Shown one piece after another: positions 1 to 64,000 of a stretch of DNA of 64,000 nt. The notes below the pieces were generated by a model. That model saw nothing but the letters and a program-made list of their open reading frames with translations, did no database searches and was not told the origin of the DNA. A program made the translations under genes and the position numbers. How positions within the stretch are numbered: the first letter of the stretch is position 1; every line of letters begins with the position of its first letter. The stretch is from a virus: positions 32,887 to 96,886 of the IMG/VR virus record IMGVR_UViG_3300043399_000633. One strand, 5' to 3'.

Positions 1-2
1 TG

Positions 3-809
3 GTGGCCAGCCTAAAAGCCAATGGTAAAATCCTTCGTGAATTCAAGGATACTGTTTACTGCCCATTCGGAGCAGAATACTCAATCTTACTCAAGAACCT
101 AAATACAGTTCGTGCAGTTGTCAATGTTTACATTGATGGTGAAGATATGTTGCCAGGAGGTCTTGTTCTAAACGCAGGACAAGAAGTTGACCTAGAGCGT
201 TCGATTAAAAACGGTAACTTGATGGAGGGTAATCGTTTTAAGTTCATTGAGCGTACTAGTGCAATCGAACAATTCCGTGGTGTCAAACTAGAAGATGGTT
301 TGATTCGTATAGAATTTCAATTTGAAATGCCTAAGATAACAACATATATCAACGATACTTGGCAAAACAAAGAATGGATGCCAGGTCATTGGCGTGATAA
401 ACCATATTATGTAGGTGGAATATTGCGTAGTGTTGACTATAGTGCAGGGGAAAATACTAGAATCTCTGCAACTTCTGCAATGAATTCTACACTACAACTC
501 ATGAATCTTAGTGCTAAGGCAGAAGTTCATGATGGAATGGCTACTATGGATTGGTGTGCGAATGAAACTGGTATTACTGTACCGGGTAGCAAAAGTGAGC
601 AGAAGTTCCAAACAACTACGATCAGTGCTTTAGATCCACAAAAGTATAGTATAATTCTTAAGCTACTAGGTGAAACACCAAATAATGAACCGATACGCAC
701 ACCAATCACCACTAAATATAAACCTAAGTGCGTAACATGTGGTAAACAAAATAAAGCTAATGCTAAATTTTGTACTGAGTGCGGCACTGCACTAGAAATA
801 TTTGCGTAA
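3..809 (+). CDS. Hypothetical protein with C-terminal zinc ribbon (probably 5'-truncated)
   Basis: ORF from window edge; C-terminal CVTC...CTEC. Confidence 0.7.
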   Translation: MASLKANGKILREFKDTVYCPFGAEYSILLKNLNTVRAVVNVYIDGEDMLPGGLVLNAGQEVDLERSIKNGNLMEGNRFKFIERTSAIEQFRGVKLEDGLIRIEFQFEMPKITTYINDTWQNKEWMPGHWRDKPYYVGGILRSVDYSAGENTRISATSAMNSTLQLMNLSAKAEVHDGMATMDWCANETGITVPGSKSEQKFQTTTISALDPQKYSIILKLLGETPNNEPIRTPITTKYKPKCVTCGKQNKANAKFCTECGTALEIFA

Positions 810-864
810 AGATACACAAAGTAAATAATAGATCATTATATACACACAGAAAAGGAGCTTATAA

Positions 865-1431
865 ATGAAAACAGTTGGTAATAAATTAGAAGCATTTGTC
901 GTAACAGGCGTCAATCCCGGTAGCGATCAATTCTTTGACATTACGGAAAAGAGTTTTGAAGGTAAGTGGAAAGTAATTGTCTTTTACCCAAAAGATTTTA
1001 CTTTCGTATGTCCAACCGAAATTGTTGCATATGACAAGTTGTTCCAAGACTTTGCAGATCGTGATGCAGTACTGTTAACTGGTAGTACAGATAATGAATT
1101 CTGCAAGTTGGCTTGGCAAAGTGCTCATCCTGATTTAAAGAAGATTAGGCATATTCAATTTGCCGATACACAACGTGGTCATTGGAAAGGCGATACATTT
1201 GTAAACTTGAGCTTGTCAGAAAATTTAGGTATTTTCAGTCCCAAACACGGTGCGGTACTTCGTGCAACATTCATTGTTGATCCAGACAATGTGATTCAAC
1301 ATGTTACTGTTAATAACCTAGATGTTGGTCGTAGCCCAGAAGAAACATTGCGTGTTCTAGATGCTCTACAAACTGGGGAACTTTGTCCTTGCAGCCGTCC
1401 CGTTGGCGGAGACACTTTGAGAACCGCATAA
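865..1431 (+). CDS. ahpC: Peroxiredoxin (alkyl hydroperoxide reductase C)
   Basis: FYPKDFTFVCPTE motif, LRATFIVDP, GELCP; AAGGAG RBS. Confidence 0.95.
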   Translation: MKTVGNKLEAFVVTGVNPGSDQFFDITEKSFEGKWKVIVFYPKDFTFVCPTEIVAYDKLFQDFADRDAVLLTGSTDNEFCKLAWQSAHPDLKKIRHIQFADTQRGHWKGDTFVNLSLSENLGIFSPKHGAVLRATFIVDPDNVIQHVTVNNLDVGRSPEETLRVLDALQTGELCPCSRPVGGDTLRTA

Positions 1432-1439
1432 AATAGTAA

Positions 1440-2078
1440 ATGGCACATTTAATAGCAAATTTGCCACCTATACATTCTTTTGTTCGTCGTGAATTTTTGT
1501 ATGATTTTACTAAAGGTCATAACGAATATGAACCTTGTGTTTGGGTAAGTATCAAAAGTTTACGTGGTCAGGCATTTAGAATAGAGGCATATTTGCCGCA
1601 GTACGGCGCGTTATATGATAAATTGCCGTTGAACGCTTTTGTTAGTAGAAACAACAATCTAAATCCAGAAAATTTTCTGGATTTAGATGTATTACAAATC
1701 TGGGATTGTTTTAGTTATGATTTCACAATCATACAAAAAGCATTTCTTAGGAACTTGAGTTGCAAATTTTACGCAAAGGATAAAAATTTTTACATGGGAA
1801 ATTATTTGTTTACGGTAGATCACTGCGCCCCGGATTTAAATATAATCGATACTAGCTACGCTGAGTGGCCCGAAGATCATAAAAGTTTCAATTTTATCGA
1901 ACTAGACAACGGACAATATGCAGCACAGCCAAACAATCGTTGTATATTTTTAGATGCCTCGAGTAATCCAACAGAATTAAAATTTCCCGATTTTAAGGTA
2001 TGTACAAAAAAGTATGTCGTAGAGACTAATCCTAAATGGGCGCTCGGAGATACTGATACAGTCATGTACACTAAGTAA
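1440..2078 (+). CDS. Conserved phage hypothetical protein
   Basis: 212-aa ORF, colinear with neighbours. Confidence 0.7.
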   Translation: MAHLIANLPPIHSFVRREFLYDFTKGHNEYEPCVWVSIKSLRGQAFRIEAYLPQYGALYDKLPLNAFVSRNNNLNPENFLDLDVLQIWDCFSYDFTIIQKAFLRNLSCKFYAKDKNFYMGNYLFTVDHCAPDLNIIDTSYAEWPEDHKSFNFIELDNGQYAAQPNNRCIFLDASSNPTELKFPDFKVCTKKYVVETNPKWALGDTDTVMYTK

Positions 2079-2104
2079 CACATTATAAAATTTAAGGTAA
2101 TAAA

Positions 2105-2719
2105 ATGCTTGAAACAATTGGCGAGCTTTTTCAAGAAGCATATAAACGAAATTGGATTACTGCTAGAGATGGCAATGCTAGTATCCGCTGGCATGACCGT
2201 GATCATTTCTATGTAACACCAAGCGGCGTTCGCAAACAGATGTTACAACCGGAAATGTTCAAAAAAATGAGTTTAGATGGGCTTACCAGTATGTCATATA
2301 CTGAAATTAGCTCTAATCTAAGGCCTAGTGGTGAATTACCCATGCACATGGCACTTCAGAGCAAGATTGATACTGAGGTTAGAGTTGTATTGCACTTTCA
2401 TCCTACGTATACTGTGGCTGCTATGTATGCTGGAATTCAGCTTCCTGATCTATTAAAAGAGTTTCCAGAACTAAGCCGGTATACAACAGTGGCACCTAAT
2501 GTTCCATTGATCCCGCCGATTACTAAAGAGTTGGCCGATGCTTGTGTTAAAAATATTGGCTATCATCCAGTAACTGGTAAAGTCAAATACAACATTGTTG
2601 GTATGGATAGGCATGGAGTAGTAGCGGTTGACACTAGTCCGTGGAGAGCATTTGAACATATTGAACGATTAGAACATATTTGCAAAATAGTTTTAACTAG
2701 TGGAAAAGTAAATGTCTAA
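2105..2719 (+). CDS. Class II aldolase/adducin family protein
   Basis: DGNAS, TPSG, PSGE..MH, HFHP, HGVV metal-binding pattern. Confidence 0.9.
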   Translation: MLETIGELFQEAYKRNWITARDGNASIRWHDRDHFYVTPSGVRKQMLQPEMFKKMSLDGLTSMSYTEISSNLRPSGELPMHMALQSKIDTEVRVVLHFHPTYTVAAMYAGIQLPDLLKEFPELSRYTTVAPNVPLIPPITKELADACVKNIGYHPVTGKVKYNIVGMDRHGVVAVDTSPWRAFEHIERLEHICKIVLTSGKVNV

Positions 2720-3104
2720 AATTTTTGTCAACGGTACGTTCGATGTATTACATGTAGGTCACATTTATTTGTTAAACTTTGCAAAGAGTTTAGGAAAACA
2801 CTTGACAGTAGCAATTGACTCTGATGAACGTGTTACTAGATTGAAGGGGGCAAACAGGCCTATCAATAACGTGTATGAACGTAGCGTCATGCTACAAAAT
2901 TTAAAGGCTGTAGATGACGTTAAAGTTTTTGACACAGATGAAGATTTAATTGATATCATAAAAACCTGTGATATAATGGTCAAAGGTGGAGATTATAGTA
3001 ACCTACCTATTATAGGTAATGAACATATTGAAGTGATTTTGTTCGAAAGAATACATGGATATTCCAGCACACAAAAGATTCAAGATATTATTAATCGGGG
3101 ATAA
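2712..3104 (+). CDS. RfaE domain II-like adenylyl/cytidylyltransferase (HldC-like)
   Basis: NGTFDVLHVGH, KG.NRPIN, KGGDY, SSTQKI. Confidence 0.9.
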   Translation: MSKIFVNGTFDVLHVGHIYLLNFAKSLGKHLTVAIDSDERVTRLKGANRPINNVYERSVMLQNLKAVDDVKVFDTDEDLIDIIKTCDIMVKGGDYSNLPIIGNEHIEVILFERIHGYSSTQKIQDIINRG

Positions 3105-3822
3105 TTGTAAGGATACATATGTTTACGGAAACGTAAACCGTTTAAGTCCAGAAGCTCCTGTTCCGATATTTCAACCTAATTCAGAAATTGTGTTAGAGGG
3201 TATGGCTGGAAATGTCCGTAAGAACCTCGAAGCACTGCATTGTGAAGTAAGGTTTTATCACAGTGAAATTAGTGAAAAGAAAAGGTTAATCGACCAGCGC
3301 AGCAAACAGCATCTAATTAGAATAGACAATGATGCTAAATGTACTCCGATATTGGGTGCATTCATTGAAACTGCAGAGTTGAATACATATCAAGCAGTGG
3401 TTGTCAGTGATTATAATAAAGGTACGGTACCTACATCTCTTATTGAATGGCTGCGAAAAGAGTACAACGGTCCTATCTTTATAGATACTAAAAAAACAGA
3501 CTTACAACGATTTAACGGATGTTATATCAAAATTAATCAACTAGAAAGAAGTTTAGCAAAAACGTTACCTGATGATGAATGGTTGATAGTTACTAAAGGT
3601 GAAAAGGGCGCAGAATATTTAGGATATACCATTGCACCTGACGTAAGTGACGATGTTATTGATGTTTGTGGAGCCGGAGATACATTTCTAGCAGCATTAG
3701 TTTACAGGTATTTAGACACTAAAGACATTCGTAAATCTATTATTTTTGCTAATAAAGCAGCAGGCATTACAGTACAACACGTAGGAGTATATGCTCCTAA
3801 ACTAGAGGAATTAATACCATGA
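3055..3822 (+). CDS. RfaE domain I-like heptose kinase (PfkB family, HldA-like)
   Basis: RLSPEAPVP, SDYNKG, DVCGAGDTF. Confidence 0.9.
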   Translation: MDIPAHKRFKILLIGDNCKDTYVYGNVNRLSPEAPVPIFQPNSEIVLEGMAGNVRKNLEALHCEVRFYHSEISEKKRLIDQRSKQHLIRIDNDAKCTPILGAFIETAELNTYQAVVVSDYNKGTVPTSLIEWLRKEYNGPIFIDTKKTDLQRFNGCYIKINQLERSLAKTLPDDEWLIVTKGEKGAEYLGYTIAPDVSDDVIDVCGAGDTFLAALVYRYLDTKDIRKSIIFANKAAGITVQHVGVYAPKLEELIP

Positions 3823-4178
3823 GTAGATTAGAAGGTTATGTAGAAAAAGGCTGGGGTCATGAATTTATATTTGCAACTAATGACAAATATTGCGGAAAGA
3901 TTCTCAAGTTCAACAAAGACGCAAAGTTCAGTATGCATTTTCATGCAGAAAAAGACGAGACATGGTTTGTACTACATGGTAAATTTATTGTCAAATACAT
4001 AGACACTAATACAGCTACTGAACACCAACAAGAATTAAATCCAAATGATGTATGGAGAAATTTACCATTGTTCCCACACCAAGTTATTTGTTTAGAAGAA
4101 GGTGTTATAATTGAAGTATCTACACCGGATAGTGTAGAAGATAATTATAGGATAGCAAAAGGGGACAGTCAAAAATGA
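3819..4178 (+). CDS. Cupin, sugar-phosphate isomerase-like
   Basis: KGWG.E, SMHFH..KDETW, EVST...D.YR. Confidence 0.8.
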   Translation: MSRLEGYVEKGWGHEFIFATNDKYCGKILKFNKDAKFSMHFHAEKDETWFVLHGKFIVKYIDTNTATEHQQELNPNDVWRNLPLFPHQVICLEEGVIIEVSTPDSVEDNYRIAKGDSQK

Positions 4179-4471
4179 GTGTTTATATGGTTGATATAGA
4201 TAACACTATTTGTATTAGTAAAGGTAGTGATTATGCTAACAGTGAACCAATAACCAATCGGATTAAACAAGTCAATGAATTATATGATGCAGGGCATAAA
4301 ATAATATATTGGACAGCCAGAGGTGGTAACAGTGGTATAGATTGGACTGATACAACTCATAATCAATTAGCAGCTTGGGGCTGCAAATATAATGAAATAC
4401 GCATGGGCAAACCTGTGTATGATATTTGGATTGATGATAAAGCTATTAATTCTGACGATTTTTTTAAATGA
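4175..4471 (+). CDS. HAD-family phosphatase (capsule-biosynthesis type)
   Basis: DIDNTI, WTAR, GKP..D.WIDDK. Confidence 0.85.
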   Translation: MSVYMVDIDNTICISKGSDYANSEPITNRIKQVNELYDAGHKIIYWTARGGNSGIDWTDTTHNQLAAWGCKYNEIRMGKPVYDIWIDDKAINSDDFFK

Positions 4472-5259
4472 AAATTTTACTTACAGGTCACAGGGGTTTT
4501 ATTGGGTCAAACATGCTAAAGACTTTAGCAGGCCACGATGTAACTACATTTGAATGGGGAGACACATTGCCTAATGTTAGTGGGCACGATTGGGTAATTC
4601 ATATGGGAGCAAATAGTTCTACAGTTGAACGCAACATCGAAAAAATTATGATGCAAAATGTTGACTTCAGTGTATGGTTACTTAAACAATGCATAGAAAA
4701 TGGTATCGATTTTCAATATTCTAGCAGTGCTAGCGTATATGGACTACGTAAAAATAACTTCAAGGAAGACGCACCAGTAGATCCTAGAAATCCATATGCA
4801 TGGACTAAGTATCTATTTGAGCGGCACGTTAACAATATAACACCCAAAGCATTAAAAGGAATACGTGTACAGGGTTTTAGATATTTCAACGTATATGGAC
4901 CTAATGAAGATCATAAGCAAGATCAAGCAAGTCCATATCATAAGTTTACCAAGCAATTTCGTGAAACAGGTAAAATAAAACTATTTGAAAACAGCGACAA
5001 GTATTACAGAGATTTTGTACCCGTCGAGCAAGTATGTCAGACACATATTGATTTTTTTGATGTAAGAGAATCCGGTGTATGGAATGTCGGTACAGGAACC
5101 CCTAAAAGCTTTTTAGATGTTGCATTAAGCATAGCACCTGCAGACTGCATTGAGTACATTCCCATGCCTGATATATTACGCGATAACTATCAAGAATACA
5201 CATGTGCAGACATGACAAAAACACTAGAGAGTCTTAGAAACAAAGGAGAAAAATTATGA
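4468..5259 (+). CDS. hldD: ADP-L-glycero-D-manno-heptose 6-epimerase
   Basis: TG..GFIGS, H.GA.SST, SSASVYG, YxxxK, RYFNVYG, RDFV. Confidence 0.85.
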   Translation: MKILLTGHRGFIGSNMLKTLAGHDVTTFEWGDTLPNVSGHDWVIHMGANSSTVERNIEKIMMQNVDFSVWLLKQCIENGIDFQYSSSASVYGLRKNNFKEDAPVDPRNPYAWTKYLFERHVNNITPKALKGIRVQGFRYFNVYGPNEDHKQDQASPYHKFTKQFRETGKIKLFENSDKYYRDFVPVEQVCQTHIDFFDVRESGVWNVGTGTPKSFLDVALSIAPADCIEYIPMPDILRDNYQEYTCADMTKTLESLRNKGEKL

Positions 5260-5813
5260 CAACGGTAACAAGTATGCCACCTGTAACAATAGGTGGCAAT
5301 TGGCTAGAGCAGGTTAAGGCAAGTATTCCTGATCATGCTAAAGATATTAAGCTTAACTTAGATGCAGTTATTAATCGCAGTGGCCTAGATCCGGTAGATA
5401 CACATGCTATTGCATATGCGTCTGCAATTGCTGCGGGCAATGGTGGTTTGGCATTTGAAATCGAACACAATGGTCCACTATTTACTGCTGAAAAAGAACG
5501 CGAAGCAGCTAAAACAGCAGCAGCACTTATGGGTATGAATAATATATACTATCCATTTGTAGAAATGACACAAGATCCAGACTTAAAAGGACTACCACCC
5601 GGACTGCGTATGAATGCATATGCTACACACGGTGGAGTTTCAAAAAAGAAATTTGAAATGTATGCACTAGCTGCAAGTATTGTCGGTAAATGTCATTTCT
5701 GTGTTAAGAACCACTACGATGTTCTTAAGAAGGAAGGCATGACTGTGCAAGAATTACAGATGGTTGGTAAAATTGCTAGCGTTATTAATGCAGTCGGTAA
5801 AATTGCCATATAA
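5256..5813 (+). CDS. ahpD: Alkylhydroperoxidase AhpD
   Basis: PDHAKDIKLNL, MNNIYY, LRMN, CHFC..NH. Confidence 0.9.
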   Translation: MTTVTSMPPVTIGGNWLEQVKASIPDHAKDIKLNLDAVINRSGLDPVDTHAIAYASAIAAGNGGLAFEIEHNGPLFTAEKEREAAKTAAALMGMNNIYYPFVEMTQDPDLKGLPPGLRMNAYATHGGVSKKKFEMYALAASIVGKCHFCVKNHYDVLKKEGMTVQELQMVGKIASVINAVGKIAI

Positions 5814-6428
5814 ATGAATACTCAATACGCCGTGCAATTGCCCATTGTAATACAATGGATGAATGCATTACGAAAAATTCCTGCTGCTGATAGAGAAAGA
5901 GCACTAGAAGGATTTTGGGACACACAACTAACTAGTAAGTGTTGGATAATCAATACTATTCTAGAGCATAACTTAAACGCTAAGTGTGTTTATGTGTTTG
6001 GTGGCTGGACCGGCGTATTGAGTAGTTTACTTTTATCTAACGAAAATTTAAAAGTAGATAAAGCATATAGCATTGATATTGATCCGTGGTGCAGACCTAT
6101 AGCTAAAAATATGTGTGATAATAATATAAGATTTGCTGCTGTAACTGCTGACATGGGAACATATAAATACTCCACTAATCCTACATTAGTTATAAATACG
6201 AGTACTGAACATGTTAGTCAAGAAGTTTATGACCAGTGGTATGACAATATACCCGATTCTACTACAGTATTGATACAAGGTAACAATTTCTTTTCATGCC
6301 CCGAGCATGTTCGTTGTACAAACTCACTTGATGAATTTTTGAAAATAAATAAAGCATTCGATGTAGTGTATGCAGGCTCATTGGTTAATCCGCAGTACAC
6401 TAGATATATGTCAATATTTAAAAAGTAA
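5814..6428 (+). CDS. Class I SAM-dependent methyltransferase-like protein
   Basis: VFGGWTG, SIDID, INTSTEH. Confidence 0.7.
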   Translation: MNTQYAVQLPIVIQWMNALRKIPAADRERALEGFWDTQLTSKCWIINTILEHNLNAKCVYVFGGWTGVLSSLLLSNENLKVDKAYSIDIDPWCRPIAKNMCDNNIRFAAVTADMGTYKYSTNPTLVINTSTEHVSQEVYDQWYDNIPDSTTVLIQGNNFFSCPEHVRCTNSLDEFLKINKAFDVVYAGSLVNPQYTRYMSIFKK

Positions 6429-6430
6429 CT

Positions 6431-7279
6431 ATGACGGTGTGGAGTTTTTGTCCCGATCAAATTAAAGATACACTATCCAAAGTAATTCAAAAAAATAAAG
6501 GTGACTATGACGATTTAATCGCATATCGCAATAATTGGATTGATTGGATACATAACTTTAGTGGGTGTGAGAATAAAAAACAGTGGGCTGTATGCAATGG
6601 TATTCATGATGCGCTTATCAATCAAGTAAGCTATAAACATAAATCTGTTAACAAGTTTTATGCATTCATCACTGACTATAGATTTTATCACGCGATATTA
6701 CGACCCTATAATCATCAATTAATACTTCCACAACACATTAACAAAATTGAACCTAATAGTTATGTGTTGGTGAGTCAACCCAATCATGAGGGTAAAATTA
6801 CAGACTGGTTTCCACTACTAGTAGAACATTGCAAAAAGGTAAATACGTCTATATTTTTAGATTGCGCTTTTTATGGAACCACCTTTGACACACTCGACAC
6901 TAGTGATTATATTTTTGATTCAGTAGCATTTAGTCTCAGTAAGAATTTTTTACTAGGTGGATTGAGGGCAGGAATTGTGTTTAGTGATAGTCTAGCTGAA
7001 ACGCTTACGATACCTATTAGTACTCATTTTACTTATAACTATTTTAATAGTCAGGCTGTGCTTTCAGCAAATGCTATTTTACCTAAATATAAATCATCCT
7101 ATATTACTGAATTTGCTAAACCTAGACAATTACAATATTGCGCACAGAACAACTTAAAACCAGCAGACATCTGGATGTGGGCTTTTGATTGTAATGGTCG
7201 TAAAATATGTATTACTGAACATATCAAACAAGAAATTCAACTAGATTTAAACAATAGGTACCCGATCCTTATCGACTGA
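6431..7279 (+). CDS. PLP-dependent aminotransferase-like protein
   Basis: FLDCAF, FSLSK, GLRAG fold-type I pattern. Confidence 0.6.
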   Translation: MTVWSFCPDQIKDTLSKVIQKNKGDYDDLIAYRNNWIDWIHNFSGCENKKQWAVCNGIHDALINQVSYKHKSVNKFYAFITDYRFYHAILRPYNHQLILPQHINKIEPNSYVLVSQPNHEGKITDWFPLLVEHCKKVNTSIFLDCAFYGTTFDTLDTSDYIFDSVAFSLSKNFLLGGLRAGIVFSDSLAETLTIPISTHFTYNYFNSQAVLSANAILPKYKSSYITEFAKPRQLQYCAQNNLKPADIWMWAFDCNGRKICITEHIKQEIQLDLNNRYPILID

Positions 7280-7747
7280 TCCCATTAAATGTAGTCGATG
7301 TTCGTCAGAGCAATTCATAAAAGTGTGTTGTTTAGTAGTGTCAACATAATACACAAGACCTTTAGGTAAATGTTGTATGGTTCCGGCACGAAACACAAAA
7401 TAACATTCAGGATTGGTGATTATTGGTATGTGTATTCTAGGAGTAGAATCTCTATGCATACTATAACAAGACCACGGTGATACCATCATTAAACGAGTTC
7501 TTTTTAATTGAAATTTATCAATAAGGTTTTCAACGATAGTTCCGGTAAAAAATTCATTTAATATATTGAATTCTAAGTCAGATCCATAACCTTTGCCCAG
7601 CCCACTAGTGTTTTTATCGTCACCCAACTTGTATTGAATACTTACTTGTTTACCTTTACCGTAATCTACCCATATTAATTCATCTTTAACTGACTCATAA
7701 TATTTTAGTAACGTATCAACTTCTATTCTATCAATTATTTTGATCAT
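7247..7747 (-). CDS. Asp/Asn beta-hydroxylase-like 2OG-Fe(II) oxygenase
   Basis: HRD, RIHIPIITN, HTFMN, RLHL. Confidence 0.75.
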   Translation of the reverse strand: MIKIIDRIEVDTLLKYYESVKDELIWVDYGKGKQVSIQYKLGDDKNTSGLGKGYGSDLEFNILNEFFTGTIVENLIDKFQLKRTRLMMVSPWSCYSMHRDSTPRIHIPIITNPECYFVFRAGTIQHLPKGLVYYVDTTKQHTFMNCSDEHRLHLMGSVDKDRVPIV

Positions 7748-8369
7748 TTTTGTCTATCCTAAATCGTAAAGAAATACCTGTCTTTTCACCAGTGAAATTG
7801 GAGGTTGCATGTAATTTTCTACAATCAAATACTATGATGCTTCCGATTTCAAATGGGTATGCGTTTCCATTCAATCCAAACAATGTATGTTCTGGATATT
7901 GCGGCAAGTAACTACGTAGCTCTGGGTCTATCTGTTTGCCGGTTAATTTTTTTACTGGATACTCATAAGGGCATCCTTTTACTCCTATGTTTATTTCGAA
8001 ACTTTGAACACGATATTGCATACACCACGTTGTGCTATCAAGATGCCACTCTTGATCAAACACAATTAAATATGGCAAAGATTGTGTATACTCTAAAGGT
8101 ATAACAACATTTATTTCATTTTTTAAATGTGGTTTGTAGTCTGTATGAGGTAAGTAAGGAATCGAATGTTTGTAAAAATTTCCAGTGCAATAGGTAATGT
8201 TATAATCAAATAGACTCTGAACATAAGGAACTAACATTTTTAAACATTCGTTAGGTCCTGCTTTGTTCATTGTAACAGTGTCATATTTTTCTTTATTTTT
8301 ATACTCGATAAGGCATTGTTGTATGACATCATTTGGTATAAAATTATGTTTTTGAAAGCTGGGTATCAT
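7731..8369 (-). CDS. 2OG-Fe(II) oxygenase-like protein
   Basis: HTD...FD...LH pattern. Confidence 0.55.
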   Translation of the reverse strand: MIPSFQKHNFIPNDVIQQCLIEYKNKEKYDTVTMNKAGPNECLKMLVPYVQSLFDYNITYCTGNFYKHSIPYLPHTDYKPHLKNEINVVIPLEYTQSLPYLIVFDQEWHLDSTTWCMQYRVQSFEINIGVKGCPYEYPVKKLTGKQIDPELRSYLPQYPEHTLFGLNGNAYPFEIGSIIVFDCRKLHATSNFTGEKTGISLRFRIDKNDQNN

Positions 8370-8400
8370 AAATATTATTTATACACTAAACTTTACTCTA

Positions 8401-9417
8401 ATGAAATGTATCTGGATTGAAAATAGAATAAGTATCGAAACTGATGGGTACACAAGACCATGTTGTTTAGAAACCGATAATCTTGCACGTATCGACAAGA
8501 TAGATAATGGAATTCTGCATAGCTTCAACCACTCAAAATTATTATCGCTAAGAGAAAATTTAAAAGATGGTTATGGACCACTAACTAAACGTTATTGCCA
8601 TAGATGTGAAGATTTAGAAACAAAAGGACAACCTAGTCTAAGAACAATAAGCGGCAATGCAGAAGGTCCGAGAAAACTCAAATATATACAGTTTAAGTTA
8701 AGCAATCAATGTCAGTTGGCTTGTGTTCATTGTGCCAGTGGCCGTAGCAGCACATGGGCAAAACTTAATGGTGAATCGCCCCATGTTAAGAAGGCATTTC
8801 AAATTACCGATGCCTTCATTGATGAACTGAAAATGCTGTTACCTGATATCGAAACATTGAAATTTTCGGGTGGCGAACCTTTTCTTCAACCTGAACATTG
8901 GAAACTCTTAGAAGTATTAAAATCAGAGAATCGTAGTCATTGCAAGTTAGAGTACATAACTAACGGGATTAGTCCAATACGACCTGATCTTTGGGAAGGA
9001 TGGAAATCAATAGATTGTTCTATAAGTGCAGATGGATTTGAGGATACGTATGAATGGTTTAGACGAGGTAGTAGTTGGTCAGAGTTACTAAGTAATATTA
9101 AAATCATTGAGCAATACAGTAATGTGTCTATAAATTTTGCAGTCACACCCTACACTGTTAGCGACTATTTACAGTCTAAAGAATTTTGGTCTGATAAGTA
9201 TCACTTTAGTGAATTCCCTGTCGTCTATCCGGCATATTGCAGTATGCTCAAATTCCCAACAGAATATATACAACAGTTAGATAGGTATACTGAAATTCCA
9301 TTCACTAGTGGATGCAGTCCAACAGGTGATATAAATATTTTTCGAAATTGGGCTAACAAAATTGATACAATGTGGAATACTGTTGGAAAAGCAAAACAAT
9401 TATTTTGGTGGATGTAG
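8401..9417 (+). CDS. Radical SAM protein with N-terminal Twitch/SPASM-like domain
   Basis: CQLACVHC, SGGEP, N-terminal C...PCC. Confidence 0.85.
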   Translation: MKCIWIENRISIETDGYTRPCCLETDNLARIDKIDNGILHSFNHSKLLSLRENLKDGYGPLTKRYCHRCEDLETKGQPSLRTISGNAEGPRKLKYIQFKLSNQCQLACVHCASGRSSTWAKLNGESPHVKKAFQITDAFIDELKMLLPDIETLKFSGGEPFLQPEHWKLLEVLKSENRSHCKLEYITNGISPIRPDLWEGWKSIDCSISADGFEDTYEWFRRGSSWSELLSNIKIIEQYSNVSINFAVTPYTVSDYLQSKEFWSDKYHFSEFPVVYPAYCSMLKFPTEYIQQLDRYTEIPFTSGCSPTGDINIFRNWANKIDTMWNTVGKAKQLFWWM

Positions 9418-9424
9418 TAAAAAC

Positions 9425-10627
9425 ATGAATGAAACCTTTTGCATATTGCCCTGGTTACATCTCTATGTACACACCGATGGTAATGTTTTTCCTTGCTGTA
9501 CTAGTTGGGCAGGAAAAGATTCAGCAGTATTGGGTAGTATAAAATCAGAATCATTAGAACACATATTCAATACAGATAAAATAAAGCAGTTAAGGTTAGA
9601 TATGTTATCTAACAAACACCGCAATGATGTATGCTTTAAGTGCTATACTCAAGAAAAACATGGTTATAATAGTCCTAGAATCGCACATAATCAACGTTTT
9701 CAGCATCTAACGAAAAATTTAATTAGTAGTACAGCAACTAATGGAGAAGTTTCTCCTAACATAAAATCTATTGATATTAGACTTACCAATACATGCAACT
9801 TAAAATGCAGAAAGTGTAATCCACAATTGAGTTCAGCTATCGAGGCTGAGCAAAAAAATAAAACCATATTAATACAAGATGAAACATCTATCGAGATTTT
9901 AGAAGAACAATATCCTAACATAGAACACATATACTTTGCCGGCGGGGAACCTAGTCTAATGAAATATCAGTATGATATTTTAGTAAAATTAATAGATTTG
10001 GGCAGAGCCCACGAAGTATCTCTTGATTATAATATCAATGGAACAAACTTAAAATACAAATCTCTTGACCTATTGTCACTTTGGTCTAAATTTAAAAGAG
10101 TTAATGTACTAGTAAGTATTGATGGGATAGACGAACATGCAGAATACATTAGACATGGGTTCAAGTGGCAATTGATATTAAAAAATATTCATAAGTTAAT
10201 GGAATATCAAAAAACATCTAACAATTTTCATTTGGGATATTTTTGTACAGTTGATATACTAAATGTACACCATATCATTGATCTAACAGAGTACTTCAAA
10301 AATACTGGATTAATTACAGATGACATCAATATGTCATACCATATTTTGATGTTGCCTAGATATTACAACATAGATATATTACCGGCAAAAATTAAACTAG
10401 ATTTGGTTACCAAAATAAATACCTATGTTGATACTAACAAAACAACTAACAATTTAAGTTTTTTTGAAACACTAAAATTGCAGCTCATGAAAAATCATGA
10501 CAAAGATTTTAGTAATGAACTTAAAGAGTTCAAAAAAGTCACTATGAATTTAGACAGGATAAGAGGTGAGAATTTTTGCAATACGTTCCCGTATTATAAA
10601 GAGATGTGGGATAATATTACCATTTAA
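9425..10627 (+). CDS. Radical SAM protein with N-terminal Twitch/SPASM-like domain
   Basis: FCILPW, PCC, CNLKCRKC, AGGEP, SIDG. Confidence 0.9.
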   Translation: MNETFCILPWLHLYVHTDGNVFPCCTSWAGKDSAVLGSIKSESLEHIFNTDKIKQLRLDMLSNKHRNDVCFKCYTQEKHGYNSPRIAHNQRFQHLTKNLISSTATNGEVSPNIKSIDIRLTNTCNLKCRKCNPQLSSAIEAEQKNKTILIQDETSIEILEEQYPNIEHIYFAGGEPSLMKYQYDILVKLIDLGRAHEVSLDYNINGTNLKYKSLDLLSLWSKFKRVNVLVSIDGIDEHAEYIRHGFKWQLILKNIHKLMEYQKTSNNFHLGYFCTVDILNVHHIIDLTEYFKNTGLITDDINMSYHILMLPRYYNIDILPAKIKLDLVTKINTYVDTNKTTNNLSFFETLKLQLMKNHDKDFSNELKEFKKVTMNLDRIRGENFCNTFPYYKEMWDNITI

Positions 10628-10639
10628 TGTATATACCAA

Positions 10640-11206
10640 ATGAAATTTGCTTATTTAAACCTTCCTAAGTTACCAGAAGAATATGTTCAGTTGTGTCTAG
10701 ACAAAGTACCATTGGCCTGGTCTGATCCAAAATTGATAGAACTAAACAAAAAAGAAGGTATAAGTCATAGCATATCATATCTACCCAGTGAAGTAATAGT
10801 TTGGTTGATGCGCAACATTGTTCCTCTTATTGATCCCGTAAATGAACATCCTGAACTAAGATCAAAAATGATGTTACATATCAATGAATACATAGAGCAT
10901 GAAGAAGGCAACGGTGTGCACCCTATGCATTTGGATTATGGTAGAAAATACGCATTTAACTATGTACTAACTCCAGGCGCAGATATATTACCTACTACGA
11001 CATGGTACGAAAACGATAAGAAAACGATTATAGAACAACATCAAATTGAAGCAAAACGTTGGCATATTATCGCAGTTAATCCAGTATGGCATGGGGTAAA
11101 GGGGCAAGAAAAAGACAAATTGAGAACAATAGTTAGTTTATGTTATGATCCTATAGATTTAAATACGTTCGACATACGACAACATTTTGGACATTTAATT
11201 CAATGA
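10640..11206 (+). CDS. 2OG-Fe(II) oxygenase-like protein
   Basis: HLD...WHGV...R. Confidence 0.55.
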   Translation: MKFAYLNLPKLPEEYVQLCLDKVPLAWSDPKLIELNKKEGISHSISYLPSEVIVWLMRNIVPLIDPVNEHPELRSKMMLHINEYIEHEEGNGVHPMHLDYGRKYAFNYVLTPGADILPTTTWYENDKKTIIEQHQIEAKRWHIIAVNPVWHGVKGQEKDKLRTIVSLCYDPIDLNTFDIRQHFGHLIQ

Positions 11207-11718
11207 GATACTACAAATTGAATACAGTTTCAACTGTAAGTAATCTGTTACTAGAGTACACTATCCATTCTAAAGAATGGGAAAACAAAAACAGTTTTGA
11301 TCTTATCACAGTGCCCTACGAGTTGATTAAAACTGATATTACTCTAGACTACTTTTATCGTATATTAAAGGCATATCCAGTAATACTTAGGATGGAGCCA
11401 TATAGTTTCTATAGGTTTCATATTGACGAAAAGCGTAAATGTGCAATAAACATGTTACTAGATGGATTTGACAGTCACTGTTATTTTGCCGATCCCACAG
11501 ACTCTGAAGATGTGTTCAACAATGTTGAAGAATTAGTATATGAGCCTAATACGTATTACTTATTGAACACTACAAAGAAACATGCAGTGATGAATCGTAG
11601 TAAAACGAGATACATGTTTAGTATGGGTACTACTGCCCTCGATCATTCAATAGTTATGAATTTTTATGAAAAACTTCACTCTGCTTTAATTGACACCCAA
11701 TCGAAATCCCAATCGTAA
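11203..11718 (+). CDS. 2OG-Fe(II) oxygenase-like protein
   Basis: HID...NT..KHAV.N...R. Confidence 0.6.
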   Translation: MRYYKLNTVSTVSNLLLEYTIHSKEWENKNSFDLITVPYELIKTDITLDYFYRILKAYPVILRMEPYSFYRFHIDEKRKCAINMLLDGFDSHCYFADPTDSEDVFNNVEELVYEPNTYYLLNTTKKHAVMNRSKTRYMFSMGTTALDHSIVMNFYEKLHSALIDTQSKSQS

Positions 11719-12278
11719 AATTTTTCATAGATTCCCCATTGTTTCGTATGCTGTATAATTATAGGGAAATCAATTTCTAACAAACCGTTATAAAACAAAT
11801 GATGCGGTTGTCTGGTAGAAATGCGATCATACATTTCACCCAATCTTCTACGTTTAAATACTTGAATTAGATTTTTGTTGTAGTCATTGAATGACAACAT
11901 CATCAATTTCATTTGATTTTGTATAGCCCAACGTTTACATGAAGGTAGTAAACTTTCTCTGAGAATGGACAAATGTCTATACTTTTCGTCAGTCCATGTT
12001 CTCACTCCTCCTATTGCTACATAGTTATTAAACTCACTCCTATACACTCCACCGCATGCTATAATTTTTGAATCTTCGAATAAGATTTGGTATTCACCGT
12101 TGATTCCATTAAAACGATCAGTTTTTTCTAGTATATACGGCAATGTGTGCTTTTCTTTTGGCCAGTCATCGTTCCACATATTTTGATATGATAATCTATT
12201 AGACGATATTTCCTTAAGGTACTTGAAAAAAGTTACTCTTTCGGGCTCTGACAATAAATGATACGTTTTAAATTCCAT
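11676..12278 (-). CDS. GNAT-like acetyltransferase
   Basis: IIACGGV, RTW...YR segments. Confidence 0.45.
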   Translation of the reverse strand: MEFKTYHLLSEPERVTFFKYLKEISSNRLSYQNMWNDDWPKEKHTLPYILEKTDRFNGINGEYQILFEDSKIIACGGVYRSEFNNYVAIGGVRTWTDEKYRHLSILRESLLPSCKRWAIQNQMKLMMLSFNDYNKNLIQVFKRRRLGEMYDRISTRQPHHLFYNGLLEIDFPIIIQHTKQWGIYEKFYDWDFDWVSIKAE

Positions 12279-12799
12279 TATGAAATGTCGGTATTGAACA
12301 ACTTATTCTTAGAATGTAAATCCATTAGTTCAGTGTATGTATGTGTTTTTATCCCTATACTTAACATGATTCTATGTGAATTAGTAGTTTTATTCATTAC
12401 TGAGTGAGGTTCAGACACATTTAGAATAGTAAATTGATTTTTTACGTAGTTAACTACATGCTGGTTGAATTTTTTTTCTCGAAGATTTATTTCATATACT
12501 GACGTTATAAAGTTTTCATTTGGCTCAACCATTAACATGTTTAAAGCCACTATCCTAAAAGTATCTTTATGAGTAGGATATTGTGACTTGGGGAAATTTT
12601 TTAAGAATCCGGCATCCGATATCGGGACGTTGATAAATTTGGTAAAAAAACTTTTCAGAAAGGGACTTACGTCGCAACGAAATACCGGTGGCACTGCAGG
12701 GCTCCAATAGTAATTTTTTTCTACTTGCGATTCTAAGTACAGTTGATCCAATATTTTTTCAGGTTGGATTCCGGTATTGTAAAACAAATTGGAAGTCAT
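12278..12799 (-). CDS. 2OG-Fe(II) oxygenase-like protein
   Basis: HKD...PHSV.N...R. Confidence 0.6.
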   Translation of the reverse strand: MTSNLFYNTGIQPEKILDQLYLESQVEKNYYWSPAVPPVFRCDVSPFLKSFFTKFINVPISDAGFLKNFPKSQYPTHKDTFRIVALNMLMVEPNENFITSVYEINLREKKFNQHVVNYVKNQFTILNVSEPHSVMNKTTNSHRIMLSIGIKTHTYTELMDLHSKNKLFNTDIS

Positions 12800-12803
12800 C
12801 TTT

Positions 12804-12815
12804 TATTTATAAATA
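12804..12815. promoter_or_regulatory. Bidirectional T4-like late promoter
   Basis: Palindrome TATTTATAAATA gives TATAAATA on both strands between divergent genes; TAAATA also precedes many other genes. Confidence 0.6.
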
Positions 12816-12819
12816 CATA

Positions 12820-13371
12820 ATGATTTACTATCAAAAATTAGATATTGAAAATTTTGAAGTAATAATAGATGAAATTTTGAGATTTGCTGCTCCTAAGATT
12901 CCTCTGACTCAGAGGTATTTGGATGCAAATCCATTAGATATTTATAGATACACACCAAAATTATTTTGTTTTCTTCGTGAAAATTTTCACAAATTTCCTA
13001 TACTATTTAGGTTCTATAATAGCCCTCCGTATTACCAAATGCCACCTCATATTGACAATCATCCGGAAGCTGAGAATAAAATTGGGTTTAACATTCCATT
13101 GCTAGGTACAAAAGACACCACGATGAATTACTATTCAACCCCGGATGACAATTTAAGACTCACGTATACAGGATTTGCTAACATGCCAGCGCAAACGTTG
13201 AAAGACTATAGTAAACTAACCCTTTTAGCTAGCTTTGAACTTGATAAACCTACATTAGTCAGAACAGATATAATTCATGACATCGTTAATCAAAAAGATT
13301 CAAACAGACTGATTTTGGGTATGAAATGTTTAGGCACTACCTTCGAAGAAGTATATAAATTTAAATCATGA
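12820..13371 (+). CDS. 2OG-Fe(II) oxygenase-like protein
   Basis: HID...HDI.N...R; ATG just after late promoter. Confidence 0.6.
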   Translation: MIYYQKLDIENFEVIIDEILRFAAPKIPLTQRYLDANPLDIYRYTPKLFCFLRENFHKFPILFRFYNSPPYYQMPPHIDNHPEAENKIGFNIPLLGTKDTTMNYYSTPDDNLRLTYTGFANMPAQTLKDYSKLTLLASFELDKPTLVRTDIIHDIVNQKDSNRLILGMKCLGTTFEEVYKFKS

Positions 13372-14132
13372 ATAACTATTTTTCAGCCACTCCAAAGTCT
13401 TTATTTATCCTACAACTAGTTTCGATGATGATACTAGTATTAGGAACTCCCCATGTAGATTTAAATTGGGTATACGTTATTTTATCTGTCATATTTTTTT
13501 ATTTATACAGTATCATAGGCGTAAGTATGATGTTACACCGATATTATAGTCACAAAAGTTTTAATCTCAATTTTTATCTTAAATGGGTATTGACTATTTT
13601 TGCATTACTGGCGAGCCGTGGAAGTCCATTGGGTTGGGTATATATACATAGAATTCACCACGCTACTAGTGATACTGAAAAAGATCCACATAGCCCACAT
13701 TGTGACAATTTCAGGTTTATAGGGTTCAGCCCAAATTATGACGATACCAAAAAAATAAACTATTTTATCGTCAAAGACCTATTAACACCTGCGCACATAA
13801 ACATTGACAAATATTACATGTTAATCATAATTGGATTCTTGCTAATGTTGGGTTTGATAAACTACAATCTAGTAGTTTACATATGGGCATTGCCTGTGCT
13901 TATGGTTAGCATAAGTCAAACAGCATTTAATTATTTTGCACACATGCACGGTTATAGAAATTTTGAGACCAGAGATCGTAGTACAAACAATGTTTACTTG
14001 TGGCCATTTATACTAGGTGATGCCTGGCATAATAATCATCATGCTCATGCAGAAAAATTGTCTACTAAAGTAAAACCATATGAACTAGATCCATTGGCTA
14101 GTATAATTACTTGGTTCAAGCTTGATAAATAA
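13368..14132 (+). CDS. Membrane fatty-acid desaturase (delta-9-like)
   Basis: His boxes HRYYSH, HRIHH, WHNNHH; TM helices. Confidence 0.9.
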   Translation: MNNYFSATPKSLFILQLVSMMILVLGTPHVDLNWVYVILSVIFFYLYSIIGVSMMLHRYYSHKSFNLNFYLKWVLTIFALLASRGSPLGWVYIHRIHHATSDTEKDPHSPHCDNFRFIGFSPNYDDTKKINYFIVKDLLTPAHINIDKYYMLIIIGFLLMLGLINYNLVVYIWALPVLMVSISQTAFNYFAHMHGYRNFETRDRSTNNVYLWPFILGDAWHNNHHAHAEKLSTKVKPYELDPLASIITWFKLDK

Positions 14133-14136
14133 CATC

Positions 14137-14910
14137 ATGATAAAATATATGGCCAGCAGCACAAAAGGTGCACAACTGTTTCAAATTACTGCATTAGTGG
14201 GTACCCTTATAGCGATTGCATTATATGGGCTATCGATTCAGTCTATATTGCTAATACTATTGGGTTACTTCCTATACGGTTGTCTGGGAATAGTAATAAC
14301 ATTTCATCGATACTTAACTCACAGAAGTTATGAAACTCATCCATGGCTAATAAAGATTTTTAGCCTATTGGGTTGTTTTTCGGTTACCGGTAGTCCATTA
14401 GCTTGGGTAGCGATACATATCAATCATCATTTAAAGAGTGACAAACCCGATGATCCGCATAGCCCATTATACAAGGGTTGGAAAATTTTCACACTTGATT
14501 ATGTCACACAAGTAGATAAAGATACTAAATGGCGAATGCGTGGACTAGTAACTGACAAGTATCAACAGTTTTTGCACCGTTATTACTTTCTACTAAACCT
14601 GTTGTATAGTTTAATGTTGTTTTTGATAGGTGGATTTTATCTTATGGTTTTCCTACACTGGGCTCCTGCTATAGTTACTGCGTTAATGAGCAACGTTGTA
14701 AACTATGTAGGGCATAAACCAAATTGGATCGGTGGATTCAGAACTTACAATTTACAAGATCAAAGCTCCAACAACTGGATATGGGCGATTCCTAGTTGGG
14801 GCGAGTCATGGCACAACAATCATCATAGATATCCTAAACGTTCATTTTTTGGAGAAAAATGGTATCAATTAGATATATCTGGTCTAATAATCAAACTTAT
14901 TAAACAGTAA
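14137..14910 (+). CDS. Membrane fatty-acid desaturase (delta-9-like)
   Basis: HRYLTH, HINHH, GESWHNNHH. Confidence 0.9.
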   Translation: MIKYMASSTKGAQLFQITALVGTLIAIALYGLSIQSILLILLGYFLYGCLGIVITFHRYLTHRSYETHPWLIKIFSLLGCFSVTGSPLAWVAIHINHHLKSDKPDDPHSPLYKGWKIFTLDYVTQVDKDTKWRMRGLVTDKYQQFLHRYYFLLNLLYSLMLFLIGGFYLMVFLHWAPAIVTALMSNVVNYVGHKPNWIGGFRTYNLQDQSSNNWIWAIPSWGESWHNNHHRYPKRSFFGEKWYQLDISGLIIKLIKQ

Positions 14911-14934
14911 TACTGTAAAACAAAACTCAATTCT

Positions 14935-15750
14935 ATGTTTTTAGCTCATAAAAATTCCATTGGACAAAATTCTTATCATGTGTTGAATCAATATGATAAG
15001 AAAAAAGTCCTTGTCAAATCAGAAAACTTTTCTCTAGTATCAAACATATGTCCACACCAACAAAGTTTACTATCTGTAAAAAATGGAACAGGTAATCGAG
15101 TGTGTCCTTACCATAATTGGTCATTCACTATAGGTGGAAGTCCTATTACTAGCGGAAGAACTGGGTACTATTGTCAAAACAATACTGCATTAAAAACAGA
15201 ACAAGTTTATGAATGGAATAGTTTATTGTTTTCCACCGACGTCGATTTTAAATGTGACCACGATTTTAGTAAATTGATATTGATGGAACATAGGATCGAC
15301 AGTGTAAAAGCAGATTATAGAAACATTATGGACTTGTTTCTAGATGTAGATCATATTCCTACTGTACACGCAGGTGTTTATGATATGATAGGTATAACTG
15401 ATACTAACGTGAATTGGCAATTCTATCATAACGGTAGTATTCAAACTGTAGCCCAAGGCGCGTCTTGGATTGCATTGTATCCAAATACTATGATTGAATG
15501 GCAAAAGGGTTCACTTTTTGTTACCGTTGCATTACCGATTGACAATAATTTGTCAAAAGTTTGTGTCTATAAATATATGGATTACACCTATTCCACATTG
15601 TGGAATATAAACGAAAAAGTCTGGGAAACTGCTTGGGCTCAAGACAAAGCACAAGCCGAATTGATAACTAAGTTTTCAGAAAACTTAAGCAACTTAGAGC
15701 CCCAAAAAATACACTACAGAGATTTTTTACGATCACATGGAACTAATTAA
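14935..15750 (+). CDS. Rieske [2Fe-2S] oxygenase alpha subunit-like
   Basis: CPH...CPYH; D..HI..VH mononuclear Fe site. Confidence 0.85.
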   Translation: MFLAHKNSIGQNSYHVLNQYDKKKVLVKSENFSLVSNICPHQQSLLSVKNGTGNRVCPYHNWSFTIGGSPITSGRTGYYCQNNTALKTEQVYEWNSLLFSTDVDFKCDHDFSKLILMEHRIDSVKADYRNIMDLFLDVDHIPTVHAGVYDMIGITDTNVNWQFYHNGSIQTVAQGASWIALYPNTMIEWQKGSLFVTVALPIDNNLSKVCVYKYMDYTYSTLWNINEKVWETAWAQDKAQAELITKFSENLSNLEPQKIHYRDFLRSHGTN

Positions 15751-16645
15751 AGATAACTATTTATATGGTACTGGGCACGGTGATACGTGGCATGTAAATA
15801 TTGATCCACCAAAAAGACAAGTAAAAACCTATTTTGAAGAAACGCTAGAAGCAGTTGAATATGTATATGCTAATAAAACTGGAAAATTTCAAGTACTTTA
15901 CAGTGGTGGTATAGATAGTCAGTATGTCTGTGAAGTTTTGCTGCATTTGGGTATAGTGTTTGATCCTGTAATTATTGAATTGAAAAACTCAAATGGTGAG
16001 GTACTTAATATGCATGATATAAAATATGCATATGAGTTTTGCCAATCTAAAAATTTAACCCCGACAATTTATGATTTTGATTTTACTAAATTTTTGGATA
16101 GCGGAAAAAATGTTGAAATCGCTGAATCCGTGACATGTTGTTCATTTGCATTACCTGCAACTATGTATGTTGCTAGTCAATTAGACGGATTTACTTTGTT
16201 AGGAAATGATCCTCCCTACATGAGATTAGAACCAAACAATGTTTGGGTTTTAGAAGAATTAGAGTACATTCATAGTCTATTAAGATTTTATAAAAAATAT
16301 AAAGTTAACGGATGTCCGTTTTTACTATCATATACCCCCGAAATGATGTTATCGTTTCTGATGGACCCCAGTATTGTTGCATTGGGTACTGGTAAGATGC
16401 CAGGCAAGAAAGGCACAAACTCTACGAAGGCACAAGTTTTTAACAATGGCTCTAATTTTAATATACCTTCGTATGATTTTGTATCTAAAACACGTGTTAA
16501 ACAAACCGGGTATGAACAAATCTATCATTCAGAATTGCGCGAACATCCTAATATGAAAATATTTGAGGAGTTCAAAACTAAATGGAACGGAGAATATCTA
16601 GAACCATATGTTGATGTAGTGAAACGTTTATCGGTAAACCAATGA
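15737..16645 (+). CDS. PP-loop (adenine nucleotide alpha hydrolase) protein
   Basis: LYSGGIDS. Confidence 0.7.
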   Translation: MELIKDNYLYGTGHGDTWHVNIDPPKRQVKTYFEETLEAVEYVYANKTGKFQVLYSGGIDSQYVCEVLLHLGIVFDPVIIELKNSNGEVLNMHDIKYAYEFCQSKNLTPTIYDFDFTKFLDSGKNVEIAESVTCCSFALPATMYVASQLDGFTLLGNDPPYMRLEPNNVWVLEELEYIHSLLRFYKKYKVNGCPFLLSYTPEMMLSFLMDPSIVALGTGKMPGKKGTNSTKAQVFNNGSNFNIPSYDFVSKTRVKQTGYEQIYHSELREHPNMKIFEEFKTKWNGEYLEPYVDVVKRLSVNQ

Positions 16646-17079
16646 ATCATTTAGAAATCTTAGACACATACAAAAATTATCAATACGTGTACATGGACAA
16701 TTGCGAAGAATTGTCTAAAGAATATGACAGAATGTATGGTATCATTAAAGCTAGTGGTCATGCATTGGCTTCAGACGCATGGCCACTAGATGGTGGAATC
16801 TTATTGAAAAATGACAACGAAGTCATTGCCGGCGCATTCTTTAACTTATCTAAAAGTCGTGGATCACTATTAATACATATTATCTTTGTTGAAGAACAAC
16901 ATAGAAAACAAGGTATATACATTAAAATGCATTCTTTGATAGACCAAATTGGTAAAAAATTGGATCGTTCATCTATCTATTCATATATACACGCAGATAA
17001 TGAAGTTATGCAAAACCATATCATTACAAAAGTAGGATACAAAACAGTTATGCAATTGGTAAAAAGAGAAATCAAATGA
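16642..17079 (+). CDS. GNAT acetyltransferase
   Basis: FV...HRKQGIY motif A. Confidence 0.75.
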   Translation: MNHLEILDTYKNYQYVYMDNCEELSKEYDRMYGIIKASGHALASDAWPLDGGILLKNDNEVIAGAFFNLSKSRGSLLIHIIFVEEQHRKQGIYIKMHSLIDQIGKKLDRSSIYSYIHADNEVMQNHIITKVGYKTVMQLVKREIK

Positions 17080-17588
17080 CTGATGAACTATTTTATAAAA
17101 TAGAGCAAGATGTAATTTTCTTAGACAAAGTGCGAGAATTTGCATCTACTGCTGAGTGGAAATGGGTACCATTCATGCATATCTCTCCCAACTTTCAAAA
17201 AACTTTGGGATTAGAATTGACCAAGCAAGATTCTTTATTAAGCAAATTGCAAAACAAATTTAACAGTACATTGCGTTTATATATGTTTCCTAGCATGACA
17301 GTATATAATTGGCACAGAGATGCTGAAATGGGATGCTCATTAAATCTAGTTATGGAAGACTATGACTCACATACCTTGTTTAACCCAAGCGACAACAAAG
17401 AAATTATAGATAATGTGATTGAATTAAAATATGAAAAAAACAAATGGCATTTATTCAACTCGCAGATTTTACATACTGTTTTGAATTTGGGATCTAATAA
17501 TAGAATATTATTGACTGTTACGTTCCCCAAACAAGTTAAATATCAAGAAGTACTTGAATATCTTAAAATAGAAGGATTAGTACCATGA
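17076..17588 (+). CDS. 2OG-Fe(II) oxygenase-like protein
   Basis: WHRD...HTV.N...R. Confidence 0.6.
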   Translation: MTDELFYKIEQDVIFLDKVREFASTAEWKWVPFMHISPNFQKTLGLELTKQDSLLSKLQNKFNSTLRLYMFPSMTVYNWHRDAEMGCSLNLVMEDYDSHTLFNPSDNKEIIDNVIELKYEKNKWHLFNSQILHTVLNLGSNNRILLTVTFPKQVKYQEVLEYLKIEGLVP

Positions 17589-18811
17589 ATACTAAATTAG
17601 GTTATTACAAAGTAGGTCACCATGTATTCTACAACAAGCTACAAGCTATATTGTACGCCAATCCTAGTAAAGCAGACATCACCTGGCATTTTAACAATGA
17701 AATATTCGACAGTTATGATTGGACTAATGAACCTCCTATGTCTTTAGACATTATTTACGCAGAACGTGCTAAACAGATAAGAGAACAGTTTGACTACCTT
17801 ATAATTATGGCTAGCGGCGGCGCGGATAGTACTAATGTCATCTACAGTTTTTTAAACAATAATATTATTGTTGATGAAATTATTGCAGCCGCGCCAATGA
17901 GCGGTTTAAAAAATTGGCATATTGATCTATCCGACAAGTCTGCAAATAATACTGTTACAGAAACACTAGTAACGCAGCTTCCTTTAATGGATAAAATATC
18001 CAAAACACATCCCGGCATAAAATTAACACTGCATGATTATTTTGATGACATTCTTAAGATGAAAACTGATGAATGGATTTATGAATCATCTGCACATTGG
18101 ATTCATTTTTCAGGATCAACACGACATTCACTAGATAAGTTTTCACATATTAAAGATATGGCTGAGGCAGGTAAAAGGATAGGTGTTATATATGGAATAG
18201 ACAAGCCCATTATATGCAGAGCAGAATCAGGTAACTTGTATACGGTAGTAATGGATCCGGTTGTCAACGTAGTGACACCGCATTTTAAAGATAGATACCC
18301 CAATGTCGAATCTGTGTTGTTTTATTATTCTCCCGACATGCCAGAACTGATGATCAAACAGGCTCATGAAGTATGCAGGTGGATATATCGACCTGAAAAC
18401 TCCTACGCCAAATCTGTGTTATGGGATAAATCAAAATCATTCGAATTCAATACTAATATCGAGAGAGGAAGTAACTGGCAACGTGCTATAATTCCTTGTA
18501 TTTACCCTTCTATCAGAAGTCAACACGGTGTTTGGCAAGCAGCAAAACAGGGATTAGGATTTAGAGGTGGGTTTCAATTAGATCAATGGATATTAAAATT
18601 ATATGGACAGGAAAAATTTGTACAAATGGTTGAAAGCGACTTGAAACTGTTTATTAAAAAAATAGATATGAAATATATAATTAGCGACAACAAAGCGGAC
18701 GGATTTATTCGCTTTTACCACTATTGGAAAATTGGTCATGAGCGTGAATTTTATCCCACATCGATAGACGATATAAATATCAACTATGCTAACTTTAAGG
18801 AAAAGATATGA
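17585..18811 (+). CDS. PP-loop (adenine nucleotide alpha hydrolase) protein
   Basis: SGGADS, GIDKP. Confidence 0.75.
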   Translation: MNTKLGYYKVGHHVFYNKLQAILYANPSKADITWHFNNEIFDSYDWTNEPPMSLDIIYAERAKQIREQFDYLIIMASGGADSTNVIYSFLNNNIIVDEIIAAAPMSGLKNWHIDLSDKSANNTVTETLVTQLPLMDKISKTHPGIKLTLHDYFDDILKMKTDEWIYESSAHWIHFSGSTRHSLDKFSHIKDMAEAGKRIGVIYGIDKPIICRAESGNLYTVVMDPVVNVVTPHFKDRYPNVESVLFYYSPDMPELMIKQAHEVCRWIYRPENSYAKSVLWDKSKSFEFNTNIERGSNWQRAIIPCIYPSIRSQHGVWQAAKQGLGFRGGFQLDQWILKLYGQEKFVQMVESDLKLFIKKIDMKYIISDNKADGFIRFYHYWKIGHEREFYPTSIDDININYANFKEKI

Positions 18812-19701
18812 AAAAAATATTGGCACTAATGGCTTTGATGATAGGATCTATTGCTAATGCAGGAATAACTGTTCCAGTATACTGGCCGTTTGCGGCCGGC
18901 AGCTCGCAAGCAAACATGGTTAGATCAATGATCGATAACGCAAATACACAGCAAAATAAATATCAGTTTATATTTGTACACAAACCCGGTGCAGGAGGCT
19001 CAGTAGCAGCTAACTCTGTTTTGGAATCAAAAGATTTAGCTATTCTAGCGTCTACCAGTAGTTTCTATATTAGACCAATGTTGTTTAAAGAAAGTCACAA
19101 CATAGATGATTTTAATATGGTTTCTTTAGTTTGTACTGCTCAACCGTTGGCTATATACTCTAAGAAGATTAGTCGCCTTTCAGATGTTCAGGGCAGAGAA
19201 ATTTCGTTAGGTGTCATTCCCGGCTCTATCACTACATTAGTTACGAGAGCAATCAAACGAGAGAATCCAGACATTAGAATATTAGAGGTGCCATACAAAG
19301 GAACACCAGAAGCTACAAGTGACATGTTGGGAGGACATATCGACGGAAGTGTTGATTTTATTGGTACTTCAGTGACTGCACGATTTAGTAATGATATTAA
19401 AGTTTTAGGCATTACGGGTAGAAGAAACATAAACAATTATCCTACCTTTCAGTCATTAAAAGTTAATGGACTAGAAAATATTACGAATGACTATTTTTAT
19501 TTTGTTAGTAAATCAATAGATAGGTCAACTAGACAGGAATTAAATAGAATTTTAAACAATGCTTACACTGAAAGAACAAAGTTTTTATGTGAAGATGATT
19601 TCGGGGAACTAGTTAAATCCCCGTTCAATCAAATAGACATCATACATCAGGCTAATAAGTCCCGTTGGGAAAAGTTAACAGATGGGTTCAATAAAGAGTA
19701 A
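18808..19701 (+). CDS. Bug/TctC solute-binding protein
   Basis: Signal peptide, PFAAG, KPGAGG, VPYKG. Confidence 0.85.
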   Translation: MKKILALMALMIGSIANAGITVPVYWPFAAGSSQANMVRSMIDNANTQQNKYQFIFVHKPGAGGSVAANSVLESKDLAILASTSSFYIRPMLFKESHNIDDFNMVSLVCTAQPLAIYSKKISRLSDVQGREISLGVIPGSITTLVTRAIKRENPDIRILEVPYKGTPEATSDMLGGHIDGSVDFIGTSVTARFSNDIKVLGITGRRNINNYPTFQSLKVNGLENITNDYFYFVSKSIDRSTRQELNRILNNAYTERTKFLCEDDFGELVKSPFNQIDIIHQANKSRWEKLTDGFNKE

Positions 19702-19734
19702 TAAATACTACAATAACCTAGAGGAGTAAAGAAA

Positions 19735-20019
19735 ATGCCAATAGAAATAACATTAGTTTTTATTAGACCTTCTGCGGCAGTGCCGTGGTTTCATGAAACA
19801 TGGCCCCCTTCGCATGCAGAGTACATTAAAACTCATTATAAAGATACTGGAAAATTTGAAGGGTCAAGTGAACAAATCGGCGAAACAACACTAATTAACA
19901 CTTTTCGTTTTGCTAGTCCGGAAGCTATGGAAGAATTCATCAGTGATCCTTATTTAGTATCGATGAAAGAAGCTAGAGATATCTATAACCGTACTAATAA
20001 TATAGAACTATTGGGGTAA
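19735..20019 (+). CDS. Small hypothetical protein
   Basis: GAGGAG RBS, upstream TAAATA. Confidence 0.7.
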   Translation: MPIEITLVFIRPSAAVPWFHETWPPSHAEYIKTHYKDTGKFEGSSEQIGETTLINTFRFASPEAMEEFISDPYLVSMKEARDIYNRTNNIELLG

Positions 20020-20041
20020 TATGGACGTCATTTTGAGTTGA

Positions 20042-21670
20042 TTAAATACTACTATATAGTTCCGTATTGACAAATTCTAAATTTTTTTTAGTCCACTCAT
20101 ATACCGAAATTAATCTATTTGATTCTAACATACCTATACTACTAAACTTTTGATAGTATAAGTAACTACAATCGATTAAGTTTTGTACTTTATGTTTATT
20201 TTTAAATAGATTTCTTTCAGTGTTGTATGTGACCTGGTATGAATTTCTACTGTTGTAGATGTAAAATAATATCATTCCTTCATACCATTCACGTTCATTC
20301 ATTGAATATGTGCTCACTACAGCTTTGGGTATTACCCAATTTTTTTGAATTTGATTATTAAATGCTTCTCCATGTCCTACGATTTCTATTTTTTTAATTA
20401 CTAATTTAAATTTGTCAATATAAGACTGATTTGCGGCAGGGGTATTAGGTAAAATTTCAAATGGCAAATGGTGAGCAAACATGTCCAACGTACCTGCTTC
20501 TGCCATATTATTCTCTAAATTTTTCAATGTTTGTCCTGGTAACCCCCAAATAAAAGTAAGTCTATTGGTATATTTTATGTGTGAAATATTCCCATACTTG
20601 TTTTTAATATTAATAATTAACTGTTTGTGGTCTGGCCACGGTACCTCTGGTCTGTTGATATTTTCGAGTACAGTTTTATCTAAATCTTGAAGATCAAATT
20701 TATATCCTTTAGTGACTTCGGCTTCTATCATCTTATCAAGTAAATAGAATACTTTTTGCTTATTCAATTTACTCCACTGGGGATTGAAAATCTCAGGACC
20801 TTTATTGTTATTATTTATTTTTTTCTCGCACCAATACTCTATGATGTGTTCGTCTTGAGGCGTTAATCCAACGTTTGGATTAGTCCAATACACAAAAGAT
20901 AAATTCCATTCAAAAAAAAGGTCTATTTCTTTTCTCCATAATGGTTCTAATTCATCCTTACCCCATATTCTTACTTTGTTGTGTAACCCGGAACTCCAAT
21001 CACAAAAACTACATGCATATGGGCATCCTTTTGTCGTTTCCCAAACTATTAGTAATTTGTGATCAATATTATCTACGGGAAAATAGGTTTTAAAATACTC
21101 TTTAATATCTTCCAAAAAAGAGAAAATTTCATTCTTATATTCAATATAAGGACTCTTACTAAGTGTTTTTTTATTAACGAACACCTCATGAGGGTAAACT
21201 GTTGTACTATCAGCCGCATTTATAAGTTTTACATCATGCCCGGCTAAAAAATCTAGTATTTTAGTAAATGCATCTTCACCGTCACCGTATACGGCAAAAT
21301 CTATGTAATAGTTATCTACAAAAAAACTTGAATTTTTATGAGCATCTATCTCGGGTCCTCCCACAATGATTATTAAATTCTCAAATAGTGACTTTAACTG
21401 TTTTGCTAGACTAAAGAAAAATTCACGATTCCATACATAAACACTAAATGCTAAAATGTCAATTTTTTCTTTGATAATCAGATCAGTTAGTATTTTTAAA
21501 TTGTCTTCAATATGATTCAGTAAAAACAATGGAGAAGTCCAAATATATTGATTTTTAGATAACCCCGTTGTTTGATGATTTATTTTCAAAAACCAATGTA
21601 TTGGTGACACATAATACTGAAGCGTCGCCGGACATGAGCTTGTAATTGTTTTTATTTTTTTCATGATCAA
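20042..21670 (-). CDS. Cobalamin-binding radical SAM protein
   Basis: FSVYVWN, GGPE, GDGE, KGCPYACSFC, GLPG. Confidence 0.9.
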   Translation of the reverse strand: MIMKKIKTITSSCPATLQYYVSPIHWFLKINHQTTGLSKNQYIWTSPLFLLNHIEDNLKILTDLIIKEKIDILAFSVYVWNREFFFSLAKQLKSLFENLIIIVGGPEIDAHKNSSFFVDNYYIDFAVYGDGEDAFTKILDFLAGHDVKLINAADSTTVYPHEVFVNKKTLSKSPYIEYKNEIFSFLEDIKEYFKTYFPVDNIDHKLLIVWETTKGCPYACSFCDWSSGLHNKVRIWGKDELEPLWRKEIDLFFEWNLSFVYWTNPNVGLTPQDEHIIEYWCEKKINNNNKGPEIFNPQWSKLNKQKVFYLLDKMIEAEVTKGYKFDLQDLDKTVLENINRPEVPWPDHKQLIINIKNKYGNISHIKYTNRLTFIWGLPGQTLKNLENNMAEAGTLDMFAHHLPFEILPNTPAANQSYIDKFKLVIKKIEIVGHGEAFNNQIQKNWVIPKAVVSTYSMNEREWYEGMILFYIYNSRNSYQVTYNTERNLFKNKHKVQNLIDCSYLYYQKFSSIGMLESNRLISVYEWTKKNLEFVNTELYSSI

Positions 21671-22263
21671 GTAAGCAAGTGTGGGTATTTTTTAACGAAG
21701 TCATGAAAAGTCAAATTAAAGAAAGAAAGAGTAAAGATTATTCGTGTATTTTCAATATTTTCAATGCTGTGTGCCTGCCTAACACTCAAAGCATACCATT
21801 TATTGATTTCTAAATGATACTCTTTGTCTACTGTCAAATCTTCATATTTAAATACATTTCCTGTACCTGGCCCGGATTTAAAATCTCCATGTGTAGTGTA
21901 CATTACAGTTTTAACATCTTTCCCTCCATCTTTGATATAAAAATTCAATGCAAAAATCCTTACCCGATCTGCATGCGGAGGCCAACATGCATATTGAAAT
22001 TCTTCTTCTCTTATGTTTTTAATTACACCGACTGCTGCTTTGAAATCCTCTTCGAAGAAATTTTCAAATTCTTTCTTTGCTAAGTAATTTAACTCCATGT
22101 CATCTTCAACAAATTTTCTAGAAACACTGTTTTTTTTGTAATCTTGTATTTTGTCATGCATTGCCTTTAACTCTAACTCTAATGGAGCAGAGTTAGCGAT
22201 TCGGTACGCTGCATTTATAATATCCTCTGAGGGCATTGGAATATTTTTTAATTCTATAATCAT
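21667..22263 (-). CDS. 2OG-Fe(II) oxygenase-like protein
   Basis: PHAD...HSI.N...R. Confidence 0.6.
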   Translation of the reverse strand: MIIELKNIPMPSEDIINAAYRIANSAPLELELKAMHDKIQDYKKNSVSRKFVEDDMELNYLAKKEFENFFEEDFKAAVGVIKNIREEEFQYACWPPHADRVRIFALNFYIKDGGKDVKTVMYTTHGDFKSGPGTGNVFKYEDLTVDKEYHLEINKWYALSVRQAHSIENIENTRIIFTLSFFNLTFHDFVKKYPHLLT

Positions 22264-22271
22264 GTCAATAT

Positions 22272-23474
22272 TTATGTCATCGGGATAGGCTTACTATGCA
22301 TTTCTATAAATTTTAATGGTTTGCCGGTCGAATCGTAGTTAATAAATTTGGGGTTAATGCCATGGATCATCTCCATTACCTGTCCATAATGAAAATCTCT
22401 TTCTTTTTGTGATACCAGTGGGCTTTTGAAAAACCAATTACTATGCTCTTGGAAAAAATATCCTGATGGTTTTTCAGCTTGGAAAATAAATTCTGACCAT
22501 TGTTCGTATAATATTTTTTTAAAGAATATGTCATGGACGAGAAAAGCATCTGCTCCGCTAGGAGTTTTGACCGTAATTTTGTCATAAAAATCACATTTAA
22601 TTTCTCGATTACATATAGGTTCCATTATCCTTTTTAAAATAAAACACTGCTTTTGCCACAATTCCGGCATGTCTACTGTATAATAAAAATGCTCTGTTTT
22701 TGGCTTAAATCCAGCAAAAGCAGCACTGTTGTAATTTCCCCAAACAGTAGTGACGTCATCAAAATATACATAGAATTTTTTATTACCTGGATAAAAAGCC
22801 ATCCTTGGTTTATCACACCCTGTTAATAATGCGGTACTACCTTTATCATTATATTTTCTCAGTAGTTCTCCTATCAAGTTGTGACCTGCCAAGCTGGGGG
22901 ATGCTCCTAGTCCTGAAACCGGAAGTGTATGTAATTTGTTTTGCAGAATTAAATCAATAGCATGGGTAGTGTGATCTAAACATGATATTTTAATTTTTGG
23001 AAATTTGTTGGCAATTTCTTTAAGTTTAGGTTCGGCGGCCTCGCTGTATTCAAATATCAAATTAGATGCTTTTCTATTAGTTCTATCAAAATAAGGTTTT
23101 AATTTTTCTATGGCCTGTATGGGATAGGTCGTTACAATCTCATCAATGTGAATACCATTGTCTAAAAAACTATCTATAACATTGTTACTATCAGCTCCGC
23201 CGCTGTACGCAACGACAATGAAATCATACTTACTTCTTAACTGCTCTGCTCTATCTTTATACAATGTTTTTAGTGATAGCGGGCTTTCATTTTTCCAATT
23301 TAAAGAAGAATAAAAAGAGTCAAAATAATGGTATTTGACTTCTATACTATTACAAGAAGATGCATATCGCAAACATTCAGCTTTATCGAAAAAGTAGTGG
23401 TTATTGGAGCTCCAATAACCACTACTAGTTTGTAAAGCAATATTTTCTGCTTCGAAAACGTTCGTCAGCATCAT
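22272..23474 (-). CDS. PP-loop protein, paralog of 17585..18811
   Basis: SGGADS, GCDKP. Confidence 0.75.
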   Translation of the reverse strand: MMLTNVFEAENIALQTSSGYWSSNNHYFFDKAECLRYASSCNSIEVKYHYFDSFYSSLNWKNESPLSLKTLYKDRAEQLRSKYDFIVVAYSGGADSNNVIDSFLDNGIHIDEIVTTYPIQAIEKLKPYFDRTNRKASNLIFEYSEAAEPKLKEIANKFPKIKISCLDHTTHAIDLILQNKLHTLPVSGLGASPSLAGHNLIGELLRKYNDKGSTALLTGCDKPRMAFYPGNKKFYVYFDDVTTVWGNYNSAAFAGFKPKTEHFYYTVDMPELWQKQCFILKRIMEPICNREIKCDFYDKITVKTPSGADAFLVHDIFFKKILYEQWSEFIFQAEKPSGYFFQEHSNWFFKSPLVSQKERDFHYGQVMEMIHGINPKFINYDSTGKPLKFIEMHSKPIPMT

Positions 23475-24307
23475 AGACCGTATTTTTTCATTGTTTCGAC
23501 ATACAATTCCAAAGCCTCTTCTTTTTCTTTTCCTTGCAATTGAACTGGACCAGCACCCATGGCTTTTAGTTCTTCAGTCCAACCTGAATGTTTAATTGCA
23601 GTTTCTAAGCAACTAATTGCTTTTTGTTTTTGTTCCGGTGTTGCATTTTTGTGTATAAATGCTCCATTGAAACTTACGCTTTGTAATTTTACATTTCCTC
23701 TTACGTAAGGTTTGTTAAATTCAACTCTAAACAGTTCTTTGATTTCTTTAAATTGATTTAACCAATTTAAACCACTAGTGGCACTAATAAAATATACATC
23801 TAAATCTCCATTCATGATTAAAGGTAATGCTTTAGCATCACCTCCAGTGGGAATAATTTGTATGTTAGGGTTTTGTTCTTTTAATTGAAGGGCCATGATA
23901 TGATGTGAAGTTCCTAATCCCGGAATTCCTATATTAATTTTTTGTGTTAATAACGCATCCCAGTCTATAGCCTCCTTCTTTGCTAATGCAAGAACAGGCG
24001 CAGCTATCAAAATCTTATATAGTTCAATCGGTGGATTTTTTACTGGGCTTTTGTTACCAAATAAAACAGGTGAGCCCAAATATATCATGTTAGGAAAATC
24101 TCCTATAAAATTGACAGCAGGCACTGACATTCCTCCTGGTCTATAGAATACTTGAAATTCAGAATTATATTTTTGTAATAATCTTGCATATCTATCAGAT
24201 GTGCCTCCGGGAGGGAAATCTATAACGACACCGCATCCATGTGTTTGTTGTGCATGACTGCTCATAGTTGCCCATAACAATACAAAAATTGCTAAAATTT
24301 TCTTCAT
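23471..24307 (-). CDS. Bug/TctC solute-binding protein
   Basis: Signal peptide, FPPGGTSD..AR, G.GTSHH. Confidence 0.8.
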   Translation of the reverse strand: MKKILAIFVLLWATMSSHAQQTHGCGVVIDFPPGGTSDRYARLLQKYNSEFQVFYRPGGMSVPAVNFIGDFPNMIYLGSPVLFGNKSPVKNPPIELYKILIAAPVLALAKKEAIDWDALLTQKINIGIPGLGTSHHIMALQLKEQNPNIQIIPTGGDAKALPLIMNGDLDVYFISATSGLNWLNQFKEIKELFRVEFNKPYVRGNVKLQSVSFNGAFIHKNATPEQKQKAISCLETAIKHSGWTEELKAMGAGPVQLQGKEKEEALELYVETMKKYGL

Positions 24308-24377
24308 AAAAACTTCCTTTAAAACTTTATTTATTTGGTACCAACAGTTGAATTAAAAAAAACGGGTAAACAAAAAG

Positions 24378-24406
24378 TTGACAAATATCGAAAACAATGC
24401 TATTGT
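24378..24406 (+). promoter_or_regulatory. Sigma70-type promoter
   Basis: TTGACA-17 nt-TATTGT with extended TG. Confidence 0.55.
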
Positions 24407-24444
24407 TTCAACGTAATTTTTTACCAGGACTAAATAAAGATACT

Positions 24445-24585
24445 ATGAATAACTTTACTTGTAACAATATACTAAAACATGAAGGATTATGGTTTATTGC
24501 AGCCATGACAACCTTTGCGCCGGTATATCCTACAAGTATCCGTGGCTCAGAGGATAACCAAAGAGGTAGCCCGGGGACTAGGTAA
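24445..24585 (+). CDS. Putative 46-aa leader peptide containing all 20 amino acids
   Basis: ATG after TAAATA; stop 25 nt before a terminator; no clear SD. Confidence 0.45.
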   Translation: MNNFTCNNILKHEGLWFIAAMTTFAPVYPTSIRGSEDNQRGSPGTR

Positions 24586-24610
24586 AGTCTAACATAGAAA
24601 AGATTTATCT

Positions 24611-24645
24611 AACCCCTGGGAAACTAAAAAGTCCCAGGGGTTTTT
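24611..24645 (+). terminator. Intrinsic terminator (possible attenuator)
   Basis: AACCCCTGGGA/TCCCAGGGGTT stem followed by T-run. Confidence 0.75.
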
Positions 24646-24653
24646 AGTTTGTG

Positions 24654-24851
24654 TTGACAATAAATGGAGAATAGACTAGAATATGGAAAGTTGACAGTCA
24701 CACTTAAGTGTGAATGGCAAAAAGGTAAAAAGAAAAATTTGACAATAAATGGAGAACAGAATAGAATATGGATCGTTGACAGATACAAATTCGAATCTGT
24801 TCAAAAAGATAGAAAAAAACTCTTGACAAAAAATGGAGAAAAGATTAGAAT
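24654..24851 (+). promoter_or_regulatory. Three tandem sigma70-type promoters
   Basis: TTGACAA(T/A)AAATGGAGAA.AGA.TAGAAT at 24654, 24739, 24823. Confidence 0.7.
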
Positions 24852-25130
24852 ACAAAACTTACAAATTTACAGATTGGTCCAAGCATCTATATCTAACGGA
24901 ACAGCAACGCAAGCAATTGATCGCTGAGAAGTTAGAAAGAGCAAGGATTCAATATCTCGCTACGCAAAGGTCACCTCATAAAGTGGCTCAGTAGCAAAGT
25001 GTGAATGGGAAACGTGGTCCCGAGGCGCACTTAAAACATGTCTCAAACGGGCGGACTGTAGGATGAAGCCTCTTGTGTGAGGTGAAAAATTACAGGCTAG
25101 GGTATAACCCTAGCATAGCGTAGAAATACG

Positions 25131-25207
25131 CTATTCTATAGTGTACTGAACGAACAATGCCCCATGCTTTTGGCGCATGGATCGGCCCTCAGTGTACTAT
25201 AGAATAG
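25131..25207 (+). repeat. Long-stem hairpin family member
   Basis: 19-bp stem with G.U pairs. Confidence 0.7.
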
Positions 25208-25214
25208 TGTATAT

Positions 25215-25289
25215 AGGGGGTTCGCCAAGTGGTAAGGCATCTGATTTTGATTCAGACATTCGGTGGTTCGATCCCATCACCCTCTGCCA
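25215..25289 (+). tRNA. tRNA-Gln(TTG)
   Basis: Cloverleaf, CCA. Confidence 0.9.
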
Positions 25290-25290
25290 A

Positions 25291-25430
25291 TCTAATATAT
25301 TCTAGCACTTAGAGAATGACTGCACGGGACTGTGGAGCAAAGCAGGAACCCGGCGGCAATAATTGGGTGGTAGCTTGAACCCTACTTCTTGATTCTCATT
25401 CTGGTTCACTGAGTGCTAGAATATATTAGA
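25291..25430 (+). repeat. Long-stem hairpin family member
   Basis: 21-bp stem enclosing about 98 nt. Confidence 0.7.
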
Positions 25431-25435
25431 TACAA

Positions 25436-25510
25436 GCCTGGTTAGCTCAGCGGTAGAGCAGCGTCTTGATAAGGCGTTGGTCGGTGGTTCGACCCCACCA
25501 CTAGGCACCA
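25436..25510 (+). tRNA. tRNA-Ile(GAT)
   Basis: Cloverleaf, CCA. Confidence 0.9.
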
Positions 25511-25518
25511 CAAATTAT

Positions 25519-25595
25519 GGGCCATTAGTTCAGTTGGTAGAACGCCTGCCTTGCAAGTAGGATGTCGTGGGTTCGATTCCCACATGTGTCCACCA
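25519..25595 (+). tRNA. tRNA-Ala(TGC), bulged acceptor
   Basis: Cloverleaf, G3.U70, CCA. Confidence 0.85.
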
Positions 25596-25604
25596 AAAAC
25601 AAAC

Positions 25605-25645
25605 TGGGATTATTGTCAGTCAGGTCAGACGGCTCAGTTCGAAGT
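25605..25645 (+). pseudogene. Truncated tRNA 5' half upstream of HNH gene
   Basis: D arm GTC-AGTCAGGTCA-GAC; no T arm or 3' acceptor strand. Confidence 0.5.
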
Positions 25646-25694
25646 AACCGTTCAACATTCTTCGTTTGTGATAAATACATCAAGGAGAATAAGT

Positions 25695-26159
25695 ATGTTA
25701 CTTCAATCATCTAAAATCAAGTGCAGGCACTGTGAGAAATTAATTTTTCCGCATAGTGTCACCAGGCACGATGCGGTGTGTCATCTTCACCCGGACAATA
25801 TAAGACTATGTAAGATATGTAACGAGCCAATTTTTAATTGGCGAGAATCAAAGGGAACATGTTCACATGCATGTGCTAATAAGCTGTTCAGAACAGGTGA
25901 AAATCATGGGAATTGGAAACCAGAACGGTATCAAACTACTTGTTTTGAACACCATGAAAGAAAATGTGTAGTATGTGGGGAAGATAAAGTAGTTGCGGTC
26001 CATCATCTAGACCATAGCAAGAAAAATAATCACCCTTCAAACCTGATTCCAATGTGCCCGACGCATCACCAATATTGGCATAGTAAGTATAGAACATTAA
26101 TTGAGGATAAGGTTCTATCTTACATAGAATCTTGGAAGAAAAAGAATAACTCTCTATAG
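25695..26159 (+). CDS. HNH endonuclease with zinc fingers
   Basis: CVVC...VHHLD...N...NLIPMCPTHH; AGGAG RBS; stop inside tRNA-Pro. Confidence 0.85.
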   Translation: MLLQSSKIKCRHCEKLIFPHSVTRHDAVCHLHPDNIRLCKICNEPIFNWRESKGTCSHACANKLFRTGENHGNWKPERYQTTCFEHHERKCVVCGEDKVVAVHHLDHSKKNNHPSNLIPMCPTHHQYWHSKYRTLIEDKVLSYIESWKKKNNSL

Positions 26160-26225
26160 CGTAACCAGGTAGCGTTCCTGATTTGGGGTCAGGAGGTCGG
26201 GGTTCGAATCCTCGTAGGGAGACCA
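26150..26225 (+). tRNA. tRNA-Pro(TGG)
   Basis: Cloverleaf, CCA. Confidence 0.9.
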
Positions 26226-26231
26226 AACATT

Positions 26232-26326
26232 GGAAAGTAATGCAGGCATATTGGTGTGCCGACTAGTTTCGAAAGCTAGGTTCCCATGTGACATGGGATG
26301 GGGTTCGATTCCTCTGCTTTCCGCCA
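26232..26326 (+). tRNA. tRNA-Ser(CGA), 8/4-type fold
   Basis: 8-bp acceptor, 4-bp T stem, 6-bp D stem, long variable arm, GCCA. Confidence 0.75.
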
Positions 26327-26330
26327 GTTT

Positions 26331-26392
26331 TAGGATGCTAACAGCAAATTTTAACATCAAACTGCTAATTTGAAACGTTAAAACGCATCCTG
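26331..26392 (+). ncRNA. ACAGCAA-stem (Y-RNA-like) RNA with anticodon-loop cargo (GCT)
   Basis: TAGGATGC/GCATCCTG stem, TAACAGCAA, TCAAA-CTGCTAA-TTTGA. Confidence 0.65.
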
Positions 26393-26404
26393 TGATATAT
26401 CTGT

Positions 26405-26481
26405 TGGGGTGACATACGACGGGAAGTATACTGGGCTTTGAACTCAGGTCTTAGTCGGTTCGAATCCGACCACCCTTGCCA
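26405..26481 (+). tRNA. tRNA-Gln(TTG), atypical D arm
   Basis: Cloverleaf, CCA. Confidence 0.8.
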
Positions 26482-26518
26482 AATTTTTTGTCAGCATAGT
26501 TTGTCACTAAATAGTGAT

Positions 26519-27343
26519 ATGAATATTTCCTATGCTGATAATGGATGGACTGTGTTCATCAACGATGATCTAACCACATTGTCTAACGACGAAATAAAGC
26601 AAGTTGCTAAATTCGTTGTTACAAATATGGTTGTTGTGTTCAAAAAACAAAACCTTACTCCAGAACAGGAATTAAAATTCTGTAGAGTGATAGGCAATCA
26701 CCAGTACTACCCTGCTTCGTATGAACGAGGAAAGCATATCAGATTGAATGACGGTATACTTAGGGTGACTGGTAAAAAAAATGAATATGGCGAACCTGGA
26801 CTTTTTGGCCATACTTCTGCACTTGATTGGCATGCCAATCAACCTAGTAACAAAGAACGTAAGCCATTGATTTGGTTGTACGGTGCAGAAGGGACTAAGG
26901 GTTCAAGAACAAGCTGGCTCAACAATATTGCTAGCTATCAGGATTTGCCCACTGATCTCAAAAATGAAATTGATAGTCTACAAGTTTTTTGTGGATACGC
27001 AAAAGGCAAGTATTCTAATAGTTCTTATTTTGTAGAACATGTCAATGAGTCTAATCCCATTGATCTTGTTCAAACAAACAAAGAAGGTAAGAAGGGATTG
27101 TTTTTTCCATTCTTACAAATATTCGGCTTTAAAGATAAAGACGAACAGTATTTCAACAAAATAATGCAACAATTGATCGATCATGTCGTTCAAGAAAAGT
27201 ACATGTATCATCATGATTGGGATGACGGAGATGTTGTCATTTCAGAACAAATATTAAGCATCCACAAACGTTGGGCTTTTGATGATATGGAAAATCGTGT
27301 GTTGCATAGAATTGCGTTTGACTATTCAAACGTATACAAATAA
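26519..27343 (+). CDS. TauD/TfdA-family dioxygenase
   Basis: VVVFK.Q.L, WHAN, W..GDVVI...HKR, R.L.R. Confidence 0.85.
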   Translation: MNISYADNGWTVFINDDLTTLSNDEIKQVAKFVVTNMVVVFKKQNLTPEQELKFCRVIGNHQYYPASYERGKHIRLNDGILRVTGKKNEYGEPGLFGHTSALDWHANQPSNKERKPLIWLYGAEGTKGSRTSWLNNIASYQDLPTDLKNEIDSLQVFCGYAKGKYSNSSYFVEHVNESNPIDLVQTNKEGKKGLFFPFLQIFGFKDKDEQYFNKIMQQLIDHVVQEKYMYHHDWDDGDVVISEQILSIHKRWAFDDMENRVLHRIAFDYSNVYK

Positions 27344-27348
27344 TCATT

Positions 27349-27423
27349 GCTCGGTTCGTCTATCGGTTAGGACGCTGGCCTTTCACGCCGGAAAGAGGGG
27401 TTCGACTCCCCTACCGAGTACCA
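27349..27423 (+). tRNA. tRNA-Glu(TTC)
   Basis: Cloverleaf, CCA. Confidence 0.9.
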
Positions 27424-27432
27424 AACAATTTT

Positions 27433-27508
27433 GCCGCTTTAGCTGATGTGGTCATAGCAACGGTTTGAAGCATCGTGGAACTAGGTTCGATCCCTAGAGG
27501 CGGCACCA
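27433..27508 (+). tRNA. tRNA-Phe(GAA)
   Basis: Cloverleaf, CCA. Confidence 0.85.
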
Positions 27509-27514
27509 AACATT

Positions 27515-27590
27515 GCCCGCGAAGTATTAGCTGGTGGTATGCCGCCTTCGTAACGCGGAGGATTCAGTTCGAGGCTGAACGCGGGCACCA
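27515..27590 (+). tRNA. tRNA-Thr(CGT)
   Basis: Cloverleaf with 31-39 mismatch, CCA. Confidence 0.75.
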
Positions 27591-27592
27591 AT

Positions 27593-27681
27593 AGTGAGAT
27601 GCCAGAGTTGGTCTATTGGCACTGATTGGAAATCAGTTGGTCGGAAACGGCACAAGGGTTCGAATCCCTTTCTCACTGCCA
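27593..27681 (+). tRNA. tRNA-Ser(GGA)
   Basis: Long variable arm, CCA. Confidence 0.9.
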
Positions 27682-27684
27682 AAT

Positions 27685-27752
27685 TTGACAACAAATGCAC
27701 TTGGTGATATACTATGTGCATACGCTGAGAAATCAGCGACGATCTTTAAAAA
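27685..27752 (+). promoter_or_regulatory. Promoter plus boxB/boxA-like antitermination leader
   Basis: TTGACA..TATACT, GCTGA-GAAA-TCAGC, GATCTTTAAAAA; similar at 28337, 31556, 36747, 40181. Confidence 0.6.
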
Positions 27753-27754
27753 GT

Positions 27755-27939
27755 TGTGTTCTTAAGGCTGATGACGGCAATCGTCAGAAGGCTTTAATCC
27801 AACCCCGAGCAGAGTAGCTTTGCCGAGCGAAGTGTTAGGGAGTCTCTATCATTTAGCGGATAGGATACCGGCTCATCGAGCGGGTCACGGTGGGTTCGAA
27901 TCCCCCTAGAGTTTATTGGACGTCAGCCTTAAGAACATA
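27755..27939 (+). ncRNA. Unknown structured RNA enclosed by 19-bp stem
   Basis: TGTGTTCTTAAGGCTGATG/CGTCAGCCTTAAGAACATA; internal GGTTCGAATCC T-loop. Confidence 0.55.
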
Positions 27940-27945
27940 TAGTAT

Positions 27946-28020
27946 ACACCGTGAGGCAGCTGGAGTGGCCGATAGTCCTTCAAACTATTGAGATGGGATC
28001 AAAACCCATACGGTGTACCA
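27946..28020 (+). tRNA. tRNA-Glu(TTC), atypical (C33, ATCAAAA T loop)
   Basis: All four stems pair, CCA. Confidence 0.7.
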
Positions 28021-28027
28021 ATCACAT

Positions 28028-28103
28028 GCCGTAGAGTCCACCTGGGGGTGATACTTCACTGTCTATGAAGCAGCGGCGGGTTCGATTCCCGTCTACGGCG
28101 CCA
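28028..28103 (+). tRNA. tRNA-Asp(GTC), atypical
   Basis: Cloverleaf, CCA. Confidence 0.8.
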
Positions 28104-28175
28104 AAATTGAGAACTTCAATGAACACGAGGAGTTTAATTCATGAAGCGTCCTTCATGGTCTCATTCAATTTCTAT

Positions 28176-28254
28176 TCCGCGGAATCCGAGCGTGGTGCAC
28201 GGACTTGACTGTTAATCAATGACTAGCTGGGATCGTCACCCAGACGCGGAGCCA
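28176..28254 (+). tRNA. tRNA-Asn(GTT), atypical
   Basis: CTGTTAA loop, ATCGTCA T loop, GCCA. Confidence 0.7.
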
Positions 28255-28433
28255 AACATTAAGACTTTAAATAATCATACTTAAAGTCTGACTAATGGTT
28301 GACAATAATTCGTGCAGGTGCTACAATACATGCATGAGTTGAGAAATCAACTAGTTCTTTATACAATTTAACGGTTTCAAGGTATTACGTTAAAGAGACA
28401 CTGGGTTTTCACTAGTGTTCGTTGACGTAACGT

Positions 28434-28538
28434 GATACCATATTTCAACGCATTAGTGGAGGTTTGCTCAGTAATAGCAACCTTTAAATGAGATGGCTCT
28501 GATCTTATCACGCCAATAGTGTGTTGAAATATGGTATC
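28434..28538 (+). repeat. Long-stem hairpin family member
   Basis: GATACCATATTTCAACGCATTA/TAGTGTGTTGAAATATGGTATC. Confidence 0.75.
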
Positions 28539-28539
28539 G

Positions 28540-28623
28540 GGAGGTTTGGCAGAGCGGTCGATTGCGCCTGACTGTAAATCAGGTCTTAACAGCACGGTGG
28601 TTCGAATCCATCAGCCTCCACCA
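28540..28623 (+). tRNA. tRNA-Tyr(GTA)
   Basis: Cloverleaf, CCA. Confidence 0.9.
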
Positions 28624-28629
28624 ATTATC

Positions 28630-28728
28630 GGGCACGTAAGCATCTAGCGGAAGATGCTACTCGCTGTGTTGCCATGAATACAGCAAATAAGGAGGAGAGT
28701 GCAGGTTCGAGTCCTGTCGTGTCCACCA
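28630..28728 (+). ncRNA. tRNA-like RNA with elongated anticodon arm
   Basis: Acceptor with G3.U70, D and T arms, ACCA; about 38-nt central arm. Confidence 0.65.
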
Positions 28729-28941
28729 AAACAATCCTTGAGTTTGACTGGTCTGCGCGCGGCTTGTTAATAGTTGGGAATGTCACTTTCGACAGTGACC
28801 TCAAGGGCCCCAAGTTATGGAGATAGAAACTGACAGATTGAATTAAGTCCTCGTGGAGGCGGATACTGGTTCAATGGTCAGCGGATAACGTGGACGGCGT
28901 ATGGGTCATGCCTATACGCAGGCGGTCTCCACCAAGATATA

Positions 28942-29010
28942 GGCTTTAGAGTGATTGGAAATCCTATCTCTTTCATGAGGAGATGTTGCGAGGTTTGAAT
29001 CCTCGATAGC
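28942..29010 (+). pseudogene. Degenerate tRNA(CAT)-like sequence
   Basis: ATCTCT-TTCATGA-GGAGAT arm, T arm; poor acceptor, no CCA. Confidence 0.4.
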
Positions 29011-29102
29011 CCACACAAGTATCCCACACACATCGAATGGTGCGGTAAGGAATCAAGAGATTCTGTCGTGGGAAGTCTAGCAAAAAGCCGTGACGGCTAG
29101 AC

Positions 29103-29179
29103 ACCATAGTTCAGCACATTTTGAAGAAACCCGAGGTCTTCTACGACGGGACGGGGCTCTTAGTGTGCTGAACTATGGT
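29103..29179 (+). repeat. Long-stem hairpin family member
   Basis: ACCATAGTTCAGCACATT/AGTGTGCTGAACTATGGT. Confidence 0.75.
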
Positions 29180-29226
29180 AAAGGAGTAATTAACCTCAAC
29201 CATACTCGGAAGTCATGACTCCGAGG

Positions 29227-29353
29227 ACCCGTGGTAGTTTAATGGCAAAATGAGAGAGATGATGGGTTCGTGACCCATCCGTCCTTAGTCGGGGCGTAGG
29301 TTAAGTGTAAACCGCAGACAGATGAGGGTTTCGAAACCCCTCCCACAATGGGT
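29227..29353 (+). ncRNA. Anticodon-less double tRNA-elbow RNA
   Basis: D arm, T arm, hairpin, D arm, T arm, closed by terminal stem. Confidence 0.55.
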
Positions 29354-29434
29354 TAATATTCAAATTGCTAAAGTAAAATGCTAAAAACCTCAAGTAAATG
29401 ATAAATAGTTACACAACTACTATAGCATTTTACT

Positions 29435-30139
29435 ATGAATTACAAGAACATTTACCATACTCTGATTACTAGAGGCAAAGAAAGAAAGATTGAATCTGAA
29501 TATAAGGAAATACACCATATTATTCCTCGTTGTTTGGGTGGATCAGATGAGATAGAGAATCTGGTCGAACTAACTCCAGAAGAACATTATGTTGCCCATC
29601 AACTCTTGATAAAAATCTATCCAGATAATCATTCTTTAATTTACGCAGCAAGGATGATGATTGTCAATCGTCCATCAAATAAATTGTATGGCTGGCTTAG
29701 AAGAAAATACGCCGAAGCGGTGTCAATAAATCAAACTGCCGAAGGGAATTCTCAACACGGAACTAAATGGATAACAAATTTACAGGGCGAACAAAAGAAA
29801 ATAGAAAAAAGTTTGGTAATTCCCGAAGGATGGGTTGCAGGTAGAAAAAAATTGAGCACTTGTAAATATTGTAACGCATCGTATCTAAAAATTACTAATA
29901 CAATATTTTGTTCAGTGATTTGTAAATCATCTTATACTCAGGAAATATTGAGTACTCGGATGAGTAGTAATAACCCAATGAAGGACCCATCTGTTGCTAA
30001 AAAGCAAGCAGATAAGGTAAGAGGTAAGAAAAAGAGCCCACACAAGAGAAAACGAACAGAGGATCACAATCAAAAATTATCGGTTGCGTCGAAGTTGGTC
30101 TGGGAAAAAAGAAAACAATCTAAAGTGGCGGTAGACTAA
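29435..30139 (+). CDS. HNH homing endonuclease
   Basis: EIHHIIPRCLGG.D...NLV.LT.EEHY.AH.LL; upstream 12-bp inverted repeat around ATAAATA. Confidence 0.9.
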   Translation: MNYKNIYHTLITRGKERKIESEYKEIHHIIPRCLGGSDEIENLVELTPEEHYVAHQLLIKIYPDNHSLIYAARMMIVNRPSNKLYGWLRRKYAEAVSINQTAEGNSQHGTKWITNLQGEQKKIEKSLVIPEGWVAGRKKLSTCKYCNASYLKITNTIFCSVICKSSYTQEILSTRMSSNNPMKDPSVAKKQADKVRGKKKSPHKRKRTEDHNQKLSVASKLVWEKRKQSKVAVD

Positions 30140-30191
30140 TTGGATAAGTCGCGGCGAAATGGTGGTTTCGAAGTCCACCCCACAATGGGTT

Positions 30192-31515
30192 ATTATATTT
30201 CAGCGCATTAGCACTGGCTGCTACCACAGTCAGACGTATTGGTAGATATGCTGGGCAACAACGCCGCCCGGGTAGTGTGCTGAAATATGGTAAGCCTTAA
30301 TCCAACTGAGGAACAAAAGATCGTCAGAGTCGCGTCTGGTAAAGATCAAGTAGTTCCAATTAGGTGACTCAAGGCTGGTTCCCGGCGGGGAGCCATATTG
30401 AAGCACATTTCTTGGCTAGTAGCGGAAAGAATACTTAATCGGGTCAACGAGCCTTTACTCCTCCCGAAGAACGGTATCGTAAAGATATAAGGACCGTCTA
30501 TGTATTGTGAAGTGTGTTTCAATATGGTATGAGAGCCTCTTCAACGACCAGAGTGTCTATTATTGTTGTGGAGATAAAATAGTAGACCGATCTAGATTGG
30601 GCAGTGTCCACTACTCATAATTTGCTCATACCATTTACCATATTAAAACACATTAGCCTACCTCCACCGAGAGGTAGTTAAAGATAATGACAAGCAACAG
30701 CCAGTGTGTTTCATCGAGACATGGTCTTACTCAAGGATCGCGGTGTTGGGAAGAACGGGAATACATAACCGTCTGTAAGCAATCCTGCACATTGAGAGGG
30801 GGTGGAATTCCCCCACCATATTAAAACACATTAGCCTACCCAAGGGCTTGTAGACAGTGGTTGGAAGGATCTACACAAGTGCTATCGCAAGAGGCAGGAA
30901 CCATCCAGGTGGTGCTGGACCCTGCGGGGGCTTCGAAATCCTCAGATAAGCCGTAGTGTGTTTTAATATGATAAGGATACATATGTTGTATGATATTTGA
31001 TGGAACACCATGCTTTCTCATGTCATATAGCAAAAGTGGCAGGTTTGTAGCGTACCTGTTGTATAAAAACGCTATGATCATATTGAAACACATTGATCCT
31101 AACGATTGTTTAGGAAGACTGGCGATTGTTCAGCAGTGTGTTTCAATATGGTAAATGCGTAGGCTGATACGCAACTTTGAGTTCGGTGCGGCAAGCCACA
31201 CAGGTAAAGCTGGTGGCATGGCTCTTCAAAAATCCAGCATGCGGGAGATCAGCACCCGCTACCATAGTTCAACACATTTCTAATGTACAAACAACTACCC
31301 GGGTTAAGTTGGGAAGTGTGTTGAACTATGGTGAATAGGGCCTCGCTCACTAAGGTCCGTTAAGAGCGAGCAATGCCAGCAGGACGGATCTGAGATAGCG
31401 AAGGAAAGTGGGCAGAGGCTGGCTTCCATAGTTCAACACATTCTACCCTACCTCGGCTGGAACGGCTGTGCGAGGATAGGCGAACAGACCCGTTTGAGTG
31501 TGTTGAACTATGGAA
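30192..31515 (+). repeat. Array of 7 long-stem hairpins alternating with 89-108 nt structured spacers
   Basis: Starts at 30192, 30393, 30637, 30815, 31077, 31261, 31424; arms ACCATA(T/G)T.AA.CACATT and AGTGTG.TT.AA(T/C)ATGGT. Confidence 0.8.
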
Positions 31516-31601
31516 CTTGACACAAATTAGTAAGAGTGCTATACTGTGTATCTGTTGTTGAGTGATCAGCACAAATTCTTTAAAAACTTAATTACAATAC
31601 T

Positions 31602-31715
31602 TCTTAGTATTGTTGAGCATACTAGGCTATATCGGTATACTTAATTGGAACCGTACTCCTATGTTAGCATGACGGCTAGGCATCATGTGCTATAGTGTGT
31701 TCAACAATGTTAAGA
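31602..31715 (+). repeat. Long-stem hairpin family member
   Basis: About 23-bp stem; right arm nearly identical to that at 40285. Confidence 0.7.
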
Positions 31716-31720
31716 TTTTT

Positions 31721-31809
31721 GGGTGTTGCTCCCTGTTGCCGGCTGTAACCCGGTAGGCGTTGTTAAGCAGGGCGGTTGCCAAATGGTTCGACTCCTTCAA
31801 CACCCACCA
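31721..31809 (+). tRNA. tRNA-Tyr(GTA)-like, rewired/pseudoknotted D domain
   Basis: 8-bp acceptor, CTGTAAC loop, T loop, ACCA; no D hairpin. Confidence 0.65.
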
Positions 31810-31819
31810 AAAATTTAAT

Positions 31820-31939
31820 GGGGCCTTAGTGTAATGGTAGCATGTTTAAAGACGGTTATCCTGATAGGATACGGACAGCAAACTTTCTCAATTCCACGAT
31901 AAGGAAAAGGTCCAGGTTCGAATCCTGGGGGCTCCACCA
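31820..31939 (+). ncRNA. CCA-ended tRNA body with permuted ACAGCAA stem replacing the anticodon arm
   Basis: GGGGCCT/GGGCTCC acceptor, D and T arms, TATCCT-GAT-AGGATA-CGGACAGCAA. Confidence 0.65.
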
Positions 31940-31947
31940 AAGTTATT

Positions 31948-32023
31948 GCCCTCTTGGAGCAGCGGAGTGCTCGTCGCCCTGTCACGGCGAAGGCCACGGG
32001 TTCGAATCCCGTAGGGGGCGCCA
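31948..32023 (+). tRNA. tRNA-Asp(GTC)
   Basis: Cloverleaf, CCA. Confidence 0.9.
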
Positions 32024-32027
32024 AATT

Positions 32028-32084
32028 TAGGATGCTAACAGCAAATTTTACTCAACTTTCAATTGGTGAAAAAAATGCATCCTG
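32028..32084 (+). ncRNA. ACAGCAA-stem RNA with anticodon-loop cargo (TTC)
   Basis: TAGGATGC/GCATCCTG, CAA-CTTTCAA-TTG. Confidence 0.65.
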
Positions 32085-32095
32085 TCATTTTTAAT

Positions 32096-32169
32096 GGTGT
32101 CTTTAGTGTAGTGGAAGCAAAACTGACTGTGAATCAGTAGGCGAGGGTTCGATTCCCCAAGACACCCCA
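32096..32169 (+). tRNA. tRNA-His(GTG)
   Basis: G-1:C73, CCA. Confidence 0.85.
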
Positions 32170-32177
32170 AACAATTT

Positions 32178-32217
32178 GCCCCAGTAACTCAGTGGACTAG
32201 AGTACTGTGCTACGAAC
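32178..32217 (+). pseudogene. tRNA-Arg(ACG) 5' half truncated after the anticodon loop
   Basis: Acceptor 5' strand, D arm, CTACGAA; followed by HNH gene. Confidence 0.7.
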
Positions 32218-32252
32218 GTTGGAACTTTTGTTCGCAAATGATAAATAAGTAT

Positions 32253-32966
32253 ATGAATTACATAAAACATTATAATATACTTATTAATCGGGCAAAAATC
32301 AGATCATTGACAGAAGATTACGAAACGCACCATATTGTGCCCAAATGTTTGGGTGGAACTGATGATTTTGATAATCTTGTTAGATTGACTCCTGAGGAGC
32401 ATTATACTGCTCATCTATTGTTGGTAAAAATCTATAATAGCCCACCATTAGTATACGCCGCACAAATGATGGCGGTGAGTAGTAAACATCACCGAAGGAA
32501 TAACAAAATGTATGGCTGGCTAAAACGCCGGTACATTGAAATATGCCGCCAACGGATAGGAAATAAAAACGGTAGCTTTGGTAGACATTGGTATACCAAT
32601 CCTTCAACATTAGAAAGCGGTAAATTTGAGGATAGTAAAGTACCTGCAGGGTGGATAAAGGGCCGCAGAATTAAAAAAGAATTAAAACCTAGAAAAACTA
32701 CTACATGCGGATCATGTGGTAAGAATACAAATTCTCACAAGGCCAAATTGTGTAGTGATTGTAAACCGCTTAGTTCGGTGAGACAAGAAAAACAAAAAAT
32801 GTTTTTTTCAGATGAAGAAAAAATAAATGCTTTAAAACTTTTTGACGGAAAAATACGCCCTGCTCTGTTTCATTTAGGATTAAATGACAGTGGGGTACAT
32901 TACAGATGCATGAAAAAATTAAAAGCGTCTTTATACCCTCTGGCTACGAACCAGTTGAAAGGTTAA
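32253..32966 (+). CDS. HNH homing endonuclease
   Basis: ETHHIVPKCLGG.D...NLVRLTPEEHY.AH; paralog of 29435 gene. Confidence 0.9.
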   Translation: MNYIKHYNILINRAKIRSLTEDYETHHIVPKCLGGTDDFDNLVRLTPEEHYTAHLLLVKIYNSPPLVYAAQMMAVSSKHHRRNNKMYGWLKRRYIEICRQRIGNKNGSFGRHWYTNPSTLESGKFEDSKVPAGWIKGRRIKKELKPRKTTTCGSCGKNTNSHKAKLCSDCKPLSSVRQEKQKMFFSDEEKINALKLFDGKIRPALFHLGLNDSGVHYRCMKKLKASLYPLATNQLKG

Positions 32967-33004
32967 CTGGATACATAGAGGTTCGAATCCTCTAAGACGC
33001 GCCA
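32925..33004 (+). tRNA. tRNA-Arg(ACG)-like with D-loop element 3' of the anticodon arm
   Basis: GCGTCTT/AAGACGC-GCCA, CTGG-CTACGAA-CCAG, perfect T arm. Confidence 0.6.
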
Positions 33005-33155
33005 AATTTAAGGATAGACGGTAGATTAGAGTCCCGAGCAATCTAACATATCAGGGGATATGTGAAGAACAACGTGATTGTAAGGTCGTTAAACTCATCT
33101 ATACGAGACAATCCATCGAGGTCGGGTAACGCCGAATAGGTGGGCGCCAAATATT

Positions 33156-33230
33156 GCTGATATAACACAGAGGTAGTGTACTTTCTTGGTAAGAAAGAGG
33201 TCACTGGTTCGAATCCAGTTATCAGCACCA
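33156..33230 (+). tRNA. tRNA-Thr(GGT)
   Basis: Cloverleaf, CCA. Confidence 0.9.
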
Positions 33231-33234
33231 GTTA

Positions 33235-33346
33235 GGGGATACTTACAGCAACATCTATCAAACGATAGGTAGTTGGTTCGATTCCAACTTTTTCCACATG
33301 GGAAAATAGCTCATTAGGTAGAGCATTCGTCAAGAAATGTATCCCG
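33235..33346 (+). ncRNA. YrlA-like RNA (circularly permuted tRNA domain on ACAGCAA stem)
   Basis: GGGATAC/GTATCCC stem; order T arm, closed acceptor hairpin, D arm. Confidence 0.75.
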
Positions 33347-33459
33347 TTTTATTAGCAAGAATTCTTGCAAGAAGAAACCACTGCGACCTTAGCCTGGGCG
33401 GGCGGTATGTCAGTTACGAAACAGTTGGGTAAGAGTCCTTATGCCTAGGCACAAATTTT

Positions 33460-33587
33460 GGAGATGTGATGTAATGGTAGCATAGCACAGCAAAAACCGT
33501 ATTCTGTTTTAGCATACGTGCAGCAACATCTTAGCTATCCCTCTGTGAAAGGGCTTGACCGTGGTTCGATTCCCGGCGTCTCCACCA
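33460..33587 (+). ncRNA. CCA-ended tRNA body with permuted (G)CAGCAA stem and His-like anticodon hairpin
   Basis: GGAGATG/CGTCTCC-ACCA; CGTATTCT..AGCATACG-TGCAGCAA; CCCT-CTGTGAA-AGGG. Confidence 0.65.
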
Positions 33588-33593
33588 AACATA

Positions 33594-33669
33594 GTCCAGT
33601 TAGTTCAGCGGTATGAACGCTACCCTGACACGGTAGAGGTCACTGGTTCGATCCCAGTACTGGACACCA
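33594..33669 (+). tRNA. tRNA-Val(GAC)
   Basis: Cloverleaf, CCA. Confidence 0.9.
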
Positions 33670-33719
33670 GTAGTTGACGATAATTCCGCAGTGTAGTATA
33701 CTGCATATATCGTTTTTTA

Positions 33720-33813
33720 AAGGAGATTGACATGAAACGAGGTAAACTGTAGTGTCATCTTGAGACTCCGTATGGTCCAGGATGGCACGTTAAAGAAAAC
33801 AAAAATACGACCA
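33720..33813 (+). other. SD plus 6-codon mini-ORF (MKRGKL) plus hairpin/pseudoknot
   Basis: AAGGAG, ATG 33732, TAG 33750, 11-bp stem starting at the stop codon. Confidence 0.5.
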
Positions 33814-33814
33814 T

Positions 33815-33889
33815 CCCAGAGAAACTTTGAAGGTGAAGTCCGGCCTCTTAAGCCGAGAGAACTGAGTTCGATTCTCAGCCCTGGGACCA
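33815..33889 (+). tRNA. tRNA-Lys(CTT), atypical
   Basis: CTCTTAA loop, CCA. Confidence 0.7.
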
Positions 33890-33892
33890 TTA

Positions 33893-33968
33893 CGGAGTAT
33901 AGTGAAACGGTTATCACAGCAGACTTTTAATCTGCCAATTTTGGGTTCGAATCCCAGTGCTCCGACCA
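33893..33968 (+). tRNA. tRNA-Lys(TTT)
   Basis: Cloverleaf, CCA. Confidence 0.9.
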
Positions 33969-33976
33969 AAATATAT

Positions 33977-34052
33977 GCGGGTATAGCTCAGTCGGTAGAG
34001 CAGTAGACTTTTAATCTATTGGTCGTGGGTTCGAATCCCCCTGCCCGTACCA
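33977..34052 (+). tRNA. tRNA-Lys(TTT)
   Basis: Cloverleaf, CCA. Confidence 0.9.
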
Positions 34053-34154
34053 TATAAAAGCACATTAGTTACGTTGGGCCGAAAGCTGGAAAGGACAAGT
34101 AACCGCCAGGTTAAAACGGGAGACCCAAAGTGTGATAGTGTGCTTCTATATGGT
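34049..34154 (+). repeat. Long-stem hairpin family member overlapping both flanking tRNA ends
   Basis: ACCATATAAAAGCACATTA/TAGTGTGCTTCTATATGGT. Confidence 0.75.
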
Positions 34155-34226
34155 GATGTAGCATTAAGGTAATGTACCACCCTCATAAGGTGTCCTAAGG
34201 CGGTTCGATTCCGCCCATCACTACCA
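34152..34226 (+). tRNA. tRNA-Met/Ile2(CAT)
   Basis: Cloverleaf, CCA. Confidence 0.85.
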
Positions 34227-34241
34227 AATAAGGAGAATATC

Positions 34242-34424
34242 ATGAAAACTGTATACTTTGAGAATTATAGAAATCATGAAAAATTTGAATGTCACGACTT
34301 GAAAGATATTCGTGTCATCGACGGTATTGAATACCTCAGAGTTTTTAGATTTGGTACGCAACGAGATTGTCTTGTGCGCAAAGACCAACTTAGGAAACTC
34401 AGTAAGAATGAAAAGCCGATGTAG
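34242..34424 (+). CDS. Small hypothetical protein
   Basis: AAGGAG RBS; stop inside tRNA-Phe. Confidence 0.7.
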   Translation: MKTVYFENYRNHEKFECHDLKDIRVIDGIEYLRVFRFGTQRDCLVRKDQLRKLSKNEKPM

Positions 34425-34490
34425 CTCAGTTGGTAGAGCAGCGGACTGAAAATCCGTGTGTCACTGGTTCGAACCCGGTCTTCGGCACCA
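34415..34490 (+). tRNA. tRNA-Phe(GAA)
   Basis: Cloverleaf, CCA. Confidence 0.9.
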
Positions 34491-34497
34491 TATTAAT

Positions 34498-34583
34498 GCC
34501 CCGGTGCAGGGAATTGGCAGACCGGCAGTGTTGAGAACGCTGTGACGCAGGACGTGTGGGTTCGAATCCCACTCGGGGCACCA
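34498..34583 (+). tRNA. tRNA-Leu(GAG)
   Basis: Long variable arm, CCA. Confidence 0.85.
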
Positions 34584-34588
34584 GTTTA

Positions 34589-34690
34589 GGGATGACTACA
34601 GCAACACAAATTTCTGCAGCCATATTTTGCAGGCCAGCCCAGTAGGGGTGTGTCGTGGGTTCGACTCTCGGCTTTAGACACATCATCCAG
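34589..34690 (+). ncRNA. ACAGCAA-stem RNA with three-hairpin cargo including a T-arm-like hairpin
   Basis: GGATGA/TCATCC, CTACAGCAA, GGGTTCGACTC. Confidence 0.6.
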
Positions 34691-34698
34691 TTTTACAT

Positions 34699-34773
34699 AT
34701 CTCTGTAGTTCAATGGACAGAATGATTCTCTCCTAAAGAATAGATATCGGTTCGATTCCGGTCAGAGGTACCA
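34699..34773 (+). tRNA. tRNA-Arg(CCT)
   Basis: Cloverleaf, CCA. Confidence 0.9.
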
Positions 34774-35019
34774 AAAATCAACATCCGACCTAACGCAGGC
34801 AACTGAGGAAGTTCGGGACTTGTGGCAAGTGCGTGTGGGAGGGATGTTCATAGCATGCCGTTAATACCACCGTGATATAACAAGCAACACAAACAGAACT
34901 AGGTAACACTTGCACTATTAGTTCGGGTTGTGGCGAAGATGAATGTTAGGATAAAACAGAATCCCGGCTATGGGATGTTGATTTGACAGAAAAGAATAAA
35001 TGATTTATAATAAGAATAT

Positions 35020-35094
35020 GGGACATTAACTCAGCGGAAGAGTCTTGGTCTTCGAAACCAATGGTCGGGGGTTCGAATCCTCTATGTCCCTCCA
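35020..35094 (+). tRNA. tRNA-Arg(TCG)
   Basis: Cloverleaf, CCA. Confidence 0.85.
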
Positions 35095-35146
35095 ATGATA
35101 CATTAAATAATGTAACAGGCATTTAGCACAAGGAAAGGAGTTAAAA

Positions 35147-35707
35147 ATGGCTGTTCTAGCACTAGATATTTCAGGCACTCCGCGGCAATGGATTTCGTAT
35201 GATGACGCAATTTCATACCATGCTACAAAGAGTGTAGCGTGGAGCATGGGTGATATTGTTGCAAAATACCGCGGCGGTATCCAAAATGACGGTACAGAAA
35301 GCTATATCGAAACTCCAAGTATTATTGCAATTAAGGGACATGGGTTCAATCCTCACAAGCATTCGAGGGTTGCTCTAAGTAACCGTACACTGTTCGGTCG
35401 TGACCGATATGTGTGTGCGTACTGCGGTGGACATTTCCCGAACTTCAATAATCTTAGTCGTGATCACATTGTTCCTAAGTTTCATGGCGGAGAAAACACG
35501 TGGATGAACGTAGTTACCGCTTGCAAGGAATGTAATAGCAAGAAGGGTCACAAGACATTGAAGGAAGCTCGTATGGAATTGTTGTACGTGCCGTACGAAC
35601 CCAATCACTATGAAAACATGATTCTGCAAAATCGCACGATCCTTGCAGATCAAATGGAATACTTGCTTGCAGGTGTTCCAAAACATAGTAGGATCCTATT
35701 GTCATAG
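35147..35707 (+). CDS. HNH endonuclease (McrA-like)
   Basis: RD...CAYCG...DHIVP...GG...W.N.VTAC..CN..K; AAGGAG RBS. Confidence 0.9.
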   Translation: MAVLALDISGTPRQWISYDDAISYHATKSVAWSMGDIVAKYRGGIQNDGTESYIETPSIIAIKGHGFNPHKHSRVALSNRTLFGRDRYVCAYCGGHFPNFNNLSRDHIVPKFHGGENTWMNVVTACKECNSKKGHKTLKEARMELLYVPYEPNHYENMILQNRTILADQMEYLLAGVPKHSRILLS

Positions 35708-35773
35708 GAAGAGGTCATGCAAGGTGTTGACAAAATATCTTGCATGACTTACAATGAGTAAATATTGAATAAC

Positions 35774-35848
35774 GCCGAATTAGCACAGGGGTAGTGCAAT
35801 CGCCTTGTAAGCGATAGGTCGTCTGTTCGAATCAGACATTCGGCACCA
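35774..35848 (+). tRNA. tRNA-Thr(TGT)
   Basis: Cloverleaf, CCA. Confidence 0.9.
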
Positions 35849-35854
35849 AATTTT

Positions 35855-35931
35855 CGGAGTATAGCGCAGTCTGGTAGCGCAACTGCTTTGGGAGCAGTGG
35901 GTCGGGAGTTCGAATCTCTCTACTCCGACCA
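35855..35931 (+). tRNA. tRNA-Pro(TGG)
   Basis: Cloverleaf, CCA. Confidence 0.9.
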
Positions 35932-35940
35932 AGTTTTTAT

Positions 35941-36015
35941 TCCGGTGTAGCACAGCGGTAGTGCAGTTGACTGTTAATCAATTGGTCGTTGGTTCGAACC
36001 CAGCCACCGGAGCCA
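35941..36015 (+). tRNA. tRNA-Asn(GTT)
   Basis: Cloverleaf, CCA. Confidence 0.9.
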
Positions 36016-36023
36016 AGTTTTAT

Positions 36024-36100
36024 ACGGCTGTAGTTCAGTGGACCAGAACAATTGCCTTCTAAGCAATGGGTCGCAGGTTCGAATCCTGCCAGCCGTGCCA
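36024..36100 (+). tRNA. tRNA-Arg(TCT)
   Basis: Cloverleaf, CCA. Confidence 0.9.
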
Positions 36101-36117
36101 ATAATAAAAGAGTCTTT

Positions 36118-36483
36118 ATGAAAGAGTTTACGATACCCGAAGAGTATATAACTGAAGTTGTTGTTAGGACTGAACATGATTTCATAAAGGATCGAAAAAA
36201 TCCTACTTACGAAGACCTAATAAAAATCCTTAGAGGATATGATATAGGTGTTAGCATAAGTAATGAAGATCACGATGAATTTGCAAAATTGCGTGACCAA
36301 CTTGAAAGTGAAGGTTACATAGAATGTCAGCGTGGTTGGTGGAATGGTGATCGTGTATTAAAGCCATTTAAATTGAATGAGTGGAAGTTTAAAAAGAATC
36401 ATAAATTTCCTTGCGCCGCAGCTATGAAAGCTAGTATAGAGTGTGCTAGGAAATATGGTTGGAAAAGTATTTCGCATCTTTGA
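36118..36483 (+). CDS. Hypothetical phage protein
   Basis: ORF between tRNAs; start moved downstream of tRNA-Arg. Confidence 0.7.
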   Translation: MKEFTIPEEYITEVVVRTEHDFIKDRKNPTYEDLIKILRGYDIGVSISNEDHDEFAKLRDQLESEGYIECQRGWWNGDRVLKPFKLNEWKFKKNHKFPCAAAMKASIECARKYGWKSISHL

Positions 36484-36484
36484 T

Positions 36485-36559
36485 ATCTCCCTGGTGTCAA
36501 CGGCAGCATGACGGTCTCCAAAACCGTGGGTGGGGGTTCGAATCCCTCGGGGGATGCCA
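36485..36559 (+). tRNA. tRNA-Trp(CCA)
   Basis: Cloverleaf, CCA. Confidence 0.9.
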
Positions 36560-36773
36560 AAAAAATATTGACAAATAATCGTAGGTGTTATATACTGTGT
36601 ATCTTGATTGAGAAGTTGATGCAAGTAAGCCCTAAGCGAAAGCAGGCATTGAATAAAGTTCTTGACAAGAAATAGCAGGTGTTGTATACTTGCACAGTAG
36701 CCTGAGAACTTACAGGCACAACGTTTCCCGATAACGTAAATCGGAAGCTCTTTAAAAATCATAAAAGCATTTT

Positions 36774-36863
36774 GCCCGGGTGGTGAAATTGGTAGACACA
36801 AGGGACTTAAAATCCCTCGCTTCCGAAAGGGGCGTGCCGGTTCGATTCCGGCTCCGGGCACCA
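36774..36863 (+). tRNA. tRNA-Leu(TAA)
   Basis: Long variable arm, CCA. Confidence 0.9.
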
Positions 36864-37067
36864 TACTATAATGCATCTTTGTCTATATTTTATATATTGA
36901 GGGGACATAGCCTGCCCTAGCGAAGCTAAAGAACCCGAGGATACACATCATATCGTATTAGAAAATTAGACATTCTAATACATTATTTAATATTGATGAT
37001 TGTAACTTTGACTCGGCAACACGGTACATCGAACTAGACACTCGGTGGAGGTGCATTATAGTATGGT
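36860..37067 (+). repeat. Long-stem hairpin family member
   Basis: 20-bp stem starting in tRNA-Leu ACCA; about 168-nt interior. Confidence 0.7.
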
Positions 37068-37076
37068 GAATTAAAT

Positions 37077-37153
37077 GCCTCTGTAGCTCAATTGGTCAGA
37101 GCAGTGGACTCATAATCCATTGGTTACAGGTTCGAGTCCTGTCGGAGGCACCA
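37077..37153 (+). tRNA. tRNA-Met/Ile2(CAT)
   Basis: Cloverleaf, CCA. Confidence 0.9.
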
Positions 37154-37250
37154 AACATAGAAGGGGAGAGTGAGCGGAAACGGCAAGTCTACGACCGCCT
37201 ACTCTTAAACGACAGAACAGGACCGCGTCCCGTAGATTTTAGATATTAAT

Positions 37251-37342
37251 GGAAGGTTGCCCGAGAGGCCTAAGGGAGCGGTTTGCTAAACCGTCGATTC
37301 ACGAAAGTGGGTCCGTGGGTTCGAATCCCACACCTTCCACCA
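37251..37342 (+). tRNA. tRNA-Ser(GCT)
   Basis: Long variable arm, CCA. Confidence 0.9.
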
Positions 37343-37352
37343 AGCATACTAT

Positions 37353-37430
37353 GCACCGGTACCAGAGAGGCTTAATGGCTCGGATTGCAAACCCGTTGAT
37401 TCGTAGGTTCAAATCCTACCCGGTGCTCCA
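37353..37430 (+). tRNA. tRNA-Cys(GCA)
   Basis: U73, CCA. Confidence 0.85.
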
Positions 37431-37435
37431 GATAA

Positions 37436-37527
37436 GGTGAGTTGGCAGAGTTGGTTTATTGCAACAGTCTTGAAAACTGTCGATTCTGAATAAGGGTCCG
37501 TGAGTTCGAATCTCACACTCACCACCA
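37436..37527 (+). tRNA. tRNA-Ser(TGA)
   Basis: Long variable arm, CCA. Confidence 0.9.
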
Positions 37528-37534
37528 ATTAATT

Positions 37535-37624
37535 GGGGGTTGTTCTCTACGGCGGACTGTAAATCCGTTGCCTTGAATATGTAGAGTGGTTGGCGATTAG
37601 GTTCGATTCCTTCAGCCCCCACCA
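37535..37624 (+). tRNA. tRNA-Tyr(GTA)-like, rewired/pseudoknotted D domain
   Basis: Same topology as 31721 with covarying helices. Confidence 0.65.
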
Positions 37625-37630
37625 ATTTAT

Positions 37631-37707
37631 GGTGCGTTAGTTCAGTTGGTTAGAATACCGCCCTGTCACGGCGGTGGTCACCGGTTCGAGCCCGGTACGC
37701 ATCGCCA
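37631..37707 (+). tRNA. tRNA-Asp(GTC)
   Basis: Cloverleaf, CCA. Confidence 0.9.
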
Positions 37708-37969
37708 AGTTTTGTTAAGTGTGTCTCTAATAGAAAGCACTATGTCTAAGCTGGCCAGCAGAAGCATAGTAAAAGGTGACGGTTCGAGGACGCATCATGG
37801 TACCCTCCCGCTGACTATTATTGTGACGTACCCTAGGAGAAGAAATTCTCATAACCGCAGGGCCCATAATTTGCGGATAATGCTGTCTATGTATGTGGTG
37901 ACAGATACTTAACAAATTCAATATCGCCTTTACTGACGGCGTACAATGTGATAAATTGTCAGTACACTT

Positions 37970-38046
37970 GCCCCGATGACGGAATCGGTATACGTGTTGG
38001 ATTCAAAATCCAAATTTTGAGGGTTCGAATCCCTCTTGGGGCACCA
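37970..38046 (+). tRNA. tRNA-Leu(CAA), short variable loop
   Basis: Cloverleaf, CCA. Confidence 0.85.
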
Positions 38047-38133
38047 TATTATAGTACATACTGTTTCGCTGGTGGATACCCAGAGATAGTCAGATCCAGA
38101 CTGAAGAACGGTTTAAGTGTACTATAATATGGT
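38043..38133 (+). repeat. Long-stem hairpin family member
   Basis: ACCATATTATAGTACAT/GTGTACTATAATATGGT. Confidence 0.7.
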
Positions 38134-38149
38134 TAAAGATAAATAACTG

Positions 38150-38776
38150 ATGCGCTATAAAGAATTTTTAATTGAAAGAGTACTGAATCTTCATACACCT
38201 GAAGAAAAGATGCCATACGCAGAAATTGTATGGGATATGCTTCAGCGTAGTTATAAAAAGATAGGTGGCTTCAAAAGTGTTGCTAACATGGAAGAGTTGG
38301 TCAATGAGCCAGGTTATTGGAAGTTGGTCAAACGTGATGGAAAAATTACATCCGTTAACATCTATAAAAAATCACCGAAAACTAAAAATTTCAAAGTTAT
38401 TGCTAGTGCAACAGAAACCGACTACGATCCGGAAAAAGACAAGTATAAAGCAACACCTAAAGGTCTTAGTGACTACGAGATGATTAAAAAAAGTGATATT
38501 AAAATGAAGCGTAGTTGGGCAGAGGTAAGTGGTCCCGCAGAAATCTTGATGAAAAGAAGCGGTGCAACTCCTATACCAAACGAGTATGCAGAGTTATTGA
38601 CTGGTAAAAATATACTAGATTTCAATGATGATGGATATCATTACACTAGGTTAATTCACGGCGAACCTCATGAAAAAGTAATATATGGCTTTGTCAAATT
38701 AAGTGACGAAGGACGAGAAGAATTAGAATCTAGGGGTATCAATATCAAAAAACTTCCTAAAAACATAGAAATTTGA
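38150..38776 (+). CDS. Hypothetical phage protein
   Basis: 208-aa ORF after ATAAATA. Confidence 0.75.
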   Translation: MRYKEFLIERVLNLHTPEEKMPYAEIVWDMLQRSYKKIGGFKSVANMEELVNEPGYWKLVKRDGKITSVNIYKKSPKTKNFKVIASATETDYDPEKDKYKATPKGLSDYEMIKKSDIKMKRSWAEVSGPAEILMKRSGATPIPNEYAELLTGKNILDFNDDGYHYTRLIHGEPHEKVIYGFVKLSDEGREELESRGINIKKLPKNIEI

Positions 38777-38832
38777 CGATAAATCCAAACTGTGATATAG
38801 TGTCATTAAGTTATGAAAAGATTGGGGGTTTT

Positions 38833-39414
38833 ATGATTGTTTATCTACATGGATTTGCAAGTTCAGGTTCTAGTCCAAAGGTCGGTGCATTGCGCGCCCG
38901 GTTTGGTACTGACTCTGTAGTAGCGCCTGATCTACCCTTTGATCCAGCATTAGTTAGGCAATTAGGTTTTGATTTGGTCAACCGGTATGTTAAAACACGA
39001 GCAGCAAATGAAAAATTAATCTTCGTTGGAACTAGTCTAGGTGCATTCTATGCAAGTTATTTTGGTCACGTATATGACTGTCCAATTGTTATTGTAAATC
39101 CTAGTGGTAAGCCTAGCGAAACATTAAAGGCAAAACTAGGCACTAATGTAAATTACGTGACTGGTGATGAGTTTATGGTTTCTTTAGCGCACTTGGATGA
39201 GTTGGCAAATATGCGTAAGTATGTTGCTGAGAATTATTCAGGTTCGTTGGTAAGTTTGTTTGTAGCACGTGATGACGAGGTTATCCCCTTCGAATCTATG
39301 ATCGAAAGTTTTCCGTATACCAGCAAGATGGTTATAATGGATGACGGTGGTCACCGATTCACAAAACACTGGGATCTAGTTGTTGATCGTGTGGCAGAAA
39401 TAATGAACTATTGA
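38833..39414 (+). CDS. YqiA/UPF0227-like alpha/beta esterase
   Basis: YLHGFASS, GTSLG, DEVI, GGH.F. Confidence 0.85.
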   Translation: MIVYLHGFASSGSSPKVGALRARFGTDSVVAPDLPFDPALVRQLGFDLVNRYVKTRAANEKLIFVGTSLGAFYASYFGHVYDCPIVIVNPSGKPSETLKAKLGTNVNYVTGDEFMVSLAHLDELANMRKYVAENYSGSLVSLFVARDDEVIPFESMIESFPYTSKMVIMDDGGHRFTKHWDLVVDRVAEIMNY

Positions 39415-39419
39415 TAGGC

Positions 39420-40007
39420 ATGGATCAGTCTGCAAGAATAAAAAAATATTTATCACAAATACCCAAAAATTTAAATTGGGTAGATGTAGCTTGCGGAAAT
39501 GGGTGCCTATCAAAAATTTTAGTAGATCACGCTGATGCAAATGTTTTGGCTATCGACGCCAGAGATTATTTTCAGTTTAAAACTTATGCTAGGATAAACT
39601 TCATAACAAAAAATATAGAAGATGCCGATTTCTTCGACATAATTAAAACATACGATGCTATTCTATATTTAGGGCATTTTTATCATACTATCAAAAATGA
39701 AGAAATCGTAAAAATCTTTAGCGAGTCAACAGCAAAATATCTATTATTAGAAAGTAAGGTGCATAATTTTAACTCTGCTACCTCCAAAAAAGAAACTGTA
39801 AATTTTTACGTAGAGTCAACCTCTAACAACTATCAGCCTTACTCTGACTCTAATAAAGAGTTATCTATATGTCAACCCAATTTACCATGGACTTTATCTA
39901 TATTAAATAAATATGGTTGGACTATAAATGATTATGATTGTGTAATAGCAAAGTCATCTATAGATGGAAAAATTTTCCAAAGTTACTTGATATTTGCTCA
40001 AAGATGA
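39420..40007 (+). CDS. Class I SAM-dependent methyltransferase
   Basis: DVACGNG, AIDAR, LGHFYH. Confidence 0.75.
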   Translation: MDQSARIKKYLSQIPKNLNWVDVACGNGCLSKILVDHADANVLAIDARDYFQFKTYARINFITKNIEDADFFDIIKTYDAILYLGHFYHTIKNEEIVKIFSESTAKYLLLESKVHNFNSATSKKETVNFYVESTSNNYQPYSDSNKELSICQPNLPWTLSILNKYGWTINDYDCVIAKSSIDGKIFQSYLIFAQR

Positions 40008-40030
40008 TGTATAATGAAACAAATTTGAAT

Positions 40031-40108
40031 GCGGGTATAGTGTTTAACGGCTAGCACGTAAGTCTTCCAAACTTGAAGTGAGGAGTTCGAATCTCCCTAC
40101 CCGCTCCA
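40031..40108 (+). tRNA. tRNA-Gly(TCC)
   Basis: Cloverleaf, U73, CCA. Confidence 0.85.
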
Positions 40109-40222
40109 ATAAGAAAATGGTCAACAATTCTAAAAAAGTTGTTGACAAATAAATCGAAAGCATGTAGAATGCTTGCATACGCTGAGAAATCAGCAACGTT
40201 CTTTAAAAAGTAAATGCAATGT

Positions 40223-40308
40223 TTCTTAACATTGTTGAATACATTGCTCACGGTGCGTACAACGGGCTACGGGTGAGGTAACAACAGTGTGTTCAACAAT
40301 GTTAAGAA
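40223..40308 (+). repeat. Long-stem hairpin family member (5' flank of giant ncRNA)
   Basis: 24-bp stem. Confidence 0.75.
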
Positions 40309-40310
40309 TT

Positions 40311-41201
40311 CAAGGGCAGCTTAATGTCCTACACGGTATGGTTCGCCCAGCTGTGTGAAGAATAAGTCAGGTGACTGACCCAAAGGAGGTAAGCCTACAT
40401 AACTCCGCTAGTAATAGTTCATTTAAGCAAGCCTGCTCACACCCGCGAGGGTGCGTTCACTGAGAAGACCGGTGGATGTAACAATGAAGCAAGTGTGTTG
40501 GAAAGAATGTCTGTTTAAGTCCCCGCAAGGGTAAGACAGGCAGACAGAGAGTAACAGGTGGTGCTGACCTCAACACAAAACCAACTTGCGAATTGGTATG
40601 AGAAAGGGTAGTATTATGATCCGAAGGGTCGCACCTAAGGGTTGTAGTGCAGTATGAGTGGTTAGTGGGCATGTAGTAATACATGTACACCGATCGCAAA
40701 ATACGACTGAGTAGTCCGCGAGACAAAAGGTACGTGGTGTGTTGTATTGAGTAGAGCAAAACTTTATTCAGCAACTGAGGCAGCACATCATAGTAGGTCA
40801 AATGTAGATCAATGGTAGATCGTCTGTATGATGAACAGAATGCTGTCGGTTCAAGTCCGATCATTTTAACAAAAACGCAAAGACTGCCTCGGTTGTATGT
40901 GAAAAACATCTAATACTTGACTCTTCGGAGAATCAAGTCTGACGTAACTCGCAAGGTGAAATCAGTTTATGCAGGATATTTCGTAGCCCGCAAGGCTTAA
41001 TGGACCGCAAGTTCAACGGAATGGAAAGCGTAGAATAGCATACAATGTCAAGTCTACTGCCTGACTCTAAACGGCGATGTTGGTAACAGACTAGGTTACT
41101 GTGTAATAACAGGGCTTAGTGGATATCTAGAGAAGGTTGGCTCGCAAGGCTAACTATAATGCTAGAGGTGTTACTCGGTAAGGATGTAATCTCAGTCCTC
41201 C
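40311..41201 (+). ncRNA. GOLLD-like giant ncRNA with embedded tRNA-like domain (40797..40870)
   Basis: About 890 nt without a plus-strand ORF, many GNRA hairpins (CGCAAG/CGCGAG), embedded cloverleaf, phage tRNA-cluster context; recognised by eye. Confidence 0.7.
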
Positions 41202-41243
41202 ACTATTCTAAAGCGCATTAATATTAGTGTGTTTCAGAATAGT
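41202..41243 (+). repeat. Empty long-stem hairpin family member (3' flank of giant ncRNA)
   Basis: ACTATTCTAAAGCGCATTA/TAGTGTGTTTCAGAATAGT, 4-nt loop. Confidence 0.7.
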
Positions 41244-41262
41244 AGCATAAATAAAATTTATT

Positions 41263-41339
41263 GCCCCGGTGACGGAATTGGTATACGTGTTGGTCTTAGA
41301 AGCCAAATTTTAGGAGTTCGACTCTCCTCTGGGGCACCA
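41263..41339 (+). tRNA. tRNA-Leu(TAG), short variable loop
   Basis: Cloverleaf, CCA. Confidence 0.85.
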
Positions 41340-41354
41340 ATTAAGTTAGCAATT

Positions 41355-41762
41355 ATGATAAAAATAAATAGCGATAGGTCTTGTGGTGAATGTACTATGT
41401 GCTGTCAAGGTCACTTGACAGGATCTGCACATGGATTTGAATTCGGTCCTAACAAACCATGTCATTGGATAAGAGACAGTGGCTGCGGGATCTATCCTTA
41501 CAGACCTGATACACCTTGCAAATCGTTTAAATGTGAATGGAAAGTCAATAAAGAAATTCCTGAAGAATTTAGACCTGACAAATGTAAGGCTATTTTTGTC
41601 AAAAGGCCTATATCTGAAACAGAATACAGATTAGATGTAGTAGAATCAGGCGGCACACTAAGCGCCGATATATTGCATTTAATTATGATTTTATTTCAAA
41701 GTCATAAATACGATCATGTTCAATATCAGCGAAATGGTGCTTGGTATGAATTAAAAAGATAA
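41355..41762 (+). CDS. YkgJ-like cysteine-cluster protein
   Basis: CGECTMCC, C.IY..RP..C..F.C. Confidence 0.75.
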   Translation: MIKINSDRSCGECTMCCQGHLTGSAHGFEFGPNKPCHWIRDSGCGIYPYRPDTPCKSFKCEWKVNKEIPEEFRPDKCKAIFVKRPISETEYRLDVVESGGTLSADILHLIMILFQSHKYDHVQYQRNGAWYELKR

Positions 41763-41764
41763 TT

Positions 41765-41840
41765 GGGGGATTAGCTCATCTGGGAGAGCGACGGTTTTGC
41801 AAGCCGTAGGTGATCGGTTCGAGTCCGATATCTTCCACCA
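41765..41840 (+). tRNA. tRNA-Ala(TGC)
   Basis: G3.U70, CCA. Confidence 0.9.
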
Positions 41841-41846
41841 GACAAT

Positions 41847-41922
41847 TGCGGCGTGGAGAAATGGTATCTCATCAGTCTCATAAGCTGAAGGTAGTTGGTT
41901 CGATTCCAACCGTTCGCAACCA
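41847..41922 (+). tRNA. tRNA-Met(CAT), initiator-like body
   Basis: TGCGGCGTGGAG start, AACCA end; bulged acceptor. Confidence 0.8.
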
Positions 41923-41968
41923 AATAAATAAAATTTTATATGTTAACTAATTTAGCCTGGAGCAAAAA

Positions 41969-42100
41969 ATGGCAAAAAGCGTAAGTGAACGAAAGATTGT
42001 AATGAAGCGTACTAGTCAAGGTGGAAATAAACCCAAAACTAGTTCAATGACTAAAAGCCAAAAGAACTCTCATAAAAAGTATAGGGGCCAAGGAAAATGA
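41969..42100 (+). CDS. Small basic protein (43 aa, ends KKYRGQGK)
   Basis: GGAG RBS; TGA overlaps next ATG; below ORF-track cutoff. Confidence 0.7.
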   Translation: MAKSVSERKIVMKRTSQGGNKPKTSSMTKSQKNSHKKYRGQGK

Positions 42101-42282
42101 GTGGCAAAGGTAGCAGACCGCGCCCATTTAGTGTTTCGCAAGAAGAATACGAAAAACGATGGGATGCTATTTTTGGTCGAGATTTGGAAAATGAAACGGT
42201 CAATGAATACGAAGATGAAGCATTAAAAGATGCTTTCAAGCAGTCAAAATTACAGCAAGAAATTAATTCAAAAAATAAATAA
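42097..42282 (+). CDS. Small hypothetical phage protein
   Basis: Translationally coupled; GKGSRPRP...WDAIF. Confidence 0.7.
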   Translation: MSGKGSRPRPFSVSQEEYEKRWDAIFGRDLENETVNEYEDEALKDAFKQSKLQQEINSKNK

Positions 42283-42286
42283 ATTT

Positions 42287-42362
42287 GGGTAGTTGAGCAG
42301 AGAGGTTATGCACCTCCCTTACAAGGAGGACGATGTTGGTTCGAGTCCAACACTACCCACCA
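42287..42362 (+). tRNA. tRNA-Val(TAC)
   Basis: Cloverleaf, CCA. Confidence 0.85.
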
Positions 42363-42408
42363 AACATATATGTTAGCAGAGAATAATGTCTGCTTAACAT
42401 TGCACAAT

Positions 42409-42482
42409 GCGGGATTAGTTTATCGGTAAAACGAAACCTTGCCAAGGTTTAGTGACCAGTTCGATTCTGGTATCCCGCTCCA
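42409..42482 (+). tRNA. tRNA-Gly(GCC)
   Basis: Cloverleaf, CCA. Confidence 0.9.
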
Positions 42483-42505
42483 AAATTATCAACTAAGGAA
42501 ATGTA

Positions 42506-42721
42506 ATGACCGAAAGTCGAGCAAGATATTCAAACGAAAAAGCCAGTGACATGATTGGTAACAAGTTTGATTTAGTGCTTATCGCAGCCCTCAGAATACG
42601 AGAATTGAAAAAGGGCGTTAAACCTAAAATTCAATGTAATGATGGTCCAACAGTGACCGCACTTAAAGAGATAGAACAAGGCCTAGTAGGTCGAGATTAT
42701 CTGAAAAGAATTCGAAAATAA
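42506..42721 (+). CDS. rpoZ: RNA polymerase omega subunit homolog
   Basis: IGNKFDLVLIAA.R.REL, PTV.AL.EI..G. Confidence 0.9.
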   Translation: MTESRARYSNEKASDMIGNKFDLVLIAALRIRELKKGVKPKIQCNDGPTVTALKEIEQGLVGRDYLKRIRK

Positions 42722-42784
42722 CTTTACCCAAAATGATTGATTGCAATACGTGTGTAGTGTATACTTCATGTATTGAATGATTTA

Positions 42785-42942
42785 AGGATCGGTACAGCAA
42801 CATTCTGCTATTATAGTGAATGGTCTGGATACGGTATGGTGTTAGCTGGAGGGGTCACCCTGTGAAGGCTAACATTGAAATACTACCGGACGAACTCAGA
42901 GTGATGGCCTGAGTATAATAAAAGCAGTCGAAAACGATCCTG
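42785..42942 (+). ncRNA. ACAGCAA-stem RNA with large multibranch cargo
   Basis: AGGATCG/CGATCCT, GTACAGCAA. Confidence 0.7.
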
Positions 42943-42954
42943 TTGTTTTTGTTT

Positions 42955-43188
42955 TAGGATGATTACAGCAAACTAAAAAAAATATCTACTCCAGTTAATG
43001 CAGTAGAAGATGGCCCGGAAGGCAAGTGGAAACACTTCTAGTAGAAATACTAGCGTTAAAGGAACTGATGACCTTGGAAAGACAAGTATGCGCCATCGCA
43101 GACGCAAGGATGGATAGGCTTGAGGAACTGAACCGATGTACTGGGGATGAGGTCAAGCAGAAAATAAAAACCAGTTCCGTTCATCCTG
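42955..43188 (+). ncRNA. ACAGCAA-stem RNA with large multi-hairpin cargo
   Basis: TAGGATGA/TCATCCTG, TTACAGCAA. Confidence 0.7.
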
Positions 43189-43197
43189 TTAGATTAA

Positions 43198-43259
43198 TTG
43201 AATGCTAACAGCAATTTTTAAAAACTCAAATCGCAACTTTGATCTAAAAACGCATTCAG
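43198..43259 (+). ncRNA. ACAGCAA-stem RNA abutting the RBS of the Ro60-like gene
   Basis: TTGAATGC/GCATTCAG, TAACAGCAA, TCAAA-TCGCAAC-TTTGA. Confidence 0.7.
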
Positions 43260-43272
43260 AAAGGAAAATAAA

Positions 43273-44688
43273 ATGAACGCATTTGTTAACGCAGTAGCAA
43301 ACCAAGAAGCACGTACCGCTAACGGTATGAAGGCTCGTAAGTCTAGTGCTAACGCACTGGTCGATCTGTTCTACAACATCGGTGCAAGCCGTGGTAAGAA
43401 CATTGTTCCGGCATTCACTGCTGCCTATGTCCAAGATAAGGACTTGGCATTGCGTATCGCATTGTGGGCGCGTGATGCCCGTAGTGGTGCAGGTGAACGT
43501 CAACTGTTCCGTGATATCTTGACTCATCTTGAAAAGACTGATCCCGATGCGGCAGTTCGTTTGATGAACAAGATTCCTGAACTTGGTCGTTTTGATGACC
43601 TGTTGGTCTTCAAGTCTAAGGACATGAAGGCTAAGGCTTACACGCTGCTTGGTGACAACCTTCGTGCTAAGAATGGACTTGCGGCAAAGTGGACTCCTCG
43701 TAAGGGTGAAGTCGCACGTGAAATCCGTGAATTCTTTGGCATGACTCCAAAGCAATACCGTAAGACTTTGGTTGGAATGACCAGTGTCGTTGAATCGCGA
43801 ATGTGTGCCAACGACTGGGATAACATCAACTTCAGCCACGTTCCTTCACAGGCTGCACGTATTTACAAGAAGGCGTTCAACCGTCATTCTGTAAAGTTTG
43901 CAGAATACGTACAGAAGTTGGTCAGCGGCGATAAGACCGTTAAGGTCAATGCCGGTGCAGTTTTCCCGCACGAAGTTTTGAAGGACATCGTTACCCCTTA
44001 TGGTCGTACGACCTTGGGTAAGACTGAGTTGGATCACTTGACCGCTCAGTGGGATGCGCTTCCTAACTACATGAACGATGCGAACATTCTGCCTATGGTA
44101 GACGTTTCGGGTTCTATGACCTGCCCTGCAGGCAAGGACACTAGCGTTACCTGCTTGAATGTTGCAGTATCGTTGGGTCTGTATCTTGCTGATAAGAACA
44201 AGGGTGCCTTCAAGGATACTTTCTTGACTTTCAGCGGCTCACCTGAACTGTTGACCCTAAAGGGCAACATTGTTCAAAAGGTTGATCAAATGATCAAGTC
44301 TAAGTGGGCAATGGATACTAACCTGCACAAGGCTTTCGACAAGATCCTAAGCGTGGCTGTTGCGAACAATGTTCCTGACACTGACATGCCTAAGATGGTG
44401 TTGATCCTTTCGGACATGCAGTTCAACCAATGTGTTGATCACGATGATTCTGCTATGCAGATGATCGAACGCAAGTACCGTAACGCAGGTTACACTGTGC
44501 CTAGCGTGGTCTTCTGGAACCTAAACTCAAGTGGTAACGTTCCAGTCAAGAGTGACAAGTCTGGTGCGGCTCTAGTCTCTGGCTTCAGCCCAAGCATCAT
44601 GGCAAGCATTCTTGGTGCAGACCCTCAGGAGTTCACTCCTGAAGGCATGATGTTGAAGACCATCATGGCAGATCGCTACAACTGCTAA
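43273..44688 (+). CDS. Ro60/TROVE-like RNA-binding protein (DUF2828-type) with C-terminal vWA domain
   Basis: RD.R.G.GER..F, AKW.PR, Y+K.L, DVSGSM MIDAS, FLTFS..P, ILSDMQF, FWNL, SGFSP. Confidence 0.8.
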   Translation: MNAFVNAVANQEARTANGMKARKSSANALVDLFYNIGASRGKNIVPAFTAAYVQDKDLALRIALWARDARSGAGERQLFRDILTHLEKTDPDAAVRLMNKIPELGRFDDLLVFKSKDMKAKAYTLLGDNLRAKNGLAAKWTPRKGEVAREIREFFGMTPKQYRKTLVGMTSVVESRMCANDWDNINFSHVPSQAARIYKKAFNRHSVKFAEYVQKLVSGDKTVKVNAGAVFPHEVLKDIVTPYGRTTLGKTELDHLTAQWDALPNYMNDANILPMVDVSGSMTCPAGKDTSVTCLNVAVSLGLYLADKNKGAFKDTFLTFSGSPELLTLKGNIVQKVDQMIKSKWAMDTNLHKAFDKILSVAVANNVPDTDMPKMVLILSDMQFNQCVDHDDSAMQMIERKYRNAGYTVPSVVFWNLNSSGNVPVKSDKSGAALVSGFSPSIMASILGADPQEFTPEGMMLKTIMADRYNC

Positions 44689-44703
44689 GGCAGTTTGACG
44701 ACG

Positions 44704-44727
44704 AAATAGGGGCTTCGGCCCCTATTT
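44704..44727 (+). terminator. Hairpin terminator
   Basis: AAATAGGGGC-TTCG-GCCCCTATTT. Confidence 0.75.
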
Positions 44728-44768
44728 CCATATGTTGACAATAAATGGATATTGTGCTATCATAACAA

Positions 44769-44987
44769 ATGATGTACAAGATAAATGAATTAGAATTTTT
44801 AGACTTAGAGTCCGCAATGGACTATGCTAAGTCATTGAACGAATTTGTTACCATTGTGGGTGACGGGTTCGAAGTTTGTGGTCGATTCGGAGTAGATTCA
44901 GTACGTGACGGTAAGTGCCCAGATGGCATTGCATATGACTGGAACAAGGCTAGTCGAATCGGCCGTGTAAGAAAGGAGAGAGTATAA
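44769..44987 (+). CDS. Hypothetical protein
   Basis: Follows promoter; coupled to next gene. Confidence 0.7.
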   Translation: MMYKINELEFLDLESAMDYAKSLNEFVTIVGDGFEVCGRFGVDSVRDGKCPDGIAYDWNKASRIGRVRKERV

Positions 44988-45571
44988 TGCCTAGCGTTTT
45001 CTTAGTAAGCGACACTCACTTTGGTCATCTCGGGGTCTGCAAGTTCATGGGGCCCGACGGTGTGACTAAGCTCCGTCCTTGGGATACTCCTGAGGATATG
45101 GACGAAGAAATGATCAAGCGTTGGAATGAAACCGTAAAGCCCAACGACAAAGTTTATCACCTCGGTGATGTTGTAATCAATCGTAAAGCCCTCAAGACTC
45201 TTGCGAGGCTGAACGGTGATAAGATCCTGATCAAGGGCAACCATGATATCTTTAAACTTGAGGAATACCTTCCTTACTTTAGGGATATTCGTGCATATCA
45301 TGTGATGAATGGATGCATCCTCAGTCATATTCCTATGCACACTGACAACCTTGGTCGTTTCGGTACTAACATTCATGGACATACTCATGCACACCGTGTC
45401 ATGCGTGACAATGGATACCGTGGTCAAGAGATTGATCCTAGGTTTCATTGTGTCTGTGTAGAACAAACTGACTTTAGACCTATCCTCTTTGAAGATGTTG
45501 TAAAGAGGATCAAAGAAGAAGGTGGACAAGTTAGCATGAAAAGTCGAGAAGAGGTCTATGGACCAGGATAA
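44987..45571 (+). CDS. Calcineurin-like metallophosphoesterase
   Basis: DTHFGH, LGD, GNHD, SHIP, HGHTH. Confidence 0.9.
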   Translation: MPSVFLVSDTHFGHLGVCKFMGPDGVTKLRPWDTPEDMDEEMIKRWNETVKPNDKVYHLGDVVINRKALKTLARLNGDKILIKGNHDIFKLEEYLPYFRDIRAYHVMNGCILSHIPMHTDNLGRFGTNIHGHTHAHRVMRDNGYRGQEIDPRFHCVCVEQTDFRPILFEDVVKRIKEEGGQVSMKSREEVYGPG

Positions 45572-45597
45572 AAAAGGGGGCTTCGGCCCCTTTTTTT
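45570..45597. terminator. Bidirectional intrinsic terminator
   Basis: A-run, GGGGC-TTCG-GCCCC, T-run. Confidence 0.85.
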
Positions 45598-45613
45598 GTG
45601 GCTAAATAAATCT

Positions 45614-46042
45614 ATGATTAGATTTATTTACGAAACAGACAAATACAACAAAGACAGAGAAATTGTCGCAATCAATGTTTTTAGGATAGCCAAAACATTA
45701 TTGACACTTCCTACGGAGATAGAAGTAGAGTTTTGTCAGCTAGAGTATATCTATGGGGAATTGTTACTTGATTACAGGTTCAGTAAAAGAATAAGACTAG
45801 ACGAAAATTTATCTAGCAAAGAAATTATCATACCTTTTTTACATGAACTTATACACCTAGATCAAGTGCAAACTAATAGATTGAAGCCTGCAAGGCATGG
45901 AGTTATATGGGACAACAAATTTCATGATGAAAAAATGATTAGTTTGGATCGTCATATTTGGTCCAAACTTCCCTGGGAAGTTGATGTACGTGAAAGACAA
46001 CCCAGGCTACTTCAAAAATTGCTGGAAGCTGGTTTATCCTAA
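45614..46042 (+). CDS. Zincin-like metallopeptidase domain protein
   Basis: HELIH..Q, PWE. Confidence 0.65.
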   Translation: MIRFIYETDKYNKDREIVAINVFRIAKTLLTLPTEIEVEFCQLEYIYGELLLDYRFSKRIRLDENLSSKEIIIPFLHELIHLDQVQTNRLKPARHGVIWDNKFHDEKMISLDRHIWSKLPWEVDVRERQPRLLQKLLEAGLS

Positions 46043-46103
46043 GGTTGACAATAAATGGGTTTGGGCATACAATATGCGTATTGATTGATTGACGGAGCTT
46101 GAA

Positions 46104-46412
46104 ATGACCAAATTCGTGAAAGAGCAGTTTACGTCGGGTGAGTATGCTATGTACAACGGCAGGTTTGTCGCCCGATTCAAGCGCGGTGGTCGAGCTAGTT
46201 TTCTGAGCTTCCTCGTCAAAAACTTCACGGTCGAAGAATACTTCCAAAAACTGGAAGGTGAGAAGATGGCTCCCCTGACGATTCTGGAATCCAAGGGTTA
46301 CCTTCTGCCCCATATCAAAAAGTGGCTCAAGGAAGGTGGGTACGAAGTTACCCCGGCTGGTTTCCGAAAGATGATCGAAGACCAAATTTCGGCTCGTCAG
46401 GCCAAGGCTTGA
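46104..46412 (+). CDS. Hypothetical early protein
   Basis: Promoter plus GGAG RBS. Confidence 0.7.
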   Translation: MTKFVKEQFTSGEYAMYNGRFVARFKRGGRASFLSFLVKNFTVEEYFQKLEGEKMAPLTILESKGYLLPHIKKWLKEGGYEVTPAGFRKMIEDQISARQAKA

Positions 46413-46443
46413 CAATAAATGGGTTTGGGTATATAATACATGC

Positions 46444-46782
46444 ATGGACTCGAAAAACACCCGTAAGCGCAGGACCGATCGTAATCAGGTCATCTACTTC
46501 ATTCAGGATGTAGTGACCCATGAGTATTACATCGGCCTTACGGCTATGTGTTTCAAAGGCAATGTGCGTAAAACCCTGACTCGTCGCATGCAAAAGCATA
46601 TGCAACGGGCTATGACTGAGAACAAGGACTGGGGTCTGTCGCGTGCCTTGCGCGCCCGTGGCGCTGAACGTTTCATTTTCGGTGTTATTGAGATTGTTCG
46701 TGGTAAGCGTCCTGCTCATGCACGTGAAACCGAACTGATCAACACCCTGCAACCCAGTCTCAATACGTTTGGTGTCAAGTGA
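46444..46782 (+). CDS. GIY-YIG nuclease
   Basis: VIY...YYIG.T, R...H, E..LI, N. Confidence 0.8.
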   Translation: MDSKNTRKRRTDRNQVIYFIQDVVTHEYYIGLTAMCFKGNVRKTLTRRMQKHMQRAMTENKDWGLSRALRARGAERFIFGVIEIVRGKRPAHARETELINTLQPSLNTFGVK

Positions 46783-46979
46783 CTAACACTAGCTATCAAC
46801 CTACCCGTAGCCAACACTTAATGTTGGCTGCAGCAGTAGCAGAAAAGTATGGTAAGCGTTCACCCTACGAACGTATTATTGTACACTATGTACTTAAGGA
46901 TACTACATTGGTATTGCATCTTCAAATTGAGAGGCAGTGTCCTGAATTTGGTATTCATTTTGAACGTCTTTATCTATGA
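46779..46979 (+). CDS. Hypothetical protein
   Basis: GTGA overlap with previous stop. Confidence 0.5.
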   Translation: MTNTSYQPTRSQHLMLAAAVAEKYGKRSPYERIIVHYVLKDTTLVLHLQIERQCPEFGIHFERLYL

Positions 46980-46988
46980 AGGTAAATA

Positions 46989-47204
46989 ATGAAAAACATT
47001 AATACAAAGCTTCCCCCGCCAGAGGCTCTTATGGCATTGGATCATCCAACTGCTCGTAAGTTTGAGAAATTTTGGAATACGTATCTGAATGACCATCAAG
47101 GAATGAATGCCTGGATACAAGATAACCCCGAGGAAGCACAAGAACTTCGGGATTTTGTACAGGAATTTCAAGGTCAATATAACCAAATTAAAAACAATGA
47201 ATAG
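46989..47204 (+). CDS. Hypothetical protein
   Basis: AAGGT RBS. Confidence 0.6.
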   Translation: MKNINTKLPPPEALMALDHPTARKFEKFWNTYLNDHQGMNAWIQDNPEEAQELRDFVQEFQGQYNQIKNNE

Positions 47205-47463
47205 CCAACAAATTCAACTTTCAGTGTATTCATACCTCGCTGCCCGTGGGAATGAATTTGATGCACCTTATGGTATTCTTCAAGGTGAACACACCAACAA
47301 GAAGGGTGTTAAGTACAAGTCCGTGACATTTGGTCGCGCCCGTACACTGGATGCAACGGTGGAAATCTATAACAGAAATTTCATGATCTTGCGTACTAGT
47401 CGGCATGGTAGCCAGGTATATAAGAATTATGATGAACTGAAGGAATTTTTGAATTCACTATAA
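47197..47463 (+). CDS. Hypothetical protein
   Basis: ATG overlapping end of previous gene. Confidence 0.6.
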   Translation: MNSQQIQLSVYSYLAARGNEFDAPYGILQGEHTNKKGVKYKSVTFGRARTLDATVEIYNRNFMILRTSRHGSQVYKNYDELKEFLNSL

Positions 47464-47561
47464 CAGGAACAGACTAAAATACGGGCTCAGGTTCCGTATT
47501 TTTGACAATAAATCCGTTTGGTGTTATACTATATTCAAGTTAGAAAACAGGAGTAGATGAA

Positions 47562-47696
47562 ATGAACAAGGGCATTAAGAAGGGTCGTTACGCAAAGGCT
47601 CGGGCCGAGTTTGCCCAGTATGGTCTTCCCTTGCGAATGGTCATGTGCGGCAAAGTTGTCAACGGTCGTTTCTATCTCACCAACCGTACCAAGTAA
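47562..47696 (+). CDS. 44-aa basic protein, copy 1
   Basis: AGGAG RBS; duplicated at 48373. Confidence 0.7.
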   Translation: MNKGIKKGRYAKARAEFAQYGLPLRMVMCGKVVNGRFYLTNRTK

Positions 47697-47708
47697 GGAG
47701 TAGACGAA

Positions 47709-47918
47709 ATGAGCGACATGACCCTTGAAACCCGCCAAGACCTTGTTAGCAGACTCACTGGCGCACTGTTCATAATCAAGGATTGTGCTTCACTGGATCA
47801 ACGATTGACTCACGCCGCTCATCAATCGGACTATTACCGCGATCTGATCCAGCGTGTTGAAGATCTCTTGGCAGCAGAACGGGCACTGCTCAAGCGCCAG
47901 CAAACAATCGGGCGATAG
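47709..47918 (+). CDS. Hypothetical protein
   Basis: AAGGAG RBS. Confidence 0.65.
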   Translation: MSDMTLETRQDLVSRLTGALFIIKDCASLDQRLTHAAHQSDYYRDLIQRVEDLLAAERALLKRQQTIGR

Positions 47919-47984
47919 CCTACCACTTGACAGGGTCTTTGCGGGATGCTATACTGCAAGAACAATAGTAAACAGGAGTAAACG

Positions 47985-48311
47985 ATGTTTTTTCACTTCA
48001 ATCAAAACAATTACGGCGGAAGTTTTGACATCGATGAAAACGTGGCACACCATGTGATCATCGAGGCCTTCGGTGCCCATGATGCCAACCTAAGGGCTGA
48101 GAGTATCGGCATTTATTTCGACGGTGTCAACGACGGTTGGGATTGTCCCTGCTGTGGTGATCGGTGGCACAGTGCTTGGAGCAAGGGAGATGCTGAACCT
48201 TTGATCTACGGCGAGCCCCCTGAGCAGTATGTGGATATGTTTACCCGCAAGGGTGAGCCCTTCTGCCATATCTATTACTTGGATGGCCGAAAGGTCACCT
48301 ACCGAAAGTAA
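47985..48311 (+). CDS. Conserved phage hypothetical protein
   Basis: QNN.GG.F, GIYFDG...DC.CCGDRW. Confidence 0.75.
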   Translation: MFFHFNQNNYGGSFDIDENVAHHVIIEAFGAHDANLRAESIGIYFDGVNDGWDCPCCGDRWHSAWSKGDAEPLIYGEPPEQYVDMFTRKGEPFCHIYYLDGRKVTYRK

Positions 48312-48372
48312 TAACCCACCCCTTGACAGGGTCTTTGCGGGGTGCTATACTGCAAGAACAGGAGCAGAAGAA

Positions 48373-48507
48373 ATGAAGAAGGGCATCAAGAAGGGTCGTT
48401 ACGCAAAGGCTCGGGCCGAGTTTGCCCAGTATGGTCTTCCCTTGCGAATGGTCATGTGCGGCAAAGTTGTCAACGGTCGTTTCTATCTCACTAACCGTAC
48501 CAAGTAA
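48373..48507 (+). CDS. 44-aa basic protein, copy 2
   Basis: Within a 144-nt direct repeat with 3 mismatches. Confidence 0.7.
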   Translation: MKKGIKKGRYAKARAEFAQYGLPLRMVMCGKVVNGRFYLTNRTK

Positions 48508-48945
48508 GGAGTAAGTGATGACTACTGTAGCAAAAATGAAATTTACTCAACGAGTTCGTAACGATAAAATATATGTTACTGTTCGCGGGGACTTTGATTA
48601 CAACACTTTGGTTCGTGCCTTGTCTGAAAGATTTCCCGGTGTTCGTGTAACTTCTGGCGGAGCCTACACTTCAGTTACTGGAGTGTTGGTATGATCAATC
48701 GGATTGATGATTTGGTTTTACGGGCAGCAATGTATTTAGAGGGTGGTGGTGATCCATTCTCTGACAACTTCCTGTCTGAAAATAAGGTTACTTTATCAGA
48801 AGCAATGACGATGGCTGAATATATAGCAAAAGCAATATATTATTATCATAAAAATAAGTCCTGACAGAACACTTAAAAATCATCAATTGACAGGAATCCT
48901 TGTTTGGTGTTGTAATACATACATCGCAGAAAAAAGGACAGTACA

Positions 48946-49176
48946 GTGATTCCAACCTATATCAAAGTTTTCCTGGTTGTCATGGTCTCTATTGGGCTAA
49001 TTGGGATCTTTCGACATCACTATCTGATGTGGACTGGTCGAGTGAATCGCTGGTCCTACGACTGGGGATGGAATAATTTGAGTCGTTTTGATCGGTGGTT
49101 GAGCATCATTGCTGTTGTGTGTGTATTGGGTTTGATTCCAGGAGTGGCTGCGGTCAGCCTGTTGTTTGGTAAATGA
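48946..49176 (+). CDS. Small membrane protein
   Basis: Two hydrophobic helices, AAGGA RBS. Confidence 0.6.
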   Translation: MIPTYIKVFLVVMVSIGLIGIFRHHYLMWTGRVNRWSYDWGWNNLSRFDRWLSIIAVVCVLGLIPGVAAVSLLFGK

Positions 49177-49192
49177 TATTGAGGAGCAAGTC

Positions 49193-49546
49193 ATGAGTAT
49201 GAACATCATGATTACCGCAAGTCGTAAGATCACCTTCAAGAAGAAGAACGGTAAGCGTGGCGGTGAGATTCAAACGGTCAAGTTCAATGAATGGCAAACT
49301 CCTACCCGTGTAACGAAAGAGATCCTCGCCAGTAAGGATCCTGCTCAAACCTACATTGATTGGATCCTTGCTGAATGTAGCATTGATATCGAGACACCTG
49401 TGTTTGCAGAAGATGACATTTTTCAAGAAGGTCCTCCGATCAGTACAGAAGTCTTCAATGCCGGCAAGGAGCATGTGGAAGAGTTCCGTACTTGGATCAA
49501 GGATGTGGAAGAGAACGGTTTCATTGTTAAATTTGAGATGATTTGA
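49193..49546 (+). CDS. Hypothetical protein
   Basis: GAGGAG RBS. Confidence 0.7.
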   Translation: MSMNIMITASRKITFKKKNGKRGGEIQTVKFNEWQTPTRVTKEILASKDPAQTYIDWILAECSIDIETPVFAEDDIFQEGPPISTEVFNAGKEHVEEFRTWIKDVEENGFIVKFEMI

Positions 49547-49593
49547 CAATAAATCCGTTTAGTGTTATACTGTATTCAAGTTAGAAAACAGGA

Positions 49594-49959
49594 ATGAACG
49601 AAATGGCAAGTAAGTTTGTTATCCGCGAGAAAACTACTAATACTTTTTGCACAAGCCAAAAGTTTGAACACTTCTCTCGGGACTTGCAGGATGCGGCACT
49701 ATTCGCCAGCCGTAACAATGCAGAAAAGGCTGTTCGCGGTATGCAGCCTAAGGAGATGAATCCCTACGGTGGGCACACTTGGAGCATCATGAATGAAAAT
49801 GATCGAGTTCAGGTTTTTCACAAAGCCTTTCTTAAAGAGTACATTGAGGAACTGGAGAAGCATCCTCATGCTGTTAAAAATGCCGACTACCTTAAAAAGC
49901 ATGGTGTCGAATTGGCGCAGGATCTAGAGGTTGTTGAAGTTAAACTGGTGATTGTGTAA
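49594..49959 (+). CDS. Hypothetical protein
   Basis: Follows promoter. Confidence 0.65.
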   Translation: MNEMASKFVIREKTTNTFCTSQKFEHFSRDLQDAALFASRNNAEKAVRGMQPKEMNPYGGHTWSIMNENDRVQVFHKAFLKEYIEELEKHPHAVKNADYLKKHGVELAQDLEVVEVKLVIV

Positions 49960-49960
49960 A

Positions 49961-50170
49961 ATGTTTTACGTTTTTGGCATCAATGTTTTTGCAATGTTGT
50001 TTGCACTCAGTGCGGCTTGTTGTTTCCTTTATGTCTACGATGTTATTCAAGGTCGTATGACAATGGGAACTAAGTGGCGGGATCTTACTGTGGAACAGTG
50101 GGTTTTCTCCATCGGCGTTTTTACAGCACCTATCTGGATCGTGGCTATGATGCTTACGGTTGACAAATAA
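49961..50170 (+). CDS. Small membrane protein
   Basis: Two hydrophobic helices. Confidence 0.55.
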   Translation: MFYVFGINVFAMLFALSAACCFLYVYDVIQGRMTMGTKWRDLTVEQWVFSIGVFTAPIWIVAMMLTVDK

Positions 50171-50343
50171 TCCTAACTCTGTTATACTGTATTTCTAGTG
50201 AGCAATAAGGAACGTGTCGTGAAGTTCATCACCAATCGCATTCGTGTGTTTATGTTCGGAATTGCGGTCGCCTTTATCGGGCTGTATGATCCTAGTCTGG
50301 CACTGCGTAGTGCTCACAAGGTTCTTGACGTTTAAGGAGTATA

Positions 50344-50633
50344 TGATGAAGGGAAAGTACAGTCCTACCGTATATGGTAGCGAGGTTGACGGTCCGTATG
50401 ACCGCAATGCCAAGGGTGAAACTCCTGCTCCTTGGGACGGTGATAACTATGACTCAGAGACCATGTTTCCCGGCTATGATGAACATGGTTATGATAGGTA
50501 TGGCTACAGTGCCTATGATGCCAAGGGAAAGTATGTAGGGTTGGGCGGATCAGGTGTAGATCGCAACGGTCTTACAGAATGGGACTATGCAATGATGTCC
50601 GACGAAGAATTTGACTCTTATCTTTGGCAATAA
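50344..50633 (+). CDS. Hypothetical acidic protein (YD..GYD repeats); start approximate
   Basis: AAGGAG RBS before MMKGKY. Confidence 0.6.
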
Positions 50634-50687
50634 ATCCCAACTCTGTTATACTGCATTCAAGTTAGAAATTAACAGTAAGGAGCGCAT

Positions 50688-50942
50688 ATGGAAGATATCA
50701 TCCAAATTCTGCGGAATCGCTTGCAACCCATGGGTACTGCTCCCGTTGTTCTGCTTCGTCCCATCCACAGTGTGGGTATTGAAATGCATGTTGACTTCGT
50801 CCAGAAGTGTGTTGACGAATTGGAGCTGATGCCAATGCGAGTAGAGTTGGGACAGCCTCCCACGAACCTTGAAAAGCTGGCCTATCAACTGCTCCTGGAT
50901 AGTGCCTACATCGTGCCAAAGACAGGCGATGCAAATCAATAA
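50688..50942 (+). CDS. Hypothetical protein
   Basis: AAGGAG RBS. Confidence 0.6.
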   Translation: MEDIIQILRNRLQPMGTAPVVLLRPIHSVGIEMHVDFVQKCVDELELMPMRVELGQPPTNLEKLAYQLLLDSAYIVPKTGDANQ

Positions 50943-51001
50943 TTGACAATAAATCCCAACTTTGTTATACTGTATTTCTACTGAACGAACTGGAGCAAAA
51001 C

Positions 51002-51301
51002 ATGTACGCAAAGTTTTTCAATACTGAATCTGACGCACGTTCGGCCTGCCAGGCTTGGGTCGATCGGACTCGTGGTGACTGGTATATCAGTGATATTCAG
51101 GAGGTTATTCGCAATAAGCAAGACCTTGAAATCTTTGGTCCTTGGATGAGCCGGGATTGTGTTGCTCCTGCCGATCGTCATGAAATTCCCAATGTGCCTG
51201 TTCGCAGGTTGTATGTACGTGCATCCGGCGATTTTAGTCGGTATAGCGAAGACTATGGTGGAACGTCAAGTTCTAGTTTTACGGCAGTGTTTCCTGCCTA
51301 A
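51002..51301 (+). CDS. Hypothetical protein
   Basis: GGAG RBS after promoter. Confidence 0.65.
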   Translation: MYAKFFNTESDARSACQAWVDRTRGDWYISDIQEVIRNKQDLEIFGPWMSRDCVAPADRHEIPNVPVRRLYVRASGDFSRYSEDYGGTSSSSFTAVFPA

Positions 51302-51339
51302 ACATATTTTATTTCTACTGAACGAAAAGGAACAGACAA

Positions 51340-51804
51340 ATGGCTACTCGCTCAACAATCGCCCTTGAATTCGCAGACGGTACTGTCCAGCAGGTCTACT
51401 GCCACTGGGATGGCTATCTAAGTAACAACGGTAAGATTCTGCAAGAACACTATTCGGATCCGTTCAAACTTCGCAGTCTCATTGACCTGGGCGATATGAG
51501 TTCGCTGGGTCCGGAACTTGGCGAAAAGCATGATTTCGATAATCCGCACAAGTACGGCACTGATGAGTTTTTTGCTGAACAGGTTCGTCGTCGTAATTTC
51601 ACTACTTTTTACGGTCGTGATCGTGGTGAAACTGGTTGCGAAGCACGCCTCTTCCGTAATTATAAAGACTATCGTCAAAGTGCCCAATTTGAGGAATATA
51701 ACTACATTCTGCGCACTGACGGTAAGTGGTATGTTAAGTATGACGATATCACTGTGCCGCTGACCGAAGCCTTTGCTATCGAAGCACAAGGGGAAGAAGA
51801 ATGA
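51340..51804 (+). CDS. Conserved phage hypothetical protein
   Basis: MATRSTI...YCHWDGY, YGRDRGE. Confidence 0.75.
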   Translation: MATRSTIALEFADGTVQQVYCHWDGYLSNNGKILQEHYSDPFKLRSLIDLGDMSSLGPELGEKHDFDNPHKYGTDEFFAEQVRRRNFTTFYGRDRGETGCEARLFRNYKDYRQSAQFEEYNYILRTDGKWYVKYDDITVPLTEAFAIEAQGEEE

Positions 51805-51986
51805 TCAAGGTTATTACTAACAGCCTGGGCAGTGGCGATTGGATCCATATTAAGGACGGCGATCACACTATTTTTGAGGGTCATCGTCTAGGGGTACAGG
51901 ATTTGGTATTCGTCCTCGGACGCTTTGCTAATGCTAAACTAATCGAACTCACAGATGAAGAAATGGAAGAAGGGTGGGGTCTATGA
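51801..51986 (+). CDS. Hypothetical protein
   Basis: ATGA overlap. Confidence 0.55.
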   Translation: MIKVITNSLGSGDWIHIKDGDHTIFEGHRLGVQDLVFVLGRFANAKLIELTDEEMEEGWGL

Positions 51987-52204
51987 AGCAAGATTGGTGT
52001 TTTGTTTGGGATAATGAAAAATCCGAACTAACGCTTCATGATAAAACCAAAGAAGAAGCATTTGAAATTGCTCGATATTTTGGCTGGAGGCCGCGAGTTT
52101 GGTATCGTCCCAGTACATGGGGAAACGTGTTTCGTTCCTGGATTTGACAATAAATCGGTACAGTGCTATACTGTATTTCTAGTGAACAGCAACAAGGAAA
52201 AATC

Positions 52205-52654
52205 ATGGGTTTCAAGGAATATAAGGTCAAGGTGTATTCGAATGGGGACAAAGAATGGTCCCTCAATGGTCTACGTCATCGAGAAGGTGGGCCTGCTCTT
52301 GAATATGCCAATGGGGACAAACTTTGGTGGATCGATGGCAACCGTCATCGTGAGGATGGTCCTGCCATTGAATTTGCTAATGGAGACAAACATTGGTTTC
52401 TCAATGGCAACCGTCATCGTGAGGATGGTCCTGCCATTGAATATGCTAGTGGGATCAAACATTGGTTCCTCAATGACAAACGTCACCGTGAAGATGGTCC
52501 TGCTGTTGAATATCCTAATGGGAACAAACGTTGGTGGATCGATGACAAGGAGTTGACAGAAGAGGAATTTCTTAGCCGCAAACGGGGGAATTCATGTGAT
52601 GGTAAGATTGTCGAAATCGATGGTGTTCGATATCAACTGAAGGTGGTGGAGTAA
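52205..52654 (+). CDS. HREDGPA (MORN-like) repeat protein
   Basis: Four 23-aa repeats NG.RHREDGPA.EYANG.K.W. Confidence 0.8.
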   Translation: MGFKEYKVKVYSNGDKEWSLNGLRHREGGPALEYANGDKLWWIDGNRHREDGPAIEFANGDKHWFLNGNRHREDGPAIEYASGIKHWFLNDKRHREDGPAVEYPNGNKRWWIDDKELTEEEFLSRKRGNSCDGKIVEIDGVRYQLKVVE

Positions 52655-52657
52655 ATC

Positions 52658-53041
52658 ATGAGTTTCAAGGAATATACAGTCAAAGTTTTTAAGAATGGGG
52701 GCAAAGAATGGTTTCTCAATGGAAAACGTCATCGAGAGGATGGGCCTGCTGTTGAATATGCTGATGGATACAACAAGGAATGGTGGATCAATGGCAAGCG
52801 TCATCGTGAGGATGGGCCTGCCATTGATTATGCTAATGGACACAAGGAATGGTATATCGAAGGAGTTCCCCATCGTGAAGATGGGCCTGCTGTTGAATAT
52901 GCTAATGGCTACAAGGAATGGTATCTCAATGGCAAAAAGTTGACAGAAGAGGAATTCCTTAGTCGCAAGAGAGGGAATTCATGTAGTGGTAAGATCGTTG
53001 AAATCGATGGTGTTCGATATCAACTGAAGGAAGTGGAGTAA
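52658..53041 (+). CDS. HREDGPA (MORN-like) repeat protein, tandem paralog
   Basis: Three repeats; near-identical C-terminus. Confidence 0.8.
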   Translation: MSFKEYTVKVFKNGGKEWFLNGKRHREDGPAVEYADGYNKEWWINGKRHREDGPAIDYANGHKEWYIEGVPHREDGPAVEYANGYKEWYLNGKKLTEEEFLSRKRGNSCSGKIVEIDGVRYQLKEVE

Positions 53042-53044
53042 ATC

Positions 53045-53257
53045 ATGAATATTCGCAAGTGGTTCAACCAACGTTTTTGCCGACATGATACAGTTGCCAT
53101 TGTTCGCTGGCATCCTAGTGCCCTGATTCCTGAAAACAAGGATAAGGTGGCATGGGTTGATACGCTTGGAGTGGCTAATCTGCTTCGTTGTGAGAAGTGC
53201 GGCAAGTGGTTGACGCCTTTTCGAATCGAGCATCTTCACGGTGAACGTGAACAATAA
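53045..53257 (+). CDS. Small zinc-binding hypothetical protein
   Basis: FCRH...CEKCGK. Confidence 0.6.
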   Translation: MNIRKWFNQRFCRHDTVAIVRWHPSALIPENKDKVAWVDTLGVANLLRCEKCGKWLTPFRIEHLHGEREQ

Positions 53258-53268
53258 AGAGTTTGAAA

Positions 53269-53574
53269 ATGGACAAAATTCTAGTAGATAAGAGCGTGTT
53301 AGAGCAGGCGCTGATGGCCTTGACATGGATGTCGGACTGCTATGTTGGCGATGACGATGATTCAGGCGAATGCGCGTCCTGCCACGAACGTAGCTACATG
53401 CCGCATGCGCCAACCTGCAAGAAGCAGAACGCCATCAATACCCTCCAGTCTGTTCTGGCGCAGCAAGTGGCCGATCCCACAGACCCAGGCCACGATGTTG
53501 AGGTGTTGCGCGAACAGGTGAGGCACTTGGAGCGTCGCGTTCGCGAACTGCACGCGCCGTCGAGGCGGCGCTGA
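53269..53574 (+). CDS. Hypothetical protein (GC-rich segment)
   Basis: CASC...H...C. Confidence 0.55.
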   Translation: MDKILVDKSVLEQALMALTWMSDCYVGDDDDSGECASCHERSYMPHAPTCKKQNAINTLQSVLAQQVADPTDPGHDVEVLREQVRHLERRVRELHAPSRRR

Positions 53575-53586
53575 AGGAGAAGAACC

Positions 53587-53838
53587 ATGACTGACCAACC
53601 CGAAGCCTTGCGGCTGGCTGATGCGCTTGGATCGCACTATGCGCACCTTACGGAAGTGCCCAGAATCAATAGAGAAGCCGCAGCCGAACTGCGCCGACTA
53701 CATAAGATGAATCAGGAACTGCTGGATACGTTGAAGCAGATAGCCGCCACAAAAGATTTTGCCAAAAACTTGAGGCTGAATGGTGCCCCGCTGCCACCGG
53801 CATGGTTCGGATGGCCCGTACTACCATCGCCGAAGTAG
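53587..53838 (+). CDS. Hypothetical protein (GC-rich segment)
   Basis: QPEALRLAD...AAAELRRLH; AAGGAG RBS. Confidence 0.65.
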   Translation: MTDQPEALRLADALGSHYAHLTEVPRINREAAAELRRLHKMNQELLDTLKQIAATKDFAKNLRLNGAPLPPAWFGWPVLPSPK

Positions 53839-53851
53839 AGGGAGAAGAACA

Positions 53852-54265
53852 ATGAATGAGCGAGAACGCGCCGCGATACAGCAGGCGCTAGAGGTGTTAG
53901 AACAACTGCCTGTGGCTGAAGGTTATGTAGCTGATGTAGACGACGCCATCATCGCCCTCCGTGCCGCGCTGGAGCAGCCTTTAGATGATGTGACATCAAT
54001 CATGCTGGATGTGGTACCCGGCGCCGACGGTGAAGGCGTTGAGGTCTTCGCGAAGACCGTGGATGACGTAGTGCGCAAGCTGACCGAGATGGGTCAGCGC
54101 ATCGAAGAACTTGAATTGGGTCACTCACCCCGCCGTGAATGGCGGTCATTGAGTGAGCCGGATATTGAGGCATGCCTGCGCATACCAGCAGGGAGAGACG
54201 AACTATCTCGACTGGAGTTCGCCCGAGCTGTTGAGGCCAAGCTGAAGGAGAAGAATAATCGATAA
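53852..54265 (+). CDS. Hypothetical protein (GC-rich segment)
   Basis: GGAG RBS; FARAVEAKLKEKN end. Confidence 0.65.
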   Translation: MNERERAAIQQALEVLEQLPVAEGYVADVDDAIIALRAALEQPLDDVTSIMLDVVPGADGEGVEVFAKTVDDVVRKLTEMGQRIEELELGHSPRREWRSLSEPDIEACLRIPAGRDELSRLEFARAVEAKLKEKNNR

Positions 54266-54345
54266 CTCGATGCACACAAAGGTTGACGTTTATTCGGCCT
54301 AGTGCTATACTGTGTTGCTAGTGAGCAGCAACCAGGATCTGAGAA

Positions 54346-54594
54346 ATGTGGAAAGCTAAGTACATCATTCACGCTGAAAAGATTCCCATCGTGTTCCCCG
54401 AAATCATCAGCCATGCCGATATGGTTCGAAACATGAGGTGGAAGGGGGAAGATATCGTCGGAGCAGGATTCGTCTATGTTGATGATGATTCCTATAACTG
54501 CTACGGCGAAAGCGTCAGTCTCCATGTCAAGAGTCGTGGTGTAGAGGATGTAAAGATCCTCAACCGTTATCTCGGCGGTCGGGAGGATATTTAA
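54346..54594 (+). CDS. Hypothetical protein
   Basis: Follows promoter; GAGF, CYGES.SL. Confidence 0.65.
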   Translation: MWKAKYIIHAEKIPIVFPEIISHADMVRNMRWKGEDIVGAGFVYVDDDSYNCYGESVSLHVKSRGVEDVKILNRYLGGREDI

Positions 54595-54596
54595 TC

Positions 54597-54779
54597 ATGA
54601 ATACCATGTTCGTACTAATTCTCTTCGCCCATGTTGGTGTGCTGGGTAACGGCAATTCCAACGCACTGACCGTGGCAGAGTTTACCAGCAAAGAGAGGTG
54701 CGAAGCCGCCGGAGTGGCAGCAAAAAAGCTGGCCACTGGCAGCGTCAAGAGCATTGAGTGGGTCTGTGTAGCCAAATAA
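54597..54779 (+). CDS. Small exported protein
   Basis: Hydrophobic N-terminus, two Cys. Confidence 0.6.
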   Translation: MNTMFVLILFAHVGVLGNGNSNALTVAEFTSKERCEAAGVAAKKLATGSVKSIEWVCVAK

Positions 54780-54845
54780 CCAACCAATTGACAAATAATC
54801 CATTCTGTCGTACACTAACGGCACAGTAGATAAACGTAGCGAAAT

Positions 54846-55100
54846 ATGAAAATTAAGTTTTATTCTGATCCGGGTCATGGTTGGGGTGCAGTCAAGCGCC
54901 AAGTTTTGTTTGACCTGGGTATTGCCGACAAGATTTCTCTGTACAGTTACCAAAAGGGTGACACTGTTTACCTCGAGGAAGACTGTGACCTCGCAGAACT
55001 TGTCCGCGCCCTCAAACTCAAGGGTGAAACCGTCGAATGGGATGAACGGACCACTAACGACTATAGCCCTATTCGAAATTACGCTCGGTTCGTGGCTTGA
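54846..55100 (+). CDS. Conserved phage hypothetical protein
   Basis: DPGHGW, YLEEDCD. Confidence 0.7.
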   Translation: MKIKFYSDPGHGWGAVKRQVLFDLGIADKISLYSYQKGDTVYLEEDCDLAELVRALKLKGETVEWDERTTNDYSPIRNYARFVA

Positions 55101-55154
55101 CAATAAATCCTCTTGGGTGTATACTGTAGTTACAGTAGATAGAAGGAGCAAAAA

Positions 55155-55598
55155 ATGAGAAAAGGCGAAATGCTAGGCAAGATGATTGTTCTAGTAACCA
55201 ATGCTCATGCTGGTCAATTTGACAAAGGCGGCAATCCTTATATCTTGCACCCACTCAAGGTTATGCACTACCTCAAGACTGACGACGAGGAGTTGATGTG
55301 CATGGCTCTAGGGCACGATGTTATTGAAGACACCAATGTCACTTACAAAGACTTGCGTGATGTTGGCATCAGTGAGCGTGTCATTGCCGGTATCAAGGCA
55401 TTGACTAAGGTTCCTGGTCAGACCTACGAAGAATATAAGGAAGGGGTGTTTGCGAACGAAGATGCTATGCGAGTAAAGATGGCAGACCTCCGACATAACA
55501 CTGACATTCGCCGACTAAAGGGAGTGACCGAAAAAGATATCGCCCGTATGGCAAAGTATCATCAATTTTACATGGAAATCAAGTCTAGACTTGGTTGA
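55155..55598 (+). CDS. HD-domain protein, small alarmone hydrolase (SpoT/Mesh1)-like
   Basis: H.GQ, PYI.HP, HDVIEDT, VK.AD..HN. Confidence 0.85.
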   Translation: MRKGEMLGKMIVLVTNAHAGQFDKGGNPYILHPLKVMHYLKTDDEELMCMALGHDVIEDTNVTYKDLRDVGISERVIAGIKALTKVPGQTYEEYKEGVFANEDAMRVKMADLRHNTDIRRLKGVTEKDIARMAKYHQFYMEIKSRLG

Positions 55599-55654
55599 CA
55601 ATAAATCCAAATTGTCATATAATATCGGTATAGTCTGAAACAACGGAGTGATAA

Positions 55655-56290
55655 ATGGCTCGCTATCAACGTCCCGATCTGAATCTCAATGCTTCCGATG
55701 TGTGGGGTGCCGCTTGCGCAGCCCAACGTATTAACGGTGCTTACCTCAAGACGATTGAGGAAGGTGTGAACACAGAGACCAATCGTCAAATCATTAACAA
55801 TTTCCTTGCTAACACGGACCTCATCACCGAGGCTGATCGTGAGCAAGGTGAAACCATTCGGACGTATTACAAAGGCTTTACTTTCAAGATCCTGCAAGGC
55901 AAGAAACTGAACGAATTTGATAACACCGCAATGGTAATTGCCAATCGTGATGTCATCCAAACCAACTATGACCTTGCAGTGATCGCAAGTCTGCCCAGTT
56001 GCTATGAACGTGCAGCCAAGCGTGACGACGCTAACCGTAAGCTTCAGCATGCCCGCGGCGGCTTTGTAGGTAGCATCGGCTCCAAGGTCAAGATCAACGT
56101 CGAGGTAGTGCGTAGTGTGTTTAGCCAGCAATGGGGTGTCTTTTTTGTCAGTGGTGTGACCCCCGAAGATCAGGCAGTTTTCTTCAGCTATCGTGAGTCG
56201 ATCCCGGTTGGTAAGTTGATTATCGCTCAGGGAACTGTCAAGGCTCATCGTGACAACAACACCCAACTTACCCGTGTGAAGGTAATCTAA
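55655..56290 (+). CDS. Hypothetical protein, probable C-terminal OB fold
   Basis: GTVKAH...TQL.RVK. Confidence 0.65.
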   Translation: MARYQRPDLNLNASDVWGAACAAQRINGAYLKTIEEGVNTETNRQIINNFLANTDLITEADREQGETIRTYYKGFTFKILQGKKLNEFDNTAMVIANRDVIQTNYDLAVIASLPSCYERAAKRDDANRKLQHARGGFVGSIGSKVKINVEVVRSVFSQQWGVFFVSGVTPEDQAVFFSYRESIPVGKLIIAQGTVKAHRDNNTQLTRVKVI

Positions 56291-56526
56291 TGATCACTGC
56301 AGATACTATACGTCGGTGCGCTTATCTCAGCACTGACCAACTGGAAAATATCCTTCGCAAGAGTTATCCGGAGGATAAAATTCTTCTAAGCACCTTTCTT
56401 GGGATAAACAATAGCGGAGAGTTTACATATGAGTGTATGTATTTCAACGATATCGAAGGTAAATACCAAGTCTGTAAGGTTTTTGTGCACGTTGACAACA
56501 CCAATACTATGATTGCGGATTACTGA
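56290..56526 (+). CDS. Hypothetical protein
   Basis: Coupled start. Confidence 0.6.
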   Translation: MITADTIRRCAYLSTDQLENILRKSYPEDKILLSTFLGINNSGEFTYECMYFNDIEGKYQVCKVFVHVDNTNTMIADY

Positions 56527-56527
56527 C

Positions 56528-56737
56528 ATGAAACTAAATCTTACGAGTAAACATCATCATTTAATTGCAGACCTGCTTTGGCAGGCTGAATCATTGCAAC
56601 AAGCCCAAACTATTACTAAAAGGTTTGGTGTCGATGGGCATATCGTATTTCATTTGATGATGGCTCATGTTTATGATGAAGTCAATGATACTGATTTGGC
56701 TGAGGAAGTTCTGAATAGGATTAAAAATGGGACTTGA
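56528..56737 (+). CDS. Hypothetical protein
   Basis: Colinear small ORF. Confidence 0.55.
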   Translation: MKLNLTSKHHHLIADLLWQAESLQQAQTITKRFGVDGHIVFHLMMAHVYDEVNDTDLAEEVLNRIKNGT

Positions 56738-57116
56738 TCAATACGCATATATTGCTAGTAAGGCAGGTGCTGCATATGATGATCCTAGTAGGCAAGAAAT
56801 TGCTTACTGGCGTAAACATCCAAACTTGCAAGGTTGGATGGAACGGCTGTGGTTATCCAAAGTAGGCAACGATACAGACACGTTTGGTATCTATGACGAT
56901 CCCTTCAATGGTGTAGAGTTGGAACTAGTTTGGGAAGATATCAGTAAACTTGAAGCTGATATTAAGTCTGGTGAAATGGCTAAGCTAGGAACTACAGGAT
57001 TTTTCTTCGGTAAACCTAGCGATGATCATTACTACGAGTATGACCTAGAATTTTGTGCTACGGCTAAGTCGGATCTTTTCTTAGGCCGCAAAGTGTTTTA
57101 TAATTCAAGTTGGTGA
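56727..57116 (+). CDS. Conserved phage hypothetical protein
   Basis: MGLDQY, YWRKHP.L.GWM, GFFFG, Y.SSW. Confidence 0.75.
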   Translation: MGLDQYAYIASKAGAAYDDPSRQEIAYWRKHPNLQGWMERLWLSKVGNDTDTFGIYDDPFNGVELELVWEDISKLEADIKSGEMAKLGTTGFFFGKPSDDHYYEYDLEFCATAKSDLFLGRKVFYNSSW

Positions 57117-57307
57117 AGGAATAAAATGATGAGTAAATTTTCTGAATGGTTTGGCCGCAATCGCAAACCTATTGGGTATACGATTGGTGTATTGAATCTG
57201 CTAGTCGCAGCCAATTATCTATTTACCGGCAATCCGGGCTTAGCCCTAGTGTGGTTTATATTAAGTATAACTATTCTGTTTGACACCTATGAATTTAAGT
57301 GATACAA

Positions 57308-57667
57308 ATGAGTGGATATAGTCTAATATTGCAAATTCGCAGGCTTGAAGAAGAATGTGATAAGCTTGGCTTCATGATGTGCCACAGTAAGCACGGACAT
57401 CACCGTGAATTCGGTGATGTAGTCGCAATAAAGCCCAAGGATGCCGGTAGCCTTCCAATCTTTTCACGTGATTCTGAACTTTTTGTAGGCACTATCAATG
57501 AACTTTCAAAATGGCTTGAAGGTGTCAAATGGGCCCGCAATTATGATCGTATGCTGTTCGGCAAGGGCAATGATGCCAAGCGTGAACGCAAAGAACAAGA
57601 TTGGCGTAATAAACAGTTGATCAATATCCTCAAATCAACAGATGTAAACGACAACGAGGATAAATAA
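57308..57667 (+). CDS. Hypothetical protein
   Basis: Colinear ORF. Confidence 0.65.
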   Translation: MSGYSLILQIRRLEEECDKLGFMMCHSKHGHHREFGDVVAIKPKDAGSLPIFSRDSELFVGTINELSKWLEGVKWARNYDRMLFGKGNDAKRERKEQDWRNKQLINILKSTDVNDNEDK

Positions 57668-57726
57668 AGTTGACAAAATAATCTTATTCTGCGATAATAA
57701 AGTTCAATAACTACTGTGAGAAACAT

Positions 57727-59067
57727 ATGGGTGCTAGTTGGATTCGTAAACTAAATGAAAGTGATAGTCGCCTGCATAAGGAAGATGTTGTTCGCCAAGC
57801 CCTCGCGGCTAGTGTTCTAGGTAGCACTAGTGCTCAAATCTTTTTGGGTTTGACAAAAGCTTGTTACAATCCTTACGTTACCTTCAATGTTCGCCAAGTG
57901 CCCGATACTGTCGGCGTAACGGATGCAGAAAACCCATGGCAAGATTTCAATGAATTGTTGACTAAGCTCAGCAAACGCCAACTCACGGGTAACGCCGCAC
58001 GTGATGCTATCGAAGAAATGGCATATCGGTTTACTAGTGAAGAATGGAATACATTCTGTGCCCCTGTGATTAGGCGTGACCTTCGTGCAGGTATCAGTGA
58101 CAAGACCATTAATAAAATCTGTAAGAAAACTGAATACGAGATTCCAATCTTTGGTTGTCAACTTGCAACTAACAGCGAAGGTCGCCCTGAAATGAAGGGC
58201 ATCAAACGACTTGAGCCTAAGCTGGATGGTGTGCGTGTGTTGATGGTAGCGGTTTGGAGTGATGTCACCGAGGTTACTGTCACAAGTTATAGTCGCAACG
58301 GTAAGGTGTTTGAAAACTTTACTCACATCGAAGACCAGATCCGTACTGACTTTCTGAAACTAATTCGCAAAACCAAGATTGCCCAGCAACTTAGCTATGG
58401 CGTTGTGTTTGACGGCGAAGTGATTGGTAATAGTTTTCAGGAGCTGATGCGTCAAGCCCGACGCAAAGAAAATGTCCAAGCAGAGGACAGTGTGTTTAAT
58501 ATTTTTGACATTCTTCCGTTGCACGATTTCCGTCGAGGTCATTGGAATAGTCAACTTAGCAAACGTATTGAAGCACTTGAAGCAATGCGCCCTGTAATTG
58601 ATCACATGCCTAATGTTGAACTATTGCCCCACATTATGGTGGACCTTGACACCGCAGCCGGGCGTGACCAACTAGATCGATATGCTAAGGACCAAGTTAA
58701 CGCTGGATTCGAAGGCATCATGATCAAGGATGTGAACGCTCCTTACGAATGCAAACGCAATACGTTTTGGATGAAGTGGAAGCCCACGATTACTGTTGAC
58801 TTGACTGTGGTTGGTCTTGAAGAAGGCACAGGTCGTAATCAAGGTCGCCTCGGTGCTCTTGTGTGTGAGGGTACCGACGATGGTAAATTCATTCAAGTAA
58901 ATGTTGGTAGTGGTTATAGTGACGAGGATCGTGATAGCTATTGGGCTAATAGCAATCTGATTGTTGGTCGCACTGCTGAAGTACTGTGTGATGTTATCAC
59001 ACAAAATCAAGACGGTAGCTATAGCCTTCGTTTCCCTCGCTTTGTAAGGTTCCGTGATGACAAATAA
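57727..59067 (+). CDS. ATP-dependent DNA ligase
   Basis: KLDG.R, DGE, FD, EGIMIK, K.K, VGSG, LRFPRF.R.R.DK. Confidence 0.95.
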   Translation: MGASWIRKLNESDSRLHKEDVVRQALAASVLGSTSAQIFLGLTKACYNPYVTFNVRQVPDTVGVTDAENPWQDFNELLTKLSKRQLTGNAARDAIEEMAYRFTSEEWNTFCAPVIRRDLRAGISDKTINKICKKTEYEIPIFGCQLATNSEGRPEMKGIKRLEPKLDGVRVLMVAVWSDVTEVTVTSYSRNGKVFENFTHIEDQIRTDFLKLIRKTKIAQQLSYGVVFDGEVIGNSFQELMRQARRKENVQAEDSVFNIFDILPLHDFRRGHWNSQLSKRIEALEAMRPVIDHMPNVELLPHIMVDLDTAAGRDQLDRYAKDQVNAGFEGIMIKDVNAPYECKRNTFWMKWKPTITVDLTVVGLEEGTGRNQGRLGALVCEGTDDGKFIQVNVGSGYSDEDRDSYWANSNLIVGRTAEVLCDVITQNQDGSYSLRFPRFVRFRDDK

Positions 59068-59323
59068 AAGAATTGCTGAGTTGCGAGAACAGGCATTTGA
59101 ATTATGTAAAAAGTATGATGATGACTGTGGCTCGGACTTAGTAAAGACTGATGAAGTATTTCAGAAGTTCGCCGAGTTGATTGTCAAAGAAATGTGCGGA
59201 ATGATGGAGCAGACAGAAGATGATTTATATGCTATGGATCCTAGCGAACGACCAACTGAATACATCGAATGGTTATATTATTGGCGAACAAGATTTGAAC
59301 AACATTTCGGAGTTAAAGAATGA
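59054..59323 (+). CDS. Hypothetical protein (KFAELI...HFGVKE family)
   Basis: Paralog of 59672 ORF. Confidence 0.65.
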   Translation: MMTNKRIAELREQAFELCKKYDDDCGSDLVKTDEVFQKFAELIVKEMCGMMEQTEDDLYAMDPSERPTEYIEWLYYWRTRFEQHFGVKE

Positions 59324-59492
59324 ACGAAGAATATAAACTTACTACAGACGTTGACGTTGATATGAACACTGTCCCAGAACATGCTACAGTGGATGATATT
59401 CGTTATTTTGAGGATAAAGTAAAACGAAATCCTTGGGATAATAAGGCTATACTACAATTAGCTATGATTAAGAAACATTTCGGAGTAAAAGA

Positions 59493-59675
59493 ATGATTTT
59501 GTATTTTATTTTATTTCTTATCTTATGGACAGTTGTTAGTGTTTGGTGGTTCTTCTATAATCTACCAAACAAAAACAAACCTGGTCGTTGGTATCAGTGG
59601 ATATTTGTGCCGCCTGGTCTGGCAATCGCATTTATAGTTGGAAAGGTCATAAAGTTCAGGAGTAAATTAAAATGA
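59493..59675 (+). CDS. Small membrane protein
   Basis: Two hydrophobic helices. Confidence 0.55.
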   Translation: MILYFILFLILWTVVSVWWFFYNLPNKNKPGRWYQWIFVPPGLAIAFIVGKVIKFRSKLK

Positions 59676-59917
59676 ACGAACGAATTAGAGAACTTTGGAC
59701 TAGTGTCTGTCAAAATGAAATGCCTGAATTAGATGAAACTTGTATGACTCTATCAAGACAAAGAAAGTTCGCCGAGTTGATTTTCCAGGAATGTATTCGA
59801 TGCTGTGAGGGTAATAGTGAATACAAAAACCACACTGATACGGAATGGGGAAAGGGTCTTGCTTCTGGTATCGGTTTGTGTAAAGAAGCAATGAAAACAC
59901 ATTTCGGAGTCAAATGA
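59672..59917 (+). CDS. Hypothetical protein (MNERIREL...KFAELI family)
   Basis: Paralog of 59054 ORF. Confidence 0.65.
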   Translation: MNERIRELWTSVCQNEMPELDETCMTLSRQRKFAELIFQECIRCCEGNSEYKNHTDTEWGKGLASGIGLCKEAMKTHFGVK

Positions 59918-60082
59918 TGAAAACGTTTATTTTACTTGTTGGATGTGTGTTTATGCCGTTCATTTACCTTGGATTCATCTTAGGTGGTGTATATACCCCA
60001 TTAGGATATTTGTATAAAAGTCTTTTTGAACATTACAAATTCACGGAGCCTTTTGGTTATTTTGACAAGAGTTAGATGTAAT

Positions 60083-60292
60083 ATGAACATCGCAGAAGAA
60101 AATACAGCAAGAGCATTGAAGGATCAACCATTATTTGCTACCCGTCAATGGTGGTGTAAATTAGGAATCCATACTTGGTTGATGTGGGCTACACCAGAAA
60201 TAAACAAAAGAGGTGCCTATACTTTTGTTGAGCAATATCGTTCTTGCGGGTGCTGTGGCAAATTTGAAAGAAAAGTGTTGAGTAGGGATTAA
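60083..60292 (+). CDS. Small zinc-binding hypothetical protein
   Basis: C..GIH...C..C. Confidence 0.55.
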   Translation: MNIAEENTARALKDQPLFATRQWWCKLGIHTWLMWATPEINKRGAYTFVEQYRSCGCCGKFERKVLSRD

Positions 60293-60293
60293 T

Positions 60294-60572
60294 ATGGCAA
60301 GTTTAGCAGAATATTTTGAAAAGAACAGATACAAACCTAAATACTTCATCGGTGATAGAGTACGTGGCTTATGGAACGGAATACCATTCTCAGGTACTGT
60401 GGGCAACGATAGTGTAGTCATCGAATCAGAAGGTCCAAGAATCAGCGTATTCTTGGACTTGCCTATTAAGTATGACGGAAAATTTCATAATCTTATTTTT
60501 GTCAAGCACAAGGACATAAATAAAAATGGAAAATTACTCAATTATGAGTTAGGTAATACTTCTGATGCGTAA
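60294..60572 (+). CDS. Hypothetical protein (SH3-like)
   Basis: IGDRV. Confidence 0.65.
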   Translation: MASLAEYFEKNRYKPKYFIGDRVRGLWNGIPFSGTVGNDSVVIESEGPRISVFLDLPIKYDGKFHNLIFVKHKDINKNGKLLNYELGNTSDA

Positions 60573-60786
60573 TTTAATAGGTAAATCTCACACATTTGAG
60601 GATGGTGATAGTATAACCATTATACAAGTAAAGGTCCGTGACGGTAATGAAAATTGGATAACTTATCACGTTCAACAAGGGCCCGGGGTGCCAAGAAAAT
60701 TAGTCATGCGAGAAGAAGAATTCGTTGACACCTACGGTCATTTGTTTGGTTTACTACCAGATGATAACGTGGAAAGGAAAGAATAA
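60565..60786 (+). CDS. Hypothetical protein
   Basis: Coupled start. Confidence 0.6.
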   Translation: MRNLIGKSHTFEDGDSITIIQVKVRDGNENWITYHVQQGPGVPRKLVMREEEFVDTYGHLFGLLPDDNVERKE

Positions 60787-60794
60787 ATATATAC

Positions 60795-62258
60795 ATGAAA
60801 ACACTTTTCAGTCTTACCAACCTAACTTTATTGGTGGCGCTTTCATTAAGCGCCGTTGCTGCCTATTACAGTATCATTGGCTTAACTGCTATATTTGCAG
60901 GTGCAATAATACCCATAATTATTATGGGTACAATCCTTGAAATAGGTAAAATAACAACTACCGTATGGTTGCGAAAGTACTGGAAAAAATGCAGTTTTGC
61001 TTTAAAGCTATATCTAGTCCCAGCAGTAGTATTGTTGGCTGTACTAACAAGTATGGGTATTTTTGGATTTTTGTCTAAAGCACACACCGAAGTTGGTTTA
61101 ATATCTGGTGATTCTCAAGCGAGACTTGCAATAATTGACGAAAAAATAAAAACTCAAAGAGAGAATATAGAACTAGCACGTAAAGCGTTGCAACAACTAG
61201 ATGCTCAGGTAGACACTAGATTAGCTAGAGGAAACAACGAACAAAGTGTAGAACGTGCAGTTACTATACGTAGACAGCAAGCAACAGAACGGATTAAACT
61301 ACAAAAAGAAATTAGTGATTCCCAAGAAATAATAGCAAAGTTAAATGAAGAACGAGCACCAATAGCGGCTGAGGCAAGAAAAATAGAGGCTGAAGTAGGT
61401 CCTATAAAATACATCGCGGCTCTGATTTACGAAGATAATCCCAGTGCCGAGTTATTAGAACGTGCTGTTCGTTGGGTAATTATATTATTAGTTATTGTTT
61501 TTGATCCATTGGCCATTGCACTTGTACTAGCAGCTAATGCAAGTAAAGAATGGGACAAACAAGAAGCAAAAGATAATATAACAAAATCTTTTGTTGAAGA
61601 AACTAATAATGCGCATCCAGAAGTAAAAATTGAAGATACTCAAATAGCCGATAAAAAAGAACCTAGCATATTAGAACAAAATCCATATTTGGCTACCGGG
61701 TTTAAATATCCTGAAAATTATGAAAGAGTTCATCCATTGGTTTATAAATCTGAGCCCGTTGCTCAATCTAAAAGCGAAAACTCAGAAATAGAAGTTAAGT
61801 CAATACCGGAAGAAGAATTGATTACTTCAACTATGCCTCATTCCACGCCTTCAACTACAAAAATTAATTCTTCTAATGCTTACAAAGAAGTTGCAGATGG
61901 GTATGTCATCTATGATGATAAAATGATATCAAAAGACGCACTCAAAGAAATCAAACCAGAATTATTCTTAGAAGTAGATAATGTTGCAAAAACATCTACT
62001 AATTTTGGAACGCATTTTCCAAAATTTGCAAATAAAGGAGATGTATTTGTTCGTGTGGATGTATTACCAAATAAGGTATTTAAGTTCGATGGTGCTAGAT
62101 GGTTTGAATTAAACAAAAACAATACAAGTTCGTATTTAACGAATGATGAGTACGTAAAATTTCTAATTTCAAAAATAGAAGATGGTCAATATGATGTTGA
62201 TCATTTGACAGATGCTGAAAAAGAACAAATAGAATCTTACCTTAAGTCTAGGAAATAA
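60795..62258 (+). CDS. Membrane-anchored coiled-coil protein
   Basis: Three N-terminal TM helices, coiled coil, EVGPIKY, VFDPLA. Confidence 0.75.
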   Translation: MKTLFSLTNLTLLVALSLSAVAAYYSIIGLTAIFAGAIIPIIIMGTILEIGKITTTVWLRKYWKKCSFALKLYLVPAVVLLAVLTSMGIFGFLSKAHTEVGLISGDSQARLAIIDEKIKTQRENIELARKALQQLDAQVDTRLARGNNEQSVERAVTIRRQQATERIKLQKEISDSQEIIAKLNEERAPIAAEARKIEAEVGPIKYIAALIYEDNPSAELLERAVRWVIILLVIVFDPLAIALVLAANASKEWDKQEAKDNITKSFVEETNNAHPEVKIEDTQIADKKEPSILEQNPYLATGFKYPENYERVHPLVYKSEPVAQSKSENSEIEVKSIPEEELITSTMPHSTPSTTKINSSNAYKEVADGYVIYDDKMISKDALKEIKPELFLEVDNVAKTSTNFGTHFPKFANKGDVFVRVDVLPNKVFKFDGARWFELNKNNTSSYLTNDEYVKFLISKIEDGQYDVDHLTDAEKEQIESYLKSRK

Positions 62259-62307
62259 GTAAGTACTATAGTATTATTCGAACACTCGTTTTTAACATAT
62301 ATAATAA

Positions 62308-63510
62308 ATGACACAGGAAAATAAAATTAATCATTGTTCTTTTTGTGGATCACATAAAGATTCAGTTAAAAAATTGATCGTATCAGAAACAGTCGCTATA
62401 TGTAGTGATTGTATTGACTTATGCAATCAACTGGTTTCCGATGATTCTACTATAGATCAAATAGAAAAATCTACAACAACAGAATACGATCCGATAGAAA
62501 TAAAAAACTATTTAGACAAATATGTAATCGGACAAGATAATGCAAAAATGGTTTTAAGCGTTGCAATTACTAATCATTATAAACGAATAGACAATCCACC
62601 TAAAGACTTAGAACTTGCTAAAAGTAATATTTTATTCATTGGCCCCACGGGTAGCGGTAAAACATTGTTGGCTAAAACAGTAGCGAAGTATTTAAACGTT
62701 CCTTTTGTTGTTGCTGATGCTACTTCATTAACTGAAGCAGGTTATGTAGGTGATGATGTTGAATCAATGATTAGTATGTTGGTTAATGCTGCCGGGGGTG
62801 ACGTAAAGCTTGCCGAACGAGGAATAGTTTTCATTGATGAAATTGATAAAATTGCACGTAAGGGTGAAAGTACCAGCATCACACGTGATGTCTCAGGCGA
62901 GGGAGTTCAGCAAGCATTACTTAAATTAGTTGAAGGTACTGTATGTCGTATTCCTGCTAGCGGAGGTAGAAAACATCCCGGCGGAGATATGCATGAAGTA
63001 AATACCAAAAACATACTTTTTATTAGTGGCGGCGCATTCGTAGGTTTAACAGAAATTATTAAGGCTCGTGTAAAGGGCACTACGATAGGATTCAGTGCTG
63101 AGGTAGAATCTAAAAATAATAACGTCGACCTTAGCCATGTGTCCCCGGACGACCTGACTAAATTCGGTATGATTCCAGAATTTATTGGACGTTTCACAAC
63201 TGCAGTAACACTGAAAGATTTGGATAAAAATGAACTTCTTAGAGTGTTAACCGAGGTGAAGAGCAATTATATAGAACAGTATCAATATCTATTTTCAGTA
63301 GACAACATAGAATTACATTTCGATAAAAAATCATTAGAACAAATTGTCGATAATTGCCTATCACTAAAGACTGGTGCTAGAGGACTGCATACTGAAATAG
63401 AAAAAGTGTTAATGCCTCATATGTACAATTTAAAAAACTATGAGAAAACTGGTATAAAAAAGATAAATATAACTCAAGAATTAGTTTTGAATCCTAGACC
63501 CATTATATGA
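62308..63510 (+). CDS. clpX: ATP-dependent Clp protease ATP-binding subunit
   Basis: CSFCG zinc finger, GPTGSGKT, TEAGYVG, RDVSGEGVQQALLK, RKH, IGF loop. Confidence 0.97.
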   Translation: MTQENKINHCSFCGSHKDSVKKLIVSETVAICSDCIDLCNQLVSDDSTIDQIEKSTTTEYDPIEIKNYLDKYVIGQDNAKMVLSVAITNHYKRIDNPPKDLELAKSNILFIGPTGSGKTLLAKTVAKYLNVPFVVADATSLTEAGYVGDDVESMISMLVNAAGGDVKLAERGIVFIDEIDKIARKGESTSITRDVSGEGVQQALLKLVEGTVCRIPASGGRKHPGGDMHEVNTKNILFISGGAFVGLTEIIKARVKGTTIGFSAEVESKNNNVDLSHVSPDDLTKFGMIPEFIGRFTTAVTLKDLDKNELLRVLTEVKSNYIEQYQYLFSVDNIELHFDKKSLEQIVDNCLSLKTGARGLHTEIEKVLMPHMYNLKNYEKTGIKKINITQELVLNPRPII

Positions 63511-63728
63511 ATACAAACGGAAGAAAAGTTATCGTACAAGACGGTAATGTAGATAAAGCCTTACGTAAATTCAAAAAGAAAATTAGTGAGGACGGTTTAC
63601 TTGTGGAGTTACAGGAAAGACAGTTTTATACCAAACCAACTGTCAAGCGAAAGTTAGCCAAGTCACAAGCTAAACGCCGATGGAAAAAATGGCTAGCTAG
63701 TCAAGAGCTACCAAAGAAACTTTTTTAA
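63507..63728 (+). CDS. rpsU: Ribosomal protein bS21
   Basis: DKALRKFKKK...G...E..ERQFY.KP. Confidence 0.9.
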   Translation: MNTNGRKVIVQDGNVDKALRKFKKKISEDGLLVELQERQFYTKPTVKRKLAKSQAKRRWKKWLASQELPKKLF

Positions 63729-63775
63729 CCTAATTACTAGATTTTTTTACGTATTTTTTCTAAAATAAATACGTA

Positions 63776-63840
63776 TGTAGATGCCGATGGTCGGGTCTAC
63801 ACTGTCATTCTTGCTTATAGAAAGGAGAAATGAAATGACA
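63776..63840 (+). promoter_or_regulatory. ROSE-like RNA thermometer
   Basis: TTCTTGCT pairs with SD AGGAGAA upstream of the small heat-shock gene. Confidence 0.6.
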
Positions 63841-64000
63841 AACCTATCTCTACGTTCCTTAGATATCCCATCAATTCATAAATTTGCAGTTGGTTTTGAC
63901 AATGTGTTAGATGAACTCATGCGTCATACTAATTCGCAATCTGGAACAAACTATCCTCCATACAATGTTGTGAAACATAGTGACGACAAGTTTTCAATTG
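63835..64000 (+). CDS. Small heat shock protein Hsp20/IbpA (3'-truncated by window)
   Basis: VGFD...NYPPYNV. Confidence 0.9.
   Translation, partial: MTNLSLRSLDIPSIHKFAVGFDNVLDELMRHTNSQSGTNYPPYNVVKHSDDKFSI

What the first reader, a model, noticed from the sequence alone, without database searches (positions are those of the whole stretch)
33235..33346. YrlA-architecture RNA built on the ACAGCAA handle
Seen: handle 5' strand, T arm (GTTGG-TTCGATT-CCAAC), acceptor closed as a hairpin (TTTTCC-ACATG-GGAAAA), D arm (TA-GCTC-ATTAGGTA-GAGC), handle 3' strand. Known: this permuted T-acceptor-D order is the hallmark of bacterial YrlA Y RNAs. It is the strongest independent support for reading the handle as a Ro-type binding stem.
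Basis: partly seen in the sequence, partly recalled or inferred. Interest (0 to 1): 0.75.

Follow-up and report, generated by a model that had tools for sequence, protein, structure and literature searches.

The report
Scrambled-tRNA partner RNA of phage Ro60-like protein
This 110-base stretch in a giant freshwater phage's tRNA cluster is a real, conserved small RNA: a tRNA look-alike with its acceptor end sealed, mounted on a constant "handle", and it belongs to a large uncatalogued family of RNAs encoded next to a ring protein shaped like the RNA-surveillance protein Ro60.

Summary
At 33236-33345(+), a 7-bp closing stem (GGGATAC/GTATCCC) and the heptamer ACAGCAA enclose a T arm, a sealed 7-bp acceptor hairpin and a D arm, in YrlA order.

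More than 200 relatives from viral and bacterial contigs keep all helices through compensatory changes. They also keep the tRNA 15-48 tertiary pair. ACAGCAA is nearly invariant.

Rfam's YrlA model matches only the tRNA-like core (29.9 bits against a cut-off of 69). The canonical Rsr motif GNCGAA is absent.

Linkage is strong:
- In 71 of 100 independently found bacterial-genome loci, such a gene lies within 4 kb on the same strand, at a median gap of 325 nt.
- 12 of 12 near-complete phage records with the RNA encode the protein.
- 9 of 11 cultured phage lineages that have the protein carry matches to the RNA model.

Verdict: this is a YrlA-like Y RNA of a new variant class. Binding, expression and the effector remain unproven.

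This scan has already noted the same handle/DUF2828 family on this genome and, by its index, in about 200 other genomes.

The parts
33156..33230 (+). tRNA-Thr(GGT). Its encoded CCA ends 5 nt before the handle stem.
   Evidence: ARAGORN and Rfam. Relatives also sit 4-6 nt after a tRNA CCA.
33236..33242 (+). Closing ('handle') stem, 5' strand, GGGATAC
   Evidence: Pairs with 33339-33345. All 7 pairs covary in A1 and A4.
33245..33251 (+). ACAGCAA heptamer, the presumed protein-recognition element
   Evidence: It is exact in 113 of 131 model hits in bacterial contigs, including tandem copies that the pattern did not select.
33255..33268 (+). Cis hairpin CTATC-AAAC-GATAG, an anticodon-arm surrogate. 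It competes with the long-range stem.
   Evidence: Part of the MFE fold. Close relatives show four stem types (CTATC/GATAG, CTAAC/GTTAG, ACATC/GATGT, ACAAC/GTTGT) and none is disrupted.
33262..33266 (+). Nucleotides 39-43 equivalent (ACGAT), the 3' strand of the alternative long-range anticodon-like stem
   Evidence: Pairs with 33326-33330 (one U.U plus 4 bp). This helix covaries at 5 of 5 pairs across the family. By 2D energy this conformer is 8.6 kcal/mol less stable in E.
33272..33288 (+). T arm GTTGG-TTCGATT-CCAAC
   Evidence: 99% paired, with 3-4 covarying pairs.
33289..33306 (+). Acceptor stem sealed as a hairpin (7 bp, loop ACAT), with no free CCA end
   Evidence: All 7 pairs covary. 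Stem length is 7-8 bp in most relatives.
33307..33324 (+). U8-A9 linker and D arm GCTC-ATTAGGTA-GAGC, with A14, G18, G19 and A21
   Evidence: Nucleotide 15 pairs with nucleotide 48 (U-A here). The 15-48 pair is complementary in 74 of 83 relatives against 33 expected.
33325..33338 (+). A-rich 3' linker (A26, TTCGT = nt 27-31, CAAGAAAT) lying opposite ACAGCAA
33339..33345 (+). Closing stem, 3' strand, GTATCCC, followed by GUUUUAUU
43273..44688 (+). Gene for a 471-aa DUF2828/DUF7788 protein with the Ro60 fold, the presumed protein partner
42785..43261 (+). Three tandem handle RNAs (42785-42941, 42955-43188, 43200-43261) directly upstream of the Ro60-like gene
   Evidence: Listeria phage LMTA-34 has the same arrangement.
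26331..26392 (+). Minimal handle RNA (TAGGATGC ... GCATCCTG with ACAGCAA) in the same array. Further copies lie at 32028-32084 and 34589-34688.

Best explanation
The element is a Y-RNA-like non-coding RNA with YrlA architecture. It is probably transcribed with the tRNA array and released at the A/U-rich flanks.

Its two ends form a short helix that, together with the adjacent single-stranded ACAGCAA, makes a constant 'handle'. I propose this handle is the binding site of the phage's Ro60-fold ring protein (DUF2828/DUF7788, 43273-44688).

The body is a circularly permuted tRNA. It has a T arm, a sealed acceptor stem and a D arm, and it keeps the tRNA core contacts, so it can present a tRNA elbow but can be neither charged nor decode.

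By analogy with Ro60-Y RNA particles, the handle would anchor the ring protein while the tRNA-like module recruits, or acts as a decoy for, a tRNA-binding factor.

Shown here:
- the anatomy
- conservation and covariation of every helix
- the 15-48 tertiary pair
- the Ro60 fold of the protein
- tight gene linkage of this RNA family with that protein family

Inferred, not shown:
- transcription and processing
- protein binding
- the identity of the effector
For: Family size and structure:
44 of these are close relatives.
- A further 100 loci, with 131 model hits, come from bacterial-genome contigs.
- In A1, 91.5% of cells are paired and 22 of 28 pairs have double changes.
- In the independent A4 set, 91.9% are paired and 26 of 28 pairs have double changes.
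- The Levitt 15-48 pair is complementary in 74 of 83 sequences against 33 expected, and G46 is present in 81 of 83.
- ACAGCAA is nearly invariant while the stem varies.

Protein:
- pLDDT is 92.4.
- The 13 best PDB matches are all Ro60.

Linkage:
- 71 of 100 bacterial-contig loci have a DUF2828 gene within the held 8 kb or less. All 71 are on the RNA's strand, 60 with the RNA upstream, at a median gap of 325 nt. RtcB is present in 28-29 loci.
- 12 of 12 IMG/VR records that are at least 90% complete and carry a 7-bp-stem RNA encode the protein. The 4 complete records without the protein are the ones where the pattern hit is not a handle RNA.
- 9 of 11 cultured phage lineages with the protein have model hits. 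Several are adjacent to the gene: Enterococcus Porthos (102.7 and 78.8 bits, 310 and 490 nt upstream) and Mycobacterium Krypton555 (90.4 bits, 100 nt downstream).
- Three handle RNAs sit directly before the gene both in this window and in Listeria phage LMTA-34.
Against: - No experiment or read data here shows that E is made as a discrete RNA. The only RNA-library signal is one 151-nt contig of depth 3 spanning tRNA-Thr and the 5' half of E.
- No binding data exist for any DUF2828 protein that I could find.
- ACAGCAA does not resemble the known Ro60/Rsr motifs (GGUCCGA, GNCGAA).
- E lies 9.9 kb from the gene rather than beside it.
- In E the cis hairpin competes with the anticodon-like stem and is favoured by 8.6 kcal/mol in a 2D energy model, so the exact junction geometry is unsettled.
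- 29 of 100 loci show no DUF2828 gene within the held stretch.
- 2 of 11 cultured phages with the protein gave no model hit.
Confidence: 0.75

Rival explanations
1. The RNA is a free-standing tRNA decoy or sponge that works without the Ro60-like protein. In this reading the handle is only a clamp or processing signal that seals the permuted tRNA, and the tRNA-like body titrates a host tRNA-binding enzyme or a defence nuclease.
For: The tRNA core is the best-conserved part. Many relatives display intact 7-nt anticodon-like loops. E lies in the tRNA array, 9.9 kb from the protein gene.
Against: A mere clamp would not need an invariant single-stranded heptamer. The same handle occurs on cargo-less hairpins placed directly before the protein gene. 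Same-strand adjacency to DUF2828 genes in 71 of 100 loci is hard to explain without a functional tie.
Confidence: 0.1
2. The RNA is a permuted tRNA precursor. RNase P would open the acceptor loop and trimming or CCA addition would give a two-piece, chargeable tRNA-like molecule held together by the handle.
For: The acceptor stem is 7 bp, as in real tRNAs. 12 of 83 relatives carry NCCA directly after the 7-nt acceptor 3' strand, against about 1.3 expected. M. smegmatis YrlA, which also has a 7-bp stem, is cut by RNase P and receives CCA (bioRxiv 10.1101/312249).
Against: E has no anticodon loop (only an AAAC tetraloop) and no CCA in its acceptor loop (ACAT). Neither ARAGORN nor the Rfam tRNA model calls it. 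The CCA relics fit an origin from tandem tRNA genes just as well.
Confidence: 0.07
3. The element is a non-functional relic of a tandem tRNA duplication or rearrangement within a fast-evolving tRNA array.
For: Tandem tRNAs give similar T-spacer-D arrangements and score with both YrlA and my model. CCA relics are present in some relatives.
Against: More than 200 copies in unrelated contigs keep four to five helices through compensatory changes, and also keep an invariant non-tRNA heptamer. A decaying pseudogene would not do this.
Confidence: 0.03
4. The handle is an RNA-processing or insulator cassette, with flanking stems cut by a nuclease to release cargo RNAs from the polycistronic tRNA transcript, and it has no dedicated protein partner.
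For: The element lies 5 nt after a tRNA CCA, with A/U-rich flanks and no promoter or terminator of its own. In phage phiM12 the closing stems are 14-21 bp long.
Against: Most stems are only 7-9 bp, too short for RNase III. Processing signals do not explain the linkage to Ro60-fold genes, nor copies that lie outside tRNA arrays next to that gene.
Confidence: 0.05

Closest known systems
YrlA (Y RNA-like A), Rfam RF02553; Chen et al. 2014 (PMC4201824); structure in Wang et al. 2018 (bioRxiv 10.1101/312249)
   Same: - 5'-to-3' order of T arm, sealed acceptor hairpin, UA, D arm.
- Near-identical D and T consensus.
- tRNA core contacts are kept.
- An anticodon-like stem is formed by the strands entering and leaving the core.
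- A distal terminal stem carries a conserved purine-rich motif on its 5' strand.
- The RNA is encoded near a Ro60-fold gene, often with RtcB, and often in several copies.
   Different: - The motif is ACAGCAA just inside a 7-9 bp stem, not GNCGAAN0-1G.
- There is no second internal stem. Instead there is a cis hairpin, which in many relatives is a full anticodon-like arm.
- It scores 29.9 bits against the 69-bit cut-off. Relatives score 34-46 bits, and none of 18 loci reached the cut-off.
- The partner family is DUF2828/DUF7788, not Pfam TROVE.
Thermus phage phiLo Ro60 with Yrl1/Yrl2 (PMC12135203; PDB 9KOP, 9L5Y)
   Different: The phiLo protein is a canonical TROVE protein. Its Yrl RNAs are stem-bulge-stem RNAs with the CGAA motif and no tRNA-like module.
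Metazoan and Deinococcus Y RNAs bound by Ro60/Rsr
   Same: Modular design: a terminal stem with the protein site plus a variable effector module. The protein is a HEAT-repeat ring plus a vWA domain with a MIDAS site.
   Different: The binding motif is different (a GGUCCGA bulged helix). There is no permuted tRNA body in metazoan Y RNAs. They are transcribed by Pol III or stand alone, rather than sitting within a phage tRNA operon.
Circularly permuted tRNA genes of red algae and some archaea
   Same: The 3' half of the tRNA is encoded before the 5' half, and the acceptor ends are joined by a short linker.
   Different: Those genes are processed into normal decoding tRNAs. E has no anticodon loop and no CCA, and it carries an extra conserved handle.

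Membership tests
YrlA (Rfam RF02553) | T arm, then a closed acceptor-like hairpin, then a D arm, in that 5'-to-3' order | tested here: met
   Sequence. The YrlA model aligns positions 27-81 to 33268-33324. The helices covary.
YrlA (Rfam RF02553) | tRNA core nucleotides and tertiary pairs are kept (U8, A14, G18G19, T-loop UUCGA, 15-48) | tested here: met
   All are present in E. The 15-48 pair is complementary in 74 of 83 relatives against 33 expected, and G46 is present in 81 of 83.
YrlA (Rfam RF02553) | Anticodon-like stem made by the strand before the variable loop and the strand after the D arm | tested here: inconclusive
   Across the family, 5 of 5 pairs covary. In E the stem is one U.U plus 4 bp. 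It competes with a covarying cis hairpin that is 8.6 kcal/mol more stable in 2D energy.
YrlA (Rfam RF02553) | Rsr-binding motif GNCGAAN0-1G near the 5' end | tested here: not met
   The 5' strand reads GGGATAC-TT-ACAGCAA. The motif definition comes from PMC4201824, and the Rfam consensus is shown.
YrlA (Rfam RF02553) | Score at or above Rfam's gathering threshold (69 bits) | tested here: not met
   29.9 bits, as a local match. Relatives score 34-46 bits. There was no YrlA call at the gathering threshold in 18 loci with strong family members.
YrlA (Rfam RF02553) | Encoded next to a TROVE-domain (PF05731) Ro60/Rsr gene | tested here: not met
   There is no PF05731 match on the 96.9-kb contig. 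The linked protein is DUF2828/DUF7788, 9.9 kb downstream.
Y RNA in the broad sense (Ro60-fold protein partner RNA) | Terminal stem from the 5' and 3' ends carrying a conserved motif, plus a separate module | tested here: met
Y RNA in the broad sense (Ro60-fold protein partner RNA) | Gene linkage with a Ro60-fold protein | tested here: met
   Fold. Linkage.
Y RNA in the broad sense (Ro60-fold protein partner RNA) | Physical binding to the ring protein | not testable with these tools
   This needs RIP/CLIP or gel-shift experiments.
Functional (permuted) tRNA | A 7-nt anticodon loop and a free or encoded CCA acceptor end | tested here: not met
   The hairpin loop is AAAC and the acceptor loop is ACAT. 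ARAGORN and the Rfam tRNA model do not call it.
Ro60/TROVE protein family (for the partner protein) | HEAT-repeat ring plus a vWA domain with a MIDAS site; Pfam TROVE match | tested here: inconclusive

The most novel reading that the evidence does not exclude
DUF2828/DUF7788 rings together with ACAGCAA-handle RNAs form a second, very widespread Ro/Y-RNA-type particle whose RNAs are interchangeable display cassettes for tRNA parts. E shows only the tRNA elbow, while many relatives show complete anticodon arms (Lys, Thr, Arg, Ile, Asn, Asp, Gly and other look-alikes). Phages would use these particles either to bait or sense host tRNA-cutting defences, or to guide RtcB-type repair of their own tRNAs. 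In E, the mutually exclusive cis hairpin and long-range stem would act as a conformational switch set by protein binding.
Probability: 0.2. Interest if true: 0.85.

Novelty: new variant of a known kind. Interest (0 to 1): 0.68.

Why it matters
Ro60 and its Y RNAs are a classic RNA-surveillance particle. In bacteria they are known only for TROVE-domain proteins and GNCGAA-type RNAs.

This RNA ties the YrlA design to a different, nearly invariant handle and to DUF2828/DUF7788. That protein family has no known function, has over 6,000 clusters at 50% identity, and is annotated only by fold as 'RNA-binding' or 'Ro-like' in phage genomes.

The pairing occurs in well-studied and applied phages: Felix O1-type, Listeria P100/A511-type, Enterococcus, mycobacteriophage and rhizobiophage phiM12. 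The idea is therefore directly testable. [quoted passage not shown]

Tried and rejected
- **Rfam at gathering thresholds.** Across the window it finds only tRNAs and GOLLD, with no family for the handle.
- **Other full-length YrlA hits on the contig.** These are junctions of tandem tRNAs.
- **RtcB and TROVE.** Neither is present on the 96.9-kb contig, but the contig is only 27% complete, so this says little.
- **PDB sequence search with the single protein.** It found nothing. Only the profile search and the fold search did.
- **Public RNA runs.** All have small shares and are held only as contigs. No ends, strand or expression level can be read from them. 33305-33331 has no cover, which proves nothing.
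- **Link to the published Listeria phage CKA15 transcriptome.** I tried to equate its most-transcribed non-coding region with the handle RNAs. That region (26,236-26,727) maps instead to a ROOL-like RNA upstream of the handle trio. Whether the trio is among the paper's other two hot regions could not be determined.
- **Literature searches.** Searches for ACAGCAA, DUF2828 and 'Ro-like' found no description of this RNA family. The 2020 Annual Review on bacterial Ro60 is not held.
- **Recurrent neighbour ORF clusters.** Clusters of 487, 146 and 243 aa turned out to be antisense artefacts of the DUF2828 and RtcB genes.
- **MAFFT alignment A3.** It misplaces the cis-hairpin 5' strand, so that hairpin was tallied from the raw listing rather than with the pair counter.

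Full report
**Context.** The window is the last 64 kb of a 96.9-kb IMG/VR viral contig estimated to be 27% complete. It holds 41 tRNA genes and a GOLLD RNA on the + strand. The finding lies 5 nt after tRNA-Thr(GGT). No promoter-like or terminator-like site of its own lies next to it.

**Observation.** From 5' to 3' these are:
- stem strand GGGATAC (33236-33242)
- TT
- ACAGCAA (33245-33251)
- CAT
- a hairpin CTATC-AAAC-GATAG
- GTA
- T arm GTTGG-TTCGATT-CCAAC
- an acceptor stem sealed into a hairpin (7 bp including one U.G, loop ACAT)
- UA
- D arm GCTC-ATTAGGTA-GAGC
- a 14-nt A-rich linker
- stem strand GTATCCC (33339-33345)

The strand folds far better than shuffles (-34.7 kcal/mol, z -5.3, 0 of 200 shuffles as good). 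ARAGORN and the Rfam tRNA model do not call it. Rfam's YrlA model aligns its positions 27-81 to 33268-33324 at 29.9 bits (E 2.7e-4 locally, cut-off 69). This means only the T-acceptor-D core matches.

**A large family.** I scanned with a pattern that asks only for ACAGCAA, a T loop and the start of a D arm at suitable spacing.
- It found 100 stretches in the bacterial species-genome collection.
- Of 111 distinct viral hits, 92 have a closing stem of 7 bp or more in register, against 19% when the 5' strand is shuffled.
- A tighter pattern found 44 close relatives of E itself.

**Covariation.** On the 83-sequence alignment A1, 91.5% of cells pair, against 62% in shuffles and about 40% when partners are slid.
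- The closing stem covaries at 7 of 7 pairs.
- The acceptor hairpin covaries at 7 of 7 pairs.
- The T stem covaries at 3 of 5 pairs.
- The D stem could not vary, because the pattern fixed it.

The A1 sequences were filtered for a closing stem, so I repeated the count on an independent set. A model built from A1 found 131 copies in the bacterial-contig loci. On these, 91.9% of cells pair and 26 of 28 pairs show double changes; the closing stem is 95% paired. That alignment was fitted to the model, which favours the structure somewhat.

The tRNA tertiary Levitt pair 15-48 is complementary in 74 of 83 sequences (G-C 39, A-U 24, U-A 11) against 33 expected. G46 is present in 81 of 83. This is direct comparative support for a tRNA-like core.

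ACAGCAA is exact in 113 of 131 model hits, including tandem copies the pattern did not select, while the stem next to it varies freely.

**The junction.** Across the family, the nucleotides just after the D stem pair with those just before the variable loop, in the register of tRNA positions 27-31 and 39-43. All five pairs covary, and pair 28-42 is paired in 78 of 83 sequences.

Many relatives also keep, in cis, the lower anticodon stem and a 7-nt anticodon-like loop. They look like whole tRNAs that are sealed at the acceptor end and opened in the 5' strand of the anticodon stem.

E and its close relatives differ.
- Their cis hairpin has a 4-6 nt loop.
- It shows four stem variants with compensatory changes at three of five pairs and no disruptions.
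- It overlaps the long-range stem, which in E is one U.U plus 4 bp.
- Position 42 changes together with both its cis partner and its long-range partner, but probably in a single event.
- In a 2D energy model the cis conformer is favoured by 8.6 kcal/mol.

Which form exists in the cell, or whether they alternate, is open.

**Origin.** Twelve of 83 relatives carry NCCA immediately after the 7-nt acceptor 3' strand, against about 1.3 expected. This fits the published idea that YrlA-type RNAs arose from tandem tRNA genes. E has no such relic.

**The protein.** The 471-aa ORF at 43273-44688 matches Pfam DUF7788 and DUF2828 and PHROG 850 'RNA-binding protein', but not TROVE. It has relatives in 6,104 clusters at 50% identity.
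- An AlphaFold2 model built on 104 diverse sequences has pLDDT 92.4 and pTM 0.90.
- Its 13 best Foldseek matches in the PDB are all Ro60 structures.
- The MIDAS residues are invariant.
- A sequence profile reaches Ro60 only marginally (E 0.03).

So this is a Ro60-fold protein from a family distinct from TROVE.

**Linkage.** There are three independent lines.

1. Bacterial-genome contigs. In 71 of the 100 loci, a DUF2828 gene lies within the held 8 kb or less. It is always on the RNA's strand, with the RNA upstream in 60 and at a median gap of 325 nt. RtcB is present in 28-29 loci. Many of these contigs carry tRNA arrays or a tmRNA and are probably phages or prophages.
2. Near-complete IMG/VR records. 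Of 20 records at least 90% complete, 16 encode the protein. All 12 whose RNA has a closing stem of 7 bp or more are among them. In the four records without the protein, the pattern hit has no such stem. The weaker protein matches are also DUF2828/DUF7788.
3. Cultured phages. The protein occurs in 711 records of cultured phages. Nine of 11 sampled lineages have model hits:
   - Enterococcus phage Porthos has two RNAs, 310 and 490 nt upstream of the gene.
   - Mycobacteriophage Krypton555 has one RNA 100 nt downstream.
   - Hits also occur in phiM12, Synechococcus phage BUCT-ZZ01, a Felix O1-type phage, Bacillus Izhevsk, Vibrio V07, a Staphylococcus phage and Listeria LMTA-34.
   - These RNAs score 34-46 bits with Rfam YrlA, below the cut-off.

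In this window and in the Listeria phage, three handle RNAs stand in tandem directly before the gene.

**Comparison with the known.** Canonical YrlA has a terminal stem containing GNCGAAN0-1G, a second stem, an anticodon-like stem, and then the same T-acceptor-D core. E shares the core, the topology and the gene-neighbourhood logic. It differs in the motif, the middle part and the partner family, and it fails three tested membership criteria. I therefore class it as working like a YrlA-type Y RNA but as a new variant, not a member of RF02553.

I found no paper describing the ACAGCAA handle or an RNA partner for DUF2828. A 2025 study of Listeria phage CKA15 noted that its homologue (CKA15_055) resembles Rsr by HHpred and is present in purified virions, and it speculated that nearby abundant non-coding RNAs might be Y RNAs.

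**What is not shown.** Transcription of E, its ends, protein binding and any effector remain untested. The RNA-run search gave only assembled contigs from relatives.

**Earlier scan notes.** After forming this reading I found that the scan's index lists the same handle/DUF2828 family on this genome and in about 200 other genomes. My tests agree with those notes, but the notes are not independent evidence.

Noticed in passing
L167:13471-14022 (Listeria phage LMTA-34; about 26,236-26,727 of phage CKA15, OR088597.1): This region matches Rfam ROOL at 82.7 bits (E 1.4e-16), below the 99.1-bit cut-off but over its full length. It corresponds to the region that the CKA15 paper reports as by far its most transcribed, which that paper had tentatively annotated as three ORFs. 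The abundant 'mystery' RNA of P100-type phages therefore looks like a ROOL RNA.
   Followed up: partly
window 40734-44688; L167:13471-16521: The gene order is the same in a freshwater jumbo phage and in Listeria phages: a large ornate RNA (GOLLD here, ROOL there), then tRNA genes, then three tandem handle RNAs, then the Ro60-like gene. This hints at a functional tie between GOLLD/ROOL and the Ro60-like system.
   Followed up: no
window 33460-33584: A tRNA-like gene (Rfam tRNA 30.8 bits) has a normal acceptor, D and T arm, but a 66-nt insert where the anticodon arm should be. The insert contains ACAGCAA and GCAGCAA.
   Followed up: no
window 33006-33155 and 33354-33452: These two spacer segments beside E are held by contigs of other public runs at 95% identity or more (33007-33108 in X10; 33354-33452 in X1). 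The first ends in GGGCGCCA, like a tRNA 3' end. They are probably further small RNAs of the array.
   Followed up: no
alignment A1 (viral relatives), columns 41-47: Many relatives display 7-nt loops that read like real anticodon loops: CTTTTAA (Lys), CTTGTAA (Thr), CTTCTAA (Arg), CTGATAA (Ile), TTGTTAA (Asn), CTGTCAA (Asp), CTGCCAA/CTTCCAA (Gly). Each sits on a stem whose upper pairs come from the strand after the D arm.
   Followed up: partly
L201, L204, L234, L240, L257, L265, L279 (bacterial-genome contigs): These loci carry three tandem copies of the handle/tRNA-like RNA next to one DUF2828 gene. About 28 of the 100 loci also carry RtcB. This recalls the Salmonella rsr-yrlBA-rtcBA operon.
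   Followed up: partly
L168:12324-12470, 13043-13133 and 13576-13713 (Sinorhizobium phage phiM12): In phiM12 the closing stems of the handle RNAs are 14-21 bp long instead of 7-9 bp, and the heptamer varies (ACAGCAC, CCAGCAA). A minimal handle hairpin also sits just before the start codon of its DUF2828 gene.
   Followed up: no
L247:2682-4190 and L281:3582-4574: Two protein families of 503 and 331 aa recur near the DUF2828 gene, in 15 and 17 of the 100 loci. They have no Pfam or PDB sequence match.
   Followed up: partly
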